Shown: positions 1-64,000 of the stretch, one piece after another
Layout of the letters: every line of letters begins with the position of its first letter
How positions within the stretch are numbered: position 1 is the stretch's first letter
Source: Spirochaetia bacterium
GTDB taxonomy: Bacteria > Spirochaetota > Spirochaetia > CADAEX01
DNA: 64,000 nt
Direction: 5' to 3'
NCBI GenBank assembly: GCA_017446885.1
Contig: JAFSOR010000009.1
Location: 102,159 to 166,158, forward strand
The notes under the pieces: model-generated
The model's database searches: none
Seen by the model: only the letters and a program-made list of their open reading frames with translations
What the model was told of the DNA's origin: nothing
Translations under genes and position numbers: made by a program

Positions 1-174
1 CTCGGCAGTGAATATGATGTCGAATTCCGGGGCTCTGTCAAGCAGTCTGGCTGCCGCAGCCTGTGTAATCTCCACATCTCCGAACATTATGAACGCAGCG
101 ATGCATGTGGTGTCGTTTATCGGGAAAAGCTCAAGCTTCCGTTTAACCCCTGCAATCTCCATCTCGTAATACAT
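1..174 (-). CDS. hypothetical protein, 5' part only (gene starts at 174 and runs off the window start); weak resemblance to a phosphoribosyltransferase-type fold
   Basis: ATG (revcomp at 172-174) preceded by GGAGGA RBS; open frame to position 1; translation MYYEMEIAGVKRKLELFPIND... Confidence 0.3.
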   Translation of the reverse strand, partial: MYYEMEIAGVKRKLELFPINDTTCIAAFIMFGDVEITQAAAARLLDRAPEFDIIFTAE

Positions 175-227
175 AGTATCCTCCTGAACTCTTTGATTGT
201 ACTGTAGAAAACCGCTGTTTGCAACAG

Positions 228-1793
228 TTATCCCAGAATTTTCTTCAGATCTTCCTCCGGTGTAGTAGTTGGGCCGATATTGAAGGTATCCACCAGAACT
301 TTAAGAACATTAGGTGAGACAAATGCCGGCAGTGATGGCCCCAGCAGAATGTTCTTGATTCCCAGGTGGAGCAAGGTAAGGAGTACACATACTGCTTTCT
401 GCTCATACCAGGACAGGACGATTGAGAGCGGCAGGTCATTGACACCGCAGTTGAATGCCTTTGATAGGGCTACTGCCACCTGTATTGCACTGTATGCATC
501 ATTGCATTGTCCCATATCAAGGATTCTTGGTAGACCTCCTATAGTGCCAAGGTCCAGGTCGTTGAACCGGAACTTCCCGCAAGCCAGGGTCAGAACGATA
601 GAATCAGCCGGTGTCTGCTTGACAAATTCGGTGTAATAGTTGCGGCCCGGCTTTGCACCATCGCAGCCTGCAACCAGGAAGAAATGCTTTATAGCTCCGC
701 TCTTTACACCTTCAATTACTTTGTCTGCTACAGAGAGAACAGTGTTCCGTGCAAAACCGGTCATTGTACTCTTTCCACCGTTGATTCCGGTAAACTGTGT
801 ATCCTCTTTATATCCGCCCAGTTCAAGTGCCTTGTTGATGACAGGGGTAAAGTCCTTATCCTCGCCTATGTGCACCAGTTCTGGATAGGAAACCATCTCG
901 GTGGTGAATACCCGATCTGCATAGCTTGCTCTTGGTGGCATCAGACAGTTGGTGGTGAAGATGACAGGAGCAGGGATATCGGCAAACTCTTTCTGCTGGT
1001 TCTGCCATGCGGTTCCAAAGTTGCCTTTAAGGTGTGAGTACTTCTTGAGTTCTGGATATCCATGGGCAGGAAGCATCTCGCCATGAGTATAGATATTGAT
1101 TCCTTTTTTCTCTGTCTGGATGAGGAGCTGCTTAAGGTCGTACAGGTCGTGGCCTGAGATGACGATGAAAGGTCCTTTCTCCACCATAAGTGGAACCTGT
1201 ACAGGAACAGGATGGCCGAAGCTTTCTGTATTTGCTTTATCCAGAAGTGCCATGCAGGTAAGGTTTTTTTCTCCAACCTCAAGGACTACAGGGAGCAGCT
1301 CATTAAGACCGTATGTTTCGTTTCCGATTGCTGACAATGCTTTGTAGAAGAATATCTCCATGTCATTATCCCTGTAACCGAGAACCATTGCATGGTATGC
1401 ATATGCGGCCATTCCCCGGATACCAAAAAGGATAAGTGATTTAAGAGAGCGGATATCCTCATTGCAATCCCATACCTTGTTCATATCGTATTCAGTAAAT
1501 GAGATACCTGCCTTAAAGGCTTCTCCTTTGATTTTATCGGCAAGAGCACCAATGTTATCGTTGTTGAAGTTCACATTTGTGATGGTGGTGAAAAGTCCGC
1601 TGATAATAAGTTTGGAAAGCTCTTTAGTCACCTTTGATGCATCTATGGCAGAACCGATTCCCACCATAACTCCTGTAAGTTTATCCTGAAGCTGTGCAGT
1701 ATCTGCTTTCTTTCCACATACTCCTGCCATTCCTGTGCATCCTTTGCAGAGCGCTGTCTGCTCGCACTGGAAACAAAACATTTTCTTTTCCAT
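228..1793 (-). CDS. hcp: hybrid cluster protein / hydroxylamine reductase
   Basis: 521 aa; N-terminal Cys cluster CFQCEQTALCKGC typical of Hcp; full-length ORF. Confidence 0.9.
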   Translation of the reverse strand: MEKKMFCFQCEQTALCKGCTGMAGVCGKKADTAQLQDKLTGVMVGIGSAIDASKVTKELSKLIISGLFTTITNVNFNNDNIGALADKIKGEAFKAGISFTEYDMNKVWDCNEDIRSLKSLILFGIRGMAAYAYHAMVLGYRDNDMEIFFYKALSAIGNETYGLNELLPVVLEVGEKNLTCMALLDKANTESFGHPVPVQVPLMVEKGPFIVISGHDLYDLKQLLIQTEKKGINIYTHGEMLPAHGYPELKKYSHLKGNFGTAWQNQQKEFADIPAPVIFTTNCLMPPRASYADRVFTTEMVSYPELVHIGEDKDFTPVINKALELGGYKEDTQFTGINGGKSTMTGFARNTVLSVADKVIEGVKSGAIKHFFLVAGCDGAKPGRNYYTEFVKQTPADSIVLTLACGKFRFNDLDLGTIGGLPRILDMGQCNDAYSAIQVAVALSKAFNCGVNDLPLSIVLSWYEQKAVCVLLTLLHLGIKNILLGPSLPAFVSPNVLKVLVDTFNIGPTTTPEEDLKKILG

Positions 1794-1808
1794 TTCATTT
1801 CTCCTTTT

Positions 1809-2444
1809 TTAATCAATTATTTTTCCATCTCTTGAAATTGTGACCACCTGCCATGGAATGAATTTGCCGCTGGCCTTAAGTGCATTCTCGGCAGCCCGTT
1901 GCAATCCACCACAGCATGGTACTTCCATACGTACAATTGAGACGCTTTTTATATCATTGTTTTTAATTATCTCTGTAAGCTTCTCTGAATAATCTACTGA
2001 ATCAAGCTTGGGACAGCCGATAAGTGTTATTTTCCCTTTCATGAAATCCTCATGCATATTTGCATAAGCATAGGCTGTGCAATCAGCTGCTACAAGCAGC
2101 TTTGCTCCATCATAAAGCGGTGCTTGAATTGGAAGAAGCTTTATCTGGCATGGCCACTGCCTGAGCTGGCTCATGACTGGAACAGAGGACTCTTGAACAA
2201 TCTGGCTCTGTCTCTTAGCCTGCTGCACCGCCTTTTCATCGTAAGCGGGGGCCTCCCTTTCCTCAAAGGTAATAGCGCCTGTAGGGCAGGCAGGGAGACA
2301 ATCGCCGAAGCCATCGCAGAAGTTCTCCCGCACCAGCTTTGCCTTGCCATTTATCATCTCAATAGCACCTTCGTTGCATGCATTGGCACAAAGTCCGCAT
2401 CCGTTGCATTTTTCCTCATCTATTTTGATAATCTTACGTACCAT
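1809..2444 (-). CDS. ferredoxin-like 4Fe-4S protein co-transcribed with hcp (FrdX-like)
   Basis: two CxxCxxCxxxCP ferredoxin motifs (CNGCGLCANACNEG, CDGFGDCLPACP); 14 bp from the hcp start. Confidence 0.7.
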   Translation of the reverse strand: MVRKIIKIDEEKCNGCGLCANACNEGAIEMINGKAKLVRENFCDGFGDCLPACPTGAITFEEREAPAYDEKAVQQAKRQSQIVQESSVPVMSQLRQWPCQIKLLPIQAPLYDGAKLLVAADCTAYAYANMHEDFMKGKITLIGCPKLDSVDYSEKLTEIIKNNDIKSVSIVRMEVPCCGGLQRAAENALKASGKFIPWQVVTISRDGKIID

Positions 2445-2495
2445 AGTTTCTCCTTGACTACAATTTCTTTCTACGATACTTTAGAGTAAAAGTAT

Positions 2496-2509
2496 GTTGA
2501 ATTTTCAAC
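2496..2509. promoter_or_regulatory. candidate Crp/Fnr-family (HcpR-type) operator: perfect 6+6 inverted repeat GTTGAA-TT-TTCAAC in the divergent hcp/hcpR intergenic region
   Basis: palindrome read directly; located between the frdX-hcp operon (minus) and the Crp/Fnr regulator (plus). Confidence 0.35.
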
Positions 2510-2522
2510 AAATTATGAAAAA

Positions 2523-3209
2523 ATGAAGAAAAATGAATTATTTTTAAAAGAGTGCAATCTTTTTTCAAATATCGACAGCACACATCTGCAAGCTATGCTG
2601 GTCTGTCTCGGGGCACGGGAAAAAACTTTCAGAAAAGGAAGTGTGATTTTTGCCTGTGGAGAAAAGGCAGAGACATTAGGTATTGTTCTTTCGGGGAAAG
2701 TTCAGATGATCCGTATAGATTACTATGGGAACCGGAGCATAGTAGCCGAGATGGGGAACGCACAGATTTTCGGCGAGGTCTTCGCATGCTCCGATATTGA
2801 CACATTGCCAGTAGATTTTTTGGCATCAGAGGAATCTTCCGTTCTGTTAATAAATGCCAGGCGGATAACCAAGACCTGTTCTCATGCTTGTGCTTTTCAT
2901 AGGCAGATTATTTTCAACCTTCTTAAGTTAGTTGCGACAAAGAGCCTGCTTTTTGGTCAGAAGATTGATATTGTCTCCCGGCGTACCACCAGAGAAAAGC
3001 TCCTTGCATATCTGGGGACTGTGGCAAGACAGACAGGAAAAAAATCATTCACAATCCCTTACAGCAGGCAGGAACTGGCAGATTATCTGGATGTGGAACG
3101 AAGCGGATTATCGGCCGAGATAGGAAAGATGTGTCGTGATAATATAATAAAATGCCACAGGAGCGAGTTTACTCTTTTACATAATCCACCAGACAACGGT
3201 GGCGCTTAA
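2523..3209 (+). CDS. Crp/Fnr-family transcriptional regulator (probable HcpR)
   Basis: 228 aa; cNMP-binding-like N-terminal domain and C-terminal HTH (RQELADYLDVERSGLSAEIGKM); divergent from hcp. Confidence 0.75.
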   Translation: MKKNELFLKECNLFSNIDSTHLQAMLVCLGAREKTFRKGSVIFACGEKAETLGIVLSGKVQMIRIDYYGNRSIVAEMGNAQIFGEVFACSDIDTLPVDFLASEESSVLLINARRITKTCSHACAFHRQIIFNLLKLVATKSLLFGQKIDIVSRRTTREKLLAYLGTVARQTGKKSFTIPYSRQELADYLDVERSGLSAEIGKMCRDNIIKCHRSEFTLLHNPPDNGGA

Positions 3210-4454
3210 TACAGCCCCGGCAGCTATGAACAGGCATGGCTTGGCTATAAAGAATGTGTTCTTGAACAGATTTGTGCCAAAGAACCGGTTGGTCACCACG
3301 TTGCACACATGGACAGGGGATAACAGCTGACCAATCTGTCCGAAAGCGTAGCCGATTATAACCATTATAAGGATGCTTTTGAGTGACGGGTCGGGGCCTA
3401 AGAGCGAGAATATGATAGGAAAGCTGGTTCCCACAAAGCCCAGCGCAATTCCTGTGGCTATGCCGCTTAACAGAGGCAGTATGGCAAACAGGAGCAGAGG
3501 GGGAATTCCGCTCTGGCTAAGCTCCTGCCGCATTATATCCATAATATGGGAACCGTCTGCAAGTGGTGAACCGATAAAGCCGCTGTAGATAGTGATTACA
3601 ACTACTATAAGCACCATGCGCCAGCTGTTCTTGGCCAGAAGCAGCCTTTTCCAGGTACCTGTACTCAGCGGCTTCCAGATTTGCGATGTTATTATTGCCG
3701 CAAGAATGCTTAGAATCAGCGGCAGGTACTTGGATGCTTTTTTAAGGGCAGGGCACAGACCCGAAAGCAGGAAAGAGCCACCTATAATTATTATGATAGG
3801 CAAAAGATACCGCCACACTGGCTTTTTAGCTCCAGATTCAGGCGGTGTGCCGGGGATTTCAAGCCCTTTAAGAATGCACACATACCCTGCAAAGATATGG
3901 ACAAATGTCATAAAGACATTGGCCAGGAACATCTGGTAGAATTCAAGCCCTGTTATCTGCAGTGCCATGATTACGCCGGCATAAAGGGGAAACCAGTACT
4001 CCCACATATGCCTGAACCAGTAGTTTATCCGTGTCTTTGTATCGCTGTCCAGCTTATGAGCTGTATCGCAGGCATCAACCAGCGGGGCAGAGAACAGGGC
4101 ACCTCCCGGCATTGGGATAAGGCCTATCAGGGCGGCAACCGACACCAGTAGAGTCTTGCCCGAGAACCGCCCCTTCAGCCCTTCGGTCATAAAGCCCATT
4201 ATATTGTTCTCTTTAATCTGGTTGCTCATAGTTATCATAAGGAAGATAAGGAGAAACAGCATGCAGGAATCAAAGTTCCATACCCTTTGTACCGCTATCT
4301 TAAAGGTTTCAAGCAGGGTGCGGTTTGACAGCATGGAAAGGAGGAAGGACCCGGCCAGGATAGAGACTGCCAGATTCTTTATAAAGCGGTCTGCTATAAG
4401 TATAGCTCCTAGTGAGATGAAAATTACTGCAATTACTGGAATATTCCACAGCAT
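3177..4454 (-). CDS. polytopic integral membrane protein (DUF401-like)
   Basis: 425 aa, more than 10 hydrophobic segments; no recognisable catalytic motif. Confidence 0.45.
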   Translation of the reverse strand: MLWNIPVIAVIFISLGAILIADRFIKNLAVSILAGSFLLSMLSNRTLLETFKIAVQRVWNFDSCMLFLLIFLMITMSNQIKENNIMGFMTEGLKGRFSGKTLLVSVAALIGLIPMPGGALFSAPLVDACDTAHKLDSDTKTRINYWFRHMWEYWFPLYAGVIMALQITGLEFYQMFLANVFMTFVHIFAGYVCILKGLEIPGTPPESGAKKPVWRYLLPIIIIIGGSFLLSGLCPALKKASKYLPLILSILAAIITSQIWKPLSTGTWKRLLLAKNSWRMVLIVVVITIYSGFIGSPLADGSHIMDIMRQELSQSGIPPLLLFAILPLLSGIATGIALGFVGTSFPIIFSLLGPDPSLKSILIMVIIGYAFGQIGQLLSPVHVCNVVTNRFFGTNLFKNTFFIAKPCLFIAAGAVLSATVVWWIM

Positions 4455-4565
4455 AAGATGAGTGTATCACGGCATAAAAAGAAAAAAAAGAGATTTTTTA
4501 TAACCTTAAGACTGTTGGCTTGTTTATATTTTGTGAGTATATTTTAATTATCAGGAGATAAATCA

Positions 4566-6047
4566 ATGCAGTTTAAAAGATTTTCACTTGTTCTTTTAGT
4601 TTTAATTTTCTCTGCTTCCATGATTTTTGCCTTAGGTTCTGCGGAACAGGCAAAGCCTGAAAGCGGAATCACAGAAGCTCAGCCATCCCAGGAACAGCGG
4701 GTGGCCCCCAGCTCTAAAGGCGAGCTTTTCTATTCTTTCAGCGGAATTACAAAAAAAGTTCTTCCATCTGTAGTAGAGCTTGATGTTGTTGAGGTTGTCC
4801 GTCAGGAGACCTTCAACTTCTTCAATCCGTTCGAATTCTTCTTTGGCGGCGGCCGGGGCGGAGACAATAACAATGGCAAGACCTACAAGGAATATGAGCG
4901 CCCAGGCCTTGGCTCAGGCATCATGATCAAGCAGGATGGCGACACAGTATATGTCCTTACTAACAGCCATGTTGCAGGAAAAGCAGACCAGATTACTGTA
5001 AAGCTTGCCGACGGACAGAAGTTCGATGCTACAAAAGTAGGTGCCGACGACAGGATGGACCTGGCTCTGGTATCGTTCAAGTGCTCCGACAAAGTTCCTG
5101 TTGCGACATTCGGCGATTCCGATTCCTTGGAGGTAGGCGACATTGTTCTTGCAATAGGTTCTCCTTATGGCTATGAATCTTCAGTTACAATGGGTATTGT
5201 AAGCGGTCTTAAGAGAAAGAGCACCGGGCAGATTTCTAACTACACCGACTATATCCAGACCGATGCATCCATAAACCCAGGTAACTCTGGCGGTGCCCTT
5301 GTCAACATGAAAGGCGAGGTTGTGGGAATAAACACCTGGATTGCAACCCAGAGCGGCGGCAGCATAGGACTTGGCTTTGCCATTCCATCCAACAACGCAA
5401 AACGGGTTGCCAACGACTTTATCACCAAAGGAAAGGTTGAATACGGCTGGCTTGGTGTATCTATAGACACAGTGGATGAGAACAGCTATCCGGACCTGCG
5501 CAAGGATTTAGGCCTCGGAAACAAGGGTGGTGGACTTATACTTGGTGTATTCAAGGGTTCTCCGGCAGACAAGGCAGGCATTCTCCCTGGCGACTTTATC
5601 ACCAAGATAAATGGAACTGTAATCACCGATTCTTCGCAGCTTACCAAGGTCATTGGAACTATTCCTCCTAAGGAGAAGGCATCATTCACCCTTATAAGGA
5701 ATAAGAAGGAGATGACCTTGAATGTAGTCCTCGAGGCACGTGATGATGAGGACAAGGTTCAGTCCAACCGCGACATCTATCCGGGCTTCCTTGCTATCAA
5801 TATCGACGAGAAGATGAGGACAAAGGGCGAGCTTGGCGATATCAAGGGTGTTATGATTGTGGCAGTATCGCAGGGTACAGCTGCCGAGCAGGCAAACCTT
5901 AAGGTTGGCGACATAATCCAGGAGATAAACGACAAGCCTGTAACCAACATGGCAGAGTTCTACAGTGCGCTGAATGATAAATCCAGCAAGAAGATGTTCC
6001 AGATTAGCAGAAATGGACAGAAAATAATTGTTGGATTTGTAAAATGA
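4566..6047 (+). CDS. htrA: periplasmic serine endoprotease DegP/HtrA with PDZ domains
   Basis: signal peptide; catalytic motif GNSGGALVNMKGEVVGINT; two PDZ-like C-terminal segments. Confidence 0.85.
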   Translation: MQFKRFSLVLLVLIFSASMIFALGSAEQAKPESGITEAQPSQEQRVAPSSKGELFYSFSGITKKVLPSVVELDVVEVVRQETFNFFNPFEFFFGGGRGGDNNNGKTYKEYERPGLGSGIMIKQDGDTVYVLTNSHVAGKADQITVKLADGQKFDATKVGADDRMDLALVSFKCSDKVPVATFGDSDSLEVGDIVLAIGSPYGYESSVTMGIVSGLKRKSTGQISNYTDYIQTDASINPGNSGGALVNMKGEVVGINTWIATQSGGSIGLGFAIPSNNAKRVANDFITKGKVEYGWLGVSIDTVDENSYPDLRKDLGLGNKGGGLILGVFKGSPADKAGILPGDFITKINGTVITDSSQLTKVIGTIPPKEKASFTLIRNKKEMTLNVVLEARDDEDKVQSNRDIYPGFLAINIDEKMRTKGELGDIKGVMIVAVSQGTAAEQANLKVGDIIQEINDKPVTNMAEFYSALNDKSSKKMFQISRNGQKIIVGFVK

Positions 6048-6877
6048 GGCGTATTACATGCCTTGCAGTTTTCTTCATTCTGGCTTTAAGCTCAGCTTGG
6101 AGCCAGGAGAAGGTATATCTCTGGAAGGACGTTCATTCCATGCGGAATGAGCGTTCTTGCTTTTATTATTATGCTCCAGCTAAAGACGAAGATACCCATA
6201 TCGCAGTCATAATTTGCCATGGCGGAAGCTATCATCACAGGAGCATGGGAACCGAAGGGCGCGATGTTGCAGCCTGGTTTGCCGAACGGGGCTACCATGC
6301 CTTTGTCCTTAAATACAGGGTTGCAATGGATGGATATCACCACCCGGCTATGATACAGGATTTCCAGCGTACTATGCAGCTGGTGCGCGAGAATGCCTCA
6401 GAATATGGCATAGAAAACGATAGGGTTGGAGCCATTGGCTTTTCGGCCGGTGGGCATCTGGTGACTATGGCCGGTGCTTTCGGAGAAGAAAGCTATCTTA
6501 AACCGCTGGGCATAGAGACCAGTGTAAGCCTTAAACCAGATTTTGTAATTCCTGTATATCCTGTTGTTACCATGCTGGAGCCATATGAGCACCGCTGGTC
6601 CAGGCTTAGCCTTCTGGGGCGGAGTGCCGACGAGGATACGCGTAAAAAATTTTCCATGGAATGCCAGATTACAAGTGCTATGCCCCCAGTTTTCCTGCTT
6701 GCCTGCAAAGATGACGCCACAGTGGACTACCATAACAGCGTATTGCTGGACCAGGCACTTACAGATGCCGGGGTGGAGCACCAGTTTGTCCTTAGGGAGA
6801 CAGGCGACCACGGTTTTGGAATGAATTATGGATGGGGAGATGCCCTTTACAGTTGGCTTAAAAAATTATACCATTGA
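6044..6877 (+). CDS. alpha/beta-hydrolase esterase (acetyl-esterase/lipase-like), secreted
   Basis: HGGSYHH oxyanion motif and GFSAGGHL nucleophile elbow; signal peptide. Confidence 0.7.
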   Translation: MRRITCLAVFFILALSSAWSQEKVYLWKDVHSMRNERSCFYYYAPAKDEDTHIAVIICHGGSYHHRSMGTEGRDVAAWFAERGYHAFVLKYRVAMDGYHHPAMIQDFQRTMQLVRENASEYGIENDRVGAIGFSAGGHLVTMAGAFGEESYLKPLGIETSVSLKPDFVIPVYPVVTMLEPYEHRWSRLSLLGRSADEDTRKKFSMECQITSAMPPVFLLACKDDATVDYHNSVLLDQALTDAGVEHQFVLRETGDHGFGMNYGWGDALYSWLKKLYH

Positions 6878-6880
6878 AGA

Positions 6881-8071
6881 ATGGAACTTTTATCCCCGGC
6901 CGGTAATATAGAAAAACTCTACTATGCATATGAATATGGTGCCGATGCCGCATATATAGGCATAAAAAACTTCTCGCTCCGTGCAAAGGCAGACAACTTT
7001 TCGGCCGATGAATATGAGGCTATCCGCCGTGTAAAGGGGAATAAAAAACTTTATACTGCACTGAACATCTACTTCCATGACTCTGATATCGCAAACCTTG
7101 AGAAAGAATCTGATTATATACATCAGTATCCGCTGGACGGGTTTATTGTAAGCGATATAGGCATATTGGGCTTTTTAAAAAAGAATTTTCCAGACAATGA
7201 GCTGCACTTAAGCACTCAGGCCAACTGTGTGAACACCGAGGCGGCCAGAATGTACCGCGACATGGGAATAAAGCGCATAGTGCTGGGGCGGGAGCTTTCC
7301 TTGAAAGAGATTGAGGCTATAAAGAACAGTGTTCCAGACCTTGAGATCGAGGTGTTTGCCCACGGTGCCATGTGCCTGGCTTATTCGGGCCGCTGCTTTT
7401 TAAGCAAATACCTGGCAGACCGCAGCGCAAACCAGGGCGACTGTGCCCATTCCTGCCGCTGGCAGTACCGTGTGCTTGAGGAGTCGGAGCGGCCTGGTGA
7501 ATATTTTCCTGTGGTGCAGGGCGAGAATTTTACATCTATCCTTTCCTCCAAAGATTTATGCATGATAGATCATCTAAAAGAGCTTAAGGATGCCGGCGTG
7601 GACTCTATAAAGATAGAAGGCCGTATGAAGTCCATATACTATACAGCAGTTATTACCCGTGCCTACCGCAAGCAGCTCGATTATATCGAGGGTATCTCAA
7701 AAGCGGATCCCAAGCCATATGTGGACGAGATTTTCAAGGTCAGCCACAGGGAATTCTCAACCGGCTTCTACTATGGCAAAGACGAGATAGAGATGCCCAC
7801 ATTCAAGTCTTATATGTCCGAGGCTCAGTTTCTGGGCAGCATAGAGGAAGAAGTGGGCGAGGGGATATATAAGCTTGATGTCAAGAACCAGATACTTGCA
7901 TCCGACCCGATTGAATATATAGGCCCAGACCTGCTTTATCTTAAGGATGAAGGCTTTTCTCTGCTTGATGAGGATATGAATATTGTCCCCAAGACAGATC
8001 ATGGTAAAATTGCTTATATAAAGACAGACAAAAAGCTGAAAAAGGGATATATTATAAGAAAGAAGGGATGA
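6881..8071 (+). CDS. peptidase U32 family protein (collagenase-like)
   Basis: 396 aa; N-terminal MELLSPAGNIEKL...YGADAAYIG and E..HGAMC...SGRC motifs typical of U32. Confidence 0.8.
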   Translation: MELLSPAGNIEKLYYAYEYGADAAYIGIKNFSLRAKADNFSADEYEAIRRVKGNKKLYTALNIYFHDSDIANLEKESDYIHQYPLDGFIVSDIGILGFLKKNFPDNELHLSTQANCVNTEAARMYRDMGIKRIVLGRELSLKEIEAIKNSVPDLEIEVFAHGAMCLAYSGRCFLSKYLADRSANQGDCAHSCRWQYRVLEESERPGEYFPVVQGENFTSILSSKDLCMIDHLKELKDAGVDSIKIEGRMKSIYYTAVITRAYRKQLDYIEGISKADPKPYVDEIFKVSHREFSTGFYYGKDEIEMPTFKSYMSEAQFLGSIEEEVGEGIYKLDVKNQILASDPIEYIGPDLLYLKDEGFSLLDEDMNIVPKTDHGKIAYIKTDKKLKKGYIIRKKG

Positions 8072-8937
8072 TGCTTAAAAAGAAAGCTCTTTTATTTTTA
8101 TCTTTTTTCCTCATAATATGCCAGGCTTCATTTGCTGCCATCAAGAATCCTATCCAGTCTGTGTTCAACAAACCCGATGTCACAACCGAAGGTCTTGAGA
8201 TAACAGCCCTGGATTTTGATAAGATCGAGGGCATCCTCCGTCTTAAGGTAAACAATCTTAACTCTATCTCAATCGATTATCCGCAGATAAGCTGGACATT
8301 GAAACTGGGCGAGATTCTCTATAAAACCGAGACAATGCCAGATGACGGCAAGATTGGCCCGAACAAGGTGGAGGAGATTCAGATTCCAGTATCTATACCA
8401 TACCAGGAACTGTACGAAAAACATCCTTCTCTGCTGCGTCTTGATATTATTCCATATACGGTGACTGCCGATTTAAGCTTTAAGCTTCCTATTTTCGGAA
8501 AATCAAGCAACTCTGTAGTTGCAACCGGCGAGCTTCCTCTTCTTAAAAAGCCTGTTGTAAGCCTGGATTCAATACTCCTTAACAGCATGGAGCCAGAGCA
8601 GGTGGTGTTTGCAGTTACTGCATCTTTACAGAACAGGAATGGTTTTGATATCCAGATTGAGCGTGTCGATTATACACTTATAATAAACAACACAAAATGG
8701 GCAACCGGAAATACACGCCGTCAGATACTTGCACGTCCTGCACAGAAGAGCGACATACCGCTCAATATTGCGCTAAGGACCAGCAGCATGGTATCCGAGG
8801 CATATGCACTTGTCCTGAGCGAGCAGGATGTGCGTTTCGATTTCAAGGGTACTCTGTATTGCAAGAGCAGCTCCCCGTATCTTAAGAATTTTGAGCTTCC
8901 TTTCCAGCTTATAGGGAAAAAACGGATAAAGCTTTGA
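8068..8937 (+). CDS. exported protein with two LEA-2/WHy-like repeats
   Basis: signal peptide; two internally similar ~110-aa beta-rich segments. Confidence 0.35.
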   Translation: MMLKKKALLFLSFFLIICQASFAAIKNPIQSVFNKPDVTTEGLEITALDFDKIEGILRLKVNNLNSISIDYPQISWTLKLGEILYKTETMPDDGKIGPNKVEEIQIPVSIPYQELYEKHPSLLRLDIIPYTVTADLSFKLPIFGKSSNSVVATGELPLLKKPVVSLDSILLNSMEPEQVVFAVTASLQNRNGFDIQIERVDYTLIINNTKWATGNTRRQILARPAQKSDIPLNIALRTSSMVSEAYALVLSEQDVRFDFKGTLYCKSSSPYLKNFELPFQLIGKKRIKL

Positions 8938-8946
8938 TATAAGGAA

Positions 8947-10314
8947 TTGAACATGGCTAAACTGTGGTTTAAAAACTATGATTTAAATGAGCTTCTTGAG
9001 AAGTTCACTGTAGGAAACGATTATATTCTGGACAAGAACCTGGTGGTTTCAGACTGTCTGTGCACCATTGCACATATCCAGATGCTCTCTTCAATCGGAA
9101 TTCTTACCAAAGCTGAATTCAAAGCGCTAAAGGCTGTGCTCCTTGAGATTATAAAGCTTGACAGAGAAGGAAAGTTCGAGATAAAGATGTCGGACGAAGA
9201 TTGCCACACCGCTATAGAGGGCTACCTTACTGCCAAGCTGGGCGATGCCGGAAAGAAAGTGCATACGGGACGCTCACGCAATGATCAGGTGCTTACAGCT
9301 ACCCGTTTCTTTGCCAAGGCCCGGATTCTTGATATTATGGATAAGGCTCTTGGTCTGGTGGATTCCTTATCTGCATTTGCCGAAAAATATAAAAATGTCC
9401 CTATGCCGGGCCGTACCCACATGCAGATTGCCATGCCTTCTTCTGTAGGCCTTTGGGGTGCTGCATTTGCCGAGGAGCTTTTGGACGACATAGCATTCCT
9501 TAAATCAGCGTATGACCTTAATAACAGATGCCCACTGGGTTCTGCCGCAAGCTATGGGGTTCCGCTGCCGCTGGACAGGGAGCTTACAGCATCGCTTTTA
9601 GGTTTTGGCGGAATACAGAACAACGTCCTTTATGCTAACAATTCTCGCGGAAAGATAGAATCCATGATTGCCGATGCCCTTGAGCAGCTGACCCTTACAT
9701 ACAGCAAGATGGCACAGGATCTGATTATTTTCTCCATGCCCGAATTCGGCTATTTCTCGCTTCCTGCATCGCTATGCTCGGGTTCAAGCATAATGCCGCA
9801 GAAAAAGAACCCAGACGGCCTTGAGCTTTTGCGCGGAAAAGCTGCGTCGCTTTCCGGTTACTGCGCTGGAATGAAGAACGTGGTACGTGCCCTGCCAACC
9901 GGCTACAACCGTGATTTCCAGGAGACCAAGGAACTATTTATCAAGATTCTGGATACAGCTGACATAAGCACACAGGTGGCCAAACTTACCATAGATGAGC
10001 TTAAAGTGAACAAAGAAAAGCTTAAAGCTGGCTTTACTCCCGATATTTTTGCAACCGACGAGGCACTCCGCTTAGTAGCCTCGGGAAAGAGCTTCCGCGA
10101 TGCTTACAAAGAGGTTGGCCTTAACCTGGACAAGCTTAAGAACGAGGATCCTGCATCTTCCATTAAAAAGCGCACCTCAACCGGTACATCTGGAAATCTT
10201 AACCTAAAGTATGCCAAGAAAGCGGCTGCCTCATTAAGAGATTTTGCTATGGGTGAGCATACTTTGCTTCTTGATGCGATAAAAAAACTTACAGGAAAAA
10301 AGATACTGCTTTAA
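8947..10314 (+). CDS. argH: argininosuccinate lyase (fumarate-lyase superfamily)
   Basis: class-I lyase signature GSSIMPQKKNPD; SRNDQV motif; 455 aa. Confidence 0.8.
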   Translation: MNMAKLWFKNYDLNELLEKFTVGNDYILDKNLVVSDCLCTIAHIQMLSSIGILTKAEFKALKAVLLEIIKLDREGKFEIKMSDEDCHTAIEGYLTAKLGDAGKKVHTGRSRNDQVLTATRFFAKARILDIMDKALGLVDSLSAFAEKYKNVPMPGRTHMQIAMPSSVGLWGAAFAEELLDDIAFLKSAYDLNNRCPLGSAASYGVPLPLDRELTASLLGFGGIQNNVLYANNSRGKIESMIADALEQLTLTYSKMAQDLIIFSMPEFGYFSLPASLCSGSSIMPQKKNPDGLELLRGKAASLSGYCAGMKNVVRALPTGYNRDFQETKELFIKILDTADISTQVAKLTIDELKVNKEKLKAGFTPDIFATDEALRLVASGKSFRDAYKEVGLNLDKLKNEDPASSIKKRTSTGTSGNLNLKYAKKAAASLRDFAMGEHTLLLDAIKKLTGKKILL

Positions 10315-12275
10315 AGGCTTTCCAGGTCTTTTCTTATTCTTTTTACCAGCTCTATATCCTCAAAAATATCGGCCAGACGGAAGTTCATAAACCCAGACTG
10401 CTCCACCCCGGCTATATCCCCGGGGCCGCGCAGCTTAAGGTCCCGCTCTGCAATCTCGAAGCCGTCGTTGGTCTCTTTCATAATGCGCAGGCGCTCCTTG
10501 GCATGGTCGGTAAGCTCGTTTGAGAACACCAGGAATGTATATGCCTGAAGCTCGGAGCGTCCCACGCGGCCCCGCAGCTGGTGCAGAGAGGAAAGGCCAA
10601 ACCGTTCGGCGTGCTCAATAACCATGCAGGTTGCAGTCTTTACATCAACTCCTACCTCCACAACGCTGGTGGCTATAAGAATCTGTATCCTGTTTGCGGC
10701 AAAGTCGCTCATTATCTGCTCTTTATCCTCCTCTTTCATCTTTGAGTGGATAAGGGCACATTTATATTCTGGAAAGACCTCTTTGCTAAGCTTTTCGTGC
10801 ATCTGGCTTGCATTCTTAAGATTCATCTTCTCAGATTCATCTATAAGAGGGTAGACAAAATAGGCCTGATGCCCCATTGCAAGCTCCTTGCGGACCCATG
10901 TGTAGATTTTTTCCTCGTTTCCTTCCTTTACAGTATAGGTTATTACAGGCTTTCTTCCAGGGGGCATGGTGCGCACAGTAGAAATCTTAAGCTCGCCGAA
11001 AAATGCCATTTCCAAAGAGCGTGGAATAGGGGTGGCAGACATCATTATATAATCTATCTGACGCCCTTTCTCCAATAGGGCAGACCGCTGTATTACGCCG
11101 AAACGCTGCTGCTCATCTATAATGGCAAACTCAAGGTCCTTGAACACCACATTGCTTGAAAGTACTGCGTGGGTGCCTATCAAAAGGTCAATCTCTCCTT
11201 TGGCCAGCGCAGAAAGCAGCAGCTCCCGCTTCTTGCCTGTAAGCTTGCCCGAAAGGAATGCCAGCCGCACACCGGTTCCTTCGAATATGCGCGATGCTGT
11301 CTTTACATGCTGCTCTGCAAGAAGCTCGGTAGGGGCTATGAATGCAGTCTGCATTCCTGCTTCAATATAGGGCAGTGCTGCAAGGAAACCTATCAAAGTC
11401 TTTCCACAGCCTACATCGCCCTGGATAATCCGTGATATGCTCTCGTCAAGGTTTGAATCGGCATAGATCTGGTCTATGACTGATATCTGATCGGCTGTAA
11501 GCTGGAAAGGGAGGCTTGATGCCACTTCGCGCTGCAGATTTCGAGGCAGTTTGACAGTGCGTTTTTTAATCACTTTGCGCTTTTTGACTGCATCTTTTAT
11601 ATTCTGCTCAAAAAGGAGTATCTCTTCATACTTCAATGTGCGTATTGCATCCTCAAGCTTTTCCCTGCTCTCCGGAAAGTGGATGTTCCTTATGGCATCC
11701 CGTCTCTCCATAAGGCCGTTAAGCTGCCTTAGCTTCTCTGGAATTATATTCTCTTCATACTGTCCCTGCAGCGTGTATGCCTGCATTACGCTTTTGCGCA
11801 GGAAGTTCTGGGTAAGTTTCCCCGAAAGGGGATATATAGGCAGTATTTTGCCGAAAAACTGCGGATGTTCTGAATAGAGCTCGTAGTCGAAGTTTGAGCT
11901 CTGCAGCTCGCCGAACCTCACCTGGAAAACGCCAGATAGGAATATCTTTCTGCCCACCTTGAGTGTGTTTGCCAAAAAATTGCGGCCAAAGCATATAAGG
12001 GAGGCAAATCCAGTGCCATCATCTACAGTTATTTTAAGGGTTTGCTTGAAAGTCTGCCCAAAGTATTCATGGCCTGTGACAGTGCAAATTGTGTTTATCT
12101 TTATCTGCTGGGCCCCGAATGTGAATCCATCCTTGAACCGAATCAAGGTGTCGCGGAATTCATAATCCCTGGGAAAATACCCCATAAGGTCATCCAAAGT
12201 GGCTATTCCAGCCCCTTTAAGCTCCTTGAGCGAAGCCTGTCCGACACCTTTTAAAGACTCAAGTGTAGCCATCAC
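10311..12275 (-). CDS. recG: ATP-dependent DNA helicase RecG
   Basis: 654 aa; wedge domain plus helicase motifs (GDVGCGKT, DEQQRFG, HQLRGRVGR). Confidence 0.9.
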   Translation of the reverse strand: MMATLESLKGVGQASLKELKGAGIATLDDLMGYFPRDYEFRDTLIRFKDGFTFGAQQIKINTICTVTGHEYFGQTFKQTLKITVDDGTGFASLICFGRNFLANTLKVGRKIFLSGVFQVRFGELQSSNFDYELYSEHPQFFGKILPIYPLSGKLTQNFLRKSVMQAYTLQGQYEENIIPEKLRQLNGLMERRDAIRNIHFPESREKLEDAIRTLKYEEILLFEQNIKDAVKKRKVIKKRTVKLPRNLQREVASSLPFQLTADQISVIDQIYADSNLDESISRIIQGDVGCGKTLIGFLAALPYIEAGMQTAFIAPTELLAEQHVKTASRIFEGTGVRLAFLSGKLTGKKRELLLSALAKGEIDLLIGTHAVLSSNVVFKDLEFAIIDEQQRFGVIQRSALLEKGRQIDYIMMSATPIPRSLEMAFFGELKISTVRTMPPGRKPVITYTVKEGNEEKIYTWVRKELAMGHQAYFVYPLIDESEKMNLKNASQMHEKLSKEVFPEYKCALIHSKMKEEDKEQIMSDFAANRIQILIATSVVEVGVDVKTATCMVIEHAERFGLSSLHQLRGRVGRSELQAYTFLVFSNELTDHAKERLRIMKETNDGFEIAERDLKLRGPGDIAGVEQSGFMNFRLADIFEDIELVKRIRKDLESL

Positions 12276-12850
12276 AATCCTAACAGAAAGCCAGTCAGAT
12301 ATGTAATGCAGAAGCTGCCCACAGTAAGTATGACAGCAACCACAATTATCGATATTATAAGATTAAGCTGATAGCTGGATGACTCATTCTTTATAAAAAC
12401 CGATGCAATGCGGCTTGAAAGTGGTATAAAGAAGGCATCGCACATATTGGCGAACGAGTTCATCTTGTTGGTTGTAAACATAAGGAAAAGATACCGAACC
12501 ACAGCTACTATGAGCACAGCTAAAAGCAGAGTCATTATAACATTCCAGACCGAGGAGATAATTATTGCTATTACGGCCCAGATTGTTATGGTGCCAAGCT
12601 CCCGTATCCTTCCAAGTATCTGGTTTATGATTGATAGAACCATCACGGCCAGAAGGGGAGAGATATCGATGTACCCTATGTGAGAGATCCGCAGTTTTCT
12701 GAAAAAGTTAAGGAAAGGGTCTGTGACCTGGAAAATCATCCTGCTTCCTCTGCCGTTTGAGTTGGGATAAAGCCATTTAAGGATAATATTCACAACAATA
12801 AGCATAGTGTAGAGCGAGAAGATAAATGCAAGCATTTCTAAGAACTTCAA
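12272..12850 (-). CDS. YggT-family small membrane protein
   Basis: 192 aa, 4-5 TM segments, internal duplication typical of YggT. Confidence 0.45.
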   Translation of the reverse strand: MKFLEMLAFIFSLYTMLIVVNIILKWLYPNSNGRGSRMIFQVTDPFLNFFRKLRISHIGYIDISPLLAVMVLSIINQILGRIRELGTITIWAVIAIIISSVWNVIMTLLLAVLIVAVVRYLFLMFTTNKMNSFANMCDAFFIPLSSRIASVFIKNESSSYQLNLIISIIVVAVILTVGSFCITYLTGFLLGL

Positions 12851-12863
12851 CTGAAAACCTCCC

Positions 12864-15800
12864 TTATTCTGTCCAGAATTCTGTTATAAACTGCCTGAGC
12901 TCCGAATCCTGGGGTATATCAAAATCGCTTTTTACCTTTATCTGGTGGTTCACCAGTATCACAGTCTCATTCCCGGCATCGTTTATATGTAAAAATACCG
13001 AGCAGCCACCCTCGTGGTCAAGCATATATTCCCTAAGTTTCTCAAGCTGCTGCTCTGTAAAGGGCTCGTCAAGCCTTATATGAACCTGGTTTGCACCGTG
13101 GTGCTTCTTGTCAAGAGTTTCTATCTCTTCCACAGAATCGCACCTGAGCTGTGGAGAATCGGGATTCCTCAGGTCTATCTGCCCTATGAAAGCCAGAGCC
13201 TTGTCCTCGGCTATTATAGGCTGGAATTCCTTCCAGGCATTCTTGAAAAGGACTATGCTGAGGTCGCCGTCAAAGGTCTCTATAGTTACCACACCCATGT
13301 TTGAATTGCTCTTTGTAATAATGCTGCGTACATTCTTTACAAGACCTATTATGATATATTTTCTTCCTGGTGTGGCATGCTTGAGGTCATTCATGGGCAG
13401 GCTTACATGTTTCTGGTAAGCTTTTTTATACTTATCAAGTGGATGCCCCGACACATAGAAGCCAAGCCGCTCCTTCTCAAAAGCCAGCTTCTCTTTTATA
13501 TCCCAGTCGGGAACTTCCTCCATGGCCAGAGGCTGCATAGCCACATCGTCATCGCCGAACAGGGATATCATTCCCATCTTCTCTTTCTCCTGCTCGGCCG
13601 AGTAGTAGTCTATAAGGCGTTCTGCATTGTAGGCAAGCTTGGCCCTGTTTTTCTCAAGCTCATCAAAAACACCTGCCTTGATAAGAGAGTCTATGACCCG
13701 CTTGTTCAGAACCCTTAGGTCTATCCGCTTAAGGAAATCGTCAAAGCTCTTGAAACTGCCACCTTCCTTCCTTGCCCTGACTATCTCGTCCACCACAGCG
13801 TCGCCGGTATCCTTTATTCCCTGTATGCCATAGACAATCTTCCCCTGGTCGACTGTAAAGAACTTCTCCGACACATTGATGGTAGGTGGCAGCACCTTGA
13901 GCTTCATGGCCTTGGTCTCTGCCAGATACTTTTTGAAGTTATCGGGGTTTCCTATCTCGTTGGTCAGGTTGGCTGCCATGAACTCGGCAGGGTAGTGACA
14001 CTTAAGGTATGCTGTCCTGTATGCCACCACAGAATAGGCGGCCGCATGGCTTTTGTTGAAGCCGTACCGGGAGAATGGTTTCAGATGTTCAAATATTTCA
14101 TTTGCAATCTGTTCAGAATATCCCCTCCGCTTTGCTCCTTCTACGAATTCCTTCTGCTGGGCCAGAAGCTTGTCCTCCTTCTTCTTGGACATGTTGCGCC
14201 GCAGGATGTCGGCGTTGCCCAGAGAAAAGTCGCCTATTACCTGGGCGACCTTCATCACCTGCTCCTGGTAGACGATTACACCGTATGTGTTCTTGAGCAC
14301 CGGCTCCAGGTCCGGGTGAGGATAATGTATAGGCTCTTTGCCATTCTTGCAGTTGCAGAACTGGGGGATATAATCCATAGGACCTGGCCGGAACAGGGCG
14401 TTCAAGGCTATCAGGTCTTCTATACAGGTCGGCTTTGCATCCCGCAGGACTTTCTGCATGCCAGGACTTTCAAACTGGAACACAGCTGAACTCTTTCCTG
14501 CACTCAGCATCTGGTAGGTTTTTTTATCGTCCATAGGGATGTTGCTGGAATCAAAGTCGACTCCACGCTTGCGTATAAGCTCCTCGGTATGCTTGATCAC
14601 ATCAAGGGTCTTGAGCCCCAGGAAGTCCATCTTGACCAGGCCGCAGTTCTCTATCTTGTCCATGGTGTACTGGGTGGCTACGCTGTTTGCCTTGTCATCC
14701 TTGGTCCCCTTGAACAGCGGCACATACTCGGAAAGCTCTTTCTCGCCTATGACTATGCCGGCAGCATGGAGAGATGCATGGCGGGCCATGTTCTCAAGGT
14801 ATTTGGATTCCTTGAATAGGCGCTCATAGACGCCCCCTTTCTCCTTTATGGCGATAAGCTCCGGGATTCCCACCAGTTCAGGCACTTTGCAGAGCTCTGG
14901 ATCCTGCTTGAACTTTTCCACTTCCCCCAGCATTGTGGCAAGAGAGGCCTTTTTATGTGGCATGTCAGGGATAAGCTTCGCAATATCATTTGCCTCGGCA
15001 AAGGGAATCTCAAGCACCCGGGCCACATCCTTGATGACAGCCTTGGCCTTGAGGGTACCGAATGTTATTATCTGGCCGACTTTCTCGGCACCATATTTTC
15101 TGGTGACATAGTCAATAACCTGCTGCCGCCCCTCGTTGGCAAAGTCGACATCAAAGTCGGGCAGGGAGACACGTTCGGAGTTCAGGAACCGCTCGAACAA
15201 AAGGTCATACTTAAGAGGGTCTATGTCGGTTATCTTGAGGCAGTATGCCACAATTGAGCCGGCACCCGAACCACGCCCGGGTCCCACCGGAATGCCGTGG
15301 TCCTTAGACCAGTTGATGAAGTCTGCCACAATAAGGAAATAGCCCGGAAATTCCATTCCTATGATTGTATTCAGCTCGTATTCCACCCGCTGCTTTATCT
15401 CATCGGTAATAACTGGATACCGCTTCTTAAGCCCCTCATATGTCAGGTGCCGCAGGTAGTCGCCCTGGGTGGGGAACTCAGGCGGAATCTCGAAGATAGG
15501 GAACTTCGGCCCCGGGAACTCTATCTCCAGGTTGCACATCTCCTCGATAAGCTTTGTGTTCTTTATGGCCTCGGGCACGTTCGGGAACAGCGCCGCCATC
15601 TCGTCCGGGCTCTTCATATAGAACTGGTCGTTGTAGAATGTCAGGCGGCCGGGTGAGTTTATAGTCTTCTGGGTGCCTATGCAGATTAAGAGCTCCTGGG
15701 CTGTGGAGTGCTCCCTGTTCAGGTAGTGGATATCGTTGGTGGCAATAAGTGGAATGCCTGTCTTTTTTGAAATCTCTATGAGCCCGTGGTTCGATATCTT

Positions 15801-16352
15801 TTCCTCGGGGATTCCGTGGTCCTGCAGCTCAAGGAAGTAGTTGCCCCTGCCGAATATGTCATTGAACCTCATGGCCATGGCTGCTGCCTCATCCAGCTTG
15901 CCGTTTATTATAAGCTTGGGGACAACCCCGGCTATGCAGGCGCTTGAGCACACAAGCCCCTCGTGATACTGCTCCAGCACCTCGAAGTCGATCCTTGGTT
16001 TGTAGTAATAACCGTCGATATATGCGGTGGAGTTAAGCTTCATCAGGTTCCGGTAGCCGGTGTTGTCCTTCGCCAGCAGGATAAGGTGGTAGTACTTGTT
16101 TCCGAACTCGGTGCCTGTCTTTATCTTGCGTGAGTCCTCTGCCATGTAGAACTCGCACCCTACGATGGGCTTTATTTCGTTCTTACGGCACTTCTCGTAG
16201 AAGTTCAGGGCTCCGAACATGTTGCCGTGGTCTGTTATGGCTATGGAAGACATGCCCAGGCTCTTGGCCTTGGCCACCATGTCGTCTATCTTCATTGCTC
16301 CGTCTAAGAGCGAGTAGTCTGTATGGTTATGTAAATGGACAAATTCAGTCAT
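12864..16352 (-). CDS. dnaE: DNA polymerase III alpha subunit
   Basis: 1162 aa; N-terminal PHP domain HLHNHTDYSLLDG; polymerase core motifs. Confidence 0.95.
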   Translation of the reverse strand: MTEFVHLHNHTDYSLLDGAMKIDDMVAKAKSLGMSSIAITDHGNMFGALNFYEKCRKNEIKPIVGCEFYMAEDSRKIKTGTEFGNKYYHLILLAKDNTGYRNLMKLNSTAYIDGYYYKPRIDFEVLEQYHEGLVCSSACIAGVVPKLIINGKLDEAAAMAMRFNDIFGRGNYFLELQDHGIPEEKISNHGLIEISKKTGIPLIATNDIHYLNREHSTAQELLICIGTQKTINSPGRLTFYNDQFYMKSPDEMAALFPNVPEAIKNTKLIEEMCNLEIEFPGPKFPIFEIPPEFPTQGDYLRHLTYEGLKKRYPVITDEIKQRVEYELNTIIGMEFPGYFLIVADFINWSKDHGIPVGPGRGSGAGSIVAYCLKITDIDPLKYDLLFERFLNSERVSLPDFDVDFANEGRQQVIDYVTRKYGAEKVGQIITFGTLKAKAVIKDVARVLEIPFAEANDIAKLIPDMPHKKASLATMLGEVEKFKQDPELCKVPELVGIPELIAIKEKGGVYERLFKESKYLENMARHASLHAAGIVIGEKELSEYVPLFKGTKDDKANSVATQYTMDKIENCGLVKMDFLGLKTLDVIKHTEELIRKRGVDFDSSNIPMDDKKTYQMLSAGKSSAVFQFESPGMQKVLRDAKPTCIEDLIALNALFRPGPMDYIPQFCNCKNGKEPIHYPHPDLEPVLKNTYGVIVYQEQVMKVAQVIGDFSLGNADILRRNMSKKKEDKLLAQQKEFVEGAKRRGYSEQIANEIFEHLKPFSRYGFNKSHAAAYSVVAYRTAYLKCHYPAEFMAANLTNEIGNPDNFKKYLAETKAMKLKVLPPTINVSEKFFTVDQGKIVYGIQGIKDTGDAVVDEIVRARKEGGSFKSFDDFLKRIDLRVLNKRVIDSLIKAGVFDELEKNRAKLAYNAERLIDYYSAEQEKEKMGMISLFGDDDVAMQPLAMEEVPDWDIKEKLAFEKERLGFYVSGHPLDKYKKAYQKHVSLPMNDLKHATPGRKYIIIGLVKNVRSIITKSNSNMGVVTIETFDGDLSIVLFKNAWKEFQPIIAEDKALAFIGQIDLRNPDSPQLRCDSVEEIETLDKKHHGANQVHIRLDEPFTEQQLEKLREYMLDHEGGCSVFLHINDAGNETVILVNHQIKVKSDFDIPQDSELRQFITEFWTE

Positions 16353-16408
16353 GCATATAGTATATCACAAAGATTGAAATTTTTAAAGATTCTATATATT
16401 ATATTGTT

Positions 16409-17608
16409 ATGGATAGATTTGAATTCAGCCGATTCTATCAGTTAATCCCTGCCCAGAAGTATTATGCCTGGGGTTCAGAGACCAAGATACAGGCTCTTAC
16501 CGGGCTTAAGACCAATGGAAAACCGCTTGCCGAGATATGGATGGGAAGCCATCCCAATGGTATGTCCTTTCTCGATATAGAAGGCAAGAGTATTCCAGTA
16601 TCCGACTTTATAGCAGAAAATCCCGAAAAAGCCCTTGGTAAAGAGTGCATGGAAAAGTTCGGCTTTCTGCCGTTTTTGTTCAAGGTGCTGGCTGCCGAAA
16701 AGCCTCTTTCTATCCAGGCACACCCCGATTCCGAGACAGCACAGTTCGGCTATGAGAGGGAAGAACGCAACCAGATTCCCATGGATCATTTTACACGAGT
16801 CTATAAAGACCCGAACCATAAAAGGGAAATGATTTATGCAATTTCTACATTCTATGCTTTAAAAGGTTTTAGAAATATAGAAGAAATTAAAGCCAACTTT
16901 AAAAATTTCTTTCCTTTCAGCGGCAATGCATTTGTCGATTTCCGATATTCTGGCGAGGCTGATTTCTACAAAAAGTTCTTTACAAGGCTTCTTTCCATGG
17001 ATCAGACCCTGCGCAAAGCCATGCTCCGCGAGCTTGAGACCACTGCGTCGGGCATGGGCCAGGTTGAGCAGTTTATTTTCCGTAAACTTCTGTATGATTT
17101 CCCCGAGGACAGGTGTGTGTTTTCTCCACTCTTCCTCAACTGCATAAGGCTTGAGCCCGGCGAATGCATGTCGATAGACGAGGGGCAGCTCCATTCCTAT
17201 GTGGATGGCCTCTGTTTCGAGGTCATGTCTTCATCTGACAATACAATACGGGGCGGGCTTACCGAAAAGTTCATAGATGTTCTTGAGCTTTTCAATATAA
17301 TGAAGTTTGTCCATGGCTCCAAGGTGTGTGTCGAGCCTGTTGCAAAGGGGAAAGAAGAGCTTTATTGCCCGGGCTGGGATGAGTTCTGTTTCTCTGCTGT
17401 CGCCACCGGTGGAATGCCGTACTCAGGTCCAGGTGAGCACAGCCTTGAGATACTTTTTGTCTATTCCGGCACAGGAAAGATAGAAAACAACAGCTATAGC
17501 TTCGATTTAATGCAGGGAATGGCTATCCTTATTCCAGCTGCTGCAGGTTCTTATACAGTATCGGGCAGCCCGGATCTGGTGTTCTACAAGGCGGCAATGC
17601 CGTTATGA
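16409..17608 (+). CDS. manA: mannose-6-phosphate isomerase, class I
   Basis: 399 aa; EIWMGSHPNG and QAHPD motifs of type I PMI. Confidence 0.8.
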   Translation: MDRFEFSRFYQLIPAQKYYAWGSETKIQALTGLKTNGKPLAEIWMGSHPNGMSFLDIEGKSIPVSDFIAENPEKALGKECMEKFGFLPFLFKVLAAEKPLSIQAHPDSETAQFGYEREERNQIPMDHFTRVYKDPNHKREMIYAISTFYALKGFRNIEEIKANFKNFFPFSGNAFVDFRYSGEADFYKKFFTRLLSMDQTLRKAMLRELETTASGMGQVEQFIFRKLLYDFPEDRCVFSPLFLNCIRLEPGECMSIDEGQLHSYVDGLCFEVMSSSDNTIRGGLTEKFIDVLELFNIMKFVHGSKVCVEPVAKGKEELYCPGWDEFCFSAVATGGMPYSGPGEHSLEILFVYSGTGKIENNSYSFDLMQGMAILIPAAAGSYTVSGSPDLVFYKAAMPL

Positions 17609-18072
17609 GGATATTTGTGGACTCTGATTCCTGTCCTTCACAGGTACGGGAAATAATAGTAAAGGCAGCAGAACGTACTAAAAGCCTCTCTTTTTTTGTG
17701 GCAAACCATAAAATTCCGCATGGTACAAATGCCTATACCCATGATATAATAGTAGAAGAGGGAAAGGACAAGGCCGACAACTACATAGCAGAGCATGCCA
17801 CAGAGCATGATATTGCTGTTACCCGCGACATACTGCTTGCCGAGCGCCTGGTGCAGAAAAATGTGGCAGTTGTAAACGACCGTGGAAACCTTTATACTGC
17901 CGAGAATATCAGGGAGCGGGTCTCTATAAGGAACTACATGCTTGAGCTTGCGCAGAACGGCCTTAAGACCGAGGAGTCCGGCACTTTCGGCAAGAAGGAG
18001 CTGTACCTTTTTGCCAATGCCTTTGATTCCTTGATTACCCGTAAGCTGAAAGGAGAAAAAGATGAAAGTTAG
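17605..18072 (+). CDS. YaiI/YqgE-like DUF188 family protein
   Basis: 155 aa; N-terminal MRIFVDSDSCP motif characteristic of UPF0178. Confidence 0.65.
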   Translation: MRIFVDSDSCPSQVREIIVKAAERTKSLSFFVANHKIPHGTNAYTHDIIVEEGKDKADNYIAEHATEHDIAVTRDILLAERLVQKNVAVVNDRGNLYTAENIRERVSIRNYMLELAQNGLKTEESGTFGKKELYLFANAFDSLITRKLKGEKDES

Positions 18073-18991
18073 ACATATTATTTTAGTTTTGTTTGCAATA
18101 GCTCTTTTTTCCTCCTGTTCGGTCAAGAAGATGGCAGTAAACTCCATGGCCAAGAATATGTCTGGCGATGCCACGGCAGTGTTCATGGAGGATAACGATC
18201 CAGAACTGGTTGGCGATGCTTTCCCTGTAATACTCAAGATGATGGATATGCTGGCTGCAACATCGCCTGACAACAGCACTCTTAAATCGACAGCCGGCAG
18301 CCTGTATGTGATGTATGCCAACGTCTACCTGCAGGGCAAAGGCTCTATGCTTCCATACGAAGAATGGGAGACCCAGAAAGAGCTTTACGACAGAGCTAAA
18401 AAACATTACAGGCGTGGTTACGATTATATTATAAAGGCACTTGAGCTTAAGCATAAAGGGTTTTATGCCGCCTTTGCCGCATCTGACTACGATGCAGCTT
18501 TTGCAGGCTTTAAGAAAGAGGATGCAGCAGACCTTTACTGGGGCGGGGCCGCAATTCTGGCAGGTGTCTCTGTAGATATTCTGGATCCCGACTTTGCAGC
18601 CGACCGCGATGGCGCCATAAAGATGCTGTTCAAGGCTCTGGAGTTTGACCCAGACTTTGGCAATGGCATGCTTGATGAGATAATGATGCAGTATTATGCA
18701 TCGCTTCCCGAGGGGATGGGCGGAAGCATGGAGAAAGCACTTTACCATTATAAGCACGGCGTAGAGCTTTCCAAAGACAGCATGGTGTCGATTCATGTAT
18801 CATATGCCAGCACAATCTGCACCAAGAATCAGAGCCAGGAAGGCTACGACGAGTTCACAGCTGTGCTTGAGGATGTGCTTGGGCGCGATGTGGAAAGTGT
18901 GCCGGAGAACCGGCTTGCCAATATAATAAGTCAGCGGAAGGCTATGTGGCTTTTAGAGAACCGGGATGATTATTTTTTGTTTGGATTTTAA
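18062..18991 (+). CDS. TRAP-transporter-associated TPR-like lipoprotein (TatT-like)
   Basis: lipoprotein signal (LFSSCS); helical/TPR-like; immediately upstream of TRAP DctP and DctQM genes. Confidence 0.6.
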   Translation: MKVRHIILVLFAIALFSSCSVKKMAVNSMAKNMSGDATAVFMEDNDPELVGDAFPVILKMMDMLAATSPDNSTLKSTAGSLYVMYANVYLQGKGSMLPYEEWETQKELYDRAKKHYRRGYDYIIKALELKHKGFYAAFAASDYDAAFAGFKKEDAADLYWGGAAILAGVSVDILDPDFAADRDGAIKMLFKALEFDPDFGNGMLDEIMMQYYASLPEGMGGSMEKALYHYKHGVELSKDSMVSIHVSYASTICTKNQSQEGYDEFTAVLEDVLGRDVESVPENRLANIISQRKAMWLLENRDDYFLFGF

Positions 18992-19000
18992 GGTGACTGT

Positions 19001-19984
19001 ATGAAAAAGTTTTTTATCTTTGTTTTTATGTTCTGTACACTTATTTCTTCCTTTGCAGGAACAGTAATAAAGCTGGGCACCATAGCCCCTGCCGGCTCCC
19101 TGTGGGATATAAAGCTGCGCGAGATGGCCTCGGAATGGAACCGGATAACTGGAGGCGAGGTACAGCTTAAGCTTTATATGGGCGGCACAGTAGGGGACGA
19201 GGACAATATGATCCGTGCCATGAAGGTGGGCGGCCTTAATGCCTGCGCCATAACTGCCCAGGGTATGAAGGAGATTGCATCCGATACATTTGCCTTGTGC
19301 CTGCCATATATTGTCAAGGATGACGATGAGTTTGATTATGTCTTTGAAAATGTTAAGGGTGATTTTGAGCTTGCTTTTGAGAAACAGGGCTTTGTTACCC
19401 TGGGTTGGGCCATGACAGGCTGGGTTAACTTTTTCTCAAGGGATCCTGTAGTCAGCCCCGATGACCTAAGGAAGGAAAAAATCGCCATAGATACAGACAG
19501 CAGGCTAAGCAAAATATGGACCGAGCTTGGTTTCCGTGCTATACCGCTCTCTTTCAACGACCTGGTGGCATCGCTTTACAGCGGTATGGTGGATTCTATT
19601 TATGTCACACCCCTTGCTGCATCGGCCATGGGCATGAACAAGATAGCACCCAATATGTGCGACTACAGGATTGCACCTGTCTACTGTGCTGTGATTGTGG
19701 ATAAAAGAGCCTGGAACCGTGTTCCTGCCAAGTATAAGGAACCTCTTAAGCAGCGTACTGCCGAGATTGCGGGGGAGTTCTACGAAATAATAAAGGTGGA
19801 CGAGGCAAAGGCTATAGAGGTTATGAAGAAGAACGGCCTTCAGGTCCACGAGGTGTCTGACCAGGTTGCCCAGGAATGGCTTAAACTTAGCCGCGACGGC
19901 AGCGACGCCTTTTCCAGGGAGCTTATCTCCAAGGAAATATATGATAAGATAATTGCAATTGTAGATGAGTACAGAAAGAAATAA
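19001..19984 (+). CDS. dctP: TRAP transporter substrate-binding protein (DctP family)
   Basis: 327 aa with signal peptide; DctP-like fold motifs. Confidence 0.8.
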   Translation: MKKFFIFVFMFCTLISSFAGTVIKLGTIAPAGSLWDIKLREMASEWNRITGGEVQLKLYMGGTVGDEDNMIRAMKVGGLNACAITAQGMKEIASDTFALCLPYIVKDDDEFDYVFENVKGDFELAFEKQGFVTLGWAMTGWVNFFSRDPVVSPDDLRKEKIAIDTDSRLSKIWTELGFRAIPLSFNDLVASLYSGMVDSIYVTPLAASAMGMNKIAPNMCDYRIAPVYCAVIVDKRAWNRVPAKYKEPLKQRTAEIAGEFYEIIKVDEAKAIEVMKKNGLQVHEVSDQVAQEWLKLSRDGSDAFSRELISKEIYDKIIAIVDEYRKK

Positions 19985-21824
19985 ACCGCTGTTTGAGATT
20001 TATATATCTGCTTTTCTCATAGTGCTTCTGGCCGGTATTCCAACAGCCGAGATTCTTGTCCGCAAGCTGTTGGGGACAGGGCTTAAAGGGGGCTATGACT
20101 ACACGCGTCATATCGTCCTATGGCTCACACTGCTGGGAGCTTCGGTAAACTCTTTCACAGACCGTCATATGAAGATAGAATTCTGCACCAAGTTCCTTTC
20201 GGAAAAAGGTAAAAAGTTTGCAGATTCTTTATCGCTTTTCGTAGTAGTCCTGGTTTCTGGGGCATTCTTTATAGTTTCTGCTGTATTCTTAAAGATGGGC
20301 TTTACCGCTGATGATAAGGTTGGAATTATAAGCCAGCGCCTTGTCACTGTAATAATGCCTGCAGGCTTCCTCCTTATCATAATAAGGGAAATTCAGCGGA
20401 AAGCTTTCTCTAAAGGGCGTATTATAGCCTTGTTCTTGGGTGTTGCAGCAGCCCTGTGGGTGTCGGTTTCTCCGCTTGTAAACTGCATATCTGATATAGC
20501 ATCTGATGTGCCGGAATGGTGCTGGGTTCTTTCCGATTCCTCGGTTGCCTCTATAGGAGCCATCAAGATTCCACTTCTTTTTCTGCTTATAGCTTCTGGC
20601 GTGCTGGGCGCTCCTATCTTTGCTGTGCTGGGCGGGATAGCCTATATGCTTATATCTGCCTCTGGCACTTATGCCGAGATTTCGGCCAACGAATTTTACA
20701 CTATGCTCATAGGCAATACTGTGCCGGCCATTCCACTCTTTACCCTTACAGGCTTTATACTGTCAGAAAGCAAGGCAGGGGACAGGCTTATACGGACGTT
20801 CAATGCCTTCTTCGGCTGGCTGCCTGCAGGAATAATCATAGCCACAGTCATAATCTGTGCTTTTTTCACCGTATTCACCGGAGCATCGGGGGTAACTATA
20901 CTGGCAATAGGGGGGCTTCTTTCTGCCATCCTGGAAAAGAACGGCATAGAGGAACGCTACCGGAACGGGCTTTTATGCTCTGCAGGCAGCATAGGGCTTC
21001 TGTTTCCCCCAAGCCTCCCCATGATTCTTTACGGCATAATCGCCCAGCTTGATATCAAGGCCATGTTCCTTGGTGGCATTATTCCTGGGCTTCTTCTGGT
21101 GCTTTCGCTTATCATAACAGGCGTCATCTATATATCTAAGCATCCTGTTAAAAGGAGCAGGACCTCGGTCTCGGAGTGTGTCTCAAGCTTTAAAGGCTCT
21201 TTCTGGGAGATTATGCTGCCGTTCATAATCATATTCTCCTATTTCTCGGGACTTACAACATTGGTCGAGACCGGTGCTGTGGCAGTACTGTACACTATGC
21301 TGGTGGAGTTTGTCATAAAGCGCGAGCTCCATTTCAAGGATATGTTCACCATAGCCCGCAAGAGTGTTCCTATTATTGCAGGAATCCTTATTATACTGGG
21401 CATGGCCAAGGTTCTTTCGTACTATATGATAGACGAGATGATTCCACAGCGTTTTGCAGACTGGATTGCCCTCCATATCCATTCCAAGATACTGTTCCTG
21501 TTCCTTCTTAATATTGCGCTGCTTCTGGTAGGCTGTTTCATGGATATCTATTCTGCAATAATGGTGGTGGTGCCTCTTATTATCCCGCTTGGAGAGATTT
21601 TTGGCATAAATCCTATCCACCTGGGAATAATATTTCTGGCAAACCTTGAGCTGGGCTATATAACACCACCTGTAGGACTTAACCTGTTCCTGGCAAGCTA
21701 CCGGTTCAATGTGCCGCTTGACAAAATGTACAGGGCAGCCTTCCCGTTCTTCCTTATAATGCTTCTTACAGTCTTTATAATAACCTACGTGCCTGGCTTT
21801 ACAGTCTGCTTAGGAACTCGGTGA
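19965..21824 (+). CDS. TRAP transporter fused permease DctQ-DctM
   Basis: 619 aa; 4 TM small (DctQ) part followed by 12 TM DctM part. Confidence 0.8.
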   Translation: MSTERNKPLFEIYISAFLIVLLAGIPTAEILVRKLLGTGLKGGYDYTRHIVLWLTLLGASVNSFTDRHMKIEFCTKFLSEKGKKFADSLSLFVVVLVSGAFFIVSAVFLKMGFTADDKVGIISQRLVTVIMPAGFLLIIIREIQRKAFSKGRIIALFLGVAAALWVSVSPLVNCISDIASDVPEWCWVLSDSSVASIGAIKIPLLFLLIASGVLGAPIFAVLGGIAYMLISASGTYAEISANEFYTMLIGNTVPAIPLFTLTGFILSESKAGDRLIRTFNAFFGWLPAGIIIATVIICAFFTVFTGASGVTILAIGGLLSAILEKNGIEERYRNGLLCSAGSIGLLFPPSLPMILYGIIAQLDIKAMFLGGIIPGLLLVLSLIITGVIYISKHPVKRSRTSVSECVSSFKGSFWEIMLPFIIIFSYFSGLTTLVETGAVAVLYTMLVEFVIKRELHFKDMFTIARKSVPIIAGILIILGMAKVLSYYMIDEMIPQRFADWIALHIHSKILFLFLLNIALLLVGCFMDIYSAIMVVVPLIIPLGEIFGINPIHLGIIFLANLELGYITPPVGLNLFLASYRFNVPLDKMYRAAFPFFLIMLLTVFIITYVPGFTVCLGTR

Positions 21825-22653
21825 ACATATTGGTCAGCGCTTTCTGAACATAGGGTGAGAAAAACGTATATTTCTCGGTGAACAGCTGTACAAACTTCTC
21901 TGTCCAGCCCTCGATAATTTTTTCTGGAATAGGGAGTTTCTGCTCGGCAAGGCCGCTTTCTATCTCGGTCTCGCGGATAATTTCTTCGCCCCAGTTGCCG
22001 ATAGCGAATTTGCATATTGATATGCTGCTCTTGAATGTAGAGGCTGTTCCTACAAACGTTATTGAAGTCCCCTTGTCCTGAATCTCGTTGAAGTAGTCCA
22101 CATCATATTCCTCGTACGGAATCCTTATCTTTAAGATCATCTCTCCAGGCTTTATATCAAGGTAACCATCCCTGTATAACTGCTGGACCGGTATAAGGAA
22201 CTTCAGGTTGGCGGTGGTGAATGAGACAACCTCTGCCTTGGCATTGAGTATGGAAAGTGCCGCAAAAACGCTGTTTCTGATTTTTGGGGCGCAGATAAGC
22301 CCTCCTATGGTCAATATGTTACGAACATTCGGAGGACCGCATTCGGTCAGGGCCCGGATCAGGATAGGGGGAAGCACTGTGGCACCTTTCTTAAGCAGCT
22401 CGTTTACCCTCAGCTCGGGACCTATCTCAAAGAACTTCTCACTCCGTTTAAGGGCCGAAAGCTCTTGGATATAACCTGGATAGATAGCTTTTGTAGGCGT
22501 GGTGGCATTTTCTCTTTTGTCCAGAATATCTACGCTGTTAAGGTCATCAAAGCATAGCCTGTAGGACTTGCATGTGTTCATAGTCTTTAATAGGCCGTTA
22601 ACATTGTCTGGGGTATAGTATATGAGCTTTGTGGTTCTGTCACTTCCGTTCAT
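21799..22653 (-). CDS. molybdenum-hydroxylase family FAD-binding subunit (CoxM/XdhB-like), divergent
   Basis: 284 aa; FAD-binding PCMH-type fold pattern; last gene of an overlapping three-gene operon. Confidence 0.6.
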   Translation of the reverse strand: MNGSDRTTKLIYYTPDNVNGLLKTMNTCKSYRLCFDDLNSVDILDKRENATTPTKAIYPGYIQELSALKRSEKFFEIGPELRVNELLKKGATVLPPILIRALTECGPPNVRNILTIGGLICAPKIRNSVFAALSILNAKAEVVSFTTANLKFLIPVQQLYRDGYLDIKPGEMILKIRIPYEEYDVDYFNEIQDKGTSITFVGTASTFKSSISICKFAIGNWGEEIIRETEIESGLAEQKLPIPEKIIEGWTEKFVQLFTEKYTFFSPYVQKALTNMFTEFLSRL

Positions 22654-23125
22654 TGCGTTTACCTCGCTTTATGGCGTTAAGGGCCAGCCTGACACCGATA
22701 CACATGGACTGGAAATCGGTACAGTTGCAGATATTTCCAGAAAGAGCTTCGTATACATCTTTTTCTGTAAGCTGTGCCGAGCTTAATACCAGCGAATATA
22801 TGGAGACCATTTTGCCATGCTTGCAGAAATCGCAGAAGTTGCAGCCCATGGCTTTCAGAACCTTGGTAATAGTCTCAAATTCCTTTGTTGTGGAAATGTA
22901 TTCGTAGGTGAGTATGTTGGAGTTACGTACCGAGAACATGCGCACCATGCATGCAGGCACCGGAATGTTGTCTTTAAGCACGGTGCAGCCTCCGCAGCGG
23001 CCTGTGTTGCAGCTGCTGTTCACCGACAGCAGGCCGAAATCGTTCCGGAGCACATCCGAAAGCCTGTCAGAAGGATCTGCATCCAGGTTCTTTTTCATAT
23101 TGTTCAGCATGAATTTTATTATCAT
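22640..23125 (-). CDS. [2Fe-2S]-binding small subunit of a molybdenum hydroxylase (CoxS-like), divergent
   Basis: 161 aa; ferredoxin-type CxxGxCGxC (CNTGRCGGC) and second cluster CNFCDFC...CNCTDF. Confidence 0.6.
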   Translation of the reverse strand: MIIKFMLNNMKKNLDADPSDRLSDVLRNDFGLLSVNSSCNTGRCGGCTVLKDNIPVPACMVRMFSVRNSNILTYEYISTTKEFETITKVLKAMGCNFCDFCKHGKMVSIYSLVLSSAQLTEKDVYEALSGNICNCTDFQSMCIGVRLALNAIKRGKRNERK

Positions 23126-25113
23126 TGTTCCTCCACCATACGGTAAAGTTTCTCGGGAGTAACAGGCATATCGGTTATAACTTTACCTACAGCCTGGCTT
23201 ATGGCGTTGCAGTAGGCTGCAGGAATAATTCCAAATGGTATGTCGCCGCAGTAGTTGACAGTATCGGCACCCTTGCTGTTTATAAGGCTTATGCTTATAG
23301 GCAGGTTTGCATATTTCCAGGATGACAATTCATCCTCGCCCTGGCTGTTGCACCAGTAAAGGCTGTTTATGATACGCTGCATCAGGTAGCGTTTTGAGAT
23401 ATCCTCGTCAATGGTGTCGCCCACATCAAAGCAGGTCCAGATTCCCTTTATCGACGGCTTGTAGGTGATTATATCAACCGAAACCTCGACTATGGCAGCA
23501 CCCCATACAGCAGCATTGATGTCGTCGGTAGGGTCGTAGCTTTCTTCTACTTTTATAGGGAGCGGAGTGCTTATTCTAAGTTCCTGCAGCTTACGGCAGC
23601 ATTTCTGGACCAGCTGTATAGGTCCCTTGGTCATCTCGCCCAATATATCGGGAATAGAATCCTCGTTCGATGCTGTGTCGTGTGGCATAATGTGAATGCT
23701 GGCCTCTTCAAGCTCTGTTGCCTTATGGATAACCTTTTTCCAAAGAGTGTACTCAAAGAAGTTCTGAGGCACAGTTGCTGTGGAGTAGTGGATCTGCCAG
23801 TTGTCGTTCAGTGTAAGAGTGCCTGTGAAAGGGGTGGCAATCTTTTTGGAAAAGCCGCTTGTAGCCTTGTATGTTGCAAAGGCAAGACCTATGCCGCGGT
23901 AGTAGCGGTCTGAGCTTATGCCCTTTATACGGTTCTGCTTTGCCAGGTCATATGCCGAGAACTTCCGCTGAAAGTCAGAGTTCCGGGTAACTTTTTCTAT
24001 AACTATGTTTCCTGCCTTGGCCGAAGTTTCAACCGTATTCTCAAGACGCCATTCGTCGGGGAACTGCTCGGTCTGGGAGATGATATTGTTGATATGGGTC
24101 TCTATGCCCACCAGCATCTGGGTGAATTTGTTTCCTGTAATAAAGAACATAGGTGGATAGCTGGTCTTGATAAGCTGCTCGCGTATAATGACCTTGTTCA
24201 CCTTATAGGGACCCATTATGCTTATAAGGGCATTCTCCATTACTTCGTCGGCAAACAGAGGATAAGCCCCTGCGTTTATAGACAGGTCCACGGTGCACTG
24301 GAGAATAGCACCAGTATTCTTGTCCACCATAGATGTATGCTTTATCTTGAACGGATATTGGGCTCCGATATACTGCTGTACCTCTTCTTTGGTCAGTATA
24401 AGGTTGACCGATTCCCCAGGCCGCAGGGCCATGACCGAGGCGGCCAGAGCTGCCAGATAGGATGGGAACCAGAGTCGCCCCTCAAGCGGGGATGCAATCT
24501 GCGGCACATTCACCTTTACATCTTCTTCCGGCATATTGAGTATACTGCTTACTGTGGAGCGGACATGATGCGGCCACTGGGTGGATGTGCATACCGATAC
24601 AGACCCTGCACCTGAGTAGATAGCAACTCCTATGGGGTCGTTGTATACCGGCTTATACAGGTCGCCCGATGTGGTGGTCGCCACTGTAAGCACCTGTTCA
24701 GGGTCTATCGGTTTGTCATCGTAGGTCCAGGTCTCGTTCCGTTCCTTTATCACCTGGTTCTCTTTAAGGTCGTTGTCAAAGAAAAACGGAGTGCTGGGCT
24801 GGTATTCGACCTGTATCAGCTTAGATACAGCCTCTGCATCGCTTCTGCTCTTGGCTGCAATTATAAAAATAGGCTCGCCCTGGTAGTTGACATATCTGTC
24901 GCACAGAAGAGGAATCTTGCTTCCAAGTATATCAAATTCTTTCTGGGGCAGGTCCTGGTACGATATTACGCTGCATCCTGCAGGCAATTCCTCCGGTATC
25001 TTTACATTCTTTATTTCGCCGCAGAATATGGGGGAGCGGTACAGCAGAAGGAAGAGAGAGTTCCTAAGGTTTAAATCTCTATCTTTAAGGTCATCCCACA
25101 TTGTCCACTCCAT
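23122..25113 (-). CDS. xanthine-dehydrogenase-family molybdopterin-binding large subunit (divergent, 663 aa)
   Basis: a/b-hammerhead-like N-terminus; size and operon context with 2Fe-2S and FAD subunits. Confidence 0.55.
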   Translation of the reverse strand: MEWTMWDDLKDRDLNLRNSLFLLLYRSPIFCGEIKNVKIPEELPAGCSVISYQDLPQKEFDILGSKIPLLCDRYVNYQGEPIFIIAAKSRSDAEAVSKLIQVEYQPSTPFFFDNDLKENQVIKERNETWTYDDKPIDPEQVLTVATTTSGDLYKPVYNDPIGVAIYSGAGSVSVCTSTQWPHHVRSTVSSILNMPEEDVKVNVPQIASPLEGRLWFPSYLAALAASVMALRPGESVNLILTKEEVQQYIGAQYPFKIKHTSMVDKNTGAILQCTVDLSINAGAYPLFADEVMENALISIMGPYKVNKVIIREQLIKTSYPPMFFITGNKFTQMLVGIETHINNIISQTEQFPDEWRLENTVETSAKAGNIVIEKVTRNSDFQRKFSAYDLAKQNRIKGISSDRYYRGIGLAFATYKATSGFSKKIATPFTGTLTLNDNWQIHYSTATVPQNFFEYTLWKKVIHKATELEEASIHIMPHDTASNEDSIPDILGEMTKGPIQLVQKCCRKLQELRISTPLPIKVEESYDPTDDINAAVWGAAIVEVSVDIITYKPSIKGIWTCFDVGDTIDEDISKRYLMQRIINSLYWCNSQGEDELSSWKYANLPISISLINSKGADTVNYCGDIPFGIIPAAYCNAISQAVGKVITDMPVTPEKLYRMVEEQ

Positions 25114-25624
25114 TTGCCTCTTCTAAAAGCTCAAATCCAAAATCTATAAGATATGCGTTGTTATAAAGCGAAAGCCGTACTTTTGCCCGCCTTTTCCGCC
25201 TGTCCACCTTGACTATCTGTCCTTCAAGCCCTTTCATAGGACCTTCTACAACCACTATCCTGTCCTGTTCATTGTATACGACCTTGGACTGTCCTATGAC
25301 ACGGCCATACTTGGCCAGTTCATATATTTTCTTTGCCTCGTCCAGCGGAAGGGGAGAAATTTTCTCATCTGCCTTAAGGAAACGGTTGAAGAAATGGATA
25401 CGCCTGAACTCCTGATAGGTGGCAGCATCGACATCATCGGCCTCCAGAAACAGGTAGCCAGGGAAAATCGACTTAAGCCCTTTGTGGGTATGGCCGTTTT
25501 TCCGTATCATAAGTTCTTTCCGCAGCCAGAATAACTTTAGGGGCAGGTGTCCTTTCTTGCTCTCCCAAAGTTTTATATATGTATCTTCTTTTCCAGTATT
25601 AACCTGAATAACGTATAAATTCAT
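25091..25624 (-). CDS. NusG paralog (NGN + KOW), UpxY/LoaP-like specialised antiterminator
   Basis: 177 aa; NGN domain then KOW motif GQIVKVDRRKRRAKVRL; overlaps the start of the downstream Mo-hydroxylase gene. Confidence 0.7.
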   Translation of the reverse strand: MNLYVIQVNTGKEDTYIKLWESKKGHLPLKLFWLRKELMIRKNGHTHKGLKSIFPGYLFLEADDVDAATYQEFRRIHFFNRFLKADEKISPLPLDEAKKIYELAKYGRVIGQSKVVYNEQDRIVVVEGPMKGLEGQIVKVDRRKRRAKVRLSLYNNAYLIDFGFELLEEANGVDNVG

Positions 25625-25727
25625 TATTTATATATTAATCTTTATATGGCTGATTTTCAATAGAAAAAATTTTTAAGAATTTTTCAGAAATTTGAAGCAA
25701 AATTGATTTTTTTCTTGTAGATACAGT

Positions 25728-27005
25728 ATGAAAAGTACAAGTATCTTAATTTTTTTGCTTTTTATTCCCCTCTTGTGCCAGGCCGATCTGGACATGGAGA
25801 TAAAGTCGGAATGTTCCTCTGAAAAGCTGATTAAAAGGCGCTTGGATATTAAAGGGGAGTCTATGGAGGTATGTGCAGTCTCTGAAAAAGGGGAGGATGA
25901 TGAATTCTGCACAGGCTCTGTTGTTACTCCTTGGTTCGGTTTCGGACACCTTAGGACCCGTGGACTTTTGACCGAATCTTTAAACCCGTGCGGTTATTCC
26001 CCGACATCCGAGGTGTTTTTCGAGCCAGCCCGCCTGGTTCTTGACCGGAGTATAGAGGAAAGTGGCACCTATGGCCTTTTTGTCAAACCTATAGATTGGC
26101 TTACATGTTTTTCATTGGGGAATAAAGATGAGCAGTATATCCGCGGTTTTCTCTCAAGTTTTGCAATCAATGATTTCTCGATCTATCTGCTTCTTGAGAA
26201 CAGCGATATACAGGGCTATTCCAGCCAATCAAGCTGGTATTTGTCAAGGCCCGAGGCCGAAAGCGGGGCAGAACTGTGGAATATGCTGTTAAACTGCATT
26301 TACGAGAAAGATTGGTTACTTATATCGCTGTCGGCAGGTTCCTGCTTGGGAAAGTATGCGGATAGGGGCTTTTTCTCAAGGGATTATGTAACATTTTTCT
26401 ACAAGAGCCTGTTCGAGCTTAACTTTATGTTTGCAGGGACCACAGACTATTATCTGGCTCCCGGAGGCTCAATCCCGGCATCCCAGTATAAGTATGGGCT
26501 TGATGTCTGGTTCAGGCCATCTCGTATGCTTAAGCTTTCTGGGGTATGGTACACCGACTATAAGAGACCCGACTATAAAGACTTATACTACAACGACTTT
26601 GCCCGGCATCTTTCCCTTAAATCAACCCTATATGCCGGCGATTTTACCATTGCAGCCTCCTATGATTCCGACACCGAGTTCTATAACACTTCAGAGACTA
26701 CCGAAAAAAGGGAGTTTCAGGGCAGTATAGTCTACGATGCCGATTTTATAAGGCTTTCGATTGCAGACCATTGGTATATGAAGGATGACCGCTATTACCG
26801 CAATGCTTTTAGTGCAGGCTGCAAGCTCTATTTCGAGTATGTGCGGTTAAGCTTTTCCTGGAAGCGTGATATCCAGGAAGATATCACAGATTCTTTTTCC
26901 GAGGAGCTTGCTTTAAGGCTTAACTATTTTTCCCTTACACTCAGCCATAAGAAAAACGGAGACAAACCTTCGGTATTTACTGTGACAGGGATAATCAACT
27001 ATTGA
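25728..27005 (+). CDS. Tyr-rich exported protein, possible outer-membrane beta-barrel
   Basis: signal peptide; alternating aromatic/polar pattern; C-terminal ...GIINY. Confidence 0.4.
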   Translation: MKSTSILIFLLFIPLLCQADLDMEIKSECSSEKLIKRRLDIKGESMEVCAVSEKGEDDEFCTGSVVTPWFGFGHLRTRGLLTESLNPCGYSPTSEVFFEPARLVLDRSIEESGTYGLFVKPIDWLTCFSLGNKDEQYIRGFLSSFAINDFSIYLLLENSDIQGYSSQSSWYLSRPEAESGAELWNMLLNCIYEKDWLLISLSAGSCLGKYADRGFFSRDYVTFFYKSLFELNFMFAGTTDYYLAPGGSIPASQYKYGLDVWFRPSRMLKLSGVWYTDYKRPDYKDLYYNDFARHLSLKSTLYAGDFTIAASYDSDTEFYNTSETTEKREFQGSIVYDADFIRLSIADHWYMKDDRYYRNAFSAGCKLYFEYVRLSFSWKRDIQEDITDSFSEELALRLNYFSLTLSHKKNGDKPSVFTVTGIINY

Positions 27006-27015
27006 ATTTTTAGCC

Positions 27016-28626
27016 TTGGAGTTTTATTATGAAAATATGAACACATTCAAAGGCAGAAGTTTTACCGTAATAGATGATTTCTCGTTTGACGAGAAAATGT
27101 ATCTGTTTGAGAGGGCAAGAGAGCTTAAAAGCTATATAAAATCGAATGACAAGGCAGGGATGGACAAGTTCCGTATAAACGACCCCGACTTCGGTGTCTA
27201 CGAGGTCTTTATCGAGGACAGCACCCGTACCAAGGAGTCTTTCAAGAATGCGGCAGAGTTCCATAGAGTCAAGCTGTCAAACCTTGATACTTCCCATTCT
27301 TCTATAAATAAGCAGGAGAGCTTTGCCGACACATTCAACACACTCTCTGGCTACTACAACAAGATTTTTATAGTGCGGAGCCGTCAGGAAGGACTTTGCC
27401 GATATCTGGCAGAAAATGCCAAAGGTTATGCACTGCGTAACGGGCTTGATATCACACCTGCATTTATAAACGCCGGCGACGGCAAACACGAGCATCCAAC
27501 CCAGGAGCTTCTGGACGATTTTACATTCCTTGAGCATAACGGCTGGAATACCGAAAGCATCCATATTGCATTGGCCGGCGACCTGTACCATGGCCGCACA
27601 GTCCATTCCAAGGCCGATGGCTTAAAGATATTCAAAAAAGTTACAGTTGACCTTATAGCACCGCCCGAGCTTGCCATGCCGGAATTCTATGTAAATAAAA
27701 TGATTGCAAATGGTTTTAAGGTCAATTTTTATTCTTCCATCGAGGAATATATAAATTCGGGCAAAATGGCCAAGATATGGTATTTTACCAGGCCTCAGCT
27801 TGAGCGGATGGGCGATGCTATACTTAAGAAACAGGATCAGCTGCGGGAAAGCATAACATTCCAGCGCCAGTACATGGAAAGGCTTCCAGAAGGAACTATA
27901 TTCTATCATCCTCTTCCACGGCATAAAGTTTATCCGTCAATCCCTACATTCCTAGATTCCACACCGCTCAACGGCTGGGAAGTCCAGTCTGCCAACGGCA
28001 TGATTATCAGAATTATCCTCCTGGCCCTCATAGCAGGTAAGATAGGCGAAGACTTCAAGGGAACGGTCAAAGTGCCACAGAGCTTCGAAGATTCCGAGGA
28101 TTTCATAGTGCCGGTGCCAACCCATGGCAATGCACCTATCAAGGATTGCTCCGAAGGGGTAAAGCCTATTTCCGACGGCCTGGTCATTGACCACATTCTG
28201 CGTGGCCATACCGAGACTGAGATAAGGGAGCAGCTTATAAGGATAATCAGAACCCTTAAGCTCTATGGAAAGGGGGGCGAATGGGTAACAGCTTCCCATA
28301 AGAATCCAGGTCAGATGAAAGGTATCATCTTCCGCCCGGGACACGGAGAGTTCGGAATAAAGAGCATGAAACGCCTGGCCGCCCTGGCACCTGGCTGCAC
28401 TGTCAACATAATAAAGGATAAGCATGTGATAAAGAAAATGCGCCTTTATATGCCTCCGGCCATCTACAACTTCGACGATATAGAGTGTTCCAACCCCGAC
28501 TGCATCTCGAACCACGAGCAGGGCGAGGGTATTCCTGCCGAATTCTACAGGACTTCCGAAGATAAGTTCATCTGCAAGTACTGCGAGAAAATTCATACAT
28601 TCATGGATATCTGGAAATGGAACTGA
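27016..28626 (+). CDS. pyrB: aspartate carbamoyltransferase, fused catalytic (PyrB) and regulatory (PyrI) domains
   Basis: N-terminal carbamoyltransferase fold, then a PyrI-like domain with a C-terminal Zn motif CSNPDC...CKYC; start may instead be the ATG at 27037. Confidence 0.8.
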   Translation: MEFYYENMNTFKGRSFTVIDDFSFDEKMYLFERARELKSYIKSNDKAGMDKFRINDPDFGVYEVFIEDSTRTKESFKNAAEFHRVKLSNLDTSHSSINKQESFADTFNTLSGYYNKIFIVRSRQEGLCRYLAENAKGYALRNGLDITPAFINAGDGKHEHPTQELLDDFTFLEHNGWNTESIHIALAGDLYHGRTVHSKADGLKIFKKVTVDLIAPPELAMPEFYVNKMIANGFKVNFYSSIEEYINSGKMAKIWYFTRPQLERMGDAILKKQDQLRESITFQRQYMERLPEGTIFYHPLPRHKVYPSIPTFLDSTPLNGWEVQSANGMIIRIILLALIAGKIGEDFKGTVKVPQSFEDSEDFIVPVPTHGNAPIKDCSEGVKPISDGLVIDHILRGHTETEIREQLIRIIRTLKLYGKGGEWVTASHKNPGQMKGIIFRPGHGEFGIKSMKRLAALAPGCTVNIIKDKHVIKKMRLYMPPAIYNFDDIECSNPDCISNHEQGEGIPAEFYRTSEDKFICKYCEKIHTFMDIWKWN

Positions 28627-29276
28627 AAGGCGTTATCTTTGATATGGACGGCGTTATCGTAAACAGCGAGGCGCTCCATGTGGCTTTTGAATGCGATATT
28701 CTTAAAAGCCTTGGAATAGATTTCCCCAAGGAAGGTTTTCCTGAATATGCCGGGCTTGCAATGGACAAGTTCTGGAGCTCGCTCAAGGAAAGGTATAATC
28801 TGAATCAGCCGGTAGAGGAGCTTTTAGCCTACGATACAGCAATGAGGGCCAAAGCCTTTAAGCAGCAGGAACATTTTGACACCCCTGCCGGAGTTTTAAA
28901 CCTTATAAAGAGCCTTAAAAGGGCCGGAATACCTCTGGCGCTGGCCAGCTCTTCGCACACTATGGTGATTGATGCAATAATTGACAAACTGCGTTTCCGC
29001 CGGTACTTTGATGTTATTGTAAGCGGTTTTGAGCTTGAGAACGGAAAGCCGGCCCCAGATATCTTCCTTTATGCGGCAGACCTTCTGGGCACACCCCATG
29101 CCGACACATTGGTCATAGAAGATACTGCCAATGGGGTTATGGCCGCAAAGAGTGCAGGGATGAAGTGCCTTGGGTACCAGAATCCTGAAAATCCCACCAG
29201 GCAGGACCTTTCCATGGCCGACATGGTTACCGGAAACTTTGAGTCTGTTACTGTGGAAATGCTTCAGCGGGTCTGA
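28617..29276 (+). CDS. HAD-superfamily hydrolase (beta-phosphoglucomutase-like)
   Basis: motif I GVIFDMDGVIVNSE; motif IV EDTANGV. Confidence 0.8.
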   Translation: MELKGVIFDMDGVIVNSEALHVAFECDILKSLGIDFPKEGFPEYAGLAMDKFWSSLKERYNLNQPVEELLAYDTAMRAKAFKQQEHFDTPAGVLNLIKSLKRAGIPLALASSSHTMVIDAIIDKLRFRRYFDVIVSGFELENGKPAPDIFLYAADLLGTPHADTLVIEDTANGVMAAKSAGMKCLGYQNPENPTRQDLSMADMVTGNFESVTVEMLQRV

Positions 29277-30589
29277 AGCAGCTCGTCAATCTGGTCTTCC
29301 TCGTATATAGCCTTTAAGAAATCTTTTCTGGTAAGAATTCCTACCAGCATAGAGTTGTCATCAATCACAGGCATGTGGTTGTACTTGTTCTCAAGGAAAA
29401 CTTTCTCGATATCCCGCATGGTGCTCCTGGCATTTATGGATACCACCTTGGAGTTCATATAAGTTCTTATAGGTGTGTTCAGACAGTTTGCCTTTTCTGC
29501 GTTGCGTACATTCTTGTTGCCCATCATTCCCACCATCTTGCCTTCGCTGTCAACAACAGGGGCGGCAGTGTGCCCTATGGCCTCAAGGTACTCCTTGGCC
29601 TGTGCATTGGTAGAATCCAGTGGAATAGTCTTGACCGGGGTAGTCATTATACTTTCGGCTGTCCTGTCTGGAGGCAGTTTCTGCAGTTCCTCTTTAAGCA
29701 TTAGCGGCACATTCATGCTTCCAGTCTTTTTTATGGTGGCAGAAGCTGCCTTCTCGTGCCCGCCACCGCCCCAGGCCGCCAGTATCCTGTTTACAGGAAC
29801 CGCCTTTTTCCTGCTGCGGGCTATTATGGAGGTGGAGTCGTCGGAGGTGCAGTAGAACATGGCAAAAATAGCATCTGATTTCTCGACTGCAAAAACCTGT
29901 TCCACCACAGCAGCCAGGCCGTTGACCCTCTTGGGCAGCTCCACATAGCTTATACAGACCTCGTGCCCCTTAAGATTGTGGAAATCGAGCCTGTTGAGCA
30001 TGGTGTGGAAATAGGATATCTGGTAGTCGTTCTTAAGGGGCTGCAGGAAAAAGCGTGCAAGCTTCATGGAGGCACCCTGGCTTATCAGATATGAGGCGGC
30101 CTTGAAATCGTCTTCGGTTATGGCATCTATGGTAAAATTCAAGGTGTCAGCATATATGCCGGTCAGGATTATAGTGGCCAGAGCCTCGTCCAGTTTTATG
30201 TTCCTTTCCATAATCTTTAAGACCATGGTAGAGGAATTTGCTCCGTTTTTTACAAAGTTGATCTCTGCTCCCGGAATATCAAAGCCATCGGTAGGGTGAT
30301 GGTCAAATACAGTTATCTTTCCATTCACATGCCCGATTACAGACATATACTCCTTTATACGGTTGGAGGATCGGGTATCCACTACAATCATGTTGTCGAC
30401 ACTCTTATCTTTAAGATCTGTGGTGTGCAGGAACGAAAGCCTGGTTATATAGTACGATACAACGTTGCTGGTCAGTGGATTAAGTATGTCGCTGAGCACT
30501 ATTTCGTAATCGGGGTAGAGCTGCTTGGCCGCAAGCATGGATGCAAGACAGTCTAAGTCGGTGTTGGTATGGCCTACGATGATGTTCAT
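29264..30589 (-). CDS. DHH/DHHA1 phosphoesterase with tandem C-terminal CBS domains
   Basis: N-terminal HTNTDLDCLAS and DHH motif (FDHH); GGGH of DHHA1; two CBS-like repeats at the C-terminus. Confidence 0.7.
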   Translation of the reverse strand: MNIIVGHTNTDLDCLASMLAAKQLYPDYEIVLSDILNPLTSNVVSYYITRLSFLHTTDLKDKSVDNMIVVDTRSSNRIKEYMSVIGHVNGKITVFDHHPTDGFDIPGAEINFVKNGANSSTMVLKIMERNIKLDEALATIILTGIYADTLNFTIDAITEDDFKAASYLISQGASMKLARFFLQPLKNDYQISYFHTMLNRLDFHNLKGHEVCISYVELPKRVNGLAAVVEQVFAVEKSDAIFAMFYCTSDDSTSIIARSRKKAVPVNRILAAWGGGGHEKAASATIKKTGSMNVPLMLKEELQKLPPDRTAESIMTTPVKTIPLDSTNAQAKEYLEAIGHTAAPVVDSEGKMVGMMGNKNVRNAEKANCLNTPIRTYMNSKVVSINARSTMRDIEKVFLENKYNHMPVIDDNSMLVGILTRKDFLKAIYEEDQIDELLQTR

Positions 30590-30654
30590 TATAACAAGTA
30601 TAGATTCCGTATCTTTCGGTTGTCAAGGTTCAATAATTGATTTAGTATGATGAT

Positions 30655-31038
30655 ATGAGAAAGATTTTACTCATCTTTTCTGTATTTCTTGCTCTTTCCG
30701 GCTGTTCAAAAGCTAAACGGACATCCGAATTCCCAGACATCAGGCTGCCGCTTTCTTCAGACCTGGTCACCAGCTTATCCTACGGCTCTCCAAAAGGGGA
30801 TTTCATTAGGGTCAGAGAGAACCCCGACCGGGACTCAAAGGCTATTACAATGCTTTGGCATGGCAACATCTTCGAGATATTCACCAAGACAGGCGACAGC
30901 GAAGTAATAGATGGGATAGAGGATTTCTGGTACATGATAAAGTACGAAGGAATCGAGGGCTGGGTCTTTGGTGCAGAGATTGAGCTTTTTGAGGATTTAC
31001 AAAAAGCTGAAAAGTGGGTAAAATTGACACATGAGTAG
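30655..31038 (+). CDS. SH3-domain lipoprotein
   Basis: lipobox LALSGCS; bacterial SH3-like segment (GWVFGAEIE). Confidence 0.5.
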   Translation: MRKILLIFSVFLALSGCSKAKRTSEFPDIRLPLSSDLVTSLSYGSPKGDFIRVRENPDRDSKAITMLWHGNIFEIFTKTGDSEVIDGIEDFWYMIKYEGIEGWVFGAEIELFEDLQKAEKWVKLTHE

Positions 31039-32128
31039 AAAAATCTGTTTTACTGGGGGAGGGACAGCAGGACATGTTTTTCCAGGCATCTCTGTCATAG
31101 AATCTCTCTGCTCCCGATATAATTACAAAAAAGAAGACTTTATTTGGATTGGCTCCAAGTCAGGAATGGAGCGGAAACTGGTCGAAGAGGCTGGAATCGA
31201 GTTTAAAGGAATACTTTCGGGAAAGCTTAGGCGCTACTTCTCCCTGCAAAATTTTGTTGATATTTTTAAAATTACACTTGGAATAGTACAGGCATTTTGC
31301 ATACTTTTTAAAGTACACCCACAAATAATCTTTTCGAAAGGGGGATATGTAAGTGTTCCTCCAGTACTGGCTGGAAAACTTTTAGGAATACCTGTAATTA
31401 CCCATGAATCAGATTATACCCCTGGTCTTGCAACTAAAATAAACGCTAATTTCTCAAGAAAAATACTCCTTTCTGTGGAAGAGACACGCAAGTACTTAAA
31501 GCCCAAATTCCATGATAAATGCGTTGTGGTCGGAAACCCTGTCCGGAGCAAGTTCTATAATGGAGATGCCCAGAAAGGGCTTGCATTCTTGGGATTCGAC
31601 ACACGTAAGCCTCTAATTTTTGTTGTAGGCGGAAGCCAGGGAAGCGGCGAGATAAACCAGCTTATATGGGAAATACGCAAACCTCTTGCCGAAAAGTACT
31701 ATATAGCTCATCAGGTGGGGGCTAATTCCACCATAGGAAAACCCGATGTGCCAGGCTATGTCCAGATTCCTTTTATAAAAGAGGAGATGGCCGACGTAAT
31801 AGCTGCATCTTCCCTGGTTGTCACCAGGGCGGGTGCCGGCTCCCTGTGGGAGCTTTCTGCCGTGGGCAGAGCTGCCCTCTTAATTCCATTAAGGGGCAGT
31901 GGCACCCGGGGCGACCAGGTAAAGAATGCACTCTATTTCAAGGAGCAGAATGCTGCCGCTGTACTTATGGAAGACACAATCAAAAGTCAGGACCTGCTGG
32001 CCGAGATAGAGAGCATCGTTGGAACAGAGAGAGGCAGGGAGCTTAGTGTCAAAATGGCCCAGATGGCCAAAAAAGACTCAGCTGACTCTATAGCGTATCA
32101 AATTGTCACACTTATTGGTAAGGATTGA
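31031..32128 (+). CDS. murG: UDP-N-acetylglucosamine--N-acetylmuramyl-(pentapeptide) pyrophosphoryl-undecaprenol N-acetylglucosamine transferase
   Basis: N-terminal G-loop GGGTAGHVFPG; 365 aa GT28 architecture. Confidence 0.9.
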   Translation: MSRKICFTGGGTAGHVFPGISVIESLCSRYNYKKEDFIWIGSKSGMERKLVEEAGIEFKGILSGKLRRYFSLQNFVDIFKITLGIVQAFCILFKVHPQIIFSKGGYVSVPPVLAGKLLGIPVITHESDYTPGLATKINANFSRKILLSVEETRKYLKPKFHDKCVVVGNPVRSKFYNGDAQKGLAFLGFDTRKPLIFVVGGSQGSGEINQLIWEIRKPLAEKYYIAHQVGANSTIGKPDVPGYVQIPFIKEEMADVIAASSLVVTRAGAGSLWELSAVGRAALLIPLRGSGTRGDQVKNALYFKEQNAAAVLMEDTIKSQDLLAEIESIVGTERGRELSVKMAQMAKKDSADSIAYQIVTLIGKD

Positions 32129-32131
32129 ACT

Positions 32132-32644
32132 ATGAACTTTGCTGACCTTTTATTTCTGCTTATTGCTTTATTTTTTGTTATCAAAGGATTTTTCAGAGGC
32201 TTTATCTCTGAATTCATGTCCATGGCTGCCCTGATTTTAGGTCTTTTGGCCGCAATGCTCTTAAGAGCACAGGTCTCTGGGTTTCTCAAGGATATGATTA
32301 AAAACGATACTTTGCGTCTAATAGTTGCATTCTTCCTTGTCTTTATAGGCACATACATCCTGGTCAAGCTTTTGGAGATGCTGCTCCATAATGCTATAGA
32401 GGCAATAAAGATGAACAGCCTGGATCGGCTTCTGGGGCTTGTGTGGGGGCTTTTGGAGACTTCGGTCATAGTCCTGATTGCCGTTTACTTTATCTATTCC
32501 TTGAAATTCAAGGCCGGCATCTCGTTCCTCGAGGACAGCGTAGTTGCCAAGTATGCCAGGGATTTCCTTGAGGGGCTGAATATCGGAGACTTTAACCTTG
32601 ATAAGGTGAAGGATCTGCCAGGAGTGATTAAGAAAAATGTTTGA
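32132..32644 (+). CDS. cvpA: CvpA-family membrane protein
   Basis: 170 aa, 4 TM; conserved position downstream of murG. Confidence 0.65.
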   Translation: MNFADLLFLLIALFFVIKGFFRGFISEFMSMAALILGLLAAMLLRAQVSGFLKDMIKNDTLRLIVAFFLVFIGTYILVKLLEMLLHNAIEAIKMNSLDRLLGLVWGLLETSVIVLIAVYFIYSLKFKAGISFLEDSVVAKYARDFLEGLNIGDFNLDKVKDLPGVIKKNV

Positions 32645-33815
32645 GAACATAATAGGGCATAGACAGACTGTAGAGCTACTTAAAGAGCAGGTTTCCCATA
32701 ACCAGCTGCCCGGCTCCATACTTATAGAGGGCCCCCGGTATGCAGGAAAGCTTACTCTGGCCCTTGAGCTGGCCCGTGCTCTGACCTGCACCGGGGACAG
32801 AAGCTGGAACTGCCGCTGCCCCAGCTGCCGCAGCCAGAAGCTCCTTGTCCATCCCGATACCCTGATTCTTGGATACGACAATTTTATGGAAGAGATATCG
32901 GTAGCTCACCAGCTTCTGTCTAATAACGACCAGATATATACCCGATACCTTTTCATTCGTAGCGTGCGAAAGCTCTTACGGCGGTTTGACCCTGTATTCT
33001 ACGACGAGAAAGAGACCAAGTTTAAAAAGGTACAGCCACTCCTTTCATTCTTGGAAGAGGCCCTTGGCAGCATAAATCCAGATGATCTTTCTGCCTCTTT
33101 GAAACCCAAGCTTCTGGACAGCATTGCAGATAATGCGGCAGACCTGGCCAAAGAGCTTAACCTTTCAACCATACCTGTAAACCAGATACGTAAGGTTACA
33201 TTCTGGGCTCATACAAGTACAACAGAAAACCGCAAGGTGGTAATTATCGAGAATGCCGAGAAGATGAACGACAGTGCCCGTAACAGCATGCTCAAGATTT
33301 TAGAGGAACCCCCGGCCAATTGTTTCTTCATATTCCTCTCTTCCCGTACTGGCGAGATTATACCTACAATCCGCTCCAGGCTCCGCAGTTATCCTTTAAA
33401 GGAGCGCACCGCCGAGGAAGATGGCAAGGTGCTCAGCCTTATATTCCGTGAGAACAGCGGCCTATTCAGCTCTATCTCAAGCTATTTCGACAGCTTTGAC
33501 CCCGATGTGGAAAAGCTTTCAGAGCTTGCAGGGCAGTTCCTTTCTTACTATCTGGCCGATTCTAAATCAGATGAGCTAAAAAACCAGCTTATTCTGGCTT
33601 TAAGGGATATAAAAGGGGAGTCGGTAAAAGTCTTTCTGGAAAAACTGCTGGAACATGCTCGCGCAGCTCTTACAGGGGCTGTATTCGGCACAACGCATAA
33701 ATTAGAAATGCTTTCAAGACGCCTTGACCAGATATGGTTCGACTTTGAAAGCCTAAACATGAATCCTCAGCTTCTGTTTGAATATCTTCTGTATGATAAA
33801 GGGGGGAATATATGA
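32637..33815 (+). CDS. holB: DNA polymerase III delta-prime subunit
   Basis: AAA+ clamp-loader motifs (GPRYAGK, Zn-module CTGDRSWNCRCPSC, SRC-like SRL). Confidence 0.75.
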   Translation: MFENIIGHRQTVELLKEQVSHNQLPGSILIEGPRYAGKLTLALELARALTCTGDRSWNCRCPSCRSQKLLVHPDTLILGYDNFMEEISVAHQLLSNNDQIYTRYLFIRSVRKLLRRFDPVFYDEKETKFKKVQPLLSFLEEALGSINPDDLSASLKPKLLDSIADNAADLAKELNLSTIPVNQIRKVTFWAHTSTTENRKVVIIENAEKMNDSARNSMLKILEEPPANCFFIFLSSRTGEIIPTIRSRLRSYPLKERTAEEDGKVLSLIFRENSGLFSSISSYFDSFDPDVEKLSELAGQFLSYYLADSKSDELKNQLILALRDIKGESVKVFLEKLLEHARAALTGAVFGTTHKLEMLSRRLDQIWFDFESLNMNPQLLFEYLLYDKGGNI

Positions 33816-35005
33816 GAAATTTTGTGACAGCAGCACTCAGAAAGACCCGTAACCTGGCTCCCGAGGAAAAAGTTGCAATCTACGAAGAGCTCCTTAAGAA
33901 CATAGCACTTGATGATGACATGATGATAATGGTGCTGGATGCCCTTTCCACCGGCGTGGCAGTGGCAGACCAGGAACATAAGGTTTTTTTCATGAACCGC
34001 TATCTTGCAAACCTTGTGCGCTCTAAAAAGCCCGAGCAGTCTGTCCTGGTGTGGGATATCTTTGCACATCAGGATATATCTGATTTCATACGGAGCACTG
34101 TTTTAGCAGGGAAAAAACGGACATCAAGCATATTCGATTACAGCATAGAAGATAAGCATTTTTTCATCGAGGTTACTGTCTCTATGCTCCAGCATCCCGA
34201 CGGCAGGACTGGCCATATAATAAACATTGCCAATGTTACAGAACGGGAGAGGGAAAAAAGCGACAAGAAAAGAAAAGAGAGCTTTGCCTCCCTTACAGCC
34301 CTTACTGCAGGTGTTGCCCACGAGCTTAAGAACCCGCTGGGCAGCATGAGCATATATCTTCAGCTTATGGAGAGACAGCTTCAGAAACCGTCTGCCTTTG
34401 AAGATATCCAGGCCTGCCGCGACAGCCTTATATCCAAGATTAAGGTGCTTGAGGGAGAGGTTGAGCGGCTTAACAGCATTGTGGTGGACTTCCTTTCCAC
34501 AGTGCGCCCGCGTAATGCAAATCTTATGGAAGAAGACCTTAACCAGATAATAAAGGATTCTGTCGAGATAATGATTCCAGACCTTGAGCAGCATAATATT
34601 GTCCTTAAGATGGATCTTGAGGAGAACCTGCCGTACCTTATGCTGGACCGGGGCTTTATCCGTCAGGTGCTTACAAACCTGGTTGCCAATGCAAAGGATG
34701 CCATGAAAGAGCTTGGCAGCGGTACACTGACTATCTCCACCAAGAAAAACAGCGACTTTGTCATACTGAGCGTGGCAGACACAGGAACCGGAATTCCGCA
34801 GGAAAACCTTACCAAGATTTTCGACCCGTACTTTACAACCAAGAAGAGCGGCACAGGAATAGGCCTTACCCTGGTCTACAAGATAATACGCGGGATGGGC
34901 GGTGACATAAGCGTAAATTCTAAGCAGGGTGCAGGAACCACCTTCAGTATTACATTGCCGCGCATGGAAAAAGAGATTAAACAGATTGAATGGGAGACAA
35001 AATGA
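33812..35005 (+). CDS. sensor histidine kinase (PAS-like + HisKA + HATPase_c)
   Basis: H-box AHELKNPL; N/G1/G2 boxes (NLVANAKDA, DTGTGI, GTGIGL). Confidence 0.8.
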   Translation: MRNFVTAALRKTRNLAPEEKVAIYEELLKNIALDDDMMIMVLDALSTGVAVADQEHKVFFMNRYLANLVRSKKPEQSVLVWDIFAHQDISDFIRSTVLAGKKRTSSIFDYSIEDKHFFIEVTVSMLQHPDGRTGHIINIANVTEREREKSDKKRKESFASLTALTAGVAHELKNPLGSMSIYLQLMERQLQKPSAFEDIQACRDSLISKIKVLEGEVERLNSIVVDFLSTVRPRNANLMEEDLNQIIKDSVEIMIPDLEQHNIVLKMDLEENLPYLMLDRGFIRQVLTNLVANAKDAMKELGSGTLTISTKKNSDFVILSVADTGTGIPQENLTKIFDPYFTTKKSGTGIGLTLVYKIIRGMGGDISVNSKQGAGTTFSITLPRMEKEIKQIEWETK

Positions 35006-36351
35006 AGTTCAATATCCTGGTTGCAGACGATGAAGCCAATATCCGCCGTGGTCTTGCCATGGGGCTTACAGACGAAGGCTATAATGTATATGAGGCTGGA
35101 GACGGTCTTGAGGCGCTTAAGATAATAGGGGCCAAAGATGTGGATCTGGTCATAACCGACCTTAAAATGCCCGAGATGACAGGCGAGGAGCTTCTGAAGC
35201 ACATAACCGCAAACTATAAGAATATCCCTGTCATTATCCTTACAGGACACGGAACTATAGAGACTGCCGTGCAGATGATGCATGACGGAGCCTACGACTT
35301 TATGACCAAACCCCTAAATCTGGACCACCTTTTCCTGATTATAAAACGGGCTCTTTCCAACAGGCAGCTTGTTCTTGAGCACGATGCCCTGCAGGCTCAA
35401 CTTGATAAGATGAAGGCCTCAAGCCGGATGATTGTGGGAAAAAGCCCCAAGATGCGCCAGATTATGGAGACCGTTGAGCAGGTGGCTGGAACCCGGGCAT
35501 CAATCCTGCTTACAGGCGAGAGCGGTGTCGGAAAAGAGGTTATAGCCGATGCTATACAGGCTCTTTCGGACCGGCGTGACAAACCTTTTATAAAGGTGCA
35601 CTGTGCTGCCCTTGCAGAAGGGGTTCTTGAAAGCGAGCTGTTCGGCCACGAGAAAGGATCGTTCACCGGTGCCATTGCCCGAAAGAAAGGAAAGTTCGAG
35701 CTTGCCGACAAAGGAACTATCTTTTTGGACGAGATTGGCGAGATAAACCAGAGCATTCAGGTCAAGCTGCTACGCATAATACAGGAACGCGAGTTTGAGC
35801 GGGTAGGTGGCGAGGAGACTGTAAAGGTCGATGTCAGGATAATATCTGCCACAAACAAGAACCTGCAGCAGGAGGTCCAGAAAGGCAACTTCCGCGAAGA
35901 CCTGTTCTACCGCCTTAATGTAGTCAATATAGAGATACCGCCGCTAAGAGAACGCAAGGAGGATATTCTCCTTATGGCCACCGCATTCTTAAACCGGTTT
36001 GCAAAGGAGAATGGCAAAGAGATATCCGGCATGGACTCTAAGGTCATGGCAATTCTTTATAACCATCCGTGGCGTGGCAATATAAGGGAGCTTGAGAACT
36101 GCATGGAGAACGCTGTCATAATGTGCAAGGGCAATATTATTTCGGTAGACGACCTGCCATTTGCAATGCGTAAAGAAGCTGGCGACAACTTTGTTAAGAT
36201 AAAGCTTGGCACCACGCTGGACAATGCAGAAAAAACCCTTATTATGGCTACACTTGATATGTGCAAGGGGAATAAGAGCAAGGCGGCCGAGGTGCTGGCT
36301 ATAGGAAGAAAGACACTGCACCGCAAGCTGGACGAATATGCAGAGAATTGA
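34990..36351 (+). CDS. sigma-54-dependent response regulator (NtrC family)
   Basis: REC domain; AAA+ sigma54-activation domain GESGVGKE and GAFTGA-like motif; C-terminal Fis-type HTH. Confidence 0.9.
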   Translation: MGDKMKFNILVADDEANIRRGLAMGLTDEGYNVYEAGDGLEALKIIGAKDVDLVITDLKMPEMTGEELLKHITANYKNIPVIILTGHGTIETAVQMMHDGAYDFMTKPLNLDHLFLIIKRALSNRQLVLEHDALQAQLDKMKASSRMIVGKSPKMRQIMETVEQVAGTRASILLTGESGVGKEVIADAIQALSDRRDKPFIKVHCAALAEGVLESELFGHEKGSFTGAIARKKGKFELADKGTIFLDEIGEINQSIQVKLLRIIQEREFERVGGEETVKVDVRIISATNKNLQQEVQKGNFREDLFYRLNVVNIEIPPLRERKEDILLMATAFLNRFAKENGKEISGMDSKVMAILYNHPWRGNIRELENCMENAVIMCKGNIISVDDLPFAMRKEAGDNFVKIKLGTTLDNAEKTLIMATLDMCKGNKSKAAEVLAIGRKTLHRKLDEYAEN

Positions 36352-38761
36352 AGACTACTTTACCCCCGAGATGATACGTTTCCTCCGCACCTCCATAGAG
36401 GAGGCCGAAGGGAATGAGGTCCTTTTCTCAGGCAAGGCCAACAAGGATGGCATTGTAGATGAGATTATCCTGGCTGCCCGGGGCAAGGAGGACACTGTCC
36501 CTGTCATAGAATCGGTGATAGATTTTGGCGATGTCCTTATACACAACCATCCAAACGGCTATCTTAAGCCCAGCGAGGCAGACCTGGATGTGGCAGGGCG
36601 TCTGGGGCGGCACGGAATAGGGGCATACATAATAGACAACCAGGCCACCAGGCTATATGTGGTGGCAGAGATAATAAGGAGCAACAAGACACAGCCCCTG
36701 GATATAGACAAGACAGCATCGTACCTGGAAGATGGCGGTGCTTTATCACAGAGTGTGGAAAACTATGAATCAAGACCCCAGCAGATAGACTTCCTAAAGG
36801 CTGTGTGCAGCTCTTTCAACAAAGACAACATAACAATAGCCGAGGCTGGAACCGGTGTGGGCAAATCCTTTGCATATCTTATCCCGGCATTCAAATGGGC
36901 CGAAAAAAACAAAGAACGAGTAATCATATCAACCGGCACCATAAACCTGCAGCACCAGCTATTAGAGAAAGATATTCCTGTCATTCAAAAATTGCTGGGA
37001 AGCAAACTTAAAGCTGTCCTTGTAAAAGGAAGGCAGAACTATATATGTCTTAGGCGGTTCAACGACAGAGCACAGGAGGCAAGCCTCTTTGACACTGAGG
37101 ATGATTTCAAGGCGATTGAGAAGTGGCTTACTGTGACCAAGACCGGCGAGCGTAGCGATCTTTCATTCTTTCCAAGCTGGGAGCTGTGGAGCGACATTTG
37201 CTCCGAAAGCGAAAGCTGCCTGGGTATAAAGTGTCCGTACAGGGAAAAGTGTTTTGTAATCCGAAGCCGCAAAGAGGCCACCGGAGCCAGCATAATAGTG
37301 GTGAACCATCATCTTCTGTTCTCTGATATGGAGGCAAGGATGGAGGATGACTTCAACGGAACCAGCATTCTGCCTAATTATTCAAGGGTAATTTTTGATG
37401 AGGCCCATAACCTTGAGAACGCGGCCACATCCTACTTCTCGCAGAGCGTTAACAAGGGCTATATACTCAAGATAATGCACCAGATATACCGCAGGATAAA
37501 GGACCGGGTTTTAGGACTCTACCGATTCTGGAGCTACTATACCGAGCAGAAGGATAAACTTGAGAGCATTCCTCAGCAGATAGCTGTAATACTGTCCAGA
37601 ACCGATGACCTTGAGAAAGTGGTTCAGGCCAATGTGCTTATGAACGACAACTCATCTGTCCTTGATATGAGGAGTGATGCCATAAATGCTTCCGATATCT
37701 ACGCTGCTGTAGCCAATGTACGTAACGAGATAAATGACCTTTTCAACACAGTCACCGATATCCAGGAGGAGCTTTCCAAGATTCCCGATAAAGAGGTCAA
37801 GAACGACAAGCGTATGTACGAGTCCTCCATAGTCAAGAACAAGCTCAGCGGCATAATAAGCATGCTCAATGACTTTATTGCAAACCAGGACACCTGCATC
37901 AACTATATAGAGAAAGGAAAAAAGTATTCATCCCTGTTCATAGCACCCCTTTCGGTATCCGAGACACTGCGCGAGATTATATTCAACAAGCTGTCTAACG
38001 TGGTGCTGGTATCTGCCACACTGAGCGTGAACAAGAGCTTCGAGTTCTATGCCACACGGATAGGGCTGCATGATGTTGAGCGGCCTGTTGCTAGGTTTAT
38101 CTTTGACTCTCCGTTTGAGTATAAGAAGAACGTGCTGCTTTCCATTCCATCGGATCTGCCAGAACCCAAGAGCGCCGATTACAGCCATAAGCTTTCTGAC
38201 CTTATAAAGAATGTTCTTATAATCTCGGAAGGCAAGGGGCTTGTGCTGTTTACATCCTATTCTATGCTCAAGACAGTCTACGACCTGGTGCGGGACGATT
38301 TTTCGCAGGCAGGAATAACACTTTTCAAACAAGGGGACGATGACAACAAGAAGCTTTTGGGAAACTTCTTTATAAATAAAAACAGCGTCCTGTTCGCCAC
38401 CGACTCATTCTGGGAAGGGGTGGATGTGCCTGGCGAATCCCTTTCTGTCCTTATAATCTGCCGGCTTCCTTTCAAGGTACCGTCTGACCCCGTAATAAAG
38501 GCCAGGATGGAGCTTATAGAGAAAAACGGGGGCAACTCATTTATGGAGTATTCGCTTCCAGAGGCTGTAATAAAGCTGCGTCAAGGGTTCGGCAGGCTTA
38601 TACGCCGTAAAAGCGACAGGGGGGTGATTCTTATCACCGACACCCGGATATTGACTAAATTTTATGGTAAGATTTTCTTCAATTCTCTCCCGGAAACCAG
38701 GAGAGATATTACATCATCAGATAGGATTTGTCTTAAGATAGAGGATTTCCTCTATCCATAA
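36338..38761 (+). CDS. DinG/XPD-family Fe-S DNA helicase with N-terminal RadC-like JAB/JAMM domain
   Basis: JAMM motif HNHPNGYLKPSEADL (HxHx7Sx2D) in the first ~110 aa; then Walker A AGTGVGKS, DEAHNL box, and an Fe-S module with four Cys (CLRRF...CSESESCLGIKCPYREKC). Confidence 0.8.
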   Translation: MQRIEDYFTPEMIRFLRTSIEEAEGNEVLFSGKANKDGIVDEIILAARGKEDTVPVIESVIDFGDVLIHNHPNGYLKPSEADLDVAGRLGRHGIGAYIIDNQATRLYVVAEIIRSNKTQPLDIDKTASYLEDGGALSQSVENYESRPQQIDFLKAVCSSFNKDNITIAEAGTGVGKSFAYLIPAFKWAEKNKERVIISTGTINLQHQLLEKDIPVIQKLLGSKLKAVLVKGRQNYICLRRFNDRAQEASLFDTEDDFKAIEKWLTVTKTGERSDLSFFPSWELWSDICSESESCLGIKCPYREKCFVIRSRKEATGASIIVVNHHLLFSDMEARMEDDFNGTSILPNYSRVIFDEAHNLENAATSYFSQSVNKGYILKIMHQIYRRIKDRVLGLYRFWSYYTEQKDKLESIPQQIAVILSRTDDLEKVVQANVLMNDNSSVLDMRSDAINASDIYAAVANVRNEINDLFNTVTDIQEELSKIPDKEVKNDKRMYESSIVKNKLSGIISMLNDFIANQDTCINYIEKGKKYSSLFIAPLSVSETLREIIFNKLSNVVLVSATLSVNKSFEFYATRIGLHDVERPVARFIFDSPFEYKKNVLLSIPSDLPEPKSADYSHKLSDLIKNVLIISEGKGLVLFTSYSMLKTVYDLVRDDFSQAGITLFKQGDDDNKKLLGNFFINKNSVLFATDSFWEGVDVPGESLSVLIICRLPFKVPSDPVIKARMELIEKNGGNSFMEYSLPEAVIKLRQGFGRLIRRKSDRGVILITDTRILTKFYGKIFFNSLPETRRDITSSDRICLKIEDFLYP

Positions 38762-38765
38762 ATAA

Positions 38766-39911
38766 TCAACTTTTGCTGCAGATAAAATCGCGGTATTTGT
38801 CTGGATCTGTTTTCAAGGCAACTATGTTCTCGTCGTCTGTGCACTTGAAAAGGGCAGCCTTGGTCTCGGTCATAAGGCGCTCCGAATCCATTTCGCGGCC
38901 ATTTCTGGAGGAAAGACCTGCATAAAGCATGTTCTTGCCAGACATAACGCTGAACGATTTTACAAAGTTCTGGCAAATGGCAAGTCCTTCCTGCAGATTT
39001 TTTTCAGGGAATATGACTGTGAACTTGTCTTCGGATAATGCAAAGCGCAGGTCGTTAAGTGTAAAGCATTCGCCAGCAACCTCGCCTGCAAGTTTCCACA
39101 GGTCTGCACCAGGGGTAGATGTAAACTTGAACTCTGCAAGAACCAGGTCTTTTTTTAGAGAGATTGACTCGGCAAGGCAATCGGTGAGTGCTATGTCAAA
39201 AAATTTAATGTCTGCAAACCCGAAGTCTGTAGGCTTATGCTCAATCCTCATCTCGGCCTGTGGAACTGGTTCTGATTCTGGCTCGTACAATGTTGCCTCA
39301 GGGCTCATCTCCTTTAATTCAGGTGCAGCATCCCCAGTTTCGGCAGCAGAAACCTTTGCTGCTTTTGGGAGGAACTTTAATCCCTTGCTTGATGATACAG
39401 CCAGGGCCAGAGCAGTAATTATTATGAACACCAGTGTGTATACCATAAGGGATTTGAATACATATACAGCCTGTGACCTGTCAGAAATCTTATAAAGAAT
39501 CTCTATATTAAGGACTGGTGGTGTGGCAGTGACCTTTACAGGCCCTTTGTAGAGCATAAAGTTGCGGCTTGTAGTGTACTTTGCCTCGTTCTTGTCGGGG
39601 TAGAACTGCACTGAGTCAGGATTGGAGGAATAATAGTAGAGGACAGCGTTGTCGCTGTTCTTGATTACCAGGGACTGAAGCCTTCTGTCGTAGTTGAACA
39701 GTGCCTTCACATTCTTGCTGAATGCAGGAAAAAACCTGTCTCCAGCCAGATATCCGTTTCGGATTACCTTGCTCATCTGGGCAAACATGTCATCGCCACG
39801 CTGGGCATTTGCCTTCTGGATTCCATAAATTCTGATTGTGAACAATGTGGTGATAAGCAAAAAAATAGCCAGTGCTGAAACAGCATATACGACAATAATA
39901 TTCTTTTTCAT
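38766..39911 (-). CDS. membrane protein with a degenerate GGDEF-like C-terminal domain
   Basis: N-terminal TM, periplasmic segment, second TM, then a weak GGDEF-like pattern (YAGLSSRNG in place of GGDEF); low-confidence assignment. Confidence 0.35.
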   Translation of the reverse strand: MKKNIIVVYAVSALAIFLLITTLFTIRIYGIQKANAQRGDDMFAQMSKVIRNGYLAGDRFFPAFSKNVKALFNYDRRLQSLVIKNSDNAVLYYYSSNPDSVQFYPDKNEAKYTTSRNFMLYKGPVKVTATPPVLNIEILYKISDRSQAVYVFKSLMVYTLVFIIITALALAVSSSKGLKFLPKAAKVSAAETGDAAPELKEMSPEATLYEPESEPVPQAEMRIEHKPTDFGFADIKFFDIALTDCLAESISLKKDLVLAEFKFTSTPGADLWKLAGEVAGECFTLNDLRFALSEDKFTVIFPEKNLQEGLAICQNFVKSFSVMSGKNMLYAGLSSRNGREMDSERLMTETKAALFKCTDDENIVALKTDPDKYRDFICSKS

Positions 39912-39927
39912 AATATTATTATCGGTA

Positions 39928-40764
39928 TTATAAAATAATCTTTGAGATAATTCTGATTATAAAATCAGCAAACAGGTGACGTTTGGCATTGGCTGTAACC
40001 AGAACCTCGTTCTCGTCAAGCTTGGTTTCAGATACACCTGCCGCAAGGTTGGATATAACAGATATAGCCAGAACCTTTAATCCTGCATGTACTGCTATTA
40101 TAGTCTCGGGCACAGTGGACATCCCCACGGCATCGGCTCCTAAAATCCTGGCCATGCGTATTTCGGCAGGTGTCTCGTAACTGGGGCCCATGAACCATAT
40201 GTAGACACCTTCCTTAAGGTCTATATCAAGCTCCTGCGCAGCCTTGCGGGCATTCTGCTGCAGTACCGGGTCGTAGCATTCAGACATGTCTGGAAACCTG
40301 GGGCCGAAGTCGGAATTGTTCTTGCCTATTAGAGGGTTTGTCCCCGAGTTGTTTATATGGTCGGTTATAAGCATAAAGTCGCCAGGCCTGAAATCTTTGT
40401 TTATTCCACCTGCCGCATTGGTCTGTATAAGGTATGTCACTCCCAGCACCTTAAGGCTACGCAGCACAATAGCAATATCCTGACCGTTGTAGCCTTCGTA
40501 GAAATGGAAGCGGCCGTCCAGCAGTATTACATCTTTTTTATCAAGTTTTCCAAATATCAGACGCCCTATGTGGCCCGGAGCAGTGGAGACTGGAAAGTAG
40601 GGTATATCTTTGTATGGAATCTCAACATCTATCTTTACCTGGCTGGTAAGAGGCCCCAGTCCTGAGCCCAGTATGATTGCAATCTTAGGCTGGCCGCGAT
40701 ACTTGCTCTCAAACAAAACCTTGTTTATGTGGTTGGTAGCCTTTATGATTGTATCATCTCTCAT
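39928..40764 (-). CDS. purine nucleoside phosphorylase (PNP/MTAP family)
   Basis: 278 aa; phosphate-binding GSGLG near the N-terminus; family-typical VGMSTVPE motif. Confidence 0.8.
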   Translation of the reverse strand: MRDDTIIKATNHINKVLFESKYRGQPKIAIILGSGLGPLTSQVKIDVEIPYKDIPYFPVSTAPGHIGRLIFGKLDKKDVILLDGRFHFYEGYNGQDIAIVLRSLKVLGVTYLIQTNAAGGINKDFRPGDFMLITDHINNSGTNPLIGKNNSDFGPRFPDMSECYDPVLQQNARKAAQELDIDLKEGVYIWFMGPSYETPAEIRMARILGADAVGMSTVPETIIAVHAGLKVLAISVISNLAAGVSETKLDENEVLVTANAKRHLFADFIIRIISKIIL

Positions 40765-40808
40765 ATCTATATTTTACAATTAATTCAAAAAATTGTATAC
40801 TCTCAACT

Positions 40809-41891
40809 ATGAATAAGATTTTAGCCCTTGGAATGAGCGGTGGAGTGGACTCTTCAATGGCCCTTGAATATCTTAAGAAGGATTGGCCTGTAATAGTGGG
40901 GGCAAACCATGTGGTATGGCACGGTGTCAGGTGCTCAAGCCCCGAGGTTATAGCCCGGGCCGCTGACCTGTGTGCCAGGGAGAATATACCTTTCTACTGC
41001 CTCGATGTCTCCGATGAGTTTAACAGACAGGTGGCATCGGCATTCGTAAAGGACTATCTTGACGGCCTGACACCTAATCCCTGTGTTATCTGCAACAGGT
41101 TCATAAAGTTCACTTTCTTCTATGACAGGCTTAAGGAACAGCTGATAAAGGACCATATTATGAATCCCGATGACCAGCTGTACTATTCCACAGGGCACTA
41201 TGTACGCATAGTAGAGCGCGCAGGCCGCCTGTACCTGGCCAAGGCCAAGGACCTTTCCAAAGACCAGAGCTACATGCTCTACCGCCTGCCCCAGAAGCTC
41301 CTTTCAAGATGCATCTTTCCGCTGGGCGACAAGCTCAAGGCCGATATCAAGAAAGAAGCTGCCAATATGGGCGTTCCAGCCAGCAGCGTTAAGGAAAGCC
41401 AGGATATTTGCTTTATCGAAGGCTCCTATGGCGAATTTATAGAACAGTATTCAGGCAGACAGTTCAAGCCTGGCTTTATTTACGATATGCAGGGGAACAG
41501 GCTTGGGCAGCACCGCGGCTATATCCACTACACCATAGGCCAGCGGAAAGGGCTGGGCCTGGGCAGCGGCCCCTGGTATGTCACTCAGGTTATTCCCGAA
41601 AAGAACTGCGTTATAGTGGGGCGCGAGGATGAACAGGGGCAGTACAGCTTTAAAGTCAGGGATCTTAACTGGTTTATAGAGCCAGATTCCCTTAAGGGGC
41701 CCCTTTCCTGCAATGTCAGGGTACGCTACAACTCGGGCGAGCACCCATGCACCGTTACTCTGACACCAGGTACCCCGCCCGAGGAGGCCACCGCCTATGT
41801 AATGCTTGAGGAAAAGACTGTAATTACACCGGGGCAGAGCGCAGTATTCTACGATGGCGACATAGTGCTTGGTGGAGGCATAATAGCATGA
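40809..41891 (+). CDS. mnmA: tRNA-specific 2-thiouridylase
   Basis: PP-loop LGMSGGVDSS; start moved to the ATG at 40809 (the ORF-track start at 40749 would overlap the upstream gene). Confidence 0.85.
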   Translation: MNKILALGMSGGVDSSMALEYLKKDWPVIVGANHVVWHGVRCSSPEVIARAADLCARENIPFYCLDVSDEFNRQVASAFVKDYLDGLTPNPCVICNRFIKFTFFYDRLKEQLIKDHIMNPDDQLYYSTGHYVRIVERAGRLYLAKAKDLSKDQSYMLYRLPQKLLSRCIFPLGDKLKADIKKEAANMGVPASSVKESQDICFIEGSYGEFIEQYSGRQFKPGFIYDMQGNRLGQHRGYIHYTIGQRKGLGLGSGPWYVTQVIPEKNCVIVGREDEQGQYSFKVRDLNWFIEPDSLKGPLSCNVRVRYNSGEHPCTVTLTPGTPPEEATAYVMLEEKTVITPGQSAVFYDGDIVLGGGIIA

Positions 41892-42592
41892 TTATCCACA
41901 TGGAAACAGTCTCAAGCACTATGGATATAGCCCGTTCGCTCATACCCCAGAACCCCGAGGATGGCACTGCAGTCTATGCCGACTACCAGGAAAAGGGGCG
42001 GGGGCGTGTAGAGGGGCGCAGGTGGGTATGCCCAAAAGGAGAAAGCCTTCTTGCCACATTCCTTTTCAAGACAGGCAGTATCGCATTCCCGTTACCTGCA
42101 TTTCCGCTCTATGCCGGCTATGTCACAGCCCAGTGCCTTAAAAAACTCTATGGTATAGAGTGCCAGGTCAAATGGCCCAACGATGTCCTTGTAAATGGTG
42201 CAAAAATTGCTGGCATCTACTGCGAGTGCATAGACAGCTATATCTCCTGCGGCATTGGCATAAACCTTATGCAGACAGAGTTCGGTTCATCATACAGGCG
42301 CAATGCAACCTCGGTTAAGATGGTTACAGGTCTTATGCCAGACAGGGAAGAACTTCTGAAAAAAATGATAGAAAATTTCATTTTAAACTTAAAAAACTTT
42401 AGCTGGATAAAAGATTTTCAAAATATACTTTATAAAATTAATGGAAAAATTACAGTTTTGGAAGGGCTGGCAGACTCAGGGACAGCAGTTACAGGAATCC
42501 TTTCAGGCATAGGCCAGTATGGACAGATGCTTGTAAGACTGCCCGATGGAACAGTTAAAGAAATCTTCACCGGCGAACTCCAGGTGGAATGA
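41888..42592 (+). CDS. birA: biotin--[acetyl-CoA-carboxylase] ligase (BPL family, no N-terminal HTH)
   Basis: KWPNDVLVNGAKIAGI motif; 234 aa. Confidence 0.75.
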   Translation: MIIHMETVSSTMDIARSLIPQNPEDGTAVYADYQEKGRGRVEGRRWVCPKGESLLATFLFKTGSIAFPLPAFPLYAGYVTAQCLKKLYGIECQVKWPNDVLVNGAKIAGIYCECIDSYISCGIGINLMQTEFGSSYRRNATSVKMVTGLMPDREELLKKMIENFILNLKNFSWIKDFQNILYKINGKITVLEGLADSGTAVTGILSGIGQYGQMLVRLPDGTVKEIFTGELQVE

Positions 42593-42595
42593 CCT

Positions 42596-42644
42596 ACGTC
42601 ATCCTGACGAATGACATCCTAATACGTCATCCTGACGAATGACA
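42596..42644. repeat. two copies of a 21-bp direct repeat ACGTCATCCTGACGAATGACA separated by 7 bp, between birA and groEL
   Basis: read directly; each unit contains short hairpins (CGTCA-tcc-TGACG); no CIRCE found upstream of groEL. Confidence 0.6.
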
Positions 42645-42724
42645 GAAAATTTTTATCAAAAATATTGATGATTTCATTTATTATTAGTATCTTATAGAAA
42701 AAGTTTGAAAACTAAAAAAATTAA

Positions 42725-44386
<1,662 letters not shown>

Positions 44387-44390
44387 TTAA

Positions 44391-45023
44391 ATGAACAAGC
44401 TTGAAGAGATTTTCAATGCTATAACCCACGGTGTCGGCTTTCTGGCCAGCATCGTGGGTCTTGTTTTTCTATGCCTGTTTTCGGCCAGGACCGGAGATGC
44501 CGCAGTAATCACAGGCTGCATCCTTTTCGGCTGCTCCATGATACTTCTGTACCTGTTCTCAAGCCTTTATCACAGCCTGGTGTTCACCAGGGCAGGCAAT
44601 GTGTTCCAGATTTTTGACCATTCTGCCATCTTTATCCTGATTGCAGGCACATATACGCCAATACTGCTCAACTTTCATTCAGTATTCGGCCTGGTCACCT
44701 TCATTATAATGTGGAGTGTGGCTGCACTGGGGATAACGCTGGAGTCGGTCTTCAAGTACAGGATAAAGAAAATCTCCATGATATTGTACTTTCTTATGGG
44801 GTGGATTATAGTTGTTGCATGGAAGCCGCTTCTGGCCAGTGTGGACAGGGGTTTTCTGTGGTGGGTCTTTGGCGGCGGATTGTTATACACTTTGGGCGCC
44901 ATATTCTATGTTTTCCAGCATATAAAGGGTTTTCATGTAATCTGGCACCTTTTTGTTCTGGGCGGCACAGTTATGCACTACCTGGGAATTATGTTCTACA
45001 TTGCTATACCGAGGGGAATCTAA
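44391..45023 (+). CDS. hemolysin-III/PAQR-family membrane protein
   Basis: 210 aa, 7 TM; PAQR-family topology and conserved HW motif (FHVIWHLFVLGG). Confidence 0.75.
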   Translation: MNKLEEIFNAITHGVGFLASIVGLVFLCLFSARTGDAAVITGCILFGCSMILLYLFSSLYHSLVFTRAGNVFQIFDHSAIFILIAGTYTPILLNFHSVFGLVTFIIMWSVAALGITLESVFKYRIKKISMILYFLMGWIIVVAWKPLLASVDRGFLWWVFGGGLLYTLGAIFYVFQHIKGFHVIWHLFVLGGTVMHYLGIMFYIAIPRGI

Positions 45024-46103
45024 ATGCTGATTGTTCAGATAGCCATAAACATTTCTATAATAATTCTGGCAATATATATCATCCACCTTATTTACCATAA
45101 AATTGTATATTTCGGCTATTCTCCAAAGCAGGTGGCATTCCTTATAGGACAGCAGAAGATGGTGCTTGACAACCTTAAGGTCGGCATCATATACACAGAC
45201 ATCAGGGGCAAGATAATACTCCTGAATGCGGCAGGAAAAAGCCTTCTGCAGCTGGATGACAGCGCCATAGGGACCAATGTCAAAAACTATTTTTTCAAAG
45301 AGCCTTTCCTCGATATTATAGAGCAATCCGAGAATATACAGTCCAGAGAGATAAGGGTGTCGGCGGGCAACACAATACTGTTCCGTTTCCATGTGGTGCG
45401 GAATCCAGACCTTGAGCAGACTATAGGAATAATAGCCAGCATAGAGGACCTTACCATAGTCAAGCAGAGGGCCGAGGAGCTTACAGGCATGCGCAAGCTT
45501 ATGGGCGAGGTAAGGGCACAGAACCACGAGTTCATGAACAAGCTGCACACAATATCGGGTCTTATACAGCTTGAGGAGTATCAGGAGGCCATAGACTTCA
45601 TAGAACGCTCTTCCCGGGCAAGCCAGAAGCTTATTGGTATAATTAGTTCTAAAATCAAGGAACCCAGCGTGGCAGGACTTTTGCTTTCCAAGTGCAACAA
45701 GGCCAGCGAGAAAAAGGTGCGCCTTATCATAAACGAAGAGACTTATATGAGCTCGCTGCCAGAGAAGATGCATAAGGATGAGTTCTGCTCAATCGTGGGT
45801 AACCTTATAGAGAATTCGCTTGACGAGCTGGCCGGCCGCACCGACGGAATTATAGAGGTTGGCCTTTTCCAGGGCGAGGAAGAGATGAATATAACTGTAT
45901 TTGACAACGGCCGTGGTATTCCCGAGGAGATGCAGAAGAAGATATTCGAGAAAGGGCACAGTTCCAAAGGGGAAAACCGCGGATTCGGCCTTTATATCAT
46001 CAAGGAAATAGTTGACACCTACGGCGGAAAAATACGATTATGGTGTGAGTCTGGCACTATGATAGTAATAACCATTCCAATGAGGCAGGAGAAAGATAAA
46101 TGA
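45024..46103 (+). CDS. sensor histidine kinase, CitA/DcuS-like
   Basis: N-terminal TM, PAS-like region, SpoOB-type HK core with H-box ([14 protein letters not shown]), HATPase G-boxes (DNGRGIP, GFGLY). Confidence 0.7.
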
Positions 46104-46783
46104 AGATTCTGATAGTAGAAGATGACCCTATGGTAGCTCATATAAATCTGAAGTTTGCAAACAAGGCAGGCTACGATGATGTTGACACAGTATCTGACAT
46201 AGAAAGCGCAAAGGAGCGTATTCTTAATGGCAATGTAGACCTGGTCCTTCTGGATGTCTATCTGCCTACAGGCAAGGGTACCGACCTTTTAAAGTGGATA
46301 CGGCAGGAAAACCTTAGCACCGATGCAATCCTTATTACAGCAGACCACAGTTCCGAGACTGTTGAGATGGCAATGAACTTCGGTGCTGTGGACTACCTGA
46401 TAAAACCATTTGATTTTGCCAGGTTCCAGCTTGCCATGGACAAGTTCGAGCGCAAGAAAAGTGGCATTGTAAGCAAGAAAAGTGTAGAACAGGACGACAT
46501 AGACAGTATCTTCTTTGACTATGCGACAAAGAGCGATAAAATCAAGTCTGTGCTGGACAAAGGGATGAGCGAGAAAACCTATACAACAATCCTGGATGCA
46601 ATAAAGTCAATCAATGCACCCACAACAGCCGAAGAGCTGGGCGACAGGCTTGGAATATCCAGAGTCTCTGTGCGCCGGTATCTTGAGTTCATGGAGACCC
46701 AGGGGATACTTGAGATGAAGCCTGTATATGGCAAGAAGGGAAGGCCTCAGCATCTGTTTAAATATGTACAAGAGGGTAATTGA
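46100..46783 (+). CDS. response regulator, CitB/DcuR-like (REC + C-terminal HTH)
   Basis: REC with D-D-K residues; C-terminal wHTH; overlaps the kinase stop by 4 bp. Confidence 0.7.
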
Positions 46784-46822
46784 CCTTAATTTTATTATTT
46801 GATAAAGTGTTTTGCGTTAATT

Positions 46823-46895
46823 GGTGGCGTAACTCAGTCGGTAGAGTAAGCGGCTCATATCCGCTCTGTCAGGGGTTCGAGTCCCTTCGCCACTA
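46823..46895 (+). tRNA. tRNA-Met (anticodon CAU; elongator Met or Ile-lysidine type, cannot distinguish)
   Basis: manual cloverleaf fold: acceptor GGTGGCG/CGCCACT, D-stem ACTC/GAGT, anticodon stem AGCGG/CCGCT with loop CTCATAT, T-loop TTCGAGT; 73 nt, no encoded CCA. Confidence 0.85.
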
Positions 46896-46900
46896 AAAAA

Positions 46901-48337
46901 ATGAAAAGATATTATTTCATTTTTCTTTTTTTTGTCCTTGCAATTGCTGGCTGCGGAGGCAGTGGCGGAAGCAGCAGTGATGACAACGGCGGAGGCGGAT
47001 GAGGCGATGGTGATACGGCTGGCCTCTGCTTTACTTCTTCTGGATCAACTGTTGTCTCAATCAGAATAAATGGAACTCTTGATAATATTCCGACCCTTGA
47101 CTATTCAAAAGATGGTTCAACTTGGACTCCAATTGTTCTGAAAAATGACGATACAGTTAAAGTTTCTGATCTTTCAGATGGTGAAAAGGTATATTTAAGG
47201 GCACATAATACTAATAACTCTTTCTCTGAAAGTGTTTCTAAATTCATACAATTCGTATTCACTGGTACAGGTTCTATCTCAGCCAGTGGTAATATAATGA
47301 GTCTTCTTGATAAGACACTCAGTTCAACTAAAATACCTTGTGACAGATGTTTTTGCAGGCTTTTTGAGAATTGTACAGCATTAACCAGAGCCCCAATTTT
47401 GCCAGCAGTAACATTGACAAGTGGCTGCTATCAAAATATGTTCGATGGATGCACTAACCTTAAGACAGCTCCGATCCTTCCTGCATTGACAATGAAGAAT
47501 CAATGTTATTGTAGAATGTTTGAAGGCTGTACAAGCCTAGTGACAGCCCCGGCTCTTCCTGCAACAACATTAGCAGATACGTGCTATACAGAAATGTTCT
47601 CTGGATGCACAAGCCTTGTAACACCTCCAGTTCTACCCGCAGAAACTTTGGCAAGTGAATGTTATTCGGGGATGTTCGCTGGCTGTACAAGCCTTGCGAC
47701 AGCTCCATCTCTTCCTGCGACAGCATTGGCAGATAGTTGTTATTCAGAAATGTTCTCTGGATGCACAAGCCTTGCGACAGCTCTATCTCTTCCTGCGACA
47801 GCATTGGCAGATAGTTGTTATTCAGAAATGTTCTCTGGATGCACAAGCCTTACGACAGCTCCGGCTCTGCCCGCAGAAACTTTGGCAAGTGAATGTTATC
47901 ATTCTATGTTCACTGGCTGTACAAGCCTAGTGACAGCCCCGGCTCTTCCTGCAACAACATTAGCAGATACGTGCTATTATGGTATGTTCAGTGTTTGTAT
48001 AAACCTTTTAAATGCCCCAACTCTTCCTGCAACAGTATTAAAAACTAATTGTTATCATTCTATGTTCTATAACTGTACAAGCCTTGTGACAGCTCCTGAT
48101 CTTCCAGCAATAACGTTGGTAGATGGTTGTTATTCATTAATGTTTAACAGCTGTACAAACTTAAATTATATTAAAGTTTCTTTTACCAGTTGGGGTCCAC
48201 AGACTAATGGCTGGGTCTATAATGTAAAAAAGGATGGAACATTCGTTTGTCCTGAGTCGTTAGCAATGGAGCCAGGAAGTAGCGGAGATAGAGGTGTAAA
48301 CAAGGTCCCAATAAGTTTTTTCGTCGAAAACCCCTGA
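46901..48337 (+). pseudogene. BspA/LrrA-type leucine-rich-repeat surface lipoprotein gene interrupted by a single in-frame TGA at 47000..47002
   Basis: lipoprotein signal MKRYYFIFLFFVLAIAGC plus Gly/Ser linker in the same frame as downstream ORF 47297..48337; about eleven 26-aa repeats LPxxTLxxxCYxxMFxGCTSLxTAPx. Confidence 0.55.
47390..48170 (+). repeat. tandem 78-bp (26-codon) Cys-containing LRR units with several near-identical copies
   Basis: units at 47711..47788 and 47789..47866 are about 90 percent identical; a 43-nt string (agccccggctcttcctgcaacaacattagcagatacgtgctat) occurs at both ~47539 and ~47935. Confidence 0.75.
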
Positions 48338-48339
48338 TA

Positions 48340-49356
48340 CTACTTTTTCCCTGCTTTATAAGCAAGCTGACCACAGGCTCCGGAGACTCCGAAGCCTTTT
48401 CTTTTTCTCAGGGTGTAGTTTATTCCCAGCTTGTCAAGCTTTGAGCAGAATACATTGATATCCTTGCGGTCGGGAGTCTGGAAGGGCTTTCCCTCCACTG
48501 TATTCCATGGAATAAGATTCACCAGCACCGAGAGGCCGCTTGTGAAGTGCCTCAGTGCTTTTATATCCTCGTCTCCCATATTGAAGTCTTTTATAAGCAC
48601 ATACTCGAAGGTGAAGCGCTTGTTCTTGTCCTCTTGGAACGCCTTAAGTGCCTCCTTGAGTTCTGCAAGAGGGTAGCGGGCAGTGATAGGCATTATCTGG
48701 CGCCGTTTATCCTCTATGGCACTGTTGAGCGACACCGCAAGCCTTATCTCCAGCTTGCTCTGGGCCAGGGCCTGTATGCCAGGGATAACACCGCAGGTGG
48801 ATATAGTCATCCGCCGGGCCCCAAGTCCTATTGCATTCTTGTCGTTAAGTATTGTTATTGCCTTCTTCAGGTTGTCGATGTTGTCGAAGGGTTCACCCAT
48901 CCCCATGAATACTATGTTGGAGAGCTTGCCTGCAATTCTGGAGCCTATAAGGTACTGCTCCAGTATCTCCCCGGCGGTCAGGTTCCGCTTAAAGCCCATG
49001 TCGGCAGTGCGGCAGAAGGCACAGCCCATCTTGCAGCCCAACTGGCTTGATATGCAGATAGTTTTCCTGTCGGTGCCGTCAGAAAGTATGACGCACTCGG
49101 TGAAAAGCCCGTCGGCAAGCTCAAGGCGCAGCTTGCAGTTTCCGCCATCGTCATCAAGGGCTGTATCAACTTTCATGGTAAAAAGTGAATAGTTCTGGCT
49201 TAAAGTCTGCCGCAGTGAAAGGGGCAGGTCTGTGATTGCATCAAAGCTCTCTATGCAGGAATAAAGGGCATGGTAGATCTGTTTGCTGCGGAACTTTTCC
49301 TTGACCTGGATAAGCTCCTGTATCTCGTCGGGAGTCAGTCCTAAAAGGCTTTTCAT
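48340..49356 (-). CDS. rlmN: 23S rRNA/tRNA adenine-C2 methyltransferase, radical SAM
   Basis: radical-SAM CxxxCxxC (CKMGCAFCRT), MGMGEP and downstream family-typical Cys (STCG); start placed at the internal Met (MKSLLGLTPDEIQ) to avoid overlap with hisB. Confidence 0.8.
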   Translation of the reverse strand: MKSLLGLTPDEIQELIQVKEKFRSKQIYHALYSCIESFDAITDLPLSLRQTLSQNYSLFTMKVDTALDDDGGNCKLRLELADGLFTECVILSDGTDRKTICISSQLGCKMGCAFCRTADMGFKRNLTAGEILEQYLIGSRIAGKLSNIVFMGMGEPFDNIDNLKKAITILNDKNAIGLGARRMTISTCGVIPGIQALAQSKLEIRLAVSLNSAIEDKRRQIMPITARYPLAELKEALKAFQEDKNKRFTFEYVLIKDFNMGDEDIKALRHFTSGLSVLVNLIPWNTVEGKPFQTPDRKDINVFCSKLDKLGINYTLRKRKGFGVSGACGQLAYKAGKK

Positions 49357-49360
49357 GGTA

Positions 49361-49945
49361 TCAGATAAGGCCTTTGGTGGAAAGCACCTGGTCTGAATCT
49401 GCAGCTGCATAGGACTGGGCAATTGCTTTGCCAAGAGCCTTGAAAAGGGCTTCTGCCATGTGGTGGCTGTTCTGGCCGTAACGGCAGGTGCAGTGCAGTG
49501 CTATCTGTGCTCTGTTTGAAAGGGCTATAAGGAATTCCCTTATAAGGCACATATCGAAGGTGCCGGAATAGGGCTGTGGAAAATCGGCATTAAGCACCAT
49601 GGAAGGGCGGCCGCAGATATCGATGACAGCCTCGGACACAGCCTCGTCCATAGGGATGATGGAATAGCCGTAGCGCTTGACGACACCTGCTTTCTCAGCA
49701 GACTTGGCAAGGGCATCACCCAGTACAAGACCGATGTCCTCAATCAGGTGGTGAGGGTCTACATCTATATCGCCGTCTGCCTTTATCTTAAGGGCAAAAC
49801 TGCCATGGAATGCCATTGCTGTAAGCATGTGGTTGAAGAAAGCCACAGGGGTATCAATCTCAACACCCTTTGCATCCATATCAAGAGTCAGCTTTATGTC
49901 TGTCTCCTTGGTCTTTCTCTTTAATACAACAGTACGGTTTCCCAT
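49361..49945 (-). CDS. hisB: imidazoleglycerol-phosphate dehydratase
   Basis: N-terminal RKTKETDIKLTLD and HHLIED metal-binding motifs; start at MGNRTVV rather than the longer ORF. Confidence 0.85.
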   Translation of the reverse strand: MGNRTVVLKRKTKETDIKLTLDMDAKGVEIDTPVAFFNHMLTAMAFHGSFALKIKADGDIDVDPHHLIEDIGLVLGDALAKSAEKAGVVKRYGYSIIPMDEAVSEAVIDICGRPSMVLNADFPQPYSGTFDMCLIREFLIALSNRAQIALHCTCRYGQNSHHMAEALFKALGKAIAQSYAAADSDQVLSTKGLI

Positions 49946-50035
49946 GTTGCGCCTCCTATTTGTATTATTTATCGGCACCTTATATATATTCCTATACTAT
50001 ACAAATAGAGTTTTTTCAGTTATAGTGTCAGAACA

Positions 50036-50075
50036 GCGGTCGTTCCGTTTACCCGCTTGAACAAAACAAGGGAGT
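50036..50075 (+). promoter_or_regulatory. probable preQ1-I riboswitch (translational) in the yhhQ leader
   Basis: hairpin AGCGG-[UCGUUCCGUUUAC]-CCGCU followed by tail UGAACAAAACAAGGGAG, closely resembling the T. tengcongensis preQ1-I aptamer ...CCCAGUUAACAAAACAAGG; tail overlaps the SD GGGAG. Confidence 0.6.
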
Positions 50076-50080
50076 TAAAC

Positions 50081-50782
50081 ATGCATTTCGGATTCAATGA
50101 GATGATGTGGTTTGCTGTGCTTATAGTGAACTTCATCATAGTATTGGCTGTCTACCGTTTCATGGGAAAGACAGGTCTTTTCGTATGGATGGCTATTGCC
50201 AGCATCCTGGCAAATATCCAGGTACTTAAATTGGTGGAATTCTTCGGGTGGAATATAACTTTGGGCAATGTGCTCTATGGCACATCATTCCTGGCTACTG
50301 ATATTATCTCGGAGAACTATTCCAAGGAGCTGGCCCATAAATCGATATGGGTAGGGTTCTTTGCCATGATCTCCATGATCATACTCATGACACTCTCCTG
50401 CCTTTTCATACCTGCTGCCGATGACTTTATCTCGGAGCCTATGAAGGCTATTTTCACCGTAATCCCACGGGTATCATTCGCAAGCCTTATCGCTTATCTG
50501 GTATCTCAGAACTTCGATGTATGGGCATACCATTTCTGGAAAAATAAGTTTCCTGATACTAAGTTCATTTTTATACGGAACAACCTGAGCACCATGACAA
50601 GCCAGCTTATAGACAGCGCAATATTCACCACTATAGCTTTTGCCGGGATGTATCCTTTCAAGGTGCTGGTTCAGATTATCATCTCCACCTATGTGCTCAA
50701 ATGGCTGGTGGCTTTCTTTGACACCGGATGTGTATACATAGCTGCCAGCTGGTTCAAGAACAGTAAAGTCCGGGAGATGTGA
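50081..50782 (+). CDS. queuosine-precursor transporter (YhhQ/COG1738 family)
   Basis: 6-7 TM protein with family-typical motifs; start placed at the ATG at 50081, 6 nt downstream of GGGAG (the ORF-track start at 50057 lies inside the riboswitch). Confidence 0.75.
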   Translation: MHFGFNEMMWFAVLIVNFIIVLAVYRFMGKTGLFVWMAIASILANIQVLKLVEFFGWNITLGNVLYGTSFLATDIISENYSKELAHKSIWVGFFAMISMIILMTLSCLFIPAADDFISEPMKAIFTVIPRVSFASLIAYLVSQNFDVWAYHFWKNKFPDTKFIFIRNNLSTMTSQLIDSAIFTTIAFAGMYPFKVLVQIIISTYVLKWLVAFFDTGCVYIAASWFKNSKVREM

Positions 50783-51411
50783 TGGATAAAGGCTTTAAGG
50801 AATATCTTGACCAGTTTGTTGAGTTCACCAGCCAGTATAATAAAGAGATTTATTATGCAAATCAGGGACGGGATGATATACAGTCGCCAGTAGAGCCTGA
50901 GATAGGGCGTTTTCTGGCATTCCTCATCAAGAGTACTGGTGCAAGGAAAGTTCTGGAGCTGGGAACCGGGGTAGGAAACTCGACTATATGGCTTGCTGAG
51001 GCAGTAAAGGAAATTGGCGGCAATGTCACCACTGTTGACAACCATCCCCGCACCTGGAAGGAAGCCTGCGGGAATATAGAGAAATCGGGGCTTAAAGATT
51101 ATGTTGTCATGATACATTCCGACGTGGATGAAGCCACACGCAAGCTTAAAGAAGAAGGAGCAGTATTTGACATAATCTTCCAAGACTGCGGAAAATATAC
51201 CTACACAGTTATCTACGAGGATGTGGCAGCTTTGGTTAGAAAGGGCGGTATAATTGTTGCCGACGACACCATGTTCCCTGTATGCCAAGGGGTCAGACCC
51301 AACCTGGGCCGCCACATGGACCGGTACAACAGGCTGGTTTTTGCAGACCAGCGCTTCTTCTCCACCATGCTTCCAGTGGGTCACGGTCTGACCTTAAGCT
51401 GGAAAAAATAA
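50779..51411 (+). CDS. class I SAM-dependent O-methyltransferase (family 3, TrmR/YrrM-like)
   Basis: SAM motif VLELGTGVGNST; overlaps the yhhQ stop by 4 bp (co-transcribed). Confidence 0.7.
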   Translation: MMDKGFKEYLDQFVEFTSQYNKEIYYANQGRDDIQSPVEPEIGRFLAFLIKSTGARKVLELGTGVGNSTIWLAEAVKEIGGNVTTVDNHPRTWKEACGNIEKSGLKDYVVMIHSDVDEATRKLKEEGAVFDIIFQDCGKYTYTVIYEDVAALVRKGGIIVADDTMFPVCQGVRPNLGRHMDRYNRLVFADQRFFSTMLPVGHGLTLSWKK

Positions 51412-51443
51412 TAACAATTGATGAGAACTCCGGAGAATAAATT

Positions 51444-53105
51444 ATGAAAAAGAATTTGAAACGGTTGATTATTGCTGTTCTCGCACTTTGCCTTTTCAGC
51501 CTTGCAACATGTAAAAGCCCATCTTCTTTAACCGGAACGGAAGATGGTGCGAAGGGTAACGAGGCAGTGAGAGTCGTCTGTGAAAACGGCATCATGCTGG
51601 GAAAGTCCTCAGATGGAGTCATATCCTTCAAGGGTGTCCCGTTTGCAAAACCGCCTGTGAATGAACTTCGCTGGAAAGCGCCTCAGGCTCTGGCCCCGAG
51701 TGATCAGGAGATCAAATGCTACGATTTCGGATACACCGCGCTGCAGTATGAGTGGCCGTCTGAACTGGCGTCATATTCACCTAAAAGCGAAGACTGTCTG
51801 ACGCTGAACATCTGGGAGAAAGAAGGGATCATCGGCAGTGAAGAACAAAAACCCGTGATGGTATTTTTTCACGGAGGCGCTTACGGATGGGGAGGAACTA
51901 CAGATCCTGTATATAACGGACAGAATTTTGCAAAGGCACACGACGATGTTATTATAGTAACTTGTAATTATCGTCTCGGGCTTATGTCGTTTGCAGATTT
52001 TTCCAAGGTCGAAGGGGGAGAAGAATACACTGATATCAATCTCGGAATCCGTGATCATATCGCTGCGTTGCAGTGGATACAAAAGAATATAAGCGGATTC
52101 GGGGGAGATCCTGATAATGTTACTATATTCGGCGAATCGGCAGGCGCATGGTCCACTACCGCTCTGACAATCTCGCCTAAGGCAAGAGGACTGTTTAAGA
52201 GAGCTATCGCCCAGAGCGGACAGGTTGCGCCAAAAAGCAGAGAAGATGCTCAGAAGTATGCGGAGTTCATCATGCAATCAAGCGGCGCCAAAAATATGAA
52301 AGAGCTAATGGCTATTTCGGGAGAAGAGTGGATGAAAATCGACGCCGAGAAGATGATAGCCGACGAATGCTGTTATGTGGTTGCCGATGGGGATATCATT
52401 CCCGAAGATTTCGACAAGGCAATCGAGGATGCTGCAAAGAGGGGGATACAGCTGCTCATTGGGACAAATAACGATGAATGGAATTACTTTCAAGAGGATT
52501 CCATAGGAAAAACCACACAGGAGAAATTCAATTCCTGGGTAGAAGGAATGGATGGTATAATCGCCGGAGCCCGCGACATGACGGATAATGAAGGAAAAGC
52601 GGCAATCGAAGAACTTATCCAATACGAAGAGAATATTGTTCCTGAGGAATATGCAGGCGATGAAAAGGTTAAGTCTGCCCTGACCAAGTCTGGGGTTGTA
52701 TCAGAACTGTGGAGATACGAGATACTGAATTTTGCTGACAAGTTCGCAGACGCCGGAGGAGATACATACGTATATCTTTGGAATGTTCCTTCAACCAGAG
52801 ATGATATGTATAAGAGCGCGGTTCACGCTGTTGAACTGCCATATATATTCAATAATATGGAGACAGATCAATGCGCCGGAGAAGTTGCCCCCAATGTAGC
52901 CGCAAAAGCACAGAAATCATGGATCAGCTTTGCAAAGACAGGAGACCCGACCGTCCAGGGGGTGGACTGGAAGAAATACAACACAGCCGAAAGAGATATA
53001 ATGGTCATAGAAAAGGATAAGTGGGATTGTATTCCCGATCCTTCAAACACAGCGCGTGAGCTTCTATGGAAGGCGTTTAAAGACGAGCCATACCATGTAT
53101 GGTGA
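51444..53105 (+). CDS. carboxylesterase type B (para-nitrobenzyl-esterase-like), lipoprotein
   Basis: lipobox SLATC; nucleophile elbow GESAGA; HGGAY oxyanion region; 553 aa. Confidence 0.85.
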   Translation: MKKNLKRLIIAVLALCLFSLATCKSPSSLTGTEDGAKGNEAVRVVCENGIMLGKSSDGVISFKGVPFAKPPVNELRWKAPQALAPSDQEIKCYDFGYTALQYEWPSELASYSPKSEDCLTLNIWEKEGIIGSEEQKPVMVFFHGGAYGWGGTTDPVYNGQNFAKAHDDVIIVTCNYRLGLMSFADFSKVEGGEEYTDINLGIRDHIAALQWIQKNISGFGGDPDNVTIFGESAGAWSTTALTISPKARGLFKRAIAQSGQVAPKSREDAQKYAEFIMQSSGAKNMKELMAISGEEWMKIDAEKMIADECCYVVADGDIIPEDFDKAIEDAAKRGIQLLIGTNNDEWNYFQEDSIGKTTQEKFNSWVEGMDGIIAGARDMTDNEGKAAIEELIQYEENIVPEEYAGDEKVKSALTKSGVVSELWRYEILNFADKFADAGGDTYVYLWNVPSTRDDMYKSAVHAVELPYIFNNMETDQCAGEVAPNVAAKAQKSWISFAKTGDPTVQGVDWKKYNTAERDIMVIEKDKWDCIPDPSNTARELLWKAFKDEPYHVW

Positions 53106-53230
53106 TATATATATCCTGACCCTCAGCTGGAAAAGATAATATATCTTATAAAATATATTGCTGTCTCTATTTATTTTTGCATTATTATATGATAATCTTT
53201 ATAATTGGAGGCATAATTATTCCAATCGAT

Positions 53231-53896
53231 ATGACAAAAATTACAAAGGAAATGGCTGCTAAAGCATTGGAGTGCAAGACAGCCGATGACCTGGTTTCCC
53301 TTGCTAAGGCCAACGGTGTCACGCTTACAAAGGAAGAGGCTGAGGCCTACTTGGCTGACCTTGAGGATGTTGAACTTGACGAGAAAGCTCTTGATAAAGT
53401 GGCAGGAGGATCCTGTTACACTCAAACGTCTTGCGATAATAATGAATGTAATCCCGCCCACCCCAAGTGCTTTACAGGCGATTCAGAGGTGGCTGTGCCT
53501 GGCGGTGTAAAGTGCATCAAGGATTTGCAGCTTGGAGACAAAGTTATTACCTTGGATGCATCTGGGAAGGAGATTGTAGGCGTGGTGACCGAAGTGGTTC
53601 CGCCGACAGAAGAGGATATTGTGGAGGTCACTTTCTCCAATGGCACACTTTGGCGGACAACCGAAAGCCAGACCCTGTATCTGGGACATGAGCAGAATTA
53701 TATGGTAAAGGATGCGAAAGGAAAGAAAGCCCTTTTACGTGATGGCGGAACTGCCACTGTGACAGATGTCAAGTTCACAGGAAAGCGGGAGACAGTATAT
53801 GACGTTCTGGTTGGCGAGGAGGAGGATGAGGATGTCATCTTCGTCTCTGGAATTGCTGCCGAAGGATATTTTACCAAGGGTGAGCGAGGACTGTAA
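53231..53896 (+). CDS. leader-peptide precursor: Nif11-like double-glycine leader (60 aa) + 19-aa Cys-rich core + C-terminal Hint (hedgehog/intein-like) domain
   Basis: leader ...ELDEKALDKVAGG; core SCYTQTSCDNNECNPAHPK; Hint block A CFTGDSEVAV, GDKV, block F-like VYDVLV...VIFVSGIAAEG; possible ATT start at 53219 at ideal SD spacing. Confidence 0.7.
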   Translation: MTKITKEMAAKALECKTADDLVSLAKANGVTLTKEEAEAYLADLEDVELDEKALDKVAGGSCYTQTSCDNNECNPAHPKCFTGDSEVAVPGGVKCIKDLQLGDKVITLDASGKEIVGVVTEVVPPTEEDIVEVTFSNGTLWRTTESQTLYLGHEQNYMVKDAKGKKALLRDGGTATVTDVKFTGKRETVYDVLVGEEEDEDVIFVSGIAAEGYFTKGERGL

Positions 53897-53914
53897 TGAA
53901 AAAGAGGAGGAAAA

Positions 53915-54145
53915 ATGCCTATCGATAAGACAAAAATTTCAAAGGCAATGCTTGAAAAAGCGAGAGAGTGCAAGACAGCCGATGAGCTGATGATCCGGGC
54001 AAAGGCCGAAGGTTTCATACTGACAAAAGAAGAGGCCGAGGCTTACATGGACGAGCTGGATGACATTGAACTGGACGAGAAAGCACTTGATAAAGTGGCA
54101 GGTGGAAACTGTTATACAAAGTGTGCTTTAGAAGGCCCGATGTAA
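53915..54145 (+). CDS. small Nif11-like double-glycine-leader precursor peptide, core NCYTKCALEGPM
   Basis: strong RBS GAGGAGG; leader MPIDKTKISKAML...LDEKALDKVAGG; 76 aa. Confidence 0.7.
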   Translation: MPIDKTKISKAMLEKARECKTADELMIRAKAEGFILTKEEAEAYMDELDDIELDEKALDKVAGGNCYTKCALEGPM

Positions 54146-54166
54146 GATTATACAAGGAGGAAAAAT

Positions 54167-54400
54167 ATGAAAATTGACAAGACAAAAATTTCAAAAGCAA
54201 TGATTGATAAAGCTTTGAAGTGCGAATCTGCTGAGGAGCTGATGGCTATTGCTAAGGCTGAGGGTCTTGAAATCACCAAAGATGAGGCAGAGGCATACAT
54301 GGCAGAGCTTGACAACATGGAACTGGACAATGCTGCTCTGGATAATGTGGCTGCTGGTTATTGTCATCGTACCACCCCATGCACGGAAGTATTTCGTTGA
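54167..54400 (+). CDS. small Nif11-like leader precursor peptide (leader ends VAAG), core YCHRTTPCTEVFR
   Basis: RBS AGGAGG; leader MKIDKTKISKAMI...LDNAALDNVAAG; 77 aa. Confidence 0.65.
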   Translation: MKIDKTKISKAMIDKALKCESAEELMAIAKAEGLEITKDEAEAYMAELDNMELDNAALDNVAAGYCHRTTPCTEVFR

Positions 54401-54451
54401 TCGGCATTCACTGCATAATAATCAGTGAACCACGAGTAGTATTAGGAGACA

Positions 54452-54691
54452 ATGAATACGGCAAACATCAACAAAAATGACCTGACAAAGGAACAGGTTG
54501 CTAAGGCGATGGCCTGCAAAACTGCGGAGGAACTGATGGCTCTGGCAAAATCCGAGGGCATGGAACTTACGAAAGAAGAGGCCTAGGCTTACATGGCAGA
54601 GATTGAGGACGTTGAACTTGATGAGAAAGCTCTTGATAAAGTGGCCGGCGGTGGCTGTTACTCAGATTGTAAAGCTGAAGCTTGGCTTTAA
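54452..54691 (+). pseudogene. fourth leader-peptide precursor copy with an in-frame TAG at 54584..54586 (core GCYSDCKAEAWL)
   Basis: RBS AGGAG; MNTANINKNDLTKEQVAKAMACKTAEELMALAKSEGMELTKEEA-stop-AYMAEIEDVELDEKALDKVAGGGCYSDCKAEAWL; GAG-to-TAG relative to the paralogs. Confidence 0.55.
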
Positions 54692-54705
54692 TTTAGGGGG
54701 AATAT

Positions 54706-54813
54706 ATACCGATTGATAAATCAAAAATCACCACAGAGATGATCGAGAGGGCCAAGCAGTGCGAGAATGCCGATGAACTGGTGGCTCTTGCCAAAAAAAG
54801 GAGAACAATATGA
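54706..54813 (+). pseudogene. fifth leader copy remnant: start codon ATA, leader truncated after ...ELVALAKK, runs into the next gene's RBS
   Basis: translation IPIDKSKITTEMIERAKQCENADELVALAKKRRTI aligns with the N-termini of copies 1-3. Confidence 0.4.
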
Positions 54814-55202
54814 AGTCAGTATATGAATTCATAAAGAAGTGCGGTGTATATTACCTGGCCACAGTGGAAGGGGACCAGCCCCGGGTGAGGCCATTCGGCA
54901 CTATAAATATCTTCGAGGGAAAGCTCTATATCCAGACAGGGAAGGTGAAGCCCGTATCCAAGCAGATTGCTGCTGATCCGAAGGTGGAGCTCTCATGTTT
55001 TGACGGCGCTACATGGTTAAGGCTTTCCGGCACACTGGTCAACGACGACCGTATTGAGCCTAAGATTGATATGCTTGTGCATTTCCCTGAGCTCAAATCT
55101 ATCTATGCAGCTGACGATGACAACACCCAGGTGCTCTATTTCAAGGATGCCAAGGCTGTGTTCTCCACCTTCACAGCACCACCAAAAGTAGTAGAGTTCT
55201 AA
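54810..55202 (+). CDS. pyridoxamine-5'-phosphate-oxidase-family (split-barrel FMN-binding) protein
   Basis: 130 aa; PNPOx-like pattern (VYYLATVEGDQPRVRPF...). Confidence 0.55.
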   Translation: MKSVYEFIKKCGVYYLATVEGDQPRVRPFGTINIFEGKLYIQTGKVKPVSKQIAADPKVELSCFDGATWLRLSGTLVNDDRIEPKIDMLVHFPELKSIYAADDDNTQVLYFKDAKAVFSTFTAPPKVVEF

Positions 55203-56320
55203 ACCAGTTTTGCAATATCCTGGCAGCAGCGCTCTATCACATGCCGGGCAGGAGGGAAAGTATCTATCTGCCTGCTCATGTAGCTGATGATGCGCACACA
55301 GCCTAAAAGCTGGGCCTTTTGTGCTGTCTCCTTAAGTATTGCCTGGTCTTCGGTGCCCAGATACAGCCTTAGGCTTTTATCCCAGATGTAGCTGGCAGTC
55401 TTAACAGAAATGCCTAAGAAGGCGGCAGCGTTGGGGTCTATGTCCGGGAACTCCTTGTAGGAGTTGTACAGTGTTGCCAGCTCGAAGATGGGGTCTCCTG
55501 TGCATATTGTGTCCATATCTATGAGCATAGGCTCGCCGTCGCAGATCAGGAAGTTCTTCAGGTGAGTGTCGGCATGGAGCAGGCTTAGGCTGTCCGGCAC
55601 ATCGTTTATGGCCTTTATAAGCTTTCCATATATCTCCTGGGAGAAATAATCTTTTATTCCCTGGGCCCAGGATAGGGTTTTTTCCTTCATGTCAGGCAGT
55701 TCCCCGGGCTTCATCTGGATCGAATGGATCTGCTTTATCAGAACCACCGATTTTTCTATGAAGTCATCCAGCTCCTTCTGTCCACGATTCACATATTCCG
55801 ATGACATTTCTGCATTTATAAGCTCGAAGACTGCGCCGTACTGGTCGCCTACCATGACTATGTCGTAGGGGATGGCGGTGGGAACCCCTTTGACAAAGGC
55901 CTTCCGGGAAAGCTCCCGCTCCCTGTCCACCGTCTCCATTGCAGTCCCTTTGTTGTAGACCTTCACAATGGTGTCCGGTGCGATGCGGTATACTGCGCCA
56001 TGGGCACCCCGTCCCAGCTCCCTGCATCCCTCTATGCTTATCTTCCTCAGGGCCTTCTGCACCTTGAGGATCTCCACAAACCCGGTCATGTCGAATATCT
56101 CGTAGACAGCGGGCTGGGCGTTGATCACCTGCACATCTTTGTATTTCTGTGCCAGGCGGAGGAGGATACGGAGTCCTGCGCTGGATATGTATTCAAGCTT
56201 CTCTGCGTCAAGGACAATGGTGCCGGGAATCCCGCTGCCTACAGCCTGCAGTATCTCCTTTTCCCACTGGGCTGAGTTTGTGCTGTCTATATGGCCGGAA
56301 AGGGGGATGGTCTTTGTCAT
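55199..56320 (-). CDS. STAS-domain fused to an aminoglycoside-phosphotransferase/choline-kinase-like kinase
   Basis: N-terminal ~100 aa STAS-like; Brenner-type catalytic loop HADTHLKNFL and metal-binding IDMD. Confidence 0.55.
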   Translation of the reverse strand: MTKTIPLSGHIDSTNSAQWEKEILQAVGSGIPGTIVLDAEKLEYISSAGLRILLRLAQKYKDVQVINAQPAVYEIFDMTGFVEILKVQKALRKISIEGCRELGRGAHGAVYRIAPDTIVKVYNKGTAMETVDRERELSRKAFVKGVPTAIPYDIVMVGDQYGAVFELINAEMSSEYVNRGQKELDDFIEKSVVLIKQIHSIQMKPGELPDMKEKTLSWAQGIKDYFSQEIYGKLIKAINDVPDSLSLLHADTHLKNFLICDGEPMLIDMDTICTGDPIFELATLYNSYKEFPDIDPNAAAFLGISVKTASYIWDKSLRLYLGTEDQAILKETAQKAQLLGCVRIISYMSRQIDTFPPARHVIERCCQDIAKLV

Positions 56321-58119
56321 ACTGTCCGCTCTAAAAGCTGGTAAAGCTTATCCTTGGTCAGCTTCCAGTAGAGCGGCCTGCCGTGAGGACAGCGCGGCAT
56401 AGGCATTGCAAATACTTTCTTTATCAAGTCTATTGCCTTGTCGTAGTCTATGGCGTCTCCAGCTTTCAGAGCTTTTTTGCAGGCGGCCCTGGCATAAAGC
56501 TCTGTCTTTATGTTCTCAAAGTCCCCTGTCTGGGTAACCAGCAGGTTAAGCACATCATTTTTAAGCTCAAAGAATGATGATGGCATGGCATCGATATATA
56601 GCTGGCCTGTCTCATCTTTTTTAATTATTACCCCAATCTCTGCATACTTTGGAATCTCTTTCTCGATAAGCTCTGCCACCTGGCTTTCACACTCGATATT
56701 ATAAGGGATAAGAAGCTGATGAACCTCTGGCTTCTGGCTTAAGAACAGGTCAAAGTAGAACCGCTCCTGACTTGCGTGCTGGTCTATGATGTACAGGGAG
56801 TCATCCCGCTCGCACAGAAGGAAGCTGTCAAAAATCTGCCCCAGGTAGCGGAAATCTCCATGGTACTCTGGGCTTGGCTGGAAGCTGACCACATCGGGCT
56901 TGTCCTTGAGCAGGTTTGAGAAACTGCGGCTTGCCGGTGCTGAGGATTGGGAAGAAGGGGCAGAGGCAGGGGAGAAGGTCATCTGAGTCTTCTCAGGTCC
57001 GAAGAGGGTCTTGTTCACCGGCTCGGATGGCCGGTATGACGGTATGATTTCTGCCGGTTTCTGGATGCCTGTGTCGATATCCTCATCCTTGGGATAAAGG
57101 GCATCTGAACTTCCTGCTGGCTTCTGCAGCTGGCCCATGTGCTGCTTTAGAGCTTCCACCACAGTTCGGTGGATCATTGGCAGGTTGTTAATCTTGACCT
57201 CACGCTTGGCAGGATGGATATTGAAGTCCACCAGTGAGGGATCTATCTGTATGAAAAGGAAGGCGGCTGGGTAGGTTCCCCCTGGGAAATAGGCTGAAAG
57301 GCCGTAGCACACAGCCTGCACCAGGGCAAACTCCTGGATTGGCCTTGAGTTCACGTAAATATGGATGTCCCGGCGGTCCCGGCGGACAACCTCCACCCCT
57401 GGGAACAGAATGGTGACAGAATAGCCCTCGCACTTGGCCTCCACCTGATGATAGAGCTTCTCGGGGGCCAGGGAGGGGTATGCATCGGCAATCCTCTTCT
57501 TAAGGCTTCCTGCCGGAAGGAATGATGTGAGCTTGCCATCCAGGAACAGCTTGAATGTTATGTCAGGGAAAGCCAGGGCCTTCTCGTAGAACACAGTGCG
57601 GCAGCTGGAAGTCTCGGCAGCAGGGCTTTTAAGGAACTTACGCCGGGCAGGGAGGTAGCAGAACAGTTCCCTTACACTTACCACAGTCCCTTTGTTTGCC
57701 TTCACAGCCCCCAAGTCGGTGACCTTGCCTCCGTCTATGGAGATGCCGTAGCCTATCTCGCCGGTCTCTGATGTTGTTATCTCTACCTTGGCCGATGCCG
57801 CTATGCTTGCAAGAGCCTCCCCCCGGAAGCCCATGGTCATTATGTTGAAAAGGTCATCTGCCGAAGAAAGCTTTGAGGTGGAATGAGGAAGAAAACAGAT
57901 ATCCAGGTCTTCTTTGGACATTCCGCATCCGTTGTCTATGACACGGATCTCCTTGATTCCGCCACCTGTAAGGTATACTGCAATCTCGGTGGCTCCAGCA
58001 TCAATGGCATTGTCCAGAAGCTCCCTCACCACACTTGATGTGCGGTCTATAACCTCGCCGGCAGCAATCTTGGATGCTGTGACCTTGTCTAATACATGGA
58101 TTTTTCTCTCTTGGCTCAT
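56317..58119 (-). CDS. mutL: DNA mismatch repair protein MutL
   Basis: GHKL ATPase N-terminus (ELLDNAIDAGA, DNGCGM); 600 aa. Confidence 0.9.
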   Translation of the reverse strand: MSQERKIHVLDKVTASKIAAGEVIDRTSSVVRELLDNAIDAGATEIAVYLTGGGIKEIRVIDNGCGMSKEDLDICFLPHSTSKLSSADDLFNIMTMGFRGEALASIAASAKVEITTSETGEIGYGISIDGGKVTDLGAVKANKGTVVSVRELFCYLPARRKFLKSPAAETSSCRTVFYEKALAFPDITFKLFLDGKLTSFLPAGSLKKRIADAYPSLAPEKLYHQVEAKCEGYSVTILFPGVEVVRRDRRDIHIYVNSRPIQEFALVQAVCYGLSAYFPGGTYPAAFLFIQIDPSLVDFNIHPAKREVKINNLPMIHRTVVEALKQHMGQLQKPAGSSDALYPKDEDIDTGIQKPAEIIPSYRPSEPVNKTLFGPEKTQMTFSPASAPSSQSSAPASRSFSNLLKDKPDVVSFQPSPEYHGDFRYLGQIFDSFLLCERDDSLYIIDQHASQERFYFDLFLSQKPEVHQLLIPYNIECESQVAELIEKEIPKYAEIGVIIKKDETGQLYIDAMPSSFFELKNDVLNLLVTQTGDFENIKTELYARAACKKALKAGDAIDYDKAIDLIKKVFAMPMPRCPHGRPLYWKLTKDKLYQLLERTV

Positions 58120-58202
58120 ATTTACAGTTTACCCGATACTGGACAAATTTCAAGCCTTCACTATATATTTAATTATGATGTGTGTTAAAACAAGGAGATG
58201 AT

Positions 58203-59405
58203 ATGAGTTTGAATGACACTCCAAGCGGTGAAAGGCTCCATATAGCACTTTTCGGCAGAAGAAATGCCGGAAAATCCAGCCTTATAAATGCAATTACAGG
58301 GCAGGATCTTGCAGTGGTGTCCGATATAAAAGGAACAACAACCGACCCTGTATCCAAAGCTATGGAACTGCTTCCATTAGGCCCAGTGGTCATGATAGAC
58401 ACCCCGGGACTGGACGATTCCGGCACATTGGGAGACCTGCGGGTCAAGAAGGCATATCAGGTGCTTAACAAGAGCGACATTGCCCTTTTGGTGGTCGATT
58501 CGGCCGAAGGCTTCAAGAACGAGGATCAGCTGATTCTGGACAGGATAAAGGCCAAGAACATTCCATATATCATTGTCTACAACAAGTGTGACCTGATTCC
58601 AGAACCAGGGAAATCCGATGACCATACCATCTATGTAAGCAGCACCGCAAAGACTAATATAAATGAGCTTAAGGAGCTGATTGCCCATTCTGTAAAGCCT
58701 GAAGGCGAGATAAAGAGAGTTGTTGGCGACCTTATAAAAGAGGATGACATAATAGTCCTGGTTGTTCCTATAGACAAGGCTGCACCTAAAGGGCGACTTA
58801 TCCTGCCTCAGCAGCAGACTATACGGGATATTCTGGATTCCCAGGCTACCGCAGTAGTATGCCAGAACACAACTTTGGAGAAAACACTTAAGAATCTGGG
58901 CAAGAAACCTGTAATGGTCATAACCGACAGCCAGGTGTTCGACCAGGTCTCAAAGATTGTTCCTGCCGATATTCCCCTGACATCATTCTCTATCCTTTTT
59001 GCACGGTACAAGGGCAATCTGGCACTTGCAGTACAGGGGGTGGCAAGCCTTAAAAACCTTAAGGATGGCGACACAGTGCTTATTGCCGAAGGCTGCACCC
59101 ACCACAGGCAGTGCAACGACATAGGAAGCGTAAAAATTCCAAACTGGATACTCAAGAACACAGGAAAGAAGATTAATTTCGAGTTTTCAAGCGGCACCGA
59201 GTTCCCGGCAGAGCTTTCAAAGTATGCTCTGGTGGTGCACTGCGGAGGATGCATGCTTAACGAACGGGAGATGAAGTTCCGCCTGCGCTGTGCCCAGGAC
59301 GAAGGGGTTCCAATTACCAACTACGGCATACTTATTGCCTATGTTACAGGTATTCTTAAGCGGAGTGTTGCCCTTTTCCCCGATATTGCCGCTCTATTGG
59401 ACTGA
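58203..59405 (+). CDS. hydF: [FeFe]-hydrogenase maturation GTPase HydF
   Basis: GTPase G1 GRRNAGKSS, G3 DTPG, NKCD; C-terminal CxH...HCxxC cluster-binding region; start at the ATG at 58203 after AAGGAG. Confidence 0.85.
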   Translation: MSLNDTPSGERLHIALFGRRNAGKSSLINAITGQDLAVVSDIKGTTTDPVSKAMELLPLGPVVMIDTPGLDDSGTLGDLRVKKAYQVLNKSDIALLVVDSAEGFKNEDQLILDRIKAKNIPYIIVYNKCDLIPEPGKSDDHTIYVSSTAKTNINELKELIAHSVKPEGEIKRVVGDLIKEDDIIVLVVPIDKAAPKGRLILPQQQTIRDILDSQATAVVCQNTTLEKTLKNLGKKPVMVITDSQVFDQVSKIVPADIPLTSFSILFARYKGNLALAVQGVASLKNLKDGDTVLIAEGCTHHRQCNDIGSVKIPNWILKNTGKKINFEFSSGTEFPAELSKYALVVHCGGCMLNEREMKFRLRCAQDEGVPITNYGILIAYVTGILKRSVALFPDIAALLD

Positions 59406-59415
59406 CAGACCGCAT

Positions 59416-61215
59416 TCAGTAGCAGTTTTCTTTAATTATAGCCTCAGGGTAGTAGTGCTTAAGTATATCCTTGAAGCCTATACCTGATACAGCCATGCCG
59501 GCAGCACCGGTCTGGTCAAGGCCTACACCGTGTCCCCAGCCGCCCCCTATAAAAAGGAACTTGTCGGGCAGGCCGTTACGTGCCAGCTGATATTCGCACA
59601 CAAACATGGCGCTTTTAAGTCCGCCCAGCCTGGTCCTCATATCCCGGCTTCCGATAACGATTACACCCAGTGTCCCCTGGACTGTGAGGCTGGTGACACG
59701 TCCGCTTATGTCCCGGCTGTTGACAGTTATCCCTTTTATGTAGCCTATAGTGTGGCCAGGATCCACAATATCCTCAAGCTCCTCCCTGGAATACTGGACA
59801 GCCCATCTGTACGATGGATACGATGCGTATGGAGACACATAGCAGTACATAGGGGGCGGGCTCTTTATGAACTTGGCCATCTGGGCAGAGCTGGGGGCAC
59901 TTTTGTTAGCCTTTATCTTCTTATCGGGAACTGCTGAAAGGAAACCCTGGTTCTGGCTTCCCCAGGCGGTGGCGGGGGATGATGAATATCCCCCGCTATT
60001 GGTGCAGAAAAGTGCATCAATAGGGCTGCCCAGAGGAGTAAACAGGGCTATGCCGAAAGTCTCTGCCACAGCTGCGGTGGTCTGAGGTTTTTCACGGTTA
60101 TAGCCGCGGTAGGCAGTATTTTTGCCCACATAGACATCGTATTCTGCTTTGGCCGAGATCTGCATCCTAAGGAGTATGTAGCTCCGGGCAGCCACCGCCT
60201 GGGCTTTGAGCGATTCGATATGCCAGGTGTCAAACATCTCGGATGGAACTACACCGTAAAGGTATTCCTCAAGGTCTATATGGTTTATAAGCATTAAAGA
60301 GCGGTCTTTTATTAGTACTTCTATATCGCCACGGAATTCGCTTCCTTCGGGAATATTGCTTTTGACACTTGGTTTGGTCCTGATTCCTATAAATTTGATT
60401 GTCCCATCTGTATTCGAAAACCTGTAGGAAGAACTTGCACCTTTTATAAGCTTATTTTTATTATATACTAAAATTGTACCTTTTTCATAGTTTACATTAA
60501 AAATATCATTAGTTTTGCTGGTTGTAATTGAAAAGGAAGAAATGCCTTCTGCAAGACAGGCTCTGACAATTCTGCCCGATTTCTTAACCTTAAAGTCAGC
60601 AGGAAGTGTTTTTAAAGGCTTTACAGGAGGTGGCATAAAACTCTTTTCGCCACGGGCCATAGTTGAATACATTCCTCTTTTTACCTTTTCAGCTTCTTCT
60701 TTCTTTCCTAGAATCTCCTTTACTCTTGCCAATGCTGGAAGTGCAGAAGAGAAAGTGCGTTCTGTTGCCAGTGCCAGGTCGTAATAGATTTCAGCTTTCA
60801 AAAAGTCATCTTTCAGCTCTGCACAGCATCCTGCCTGGTAGTAGCTTGCTGCGGCAAACATGTTGTCGCCCTGATAGCTGGTATAAAAATCAATTGCCTT
60901 GGTAAGGTTTCCCATCTCCTCGTAGTAACGGCCAATATAGTAGTTCAGCTCGGCATCGGGTTCATTGAATGGTAAAAGACGTTCGGCATACCGTGTGTTG
61001 CCAGATTTGACCGCAGCAATGAATGCAAGACGCTTGAATGCAGGGTTTTTATCTTTGAGTGAGTTTGCCAGGTTCAATGCTTTCTGGGGCTGCCCGCTCT
61101 GGAAATACTCCTGAACAGTCATCTCTGCCTCTTCTGCAGTCATTCCGAAGAGAACAGTCTGAGCAAAAAGGGCAAATACAAGCATTAATAGGGCTTTTTT
61201 CATCAGCACTCCCAT
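59416..61215 (-). CDS. SpoIID/LytB-domain protein with N-terminal TPR-like region
   Basis: signal peptide; C-terminal SpoIID-type motifs (FCTNSGGYSSS, GHGVGL). Confidence 0.7.
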   Translation of the reverse strand: MGVLMKKALLMLVFALFAQTVLFGMTAEEAEMTVQEYFQSGQPQKALNLANSLKDKNPAFKRLAFIAAVKSGNTRYAERLLPFNEPDAELNYYIGRYYEEMGNLTKAIDFYTSYQGDNMFAAASYYQAGCCAELKDDFLKAEIYYDLALATERTFSSALPALARVKEILGKKEEAEKVKRGMYSTMARGEKSFMPPPVKPLKTLPADFKVKKSGRIVRACLAEGISSFSITTSKTNDIFNVNYEKGTILVYNKNKLIKGASSSYRFSNTDGTIKFIGIRTKPSVKSNIPEGSEFRGDIEVLIKDRSLMLINHIDLEEYLYGVVPSEMFDTWHIESLKAQAVAARSYILLRMQISAKAEYDVYVGKNTAYRGYNREKPQTTAAVAETFGIALFTPLGSPIDALFCTNSGGYSSSPATAWGSQNQGFLSAVPDKKIKANKSAPSSAQMAKFIKSPPPMYCYVSPYASYPSYRWAVQYSREELEDIVDPGHTIGYIKGITVNSRDISGRVTSLTVQGTLGVIVIGSRDMRTRLGGLKSAMFVCEYQLARNGLPDKFLFIGGGWGHGVGLDQTGAAGMAVSGIGFKDILKHYYPEAIIKENCY

Positions 61216-61946
61216 TTGCCCTGGTCTATCTTGCTTTTAATTCCTGCGACTTTGGTGAAAATCTTGTCAAGCTTGTCGGCCTCTTCCCTGCACATCATAG
61301 CTCTGGAGAAAATATCGCGGAAAAACCTCTGCATCTCCTCGGAGCCGTCTATCTTGAAGAATCCTATGCTCCTGAAGTTCTCTATCAGGTGGCTGCATAT
61401 CTGGTCCATATGGTCAGATGACAGCGGGGTAAAGGTGCGTTTGGGCATTCTTTCAAGGCTGGAACGGAAAAGGTGGTAGCACATTATCTGCACAGCGTGT
61501 GAAAGGTTAAGGGAAGGAAAGTCGTCGGATGTCGGTATAGAAACTACAGCGTTGCACTCGGCAAGTTCATCGTCGGTAAGGCCGTGCTCCTCGTTTCCGA
61601 ACACTATGGCTGCTGTGCCGTCTGTCATCTGGCAGAGAGTGTCGCACATCTCTTCGGGCAGGAATGTCCTGTATTTGCGTTTTCTCCCGGCCCGGCGGCT
61701 GGTTCCCACCGAAAGTGCAGTTCCGGCAAGGGCTTCCTTAAGGTTAGGAAAGAACTGGGCGTTCTGGTAGATATCGAAGGCGTGGACAGAGCGGACCTCT
61801 ATGATATGCTCATCGTATTCCTGAGGATCTGCAATTATAAGCTGATGTATGCCCATGGTCTTCATGCTGCGGCACACTGCACCTATGTTTCCACTGTCGT
61901 CAGGGTGCACCAGCACTATCTTTGTCCTTTCCTTTATATCGCTCAT
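61203..61946 (-). CDS. trmJ: SpoU-family tRNA 2'-O-methyltransferase (TrmJ-like)
   Basis: N-terminal IVLVHPDDSGNIGAVCRSMKTMG; 247 aa. Confidence 0.75.
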   Translation of the reverse strand: MSDIKERTKIVLVHPDDSGNIGAVCRSMKTMGIHQLIIADPQEYDEHIIEVRSVHAFDIYQNAQFFPNLKEALAGTALSVGTSRRAGRKRKYRTFLPEEMCDTLCQMTDGTAAIVFGNEEHGLTDDELAECNAVVSIPTSDDFPSLNLSHAVQIMCYHLFRSSLERMPKRTFTPLSSDHMDQICSHLIENFRSIGFFKIDGSEEMQRFFRDIFSRAMMCREEADKLDKIFTKVAGIKSKIDQGKWEC

Positions 61947-62040
61947 ATTAAGAAAAGTATACTAAATCGGTGGTTTTAGCAATGAGTTGCCACCCTTGAC
62001 AGACTAAAATATAATAAATATAAATAATTAAGGATTTATT

Positions 62041-62985
62041 TTGCAAAATAAATATATTTGTGTCCTGGACGACACCGATTTAATTCCAGAACTATGCGGT
62101 TATGGCGACCGCAATCTCAAAGCTATAGAGGAAAAACTGCAGGTGCCGGTCTATTGCCGTGGCAACGAGATACTGCTTGAATCCGATGACAAGGCTAAGC
62201 AGGAGCTTTTCAGCCGGGTGATATCTCAGATGCGCAGCTATGCTCAGAAGGGTGTTTCCCCAGACCAGGACATGATTATAACTCTGTTCAACGAAGCGGA
62301 ATCGGGTTCTGCTGACTCAAAAAAAGACTATTCCATTACAATTCCAGGCTCAAGCCGCCGTGTTTTCCCGCGGAACAAGAACCAGATGAGGCTTCTTGAG
62401 CTTTTTGATACCAAAGACCTTGTGTTTGCCATAGGGCCGGCCGGAACTGGAAAGACTTACTTGGCGGTAGCCAAGGCGCTGTGCGAGATTATGCAGAAGA
62501 AGTACCGAAAGCTGGTAATAACCCGGCCGGTGGTAGAGGCGGGCGAGAGCCTTGGGTTCCTGCCCGGCGACCTGGCCCAGAAAATAAGCCCGTATTTGCG
62601 CCCTTTGTACGATGCCATGGAAAGCCTCCTTTCATTCGAGGCTGTGACAAAGCTGGAGGAGACCGGTGTAATAGAGGTTGCACCTTTGGCATATATGCGG
62701 GGCCGGAGCCTGTCTGACTGCTACATTATCCTTGACGAGGCTCAGAACACGACACGGGAACAGATGAAGATGTTCCTTACACGGATAGGGGAGCATTCCA
62801 GGGCTATTGTGACCGGCGATGTTACCCAGATAGACCTGCCTAATAAATCGGCTTCCGGCTTGGTGGAGGCTTCAAAGATACTTAAAGACATAGATGACAT
62901 CGGTTTTTTGGAATTTTCTCCCGGTGACATCGTGCGAAACCGTCTTGTAAAGAAAATTATAGATGCGTATGAAAAAAATAAATGA
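62041..62985 (+). CDS. phoH: PhoH-family ATPase
   Basis: Walker A GPAGTGKTYLAV; 314 aa. Confidence 0.9.
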   Translation: MQNKYICVLDDTDLIPELCGYGDRNLKAIEEKLQVPVYCRGNEILLESDDKAKQELFSRVISQMRSYAQKGVSPDQDMIITLFNEAESGSADSKKDYSITIPGSSRRVFPRNKNQMRLLELFDTKDLVFAIGPAGTGKTYLAVAKALCEIMQKKYRKLVITRPVVEAGESLGFLPGDLAQKISPYLRPLYDAMESLLSFEAVTKLEETGVIEVAPLAYMRGRSLSDCYIILDEAQNTTREQMKMFLTRIGEHSRAIVTGDVTQIDLPNKSASGLVEASKILKDIDDIGFLEFSPGDIVRNRLVKKIIDAYEKNK

Positions 62986-64000
62986 ACTGCTGCGGTACAT
63001 AAAGAACCAGAAGCATAAGGTTTTAAAGATTGCGCTTCTTATCTCTTTTATCCTTGACCTGCTTTTCATAGTTCTTTTAAGCCGTATGGAGAATTTCTCG
63101 GACCAGGCAAACCAGATTCAGGCCGGAATGGTGGCCGAGAAAGACATTGTGGCAGACAAGGACATCCAGTACATAGACAGCAATGCCATGTCAAAACTCA
63201 AGTACGAGGCAGAGAAGAAGATTCTTCCAATATTCAAGGTAGACTCAAGCATCACAGCCAATGTCACTTCAGCCTTCGATGAGTTCAGCACCACGCTTCA
63301 GAATTACTTTGCCGAGAACCTGGATTATGATGCTTTTGCCGCTTTAAGCGAGAAACTCAAGGGCGACGGATACTCCATAAGCACCGACTTTTTGTACGGT
63401 ATGGGCAAAAGCCCAGCTGCAAGCCAGATACTTGAGACAAGCCGCAAGGCTCTTGAGGATCTTATGACTTTAGGCGTCATGGACAATACTGCGGCAGGGT
63501 ACGACAAGAACCAGGTTGCCGAGGTGTGGAGATGGAGAGAGAATCTGCGTGAGAAAGAGGATATCGCCCTTACCGACCTGATGACCAAGTCCAGGATTCC
63601 AGACTTTATCAAAAGCAGGTACAGCTCGCTCCTGGACAAGAACGACATGCAGACTGTGGTGCTTTTTGTCCAGCAGTTTGCCAAGGAAAACCTTTTCTTC
63701 GACTATAACGAGACAAATAAAAAGAAAGAGACCCTGCTTGCCAACCTTGAGCCTGTATACAAGACACTTATGCAGGGTGATGTGATAGTGAAGAAGGGCT
63801 TTATAATCTCCGACACCGACATGGAGAAGATAGATGCACTCAAGCAGAATTCTTCCAAGATGGACCTGGGCGGGGTTATTGGAACTATTATATTCCTTTT
63901 AGGACTTTTCCTATTGGGAATGGAAATTGTCCCATACAGCATGCCGCATAACGAGGCCCGAAAGAACAGCTATACACTATTCTTCCTTATCCTGATAGAG
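62969..64000 (+). CDS. 7TM-receptor-HD (HDIG) phosphohydrolase, N-terminal part (continues beyond the window)
   Basis: overlaps the phoH stop; N-terminal TM then extracellular-type region; conserved PhoH-HD gene pair. Confidence 0.55.
   Translation, partial: MKKINELLRYIKNQKHKVLKIALLISFILDLLFIVLLSRMENFSDQANQIQAGMVAEKDIVADKDIQYIDSNAMSKLKYEAEKKILPIFKVDSSITANVTSAFDEFSTTLQNYFAENLDYDAFAALSEKLKGDGYSISTDFLYGMGKSPAASQILETSRKALEDLMTLGVMDNTAAGYDKNQVAEVWRWRENLREKEDIALTDLMTKSRIPDFIKSRYSSLLDKNDMQTVVLFVQQFAKENLFFDYNETNKKKETLLANLEPVYKTLMQGDVIVKKGFIISDTDMEKIDALKQNSSKMDLGGVIGTIIFLLGLFLLGMEIVPYSMPHNEARKNSYTLFFLILIE

Follow-up and report, generated by a model that had tools for sequence, protein, structure and literature searches.

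A candidate peptide precursor family in rumen bacteria that joins a Nif11-like leader and a short cysteine-rich core to a terminal Hint domain

The window (the whole 64,000-nt stretch of spirochaetal DNA that was analysed) carries a 239-aa orf (53177..53896, + strand, counted from TTG) in which a Nif11-like double-glycine leader, a 19-aa core and a 142-aa Hint domain follow one another from N- to C-terminus (Table 1). The most probable reading (roughly 0.55) is that of a RiPP- or bacteriocin-type precursor in which the C-terminal Hint domain, of BIL/Hog type, would serve as a cis-acting follower or protecting domain that removes itself. This leader-core-Hint fusion is apparently undescribed: a literature search found no paper describing it (the 'Hint_2' query was swamped by the unrelated human HINT2 gene) and none combining 'Nif11' with 'intein' or 'Hint domain'. 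An earlier sequence-only reading had delimited a leader, a short Cys-rich core after the GG motif and a Hint segment, and had known of no such architecture in the RiPP, bacteriocin or polymorphic-toxin literature; re-reading of the orf reproduced its coordinates and their content, the core proved to occupy a hypervariable position among homologues, and the literature search supports it on the last point.

Table 1 Features of the fusion gene and of the adjoining precursor array in the window.
Feature	Position	Strand	Basis or remark
Promoter-like site TTTGCA-18-TATAAT	53176..53205	+	Consensus scan, 10/12 matches; weak
Shine-Dalgarno-like GGAGG	53207..53211	+	Read from sequence
Nif11-like double-glycine leader	53219..53410	+	TIGR03798, homologue leaders; start uncertain
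Core peptide SCYTQTSCDNNECNPAHPK	53411..53467	+	19 aa, 3 Cys
Cys80, Hint residue 1, predicted nucleophile	53468..53470	+	Invariant in alignments
Hint domain (142 aa, then stop), C-terminal end of the protein	53468..53896	+	Pfam, PDB profile, AF2, Foldseek
Block B equivalent T144-E-S-Q147	53660..53671	+	Thr kept, Gln in place of His
Block F Tyr190-Asp191 (VYD motif)	53798..53803	+	Asp invariant in A1, A2
Glu211-Gly212 in the intein His-Asn position	53861..53866	+	Followed by YFTKGERGL and stop
Second Nif11-leader precursor, without Hint, core NCYTKCALEGPM	53915..54145	+	TIGR03798 E=7e-6
Third Nif11-leader precursor, leader end AAG, core YCHRTTPCTEVFR	54167..54400	+	TIGR03798 E=1.5e-5
Fourth precursor, pseudogene, would end GG/GCYSDCKAEAWL	54452..54691	+	Read from sequence
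Fifth-leader remnant (IPIDKSKITTEMIERAKQCENADELVALAKK...), cut off by next gene	54706..54811	+	Read from sequence

Candidate starts of the leader are ATT 53219, ATG 53231 and ATG 53189, the last being the choice of the gene callers. The GGAGG motif lies 7 nt 5' of the ATT and 19 nt 5' of ATG 53231, and homologues begin with MPID at the position where the window gene, which lacks the ancestral ATG, has ATT. As the consensus scan returned seven promoter-like sites in the region against 3.9 expected by chance, the site given in Table 1 is no evidence of function. The window leader scores below the cutoff of TIGR03798 leader_Nif11 (E=1e-5; 25.6 bits vs 32.3) and 21/21 aligned homologues match this profile at E<=1e-3 (best E 2e-13), which supports the Nif11-type double-glycine leader proposed from the window sequence; it is also colinear with, and 55-70% identical to, the leaders of three downstream genes, and the JGI annotation of one homologue (P0060) carries the Nif11 leader name. 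The leader ends in VAGG (53399-53410, residues 57-60), a Gly-Gly cleavage motif of which A58, G59 and G60 are invariant in alignment A1. Double-glycine sites of Nif11-like leaders are of the type cut by C39-peptidase ABC exporters. The core region that follows is disordered in the full-length AF2 model (model pLDDT 61.8).

The Hint segment (53468-53893, followed by the stop codon at 53894-53896) matches Pfam Hint_2 (PF13403; E=5e-8, 33.9 bits, or 35.0 for the domain alone) with a score that exceeds the gathering score of 28.4; the match spans positions 2-145 of the 147-position profile. Its match to the Hedgehog module (Pfam Hint, PF01079; E=1e-6, 29.0 bits) lies just under the 29.7 cutoff and is limited to profile positions 12-92 of 213. 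Among solved structures, the family profile matches the gp41-1 intein (E=1.9e-15), the C. thermocellum BIL (E=1.2e-12) and Hedgehog 1AT0 (E=2.9e-7). A Hint-only AF2 model, built from a more diverse alignment and used in place of the mediocre full-length one, reached a pLDDT of 88.6 (pTM 0.84), and Foldseek placed it, with probability 1.00, beside BIL2, the C. thermocellum BIL, gp41-1, Ssp DnaB and Hedgehog 1AT0 (TM 0.71-0.78); the model thus predicts the horseshoe beta fold of Hint domains. Both the Hint-like domain and the Hint fold foreseen by the sequence-only reading are borne out. Similarity to pretoxin-HINT is weak (PF07591; E=0.002-0.007, 17.1-19.1 bits vs a cutoff of 27.7), and a pretoxin-HINT polymorphic toxin was rejected, nothing being encoded downstream of the domain.

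Cys80 is invariant in alignments A1 and A2 and in 120/120 listed homologues. Together with the Thr of block B and the Asp of block F, this Cys1 is retained without exception from close homologues to relatives at 25% identity. TESQ in block B of the window lines up with TPEH in a relative whose His-Asn is preserved and with SEEH in the gp41-1 intein; T144, S146 and Q147 are invariant in A1, and across the clade the Gln is conserved to 90% or more. Of the Thr and His that had been expected here, the Thr is present (Thr144), whereas the His is replaced (Gln147). A block-B His is normally catalytically critical in Hint domains. Its loss can be compensated in inteins (PMC6333167). Because the residue is Gln, we only infer activity, from the conserved Cys1, Thr and Asp: autocleavage at the predicted scissile bond, Lys79-Cys80, with release of the upstream part as a thioester.

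At the other end of the domain, alignment A2 sets ...GVLCHNY of the relative with His-Asn against ...GIAAEGY of the window type, E211 and G212 being invariant in A1. The window domain has Tyr at +1 and no C-extein, and the protein ends nine residues further on; the 120 listed homologues have either Tyr or Phe at this position, and their post-Hint tails vary (2, 10 or 36 aa, the 36-aa extension of spirochaete variants being a truncated Nif11-like domain). Glu-Gly in place of His-Asn, Tyr or Phe at +1 and variable tails together exclude splicing and C-terminal cleavage; since Glu-Gly replaces His-Asn and the C-extein nucleophile is missing, only N-terminal cleavage would be possible. A block-F-like VYDV and the lack of His-Asn and C-extein, all pointed out from the window sequence, were recovered in the alignment with the His-Asn-keeping relative, and a terminal Hint domain of this kind, with no C-extein nucleophile, supports the Hog/BIL-type arrangement proposed on that ground. 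A true intein or splicing element was rejected: the class 1 features, His-Asn plus a +1 Cys/Ser/Thr and insertion at a conserved site, are both absent, and there is no host protein to restore.

Full-length homologues number 208, in rumen Spirochaetia and Selenomonadaceae MAGs, and the 120 listed share the same colinear architecture at 67-100% identity over 88-100% of the length. The gene is present in identical form in at least four contigs of independent assemblies, and its closest relatives (86-95% identity) retain the complete orf. The sequence-only reading had suggested a survey of related spirochaete genomes for the same fusion; the homologues extend beyond the spirochaetes to Selenomonadaceae, and the family, which spans phyla among rumen bacteria at ~70% identity, is not spirochaete-specific. 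Strong purifying selection acts on the Hint part (dN/dS 0.04-0.18), the most conserved part of the protein, while the leader gives values of 0.10-0.29, with one Selenomonad pair at 0.64. The core is swapped wholesale between relatives, and between subfamilies its dN has reached saturation. The 120 listed homologues contain 41 distinct cores, of 10-22 aa, the -1 residue and core length varying freely and nearly all close-family cores having a Cys at core position 2-5. Conserved flanks around a hypervariable core are the pattern expected of a product between processing modules.

The wider clade holds at least 12 further 50%-identity clusters with a double-glycine leader, a 17-79-aa peptide and a terminal Hint domain, and a Hint module of the same kind also terminates a 5140-aa filamentous adhesin and N/Q-rich proteins. 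The module therefore appears to have a generic rather than a RiPP-specific role; among rumen bacteria it has crossed phylum boundaries and moved between peptides and giant adhesins. A phage origin of the N/Q-rich Hint proteins was looked for, with no match in INPHARED phages; a PHROGs search gave a weak match to phrog_21587 (function unknown), and BFVD contains many phage Hint proteins, alike at the level of the fold only.

Genes expected of a RiPP system lie next to the fusion in relatives. A radical-SAM/SPASM peptide maturase adjoins it in eight related loci, along with more Nif11-leader peptides, and locus L011 encodes a TIGR03975 RiPP C-methyltransferase (460 bits vs a cutoff of 282); with a view to thioether cross-links of the sactipeptide/ranthipeptide class, which a SPASM radical-SAM enzyme would install, the neighbouring enzymes of relatives are nearest to TIGR04463, CefB, Clo7bot and PapB, all far below cutoffs. 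One distant member (P0132), whose Hint domain is 45% identical and whose Nif11 leader is genuine, lies directly after an operon that encodes a Peptidase_C39 ABC transporter, another ABC transporter and two MFP proteins, a C39 exporter context seen at this distant member only. Most contigs of the distant GG-leader/Hint members are too short or carry housekeeping genes, L032 providing the sole informative context, and many copies of the fusion are orphans amid housekeeping or mobile-element genes. Export of the fusion-derived peptide may be expected from this context; it would be unusual, though, for a PCAT to carry a cargo of 161 aa that includes a folded Hint domain.

Under the preferred reading of a self-removing follower, the core would be the likely product, the leader being removed at the double-glycine site and the Hint domain processing its own N-terminal junction only. 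Cys80 would attack the Lys79 carbonyl in an N-to-S acyl shift, assisted by block-B Thr144, by Gln147 as stand-in for the usual His and by block-F Asp191, and the thioester would then be resolved by a nucleophile, by default water or a small thiol. This would detach the 15-kDa Hint domain and leave leader-core, or the core alone, with its C-terminus at Lys79, according to which of leader and Hint is removed first.

In the window, the fusion orf is intact, as are genes 2 and 3. An orthologous SCYTECPLDGPM peptide is found after the fusion gene in Selenomonad loci, and locus L002 has YCHRTSPCKEVFR, a core similar to that of the third precursor (YCHRTTPCTEVFR). The fourth precursor is interrupted by an in-frame TAG (54584-54586) that recurs in L021 and L022, which come from independent assemblies. 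When SPASM and B12 radical-SAM enzymes from relatives served as tblastn queries, the 64-kb window gave no match, and the sole radical-SAM gene nearby is RlmN (48343-49434, - strand); no ABC/C39 signature was found in the window or in loci L001-L031, and the large window orfs are housekeeping genes. The window copy lies in a partly decayed, truncated array, and neither a maturase nor an exporter is encoded within 64 kb. The change of the ancestral ATG to ATT, the pseudogene and the leader remnant suggest that it may be poorly expressed, and it may rely on genes from other parts of the genome or be in the process of being lost.

It is possible, though we consider it doubtful, that the window locus is the decaying remnant of a horizontally acquired RiPP cluster, perhaps functionless in its host, with a fusion gene that may be conserved merely through recent acquisition; this would concern the window copy only, not the role of the family. 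Besides the missing maturase and exporter, the nonsense codon of gene 4, the truncation of gene 5 and the mutated start, the order of genes fits such a history, an xCYTxCxLxGPM peptide following the fusion as in Selenomonad clusters, where radical-SAM genes come next. Deletion derivatives of fusion loci occur elsewhere (L018, L019), and the family crosses phyla at ~70% identity. However, decay has spared the fusion orf and genes 2 and 3, the closest relatives keep the full orf and the family is under purifying selection. Nor need the distance from a maturase signify loss, since Nif11-type precursors are often encoded far from their enzymes, as in prochlorosin-type systems.

A different final step, in which the Hint thioester is used productively and not merely hydrolysed, would make the domain a built-in C-terminal activating enzyme; we regard this as unlikely. 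The acceptor could be the N-terminal amine of the core once the leader is off, which would close a macrocycle, a Cys or Lys within the core, which would form a thiolactone or lactam, or an external amine, sulfide, lipid or cell-wall component, each an improbable outcome; head-to-tail cyclisation of the core is pure hypothesis. The peptide would then, on the same low odds, mature by a new route through its own single-turnover Hint domain, the thioester being captured after Gly-Gly leader removal. This reading is a sub-case of the self-removing follower. The closest structural match, BIL2 of BUBL, transfers an upstream C-terminus to Lys amines (PMC8616854), and the same chemistry underlies the esterification of Hedgehog with cholesterol (PMC7765530). 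Occurrence of the module on very different secreted or surface proteins fits generic C-terminus activation. The Cys at position 2-5 of nearly all listed close-family cores also speaks for productive use. Against this, there is no acceptor-binding region like the sterol-recognition region of Hedgehog, the protein ending 2-10 residues after the Hint domain, and neither the -1 residue nor core length (10-22 aa) is constrained. The CY..C motif is also common to neighbouring Hint-less peptides, so the Cys are more likely targets of a maturase or disulfide partners.

A catalytically inactive Hint domain that is itself the functional part, exported or retained, with the core a mere linker, seems quite improbable. 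It would then act as a binding, docking or chaperone-like domain or, with equally low probability, as a recognition handle for the radical-SAM maturase. The change of the block-B His to Gln, the loss of the terminal His-Asn, the strong conservation of the domain relative to the rest of the protein and the many copies with no processing genes nearby all agree with inactivity. However, in relatives as distant as 25% identity, and in three unrelated N-terminal contexts, the fold invariably begins with Cys1, and the block-B Thr and block-F Asp are invariant too, none of which a mere binding domain would need; the core, moreover, resembles the cores of adjacent Hint-less precursors (xCYTxxC). Finally, a frameshift or assembly artefact, or the chance fusion of two unrelated genes into one orf, against which the sequence-only reading had advised a check, has negligible probability and was rejected, as the same orf recurs in at least four independent-assembly contigs and has 208 homologues, dN/dS is well below 1 in the domains flanking the junction and nothing was found in its favour.

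To our knowledge, removal of C-terminal followers and macrocyclisation of RiPPs are otherwise performed by separate proteases. If its Hint domain is active, the fusion would be a natural ribosomal precursor with its own C-terminal autoprocessing or activating domain, a new logic for RiPPs or bacteriocins; if the thioester is captured, it would provide intein-mediated cyclisation and ligation with a natural counterpart, and Hedgehog cholesteroylation and BUBL conjugation with a bacterial parallel. Hint_2/BIL domains are catalogued but their function is poorly understood, and this family would supply a concrete role. The fusions are small and tractable (~220 aa, with 41 natural cores among the 120 listed homologues), and could reveal how an N-S acyl shift runs with Gln for the block-B His; the domain could become a compact N-cleaving tag tolerant of many -1 residues.

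Among known systems, B-type BILs, described chiefly from alpha-proteobacteria, share with the window family the Hint fold, Cys1 and the N-terminal intein motifs, together with the missing C-terminal His-Asn motif (Hint_2). They lie in variable regions of non-conserved secreted bacterial proteins, where N-terminal autocleavage is expected, and they still cleave their N-terminus although they lack the intein C-terminal motif (PMC7765530). By its absent C-terminal motif and variable context the window domain may belong with them; its block-B His is missing. In contrast to B-type BILs, the Hint domain of the window family is strictly terminal, ending in AAEG[YF] plus 2-10 residues, has Gln for the block-B His, and follows a leader-directed peptide of 10-22 aa rather than a large protein as N-extein. 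Hedgehog/Hog proteins likewise have a Hint domain at the C-terminus of a secreted precursor, act at the N-terminal junction only through a Cys thioester and have the signalling or active product as their N-terminal part (1AT0, TM 0.71). Unlike Hedgehog, the window family is bacterial, has a double-glycine leader and not a Sec signal, and lacks both the block-B His and a sterol-recognition region after the Hint domain.

The best structural match is BIL2 of Tetrahymena BUBL1 (PDB 6TMM/6Y75; E=3e-9, TM 0.78), with a proposed likeness in that the C-terminus of an upstream small domain passes through a thioester to an amine (PMC8616854). BIL2 is only 18% identical, however, and has His69, a terminal Asn, ubiquitin-like domains on both sides and a eukaryotic host. 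PT-HINT domains (A-type BIL) are also Hint autopeptidases of secreted bacterial conflict proteins (PMC3482391), but they precede a C-terminal toxin domain, have His-Asn and release the downstream part, whereas the window protein has neither His-Asn nor a downstream domain.

Nif11-leader RiPP precursors (prochlorosin-type, radical-SAM-modified) share an apparently homologous leader, the GG motif and tandem paralogues with hypervariable cores, and TIGR03975 and SPASM radical-SAM maturases are present at related loci, the window having neither maturase nor exporter; the fusion differs in the folded autoprocessing domain after the core, which was found in no described member. In cyanobactin PatG and amatoxin POPB systems the follower is removed by trans-acting serine proteases via an acyl intermediate, and IMPACT and SICLOPPS intein tags are man-made. 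The likeness to these is one of analogy only, a C-terminal extension coming off via an acyl intermediate at the final residue of the core to give an acid, adduct or macrocycle, and the activating module of the fusion would, in contrast to theirs, be natural and in cis. The adhesin WP_014431132.1 (Selenomonas ruminantium, plasmid pSRC1) differs in its N-extein, a 5000-aa 'leukotoxin LktA family filamentous adhesin' rather than a leader peptide, but is 70% identical over the whole Hint domain, GEEEDEDV insert and YFTRGERGLS tail included; its Hint module starts at ...KQS/CF and, as in the window family, forms the end of the protein.

The leader, core and 142-aa Hint segment that the sequence-only reading had assigned to a single ORF are all present there, the leader being Nif11-like and ending in Gly-Gly. 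It matches TIGR03798 (Nif11-like leader RiPP precursor) at E=1e-5, under the model cutoff; the same profile is matched by 21/21 aligned homologues (best E 2e-13). The start codon is ambiguous among three candidates: where homologues begin (MPID...), the ancestral ATG is an ATT in the window (53219-53221), preceded at 7 nt by a well-spaced GGAGG (53207-53211); the next ATG (53231) lies 19 nt from this GGAGG; and the gene callers' start (ATG 53189) is without a Shine-Dalgarno motif. The fusion is real and forms a family: an identical protein on at least four contigs, the same gene neighbours in two independent metagenome assemblies and 208 homologues (word-indexed search of 5.8 billion proteins) dispose of a frameshift artefact. 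The best 120 of these 208 show 67-100% identity to the query across 88-100% of its length and have precomputed Hint/Hint_2 matches; their Hint domain opens with Cys-Phe in 120/120, and their 41 distinct cores (10-22 aa), nearly all containing Cys, represent about ten unrelated sequence types.

Features of the fusion gene, its array and the adhesin locus (window positions unless an accession is given)
Feature	Position	Strand	Detail	Basis
Fusion ORF	53177..53896	+		read from sequence
Leader end	53399-53410	+	V-A-G-G	read from sequence
Core	53411-53467	+	SCYTQTSCDNNECNPAHPK, 19 aa	read from sequence
Cys80 codon	53468-53470	+		read from sequence
Hint segment	53468-53893	+	142 aa	read from sequence
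Fusion gene stop codon	53894-53896	+		read from sequence
Array gene 2	53915..54145		core NCYTKCALEGPM	
Array gene 3	54167..54400		core YCHRTTPCTEVFR	
Array gene 4	54452..54691		in-frame TAG 54584-54586, GAG in paralogues	
Array gene 5	about 54706-54811		leader remnant (IPIDKSKITTEMIERAKQCENADELVALAKK...), ATA at start, truncated	
Adhesin gene (locus L034)	NC_017078.1 95752..111174		also P0123 and L017 10097..10261	

In Pfam, the last 142 residues match Hint_2 (PF13403; E=5e-8; 33.9 bits, gathering score 28.4) along profile positions 2-145 of 147; PF01079, the Hint module of Hedgehog, falls slightly short of its cutoff (29.0 against 29.7 bits), and PT-HINT and Intein_splicing match weakly. The fold is confirmed by a confident AF2 model (residues 72-221; pLDDT 88.6, pTM 0.84), with Foldseek against PDB returning Hint-fold proteins only (query-normalised TM: BIL2 of Tetrahymena BUBL1, 0.78; Ssp DnaB intein, 0.78; C. 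thermocellum BIL, 0.77; gp41-1 intein, 0.74; Hedgehog 1AT0, 0.71). Against solved structures, the profile of a wider Hint alignment (25-70% identity) matched the gp41-1 intein (E=1.9e-15), Tetrahymena BIL2 chains (E=1.3e-13), C. thermocellum BIL (E=1.2e-12) and Hedgehog 1AT0 (E=2.9e-7). Just three positions never vary in this alignment: Cys1, the block-B Thr and the block-F Asp. Block B reads TESQ in this clade, its Gln aligning with the His of TPEH in a relative that keeps His-Asn and with that of SEEH in the gp41-1 intein. The terminal His-Asn position is occupied by Glu-Gly, with Tyr or Phe at +1, and in every nearer relative Hint is the final element of the protein (...AAEG[YF][SG][DE], about two residues to spare). 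Because of these profile, PDB and Foldseek matches and the replacement of His-Asn, we regard this as a genuine Hint domain capable at most of processing at its N-terminal junction; its sequence rules out both splicing and C-terminal cleavage. The Hog/BIL-type assignment of the sequence-only reading thus holds for the fold, Cys1 and the missing C-terminal elements, but not for the canonical block-B His, replaced by Gln, a loss shown to be compensable in inteins (PMC6333167).

Among close full-length homologues the leader is conserved, the core variable and the Hint domain highly conserved, with Cys80, Phe81, Asp84, Thr144, Ser146, Gln147, His153, Tyr190, Asp191, Glu211 and Gly212 invariant. Nei-Gojobori estimates on codon alignments gave dN/dS of 0.04-0.18 for the Hint domain (dS up to saturation) and 0.10-0.29 for the leader (0.64 in one Selenomonad pair), while between differing core types the core dN ran from 0.8 to saturation. 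This is the pattern of a putative product sequence lying between two predicted functional processing modules.

The Hint domain alone is matched by 152 proteins at E<=1e-3 among 1.84 billion cluster representatives, and proteins ending in this clade are of three kinds (50%-identity clusters). At least a dozen clusters carry a clear double-glycine leader (e.g. ...ELETVAGG, ...ELDAVAGGG, ...ELDEVTGG), then 17-79 residues, then Cys-Phe, the residues preceding Hint often being amphipathic and cationic (VGKWLLEKIF, ILKAITKYLKS, WAKTLGKIAKWFRGFH). The second kind comprises N/Q/Y-rich proteins of 330-1230 aa (P0137, P0142, P0144, P0148, P0152 and P0155-P0169 among others), with a conserved N-terminus (EYDAYMRPV..LGHC.FKGGG) and a common junction (...MYSGRMGTGSTTTT..WGAVGSLGSA..|CF); Pfam finds Hint alone in them, phrog_21587 matches weakly and INPHARED phages gave no match. 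The third kind are coiled-coil or giant adhesin-like proteins, such as WP_014431132.1 (5140 aa; 'leukotoxin LktA family filamentous adhesin') from plasmid pSRC1 in the complete genome of S. ruminantium TAM6421. Its extreme C-terminus (...KQS|CFTADSPV...GIAAEGYFTRGERGLS*) is 70% identical to the window Hint, and both the GEEEDEDV insert and the YFTRGERGLS tail fall within the match. In S. ruminantium ATCC 12561 the giant ORF is followed by no more than a vestige of the C-terminal half of Hint. That Cys1, Thr and Asp are strictly kept in three unrelated kinds of N-terminal context speaks for retained catalysis. One leader-bearing protein, P0132 (Hint 45% identical to the window domain), lies directly after an operon of two MFP genes, a Peptidase_C39 ABC transporter, a second ABC transporter and an ECF sigma factor, the sole direct contextual support for a predicted C39-dependent export of such fusions.

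The fusion gene is the first of a tandem array of paralogous Nif11-leader genes with colinear, 55-70% identical leaders. Two independent metagenome assemblies (L021, L022) have the in-frame TAG of gene 4 as well, which makes gene 4 a true pseudogene rather than a product of sequencing error; the gene 5 remnant is interrupted by the start of a PNPOx-like gene at 54810. Vut_1 transporter, O-methyltransferase and carboxylesterase genes lie upstream of the array, and PNPOx-like, STAS-APH kinase, MutL and HydF genes downstream; the kinase gene (55199..56320, -), immediately upstream of mutL, joins an N-terminal STAS and an APH-type phosphotransferase in one 373-aa protein. The 64-kb window contains no homologue of the relatives' peptide maturases (tblastn) and no ABC or C39 transporter; the nearby radical-SAM gene at 48343-49434 (-) encodes RlmN.

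Scanning one genome per species turned up 20 loci; apart from one Selenomonas ruminantium isolate, all come from MAGs of rumen or fore-stomach origin. The fusion is intact and full-length (about 67-74% identity) in MAGs of Selenomonadaceae/Schwartzia and of Spirochaetia/Spirochaetaceae. Treponema and Elusimicrobia MAGs have only in-frame deletion derivatives (L018 1178..1495, L019 553..869), probably dead copies, in which the leader is joined straight to the Hint C-terminal half and GG, core and Cys1 are missing; in an Acidaminococcaceae MAG and the S. ruminantium isolate the match is limited to a fragment of the Hint C-terminal part. Such a distribution over several phyla implies horizontal transfer. 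In eight loci, drawn from both major lineages, the fusion adjoins a radical-SAM/SPASM enzyme (505-575 aa) and the locus holds more Nif11-leader peptides; the enzyme is nearest TIGR04463, CefB, Clo7bot and PapB-type thioether-forming maturases, with scores far below cutoffs. L011 also encodes a TIGR03975 RiPP C-methyltransferase (over cutoff). At least five fusion genes, differing in their cores, are spread over three contigs of a single Spirochaetia MAG (RGIG6743). Some other copies are orphans: one common variant, P0076 (core SCWSNTTCDENECNPAHPK; L023 10001..10699) sits in a mobile/defence island (Cas2, D5_N primase, KAP NTPase, WYL protein, AbrB-type antitoxin), with no other leader peptides or maturases nearby. 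A PTP-like phytase gene (PF14566) always immediately precedes the fusion in Selenomonad loci L001, L002, L008, L009, L011, L013 and L026. In the Spirochaetia cluster L005, two DUF7005 (PF22541) genes (769..1587, 4476..5342) flank the precursor and SPASM radical-SAM genes, followed by genes for an outer-membrane efflux protein and a 534-aa SPASM-containing protein, possibly further cluster components. Spirochaete variants (L005 1941..2708, L006, L010, L012, L014, L015) have a conserved 36-aa extension after Hint (e.g. ELLKKARECKTADEVMSLAKANGITITKEEAELYIA*) corresponding to the N-terminal half of a Nif11-like leader; it resembles a deletion that joined the gene to the following leader gene and was then kept in frame.

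Selenomonad loci are ordered fusion, SCYTECPLDGPM peptide, radical-SAM gene. The window array looks like a shortened version of this cluster, as the fusion and next peptide are kept and the radical-SAM gene is absent. That the window copy belongs to a decaying acquired cluster is a tentative, minority reading, independent of the others; the lost ATG start, the pseudogene and remnant in the array, and a window devoid of maturase and exporter point that way.

The three-module architecture, Hint fold, Cys1/Thr/Asp conservation, loss of C-terminal processing elements, purifying selection on Hint, core hypervariability and RiPP maturases in relatives have a firm basis in this analysis. In the proposed route, an N-to-S acyl shift would occur at Lys79-Cys80, resolution of the thioester would detach the Hint domain, and a C39 exporter would cut off the leader at Gly-Gly; a radical-SAM enzyme may modify the CY..C motif, also present in the Hint-less neighbours. 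Our main reading (probability roughly 0.55) is that Hint acts in cis as a self-removing follower, the final step by default being hydrolysis or thiolysis. That the thioester is captured productively (macrocyclisation, thiolactone or transfer to an external nucleophile) seems unlikely: the best structural match, BUBL BIL2, does pass its upstream C-terminus to Lys amines (PMC8616854), and Hedgehog is a second precedent, but the acceptor-recognition region is absent from the window protein and no sequence feature requires such an outcome. A non-catalytic role is more doubtful still, Cys1 being invariant precisely at the domain boundary. The sequence-only observation holds and its interpretation has partial support: the architecture stands, and the chemistry is a prediction with one canonical catalytic residue missing.

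No Nif11 or double-glycine precursor with a Hint domain was described in the literature searched, outside which most subscription journals lie, so that an earlier description is possible; nor did 'Nif11' co-occur there with 'Hint domain' or 'intein'. For RiPP and intein specialists the fusion is of value in being small, common in one ecosystem, naturally varied in its cores and testable in E. coli. The domain is not an intein (Glu-Gly for His-Asn, +1 Tyr or Phe) nor a pretoxin-HINT (weak PT-HINT match). By profile and motif logic it is closest to B-type BIL/Hint_2 domains; B-type BILs keep the N-terminal intein motifs but not the C-terminal one, and are cleaved at the N-terminus (PMC7765530). 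By arrangement (terminal Hint, N-terminal product) it is closest to Hog domains, from which it differs in lacking the sterol-recognition region and the block-B His. The leader and the tandem array of hypervariable paralogues belong to Nif11-type RiPP systems. A terminal Hint domain of BIL/Hog type has here been recruited onto leader-directed peptide precursors.

Follow-up and report, generated by a model that had tools for sequence, protein, structure and literature searches.

The window analysed here is a stretch of 64,000 nucleotides from a Spirochaetia metagenome-assembled genome (MAG), and all positions refer to it unless another contig is named. It contains five precursor genes in tandem, which are true paralogues: they belong to a 214-nt direct-repeat family with 66–77% identity, and a family HMM scores copies 1–4 at 100–130 bits. 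The genes and features of the locus are as follows.

53176..53205, + strand: best match to a sigma-70-like promoter (TTTGCA-18-TATAAT, 10/12 matches)
53219-54801, + strand: array of five precursor genes
53219..53896, + strand: copy 1, in which a Nif11-like leader and GG are followed by the Cys-rich core SCYTQTSCDNNECNPAHPK and, at the C-terminus, a Hint domain
53915..54145, + strand: copy 2, intact 76-aa precursor with core NCYTKCALEGPM (NCBI MBR0318245)
54167..54400, + strand: copy 3, intact, encoding a 77-aa precursor with cleavage motif AAG and core YCHRTTPCTEVFR (MBR0318246)
54452..54691, + strand: copy 4, 79-codon precursor gene with core GCYSDCKAEAWL, interrupted at codon 45
54584..54586, + strand: TAG nonsense codon of copy 4 (GAG>TAG, E45*)
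54593..54691, + strand: 32-codon ORF MAEIEDVELDEKALDKVAGGGCYSDCKAEAWL, opened by an in-frame ATG at codon 48 (Met48), 6 nt past the stop
54653-54688: 12-residue core GCYSDCKAEAWL of copy 4
54706..54801, + strand: copy 5 remnant, which has ATA for ATG, retains no more than leader codons ~1-31 and is joined to the RBS of the PNPOx-like gene
54810..55202, + strand: PNPOx-like gene (Pfam PNPOx_N)
55199-56320, - strand: STAS-APH kinase gene, overlapping the mutL stop with its start
~54466-56320 (1.85 kb): strain-variable segment, reaching from within copy 4 through copy 5 and the PNPOx-like gene to the end of the STAS-APH kinase gene

Since the -10 box of the best promoter match abuts the Shine-Dalgarno (SD) sequence of copy 1, the true promoter may lie slightly further upstream. 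No terminator-like site was found on the + strand before 55301-55315, which suggests a single operon of array and PNPOx-like gene, with the latter now probably read from the array transcript. The ATG-initiated copies 2–4 have SD sequences of -7.3 to -11.9 kcal/mol. Copy 1 has ATT at the ancestral start (53219), behind a strong SD (-9.3 kcal/mol), and its first ATG (53231) has no SD. The ATT of copy 1 and the ATA of copy 5 both replace the ATG of their paralogues, each 4–7 nt past a strong SD (53207-53233 and 54695-54708). An ATT start with a full-length ORF is also found in other strains (P0014, P0015, P0017, P0018, P0031), a recurrence that suggests near-cognate initiation. In the copy-3 protein cluster (20 members), 15/15 listed members are full length; one copy-3 orthologue, in L108 (5806-5949), is shortened to 47 aa. 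Between copies 3 and 4 (54407-54429) lies a 7-bp inverted repeat, TTCACTG..CAGTGAA, with a 9-nt loop and no T-run, which is kept in sister strains, even those without copy 4. A search for structured RNA in 52900-55400 returned a single chance-level Rfam match.

On sequence grounds, the cassettes are Nif11-like, double-glycine-leader precursors of RiPPs. An intact gene encodes a Nif11-like leader of ~65 residues, a Gly-Gly site and a short Cys-containing core. The copies match the NCBIfam model TIGR03798 at 25.1–29.3 bits, below its cutoff of 32.3 and with significant E-values (1.5e-5 to 7.7e-7); matches to Pfam Nif11 (PF07862; 16.9–21.7 bits versus a cutoff of 23.8), ComC and Bacteriocin_IIc are weaker, and some homologues are labelled 'nif11-like leader' by JGI. 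The cleavage motif is VAGG in copies 1, 2 and 4 and VAAG in copy 3. Across the family, the double glycine after the leader is conserved in 433/455 (G66) and 448/455 (G67) members, and a common core motif is C-[YW]-x-[DEN]-C. More than 1600 homologues are present in public data, nearly all from rumen/gut metagenomes and MAGs. The MAGs are those of Selenomonadaceae, Acidaminococcaceae/Succiniclasticum, Schwartzia, Spirochaetia and Lachnospiraceae, often with many loci per genome. A literature search returned no paper containing the core sequence or describing the rumen family, which is apparently a large, undescribed family of radical SAM/SPASM RiPPs. The original prediction, made from the DNA alone, had likened the locus to orphan toxin/immunity or pilin cassettes. 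This assignment fails: Pfam and NCBIfam searches of the cassettes revealed no toxin/immunity families, only Nif11/ComC-like leaders and Hint, and the family comes instead with Nif11-like leaders, a radical SAM/SPASM maturase and a C39 ABC exporter.

Some precursors of the family bear a C-terminal Hint autoprocessing domain. Copy 1 scores 33.9 bits with Pfam Hint_2 (cutoff 28.4), 25.6 bits with TIGR03798 and 99.9 bits with the family HMM. The same arrangement of a Nif11-like leader, a Cys-rich core of 16–23 residues and a Hint domain occurs in L113 (5575-6339 and 6971-7654) and in L041 (from 7006), the latter being a near-identical fusion from a Schwartzia MAG with an in-frame stop. In these fusions, the Hint domain, above the Pfam Hint_2 cutoff, begins with Cys (..PAHPK followed by CFTGDSEV), and it could release the core as a C-terminal thioester. 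The first of the two L113 fusions (5575-6339) continues into a decayed leader fragment, and L008 (1-198) has an in-frame fusion of a Hint C-terminus with a late leader and GCYSDCKAEAWL. A PDB sequence search with the Hint part gave marginal Hedgehog matches only, limited to the first 40 residues, and the literature search found no paper linking Nif11 or RiPP leaders to Hint domains.

Candidates for the enzymes that would act on these precursors are encoded beside homologous precursors in other genomes. In many of them, a protein of 505–576 aa with a CxxxCxxC motif and a SPASM domain lies directly 3' of a precursor. In the homologous cluster of Lachnospiraceae AD3010 (L024), a precursor with core GCYSDCKAEAWL is followed by a radical SAM/SPASM protein and an HlyD-like protein and then by two ABC proteins, the first of which is a C39 exporter that contains Peptidase_C39 and matches TIGR03796 at 885 bits (cutoff 853). 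Neither a maturase nor a C39 exporter was found within the 64-kb window, in which the large ORFs around the array encode housekeeping proteins (RecG, DnaE, MutL, HydF, GroEL and others); the radical SAM gene at 48340-49434 was considered as a maturase and rejected as RlmN-like by synteny. Since only housekeeping genes surround it, the array appears to supply satellite substrates for enzymes encoded elsewhere. Precursor sets remote from the modifying enzymes are general among Nif11-type systems (PMC6363468). The same MAG encodes a maturase, P0314 (MBR0318381), in the accession series of the window proteins (NCBI MBR0318245-49, 'Spirochaetia bacterium' MAG), and one copy of the maturase locus shares its sample with a contig identical to the window. 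Maturase locus L113 contains two radical SAM maturases, ~ten precursors, a DUF7005 protein and two Nif11-Hint fusions. The DUF7005 protein (272 aa, L113 1792-2610) sits between precursors and may be a further tailoring or immunity component.

The best NCBIfam matches of the maturase are to CefB, TIGR04463, Clo7bot and PapB (E-values 1e-31 to 1e-47). The scores are far below all cutoffs (CefB 161/600 bits, TIGR04463 131/525, PapB 109/340), placing the maturase outside every named family. In the pathway that we envisage, a radical SAM/SPASM maturase from elsewhere in the genome would bind the leader and cross-link the core, probably through a thioether; judging from homologous clusters, cleavage behind GG and export of the peptide would follow, both carried out by a C39-peptidase ABC exporter. 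The C-[YW]-x-[D/E/N]-C motif together with a PapB-like maturase suggests a thioether from Cys to Asp, Glu or Asn. Partner-switching genes (STAS, SpoIIE phosphatase with a dCache sensor, sigma factor) adjoin precursor arrays in unrelated genomes (window 55199-56320, - strand; L013 3103-5289; L018 6660-9244), which could be a coincidence or a regulatory link.

The core of copy 4 is exceptional within this family. GCYSDCKAEAWL is found unchanged behind leaders that are only 66–75% identical in Spirochaetia, Selenomonadaceae and Lachnospiraceae (L012, L022, L024, L028 and others). Its five DNA versions differ synonymously at 11/12 codons with zero amino-acid changes, although K>T occurs in one database variant, and the product thus seems to be under strong purifying selection. 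Bacteriocin-like peptides do not usually keep a 12-residue core unchanged from phylum to phylum.

In the window, the gene for this core is interrupted. Copy 4 reads gaggccTAGgcttacatg, with T at 54584, where the equivalent stretch of copy 2 is gaggccGAGgcttacatg, and the ORF list accordingly gives a 44-aa product for 54452-54586. The TAG replaces Glu45, which is conserved in 422/455 aligned family members (93%), as the original prediction had proposed from comparison with the paralogues. It had also pointed to an in-frame ATG soon after the stop, and the ORF list places it at 54593, with a 32-aa ORF consisting of a 20-aa double-glycine leader and the core. The family HMM scores copy 4 at 130.5 bits across the stop, and a second lesion is absent, the ORF 3' of the stop being intact. 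Protein accessions of the MAG skip from copy 3 straight to the PNPOx-like protein, consistent with copy 4 having no protein annotation. Exact-protein look-ups with two flanking genes retrieved contigs from ERZ28019070, ERZ28654536 and SRR12529382, which are 100% identical to 53100-55300 where they overlap, including both the TAG and the ATA of copy 5; one of these three assemblies may share reads with the window. The 44-aa N-terminal fragment is recorded from 9 contigs.

A search with the repaired copy-4 protein retrieved P0003, a 79-aa protein that is 99% identical and encoded by contig L011 (ERZ28594074). At L011 positions 42-281, orthologous to 54452-54691, the codon is GAG where the window has TAG, so that TAG is a segregating G>T allele. 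Thus, comparison with related strains did yield a copy 4 without the stop, yet this allele, the sole one known with GAG at the position, has TGC>AGC (C22S) at a leader Cys conserved in 451/455 members (99%), and may also be impaired. With TAG in the window allele and C22S in that of L011, both known alleles are damaged, by different mutations.

Copy 5 is a remnant, and both features ascribed to it originally, the ATA start and the truncation against the RBS of the PNPOx-like gene, are seen in the sequence. It starts with ATA CCG ATT GAT AAA from 54706, with AGGGGGA just 5', encodes IPIDKSKITTEMIERAKQCENADELVALAKK and then enters AGGAGAACAATATG, which is the RBS and start of the PNPOx-like gene (54810). 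The family HMM matches it at 28.5 bits over profile positions 2-32 only. Near-cognate codons such as ATA and ATT can initiate translation weakly, and the ATA lies 4 nt past a strong SD (-9.3 kcal/mol). The loss of the ATG by itself thus does not prove inactivity; the decisive defect is the truncation. In L103 and L028, unrelated AT-rich DNA precedes the PNPOx-like gene and homology begins 3 nt before its ATG, indicating that a deletion fused leader codon ~31 to the RBS. By this comparison, the gene appears to stand directly behind the remnant without the promoter region seen in other species. L011 shares the ATA, the truncation and the PNPOx-like junction, and because they are common to the TAG and GAG alleles, the copy-5 remnant predates the TAG. 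The nearest relative of copy 5 in L103 is the last cassette of that array and is likewise decayed. Copies 4 and 5 each carry a disabling lesion compared with an intact orthologue that is no sequence error, which is how a pseudogene is recognized, and both are probably dead.

Rapid turnover of the locus, which had been proposed from the mixture of intact and decaying copies, is borne out by sister strains, in which the syntenic sites hold 3 to 10 cassettes and show segment indels and mosaic alleles. The array site itself is fixed, between the Vut_1/O-methyltransferase genes and mutL/hydF, and its cargo varies among related spirochaetes, examples being the PNPOx-like gene, a type I R-M system and unknown genes. 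Five contigs (L005-L008 and L010) retain just 14 nt from the start of copy 4, joined straight to the mutL 3' end, so that ~54466-56320 is missing there. The strains without this 1.85-kb segment are 93–99.7% identical to the window up to the breakpoint, and the C-terminus of mutL reads ..ERTLR versus ..ERTV. In L099 and L100, copy 4 adjoins mutL directly. The position-4 alleles are 98–99% identical between strains in their 5' half (RBS and codons 1-47) and differ in their late-leader/core modules: GCYSDCKAEAWL, ACYANCPLEGPM, IQPCWENCPDEAWM, EGNCYMDCPNFVLPPI, GTCYTAY, SCYLKDC... The 3' module of the window has a 98% match behind another 5' context in L008 and a 90% match in another slot in L107-L112. 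Recombination, also part of the original prediction, is thus clear between strains in the form of mosaic alleles and only weakly indicated among the window's own five copies: the gene-conversion tracts are short (runs of 7–9 sites) and not convincing, with a best uncorrected P of 0.009–0.02 over 6 pairs. A six-frame HMM census of decay in 113 sources, with 298 unique cassettes, counted 8 genuine internal stops and ~25 non-edge partial or frameshifted cassettes; ~10% are nonsense, frameshifted or truncated.

Position 4 has been damaged more than once. Three different G>T stops occur there, E45* (TAG) in the window, E42* (TAA) in three samples and E38* (TAA) in one sample, along with the 14-nt deletion remnant (five contigs) and C22S. 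In the protein database, nonsense events number ~3 in ~21 position-4 alleles versus 4 in 288 elsewhere, an approximate P of ~0.008 from a sampling that is not clean. Stops were also enriched at position 4 in the set of loci retrieved, a result that we dropped as ascertainment-biased because truncated alleles had been fetched deliberately. A scan of JGI metagenomes with the copy-4 start found two further loci, both intact.

These observations are best explained, very probably in our judgement, by decay within a hypervariable satellite array of RiPP precursors, the TAG of copy 4 being real and recent and the remnant of copy 5 older. On this view, a recent G>T change turned leader codon Glu45 of copy 4 into TAG, with the consequence that the full-length precursor can no longer be made; the TAG allele is common in one clonal strain, and a GAG allele still exists. 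Copy 5 decayed earlier and has kept ~31 leader codons and an ATA start, a deletion having brought it up against the RBS of the PNPOx-like gene. Selection that is relaxed or negative would account for both lesions, which lie at the mutL-proximal edge of an array in which cassettes are gained, lost and reshuffled among closely related strains.

Other explanations fit the data less well. That copy 4 is really intact, its TAG being a sequencing or assembly error or a codon that is recoded or read through (e.g. as pyrrolysine), is extremely improbable. The rarity of TAG as a stop in the window (2/46 long ORFs) speaks for recoding, and the original prediction had allowed that either lesion could be an error. 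The independent assemblies are identical, which rejects an error for both lesions, and the TAG is one base away from GAG at a position with Glu in 93% of the family. We also rejected recoding, since TAG ends two well-supported window genes (RlmN-like, 48340-49434, and STAS-APH kinase, 55199-56320) and the sister alleles carry TAA, an ordinary stop in the window (15/46 ORFs). It is very improbable that the decayed copies serve as silent donor cassettes for gene conversion, as in pilin or surface-antigen variation. The occurrence of late-leader and core modules behind different leader 5' halves between strains (L008, L107-L112) is in keeping with such a role, as are chimeric leaders, e.g. P0014. 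However, every intact cassette comes with an SD and a start of its own, all within one apparent operon, which argues that they are not silent donor copies, and there is no single expression site. Moreover, copy 5 lacks the core, the sole variable part worth donating, the tract tests within the window are weak, and its copies are only 68–78% identical.

A more elaborate alternative holds that the TAG allele is not null. Reinitiation or a direct start at Met48 (54593) would give a 32-aa peptide, and the stops would form a selected switch that shortens the leader. Without the Nif11-like N-terminal region, the product would escape the radical SAM maturase, yet it could be cleaved and exported. Three independent G>T stops (codons 38, 42 and 45) lie upstream of Met48, and the downstream ORF is open each time; given the nonsense-mutable codon positions, their confinement to codons 38-45 has a post hoc P of ~0.01–0.03, which is suggestive only and is unpredicted by pure neutral decay. 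The 20 residues that remain form a canonical double-glycine leader, with hydrophobic residues at -4, -7 and -12 before GG. For Nif11-type substrates, the final 13 residues of the leader are all that the C39 protease LahT150 requires (PMC6363468). A GAGG 5 nt before the Met48 ATG is retained in E38* and E42*, but in the window allele the TAG itself removes the nearest GAGG, and the SD of Met48 is weak (-5.8 to -5.9 kcal/mol). Besides being post hoc, the clustering statistic concerns a stretch in which Glu codons are concentrated. Other nonsense alleles of the family are off-pattern, with no Met before GG in L041 and a stop at codon ~12 in L050; Met48 is Leu in 182/455 members (40%); and the outright deletion and C22S at position 4 fit loss rather than retooling. 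We therefore regard a functional product from Met48 as unlikely, and it is distinctly improbable that the stops at codons 38, 42 and 45 represent a repeatedly selected switch to a short double-glycine peptide that bypasses the maturase and is still cleaved and exported. If the switch did exist, the peptide released in this strain would be GCYSDCKAEAWL, the core that is invariant across phyla, in unmodified form.

Under the preferred reading of decay, the lesions themselves are ordinary pseudogenisation of limited practical value. They give the order of events, with the copy-5 remnant earlier and the TAG later, and indicate that the mutL-side edge of the array has been eroded repeatedly and independently in natural rumen populations. 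A natural pair of strains, only one of which has an intact GCYSDCKAEAWL gene, could be of use in testing the role of the peptide. The context outweighs the lesions: a radical SAM/SPASM RiPP family common to rumen Spirochaetia, Negativicutes and Lachnospiraceae.

Among known systems, prochlorosin (ProcA) and LahA1-9 precursors share with this family a long conserved Nif11-like leader that ends in GG and precedes a hypervariable short core, many paralogous precursors per genome, some of them far from the modifying enzyme, and cleavage and export by a C39-peptidase ABC protein (PMC6363468), represented here by TIGR03796 in L024. Unlike the LanM lanthipeptide synthetase of those systems, the maturase here is a radical SAM/SPASM protein; Ser/Thr is not conserved in the cores, the leader HMM scores are below curated cutoffs, and one core, GCYSDCKAEAWL, stays the same from phylum to phylum instead of diversifying. 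Ranthipeptide-type systems (PapB, CefB 'Cys-every-fifth', TIGR04463, Clo7bot) resemble the present one in the CxxxCxxC radical SAM core, the SPASM domain and the N-terminal extension of the maturase. PapB is reported to cross-link Cys/Asp or Cys/Glu pairs, which the core motif C-[YW]-x-[D/E/N]-C resembles (PMC9413430). By contrast, the maturase described here scores far below the ranthipeptide cutoffs and its cross-link is putative, and the Nif11-like leaders with GG export differ from SCIFF-type precursors. Ruminococcin C of a gut anaerobe, with RumC1-C5 and two radical SAM maturases (PMC10470295), is similar in its tandem precursors and matches the organization of L113. Unlike Ruminococcin C, to which we found no sequence relationship and whose leaders are not Nif11-like, the array in the window is detached from its maturases and includes pseudogenes and a Hint fusion.
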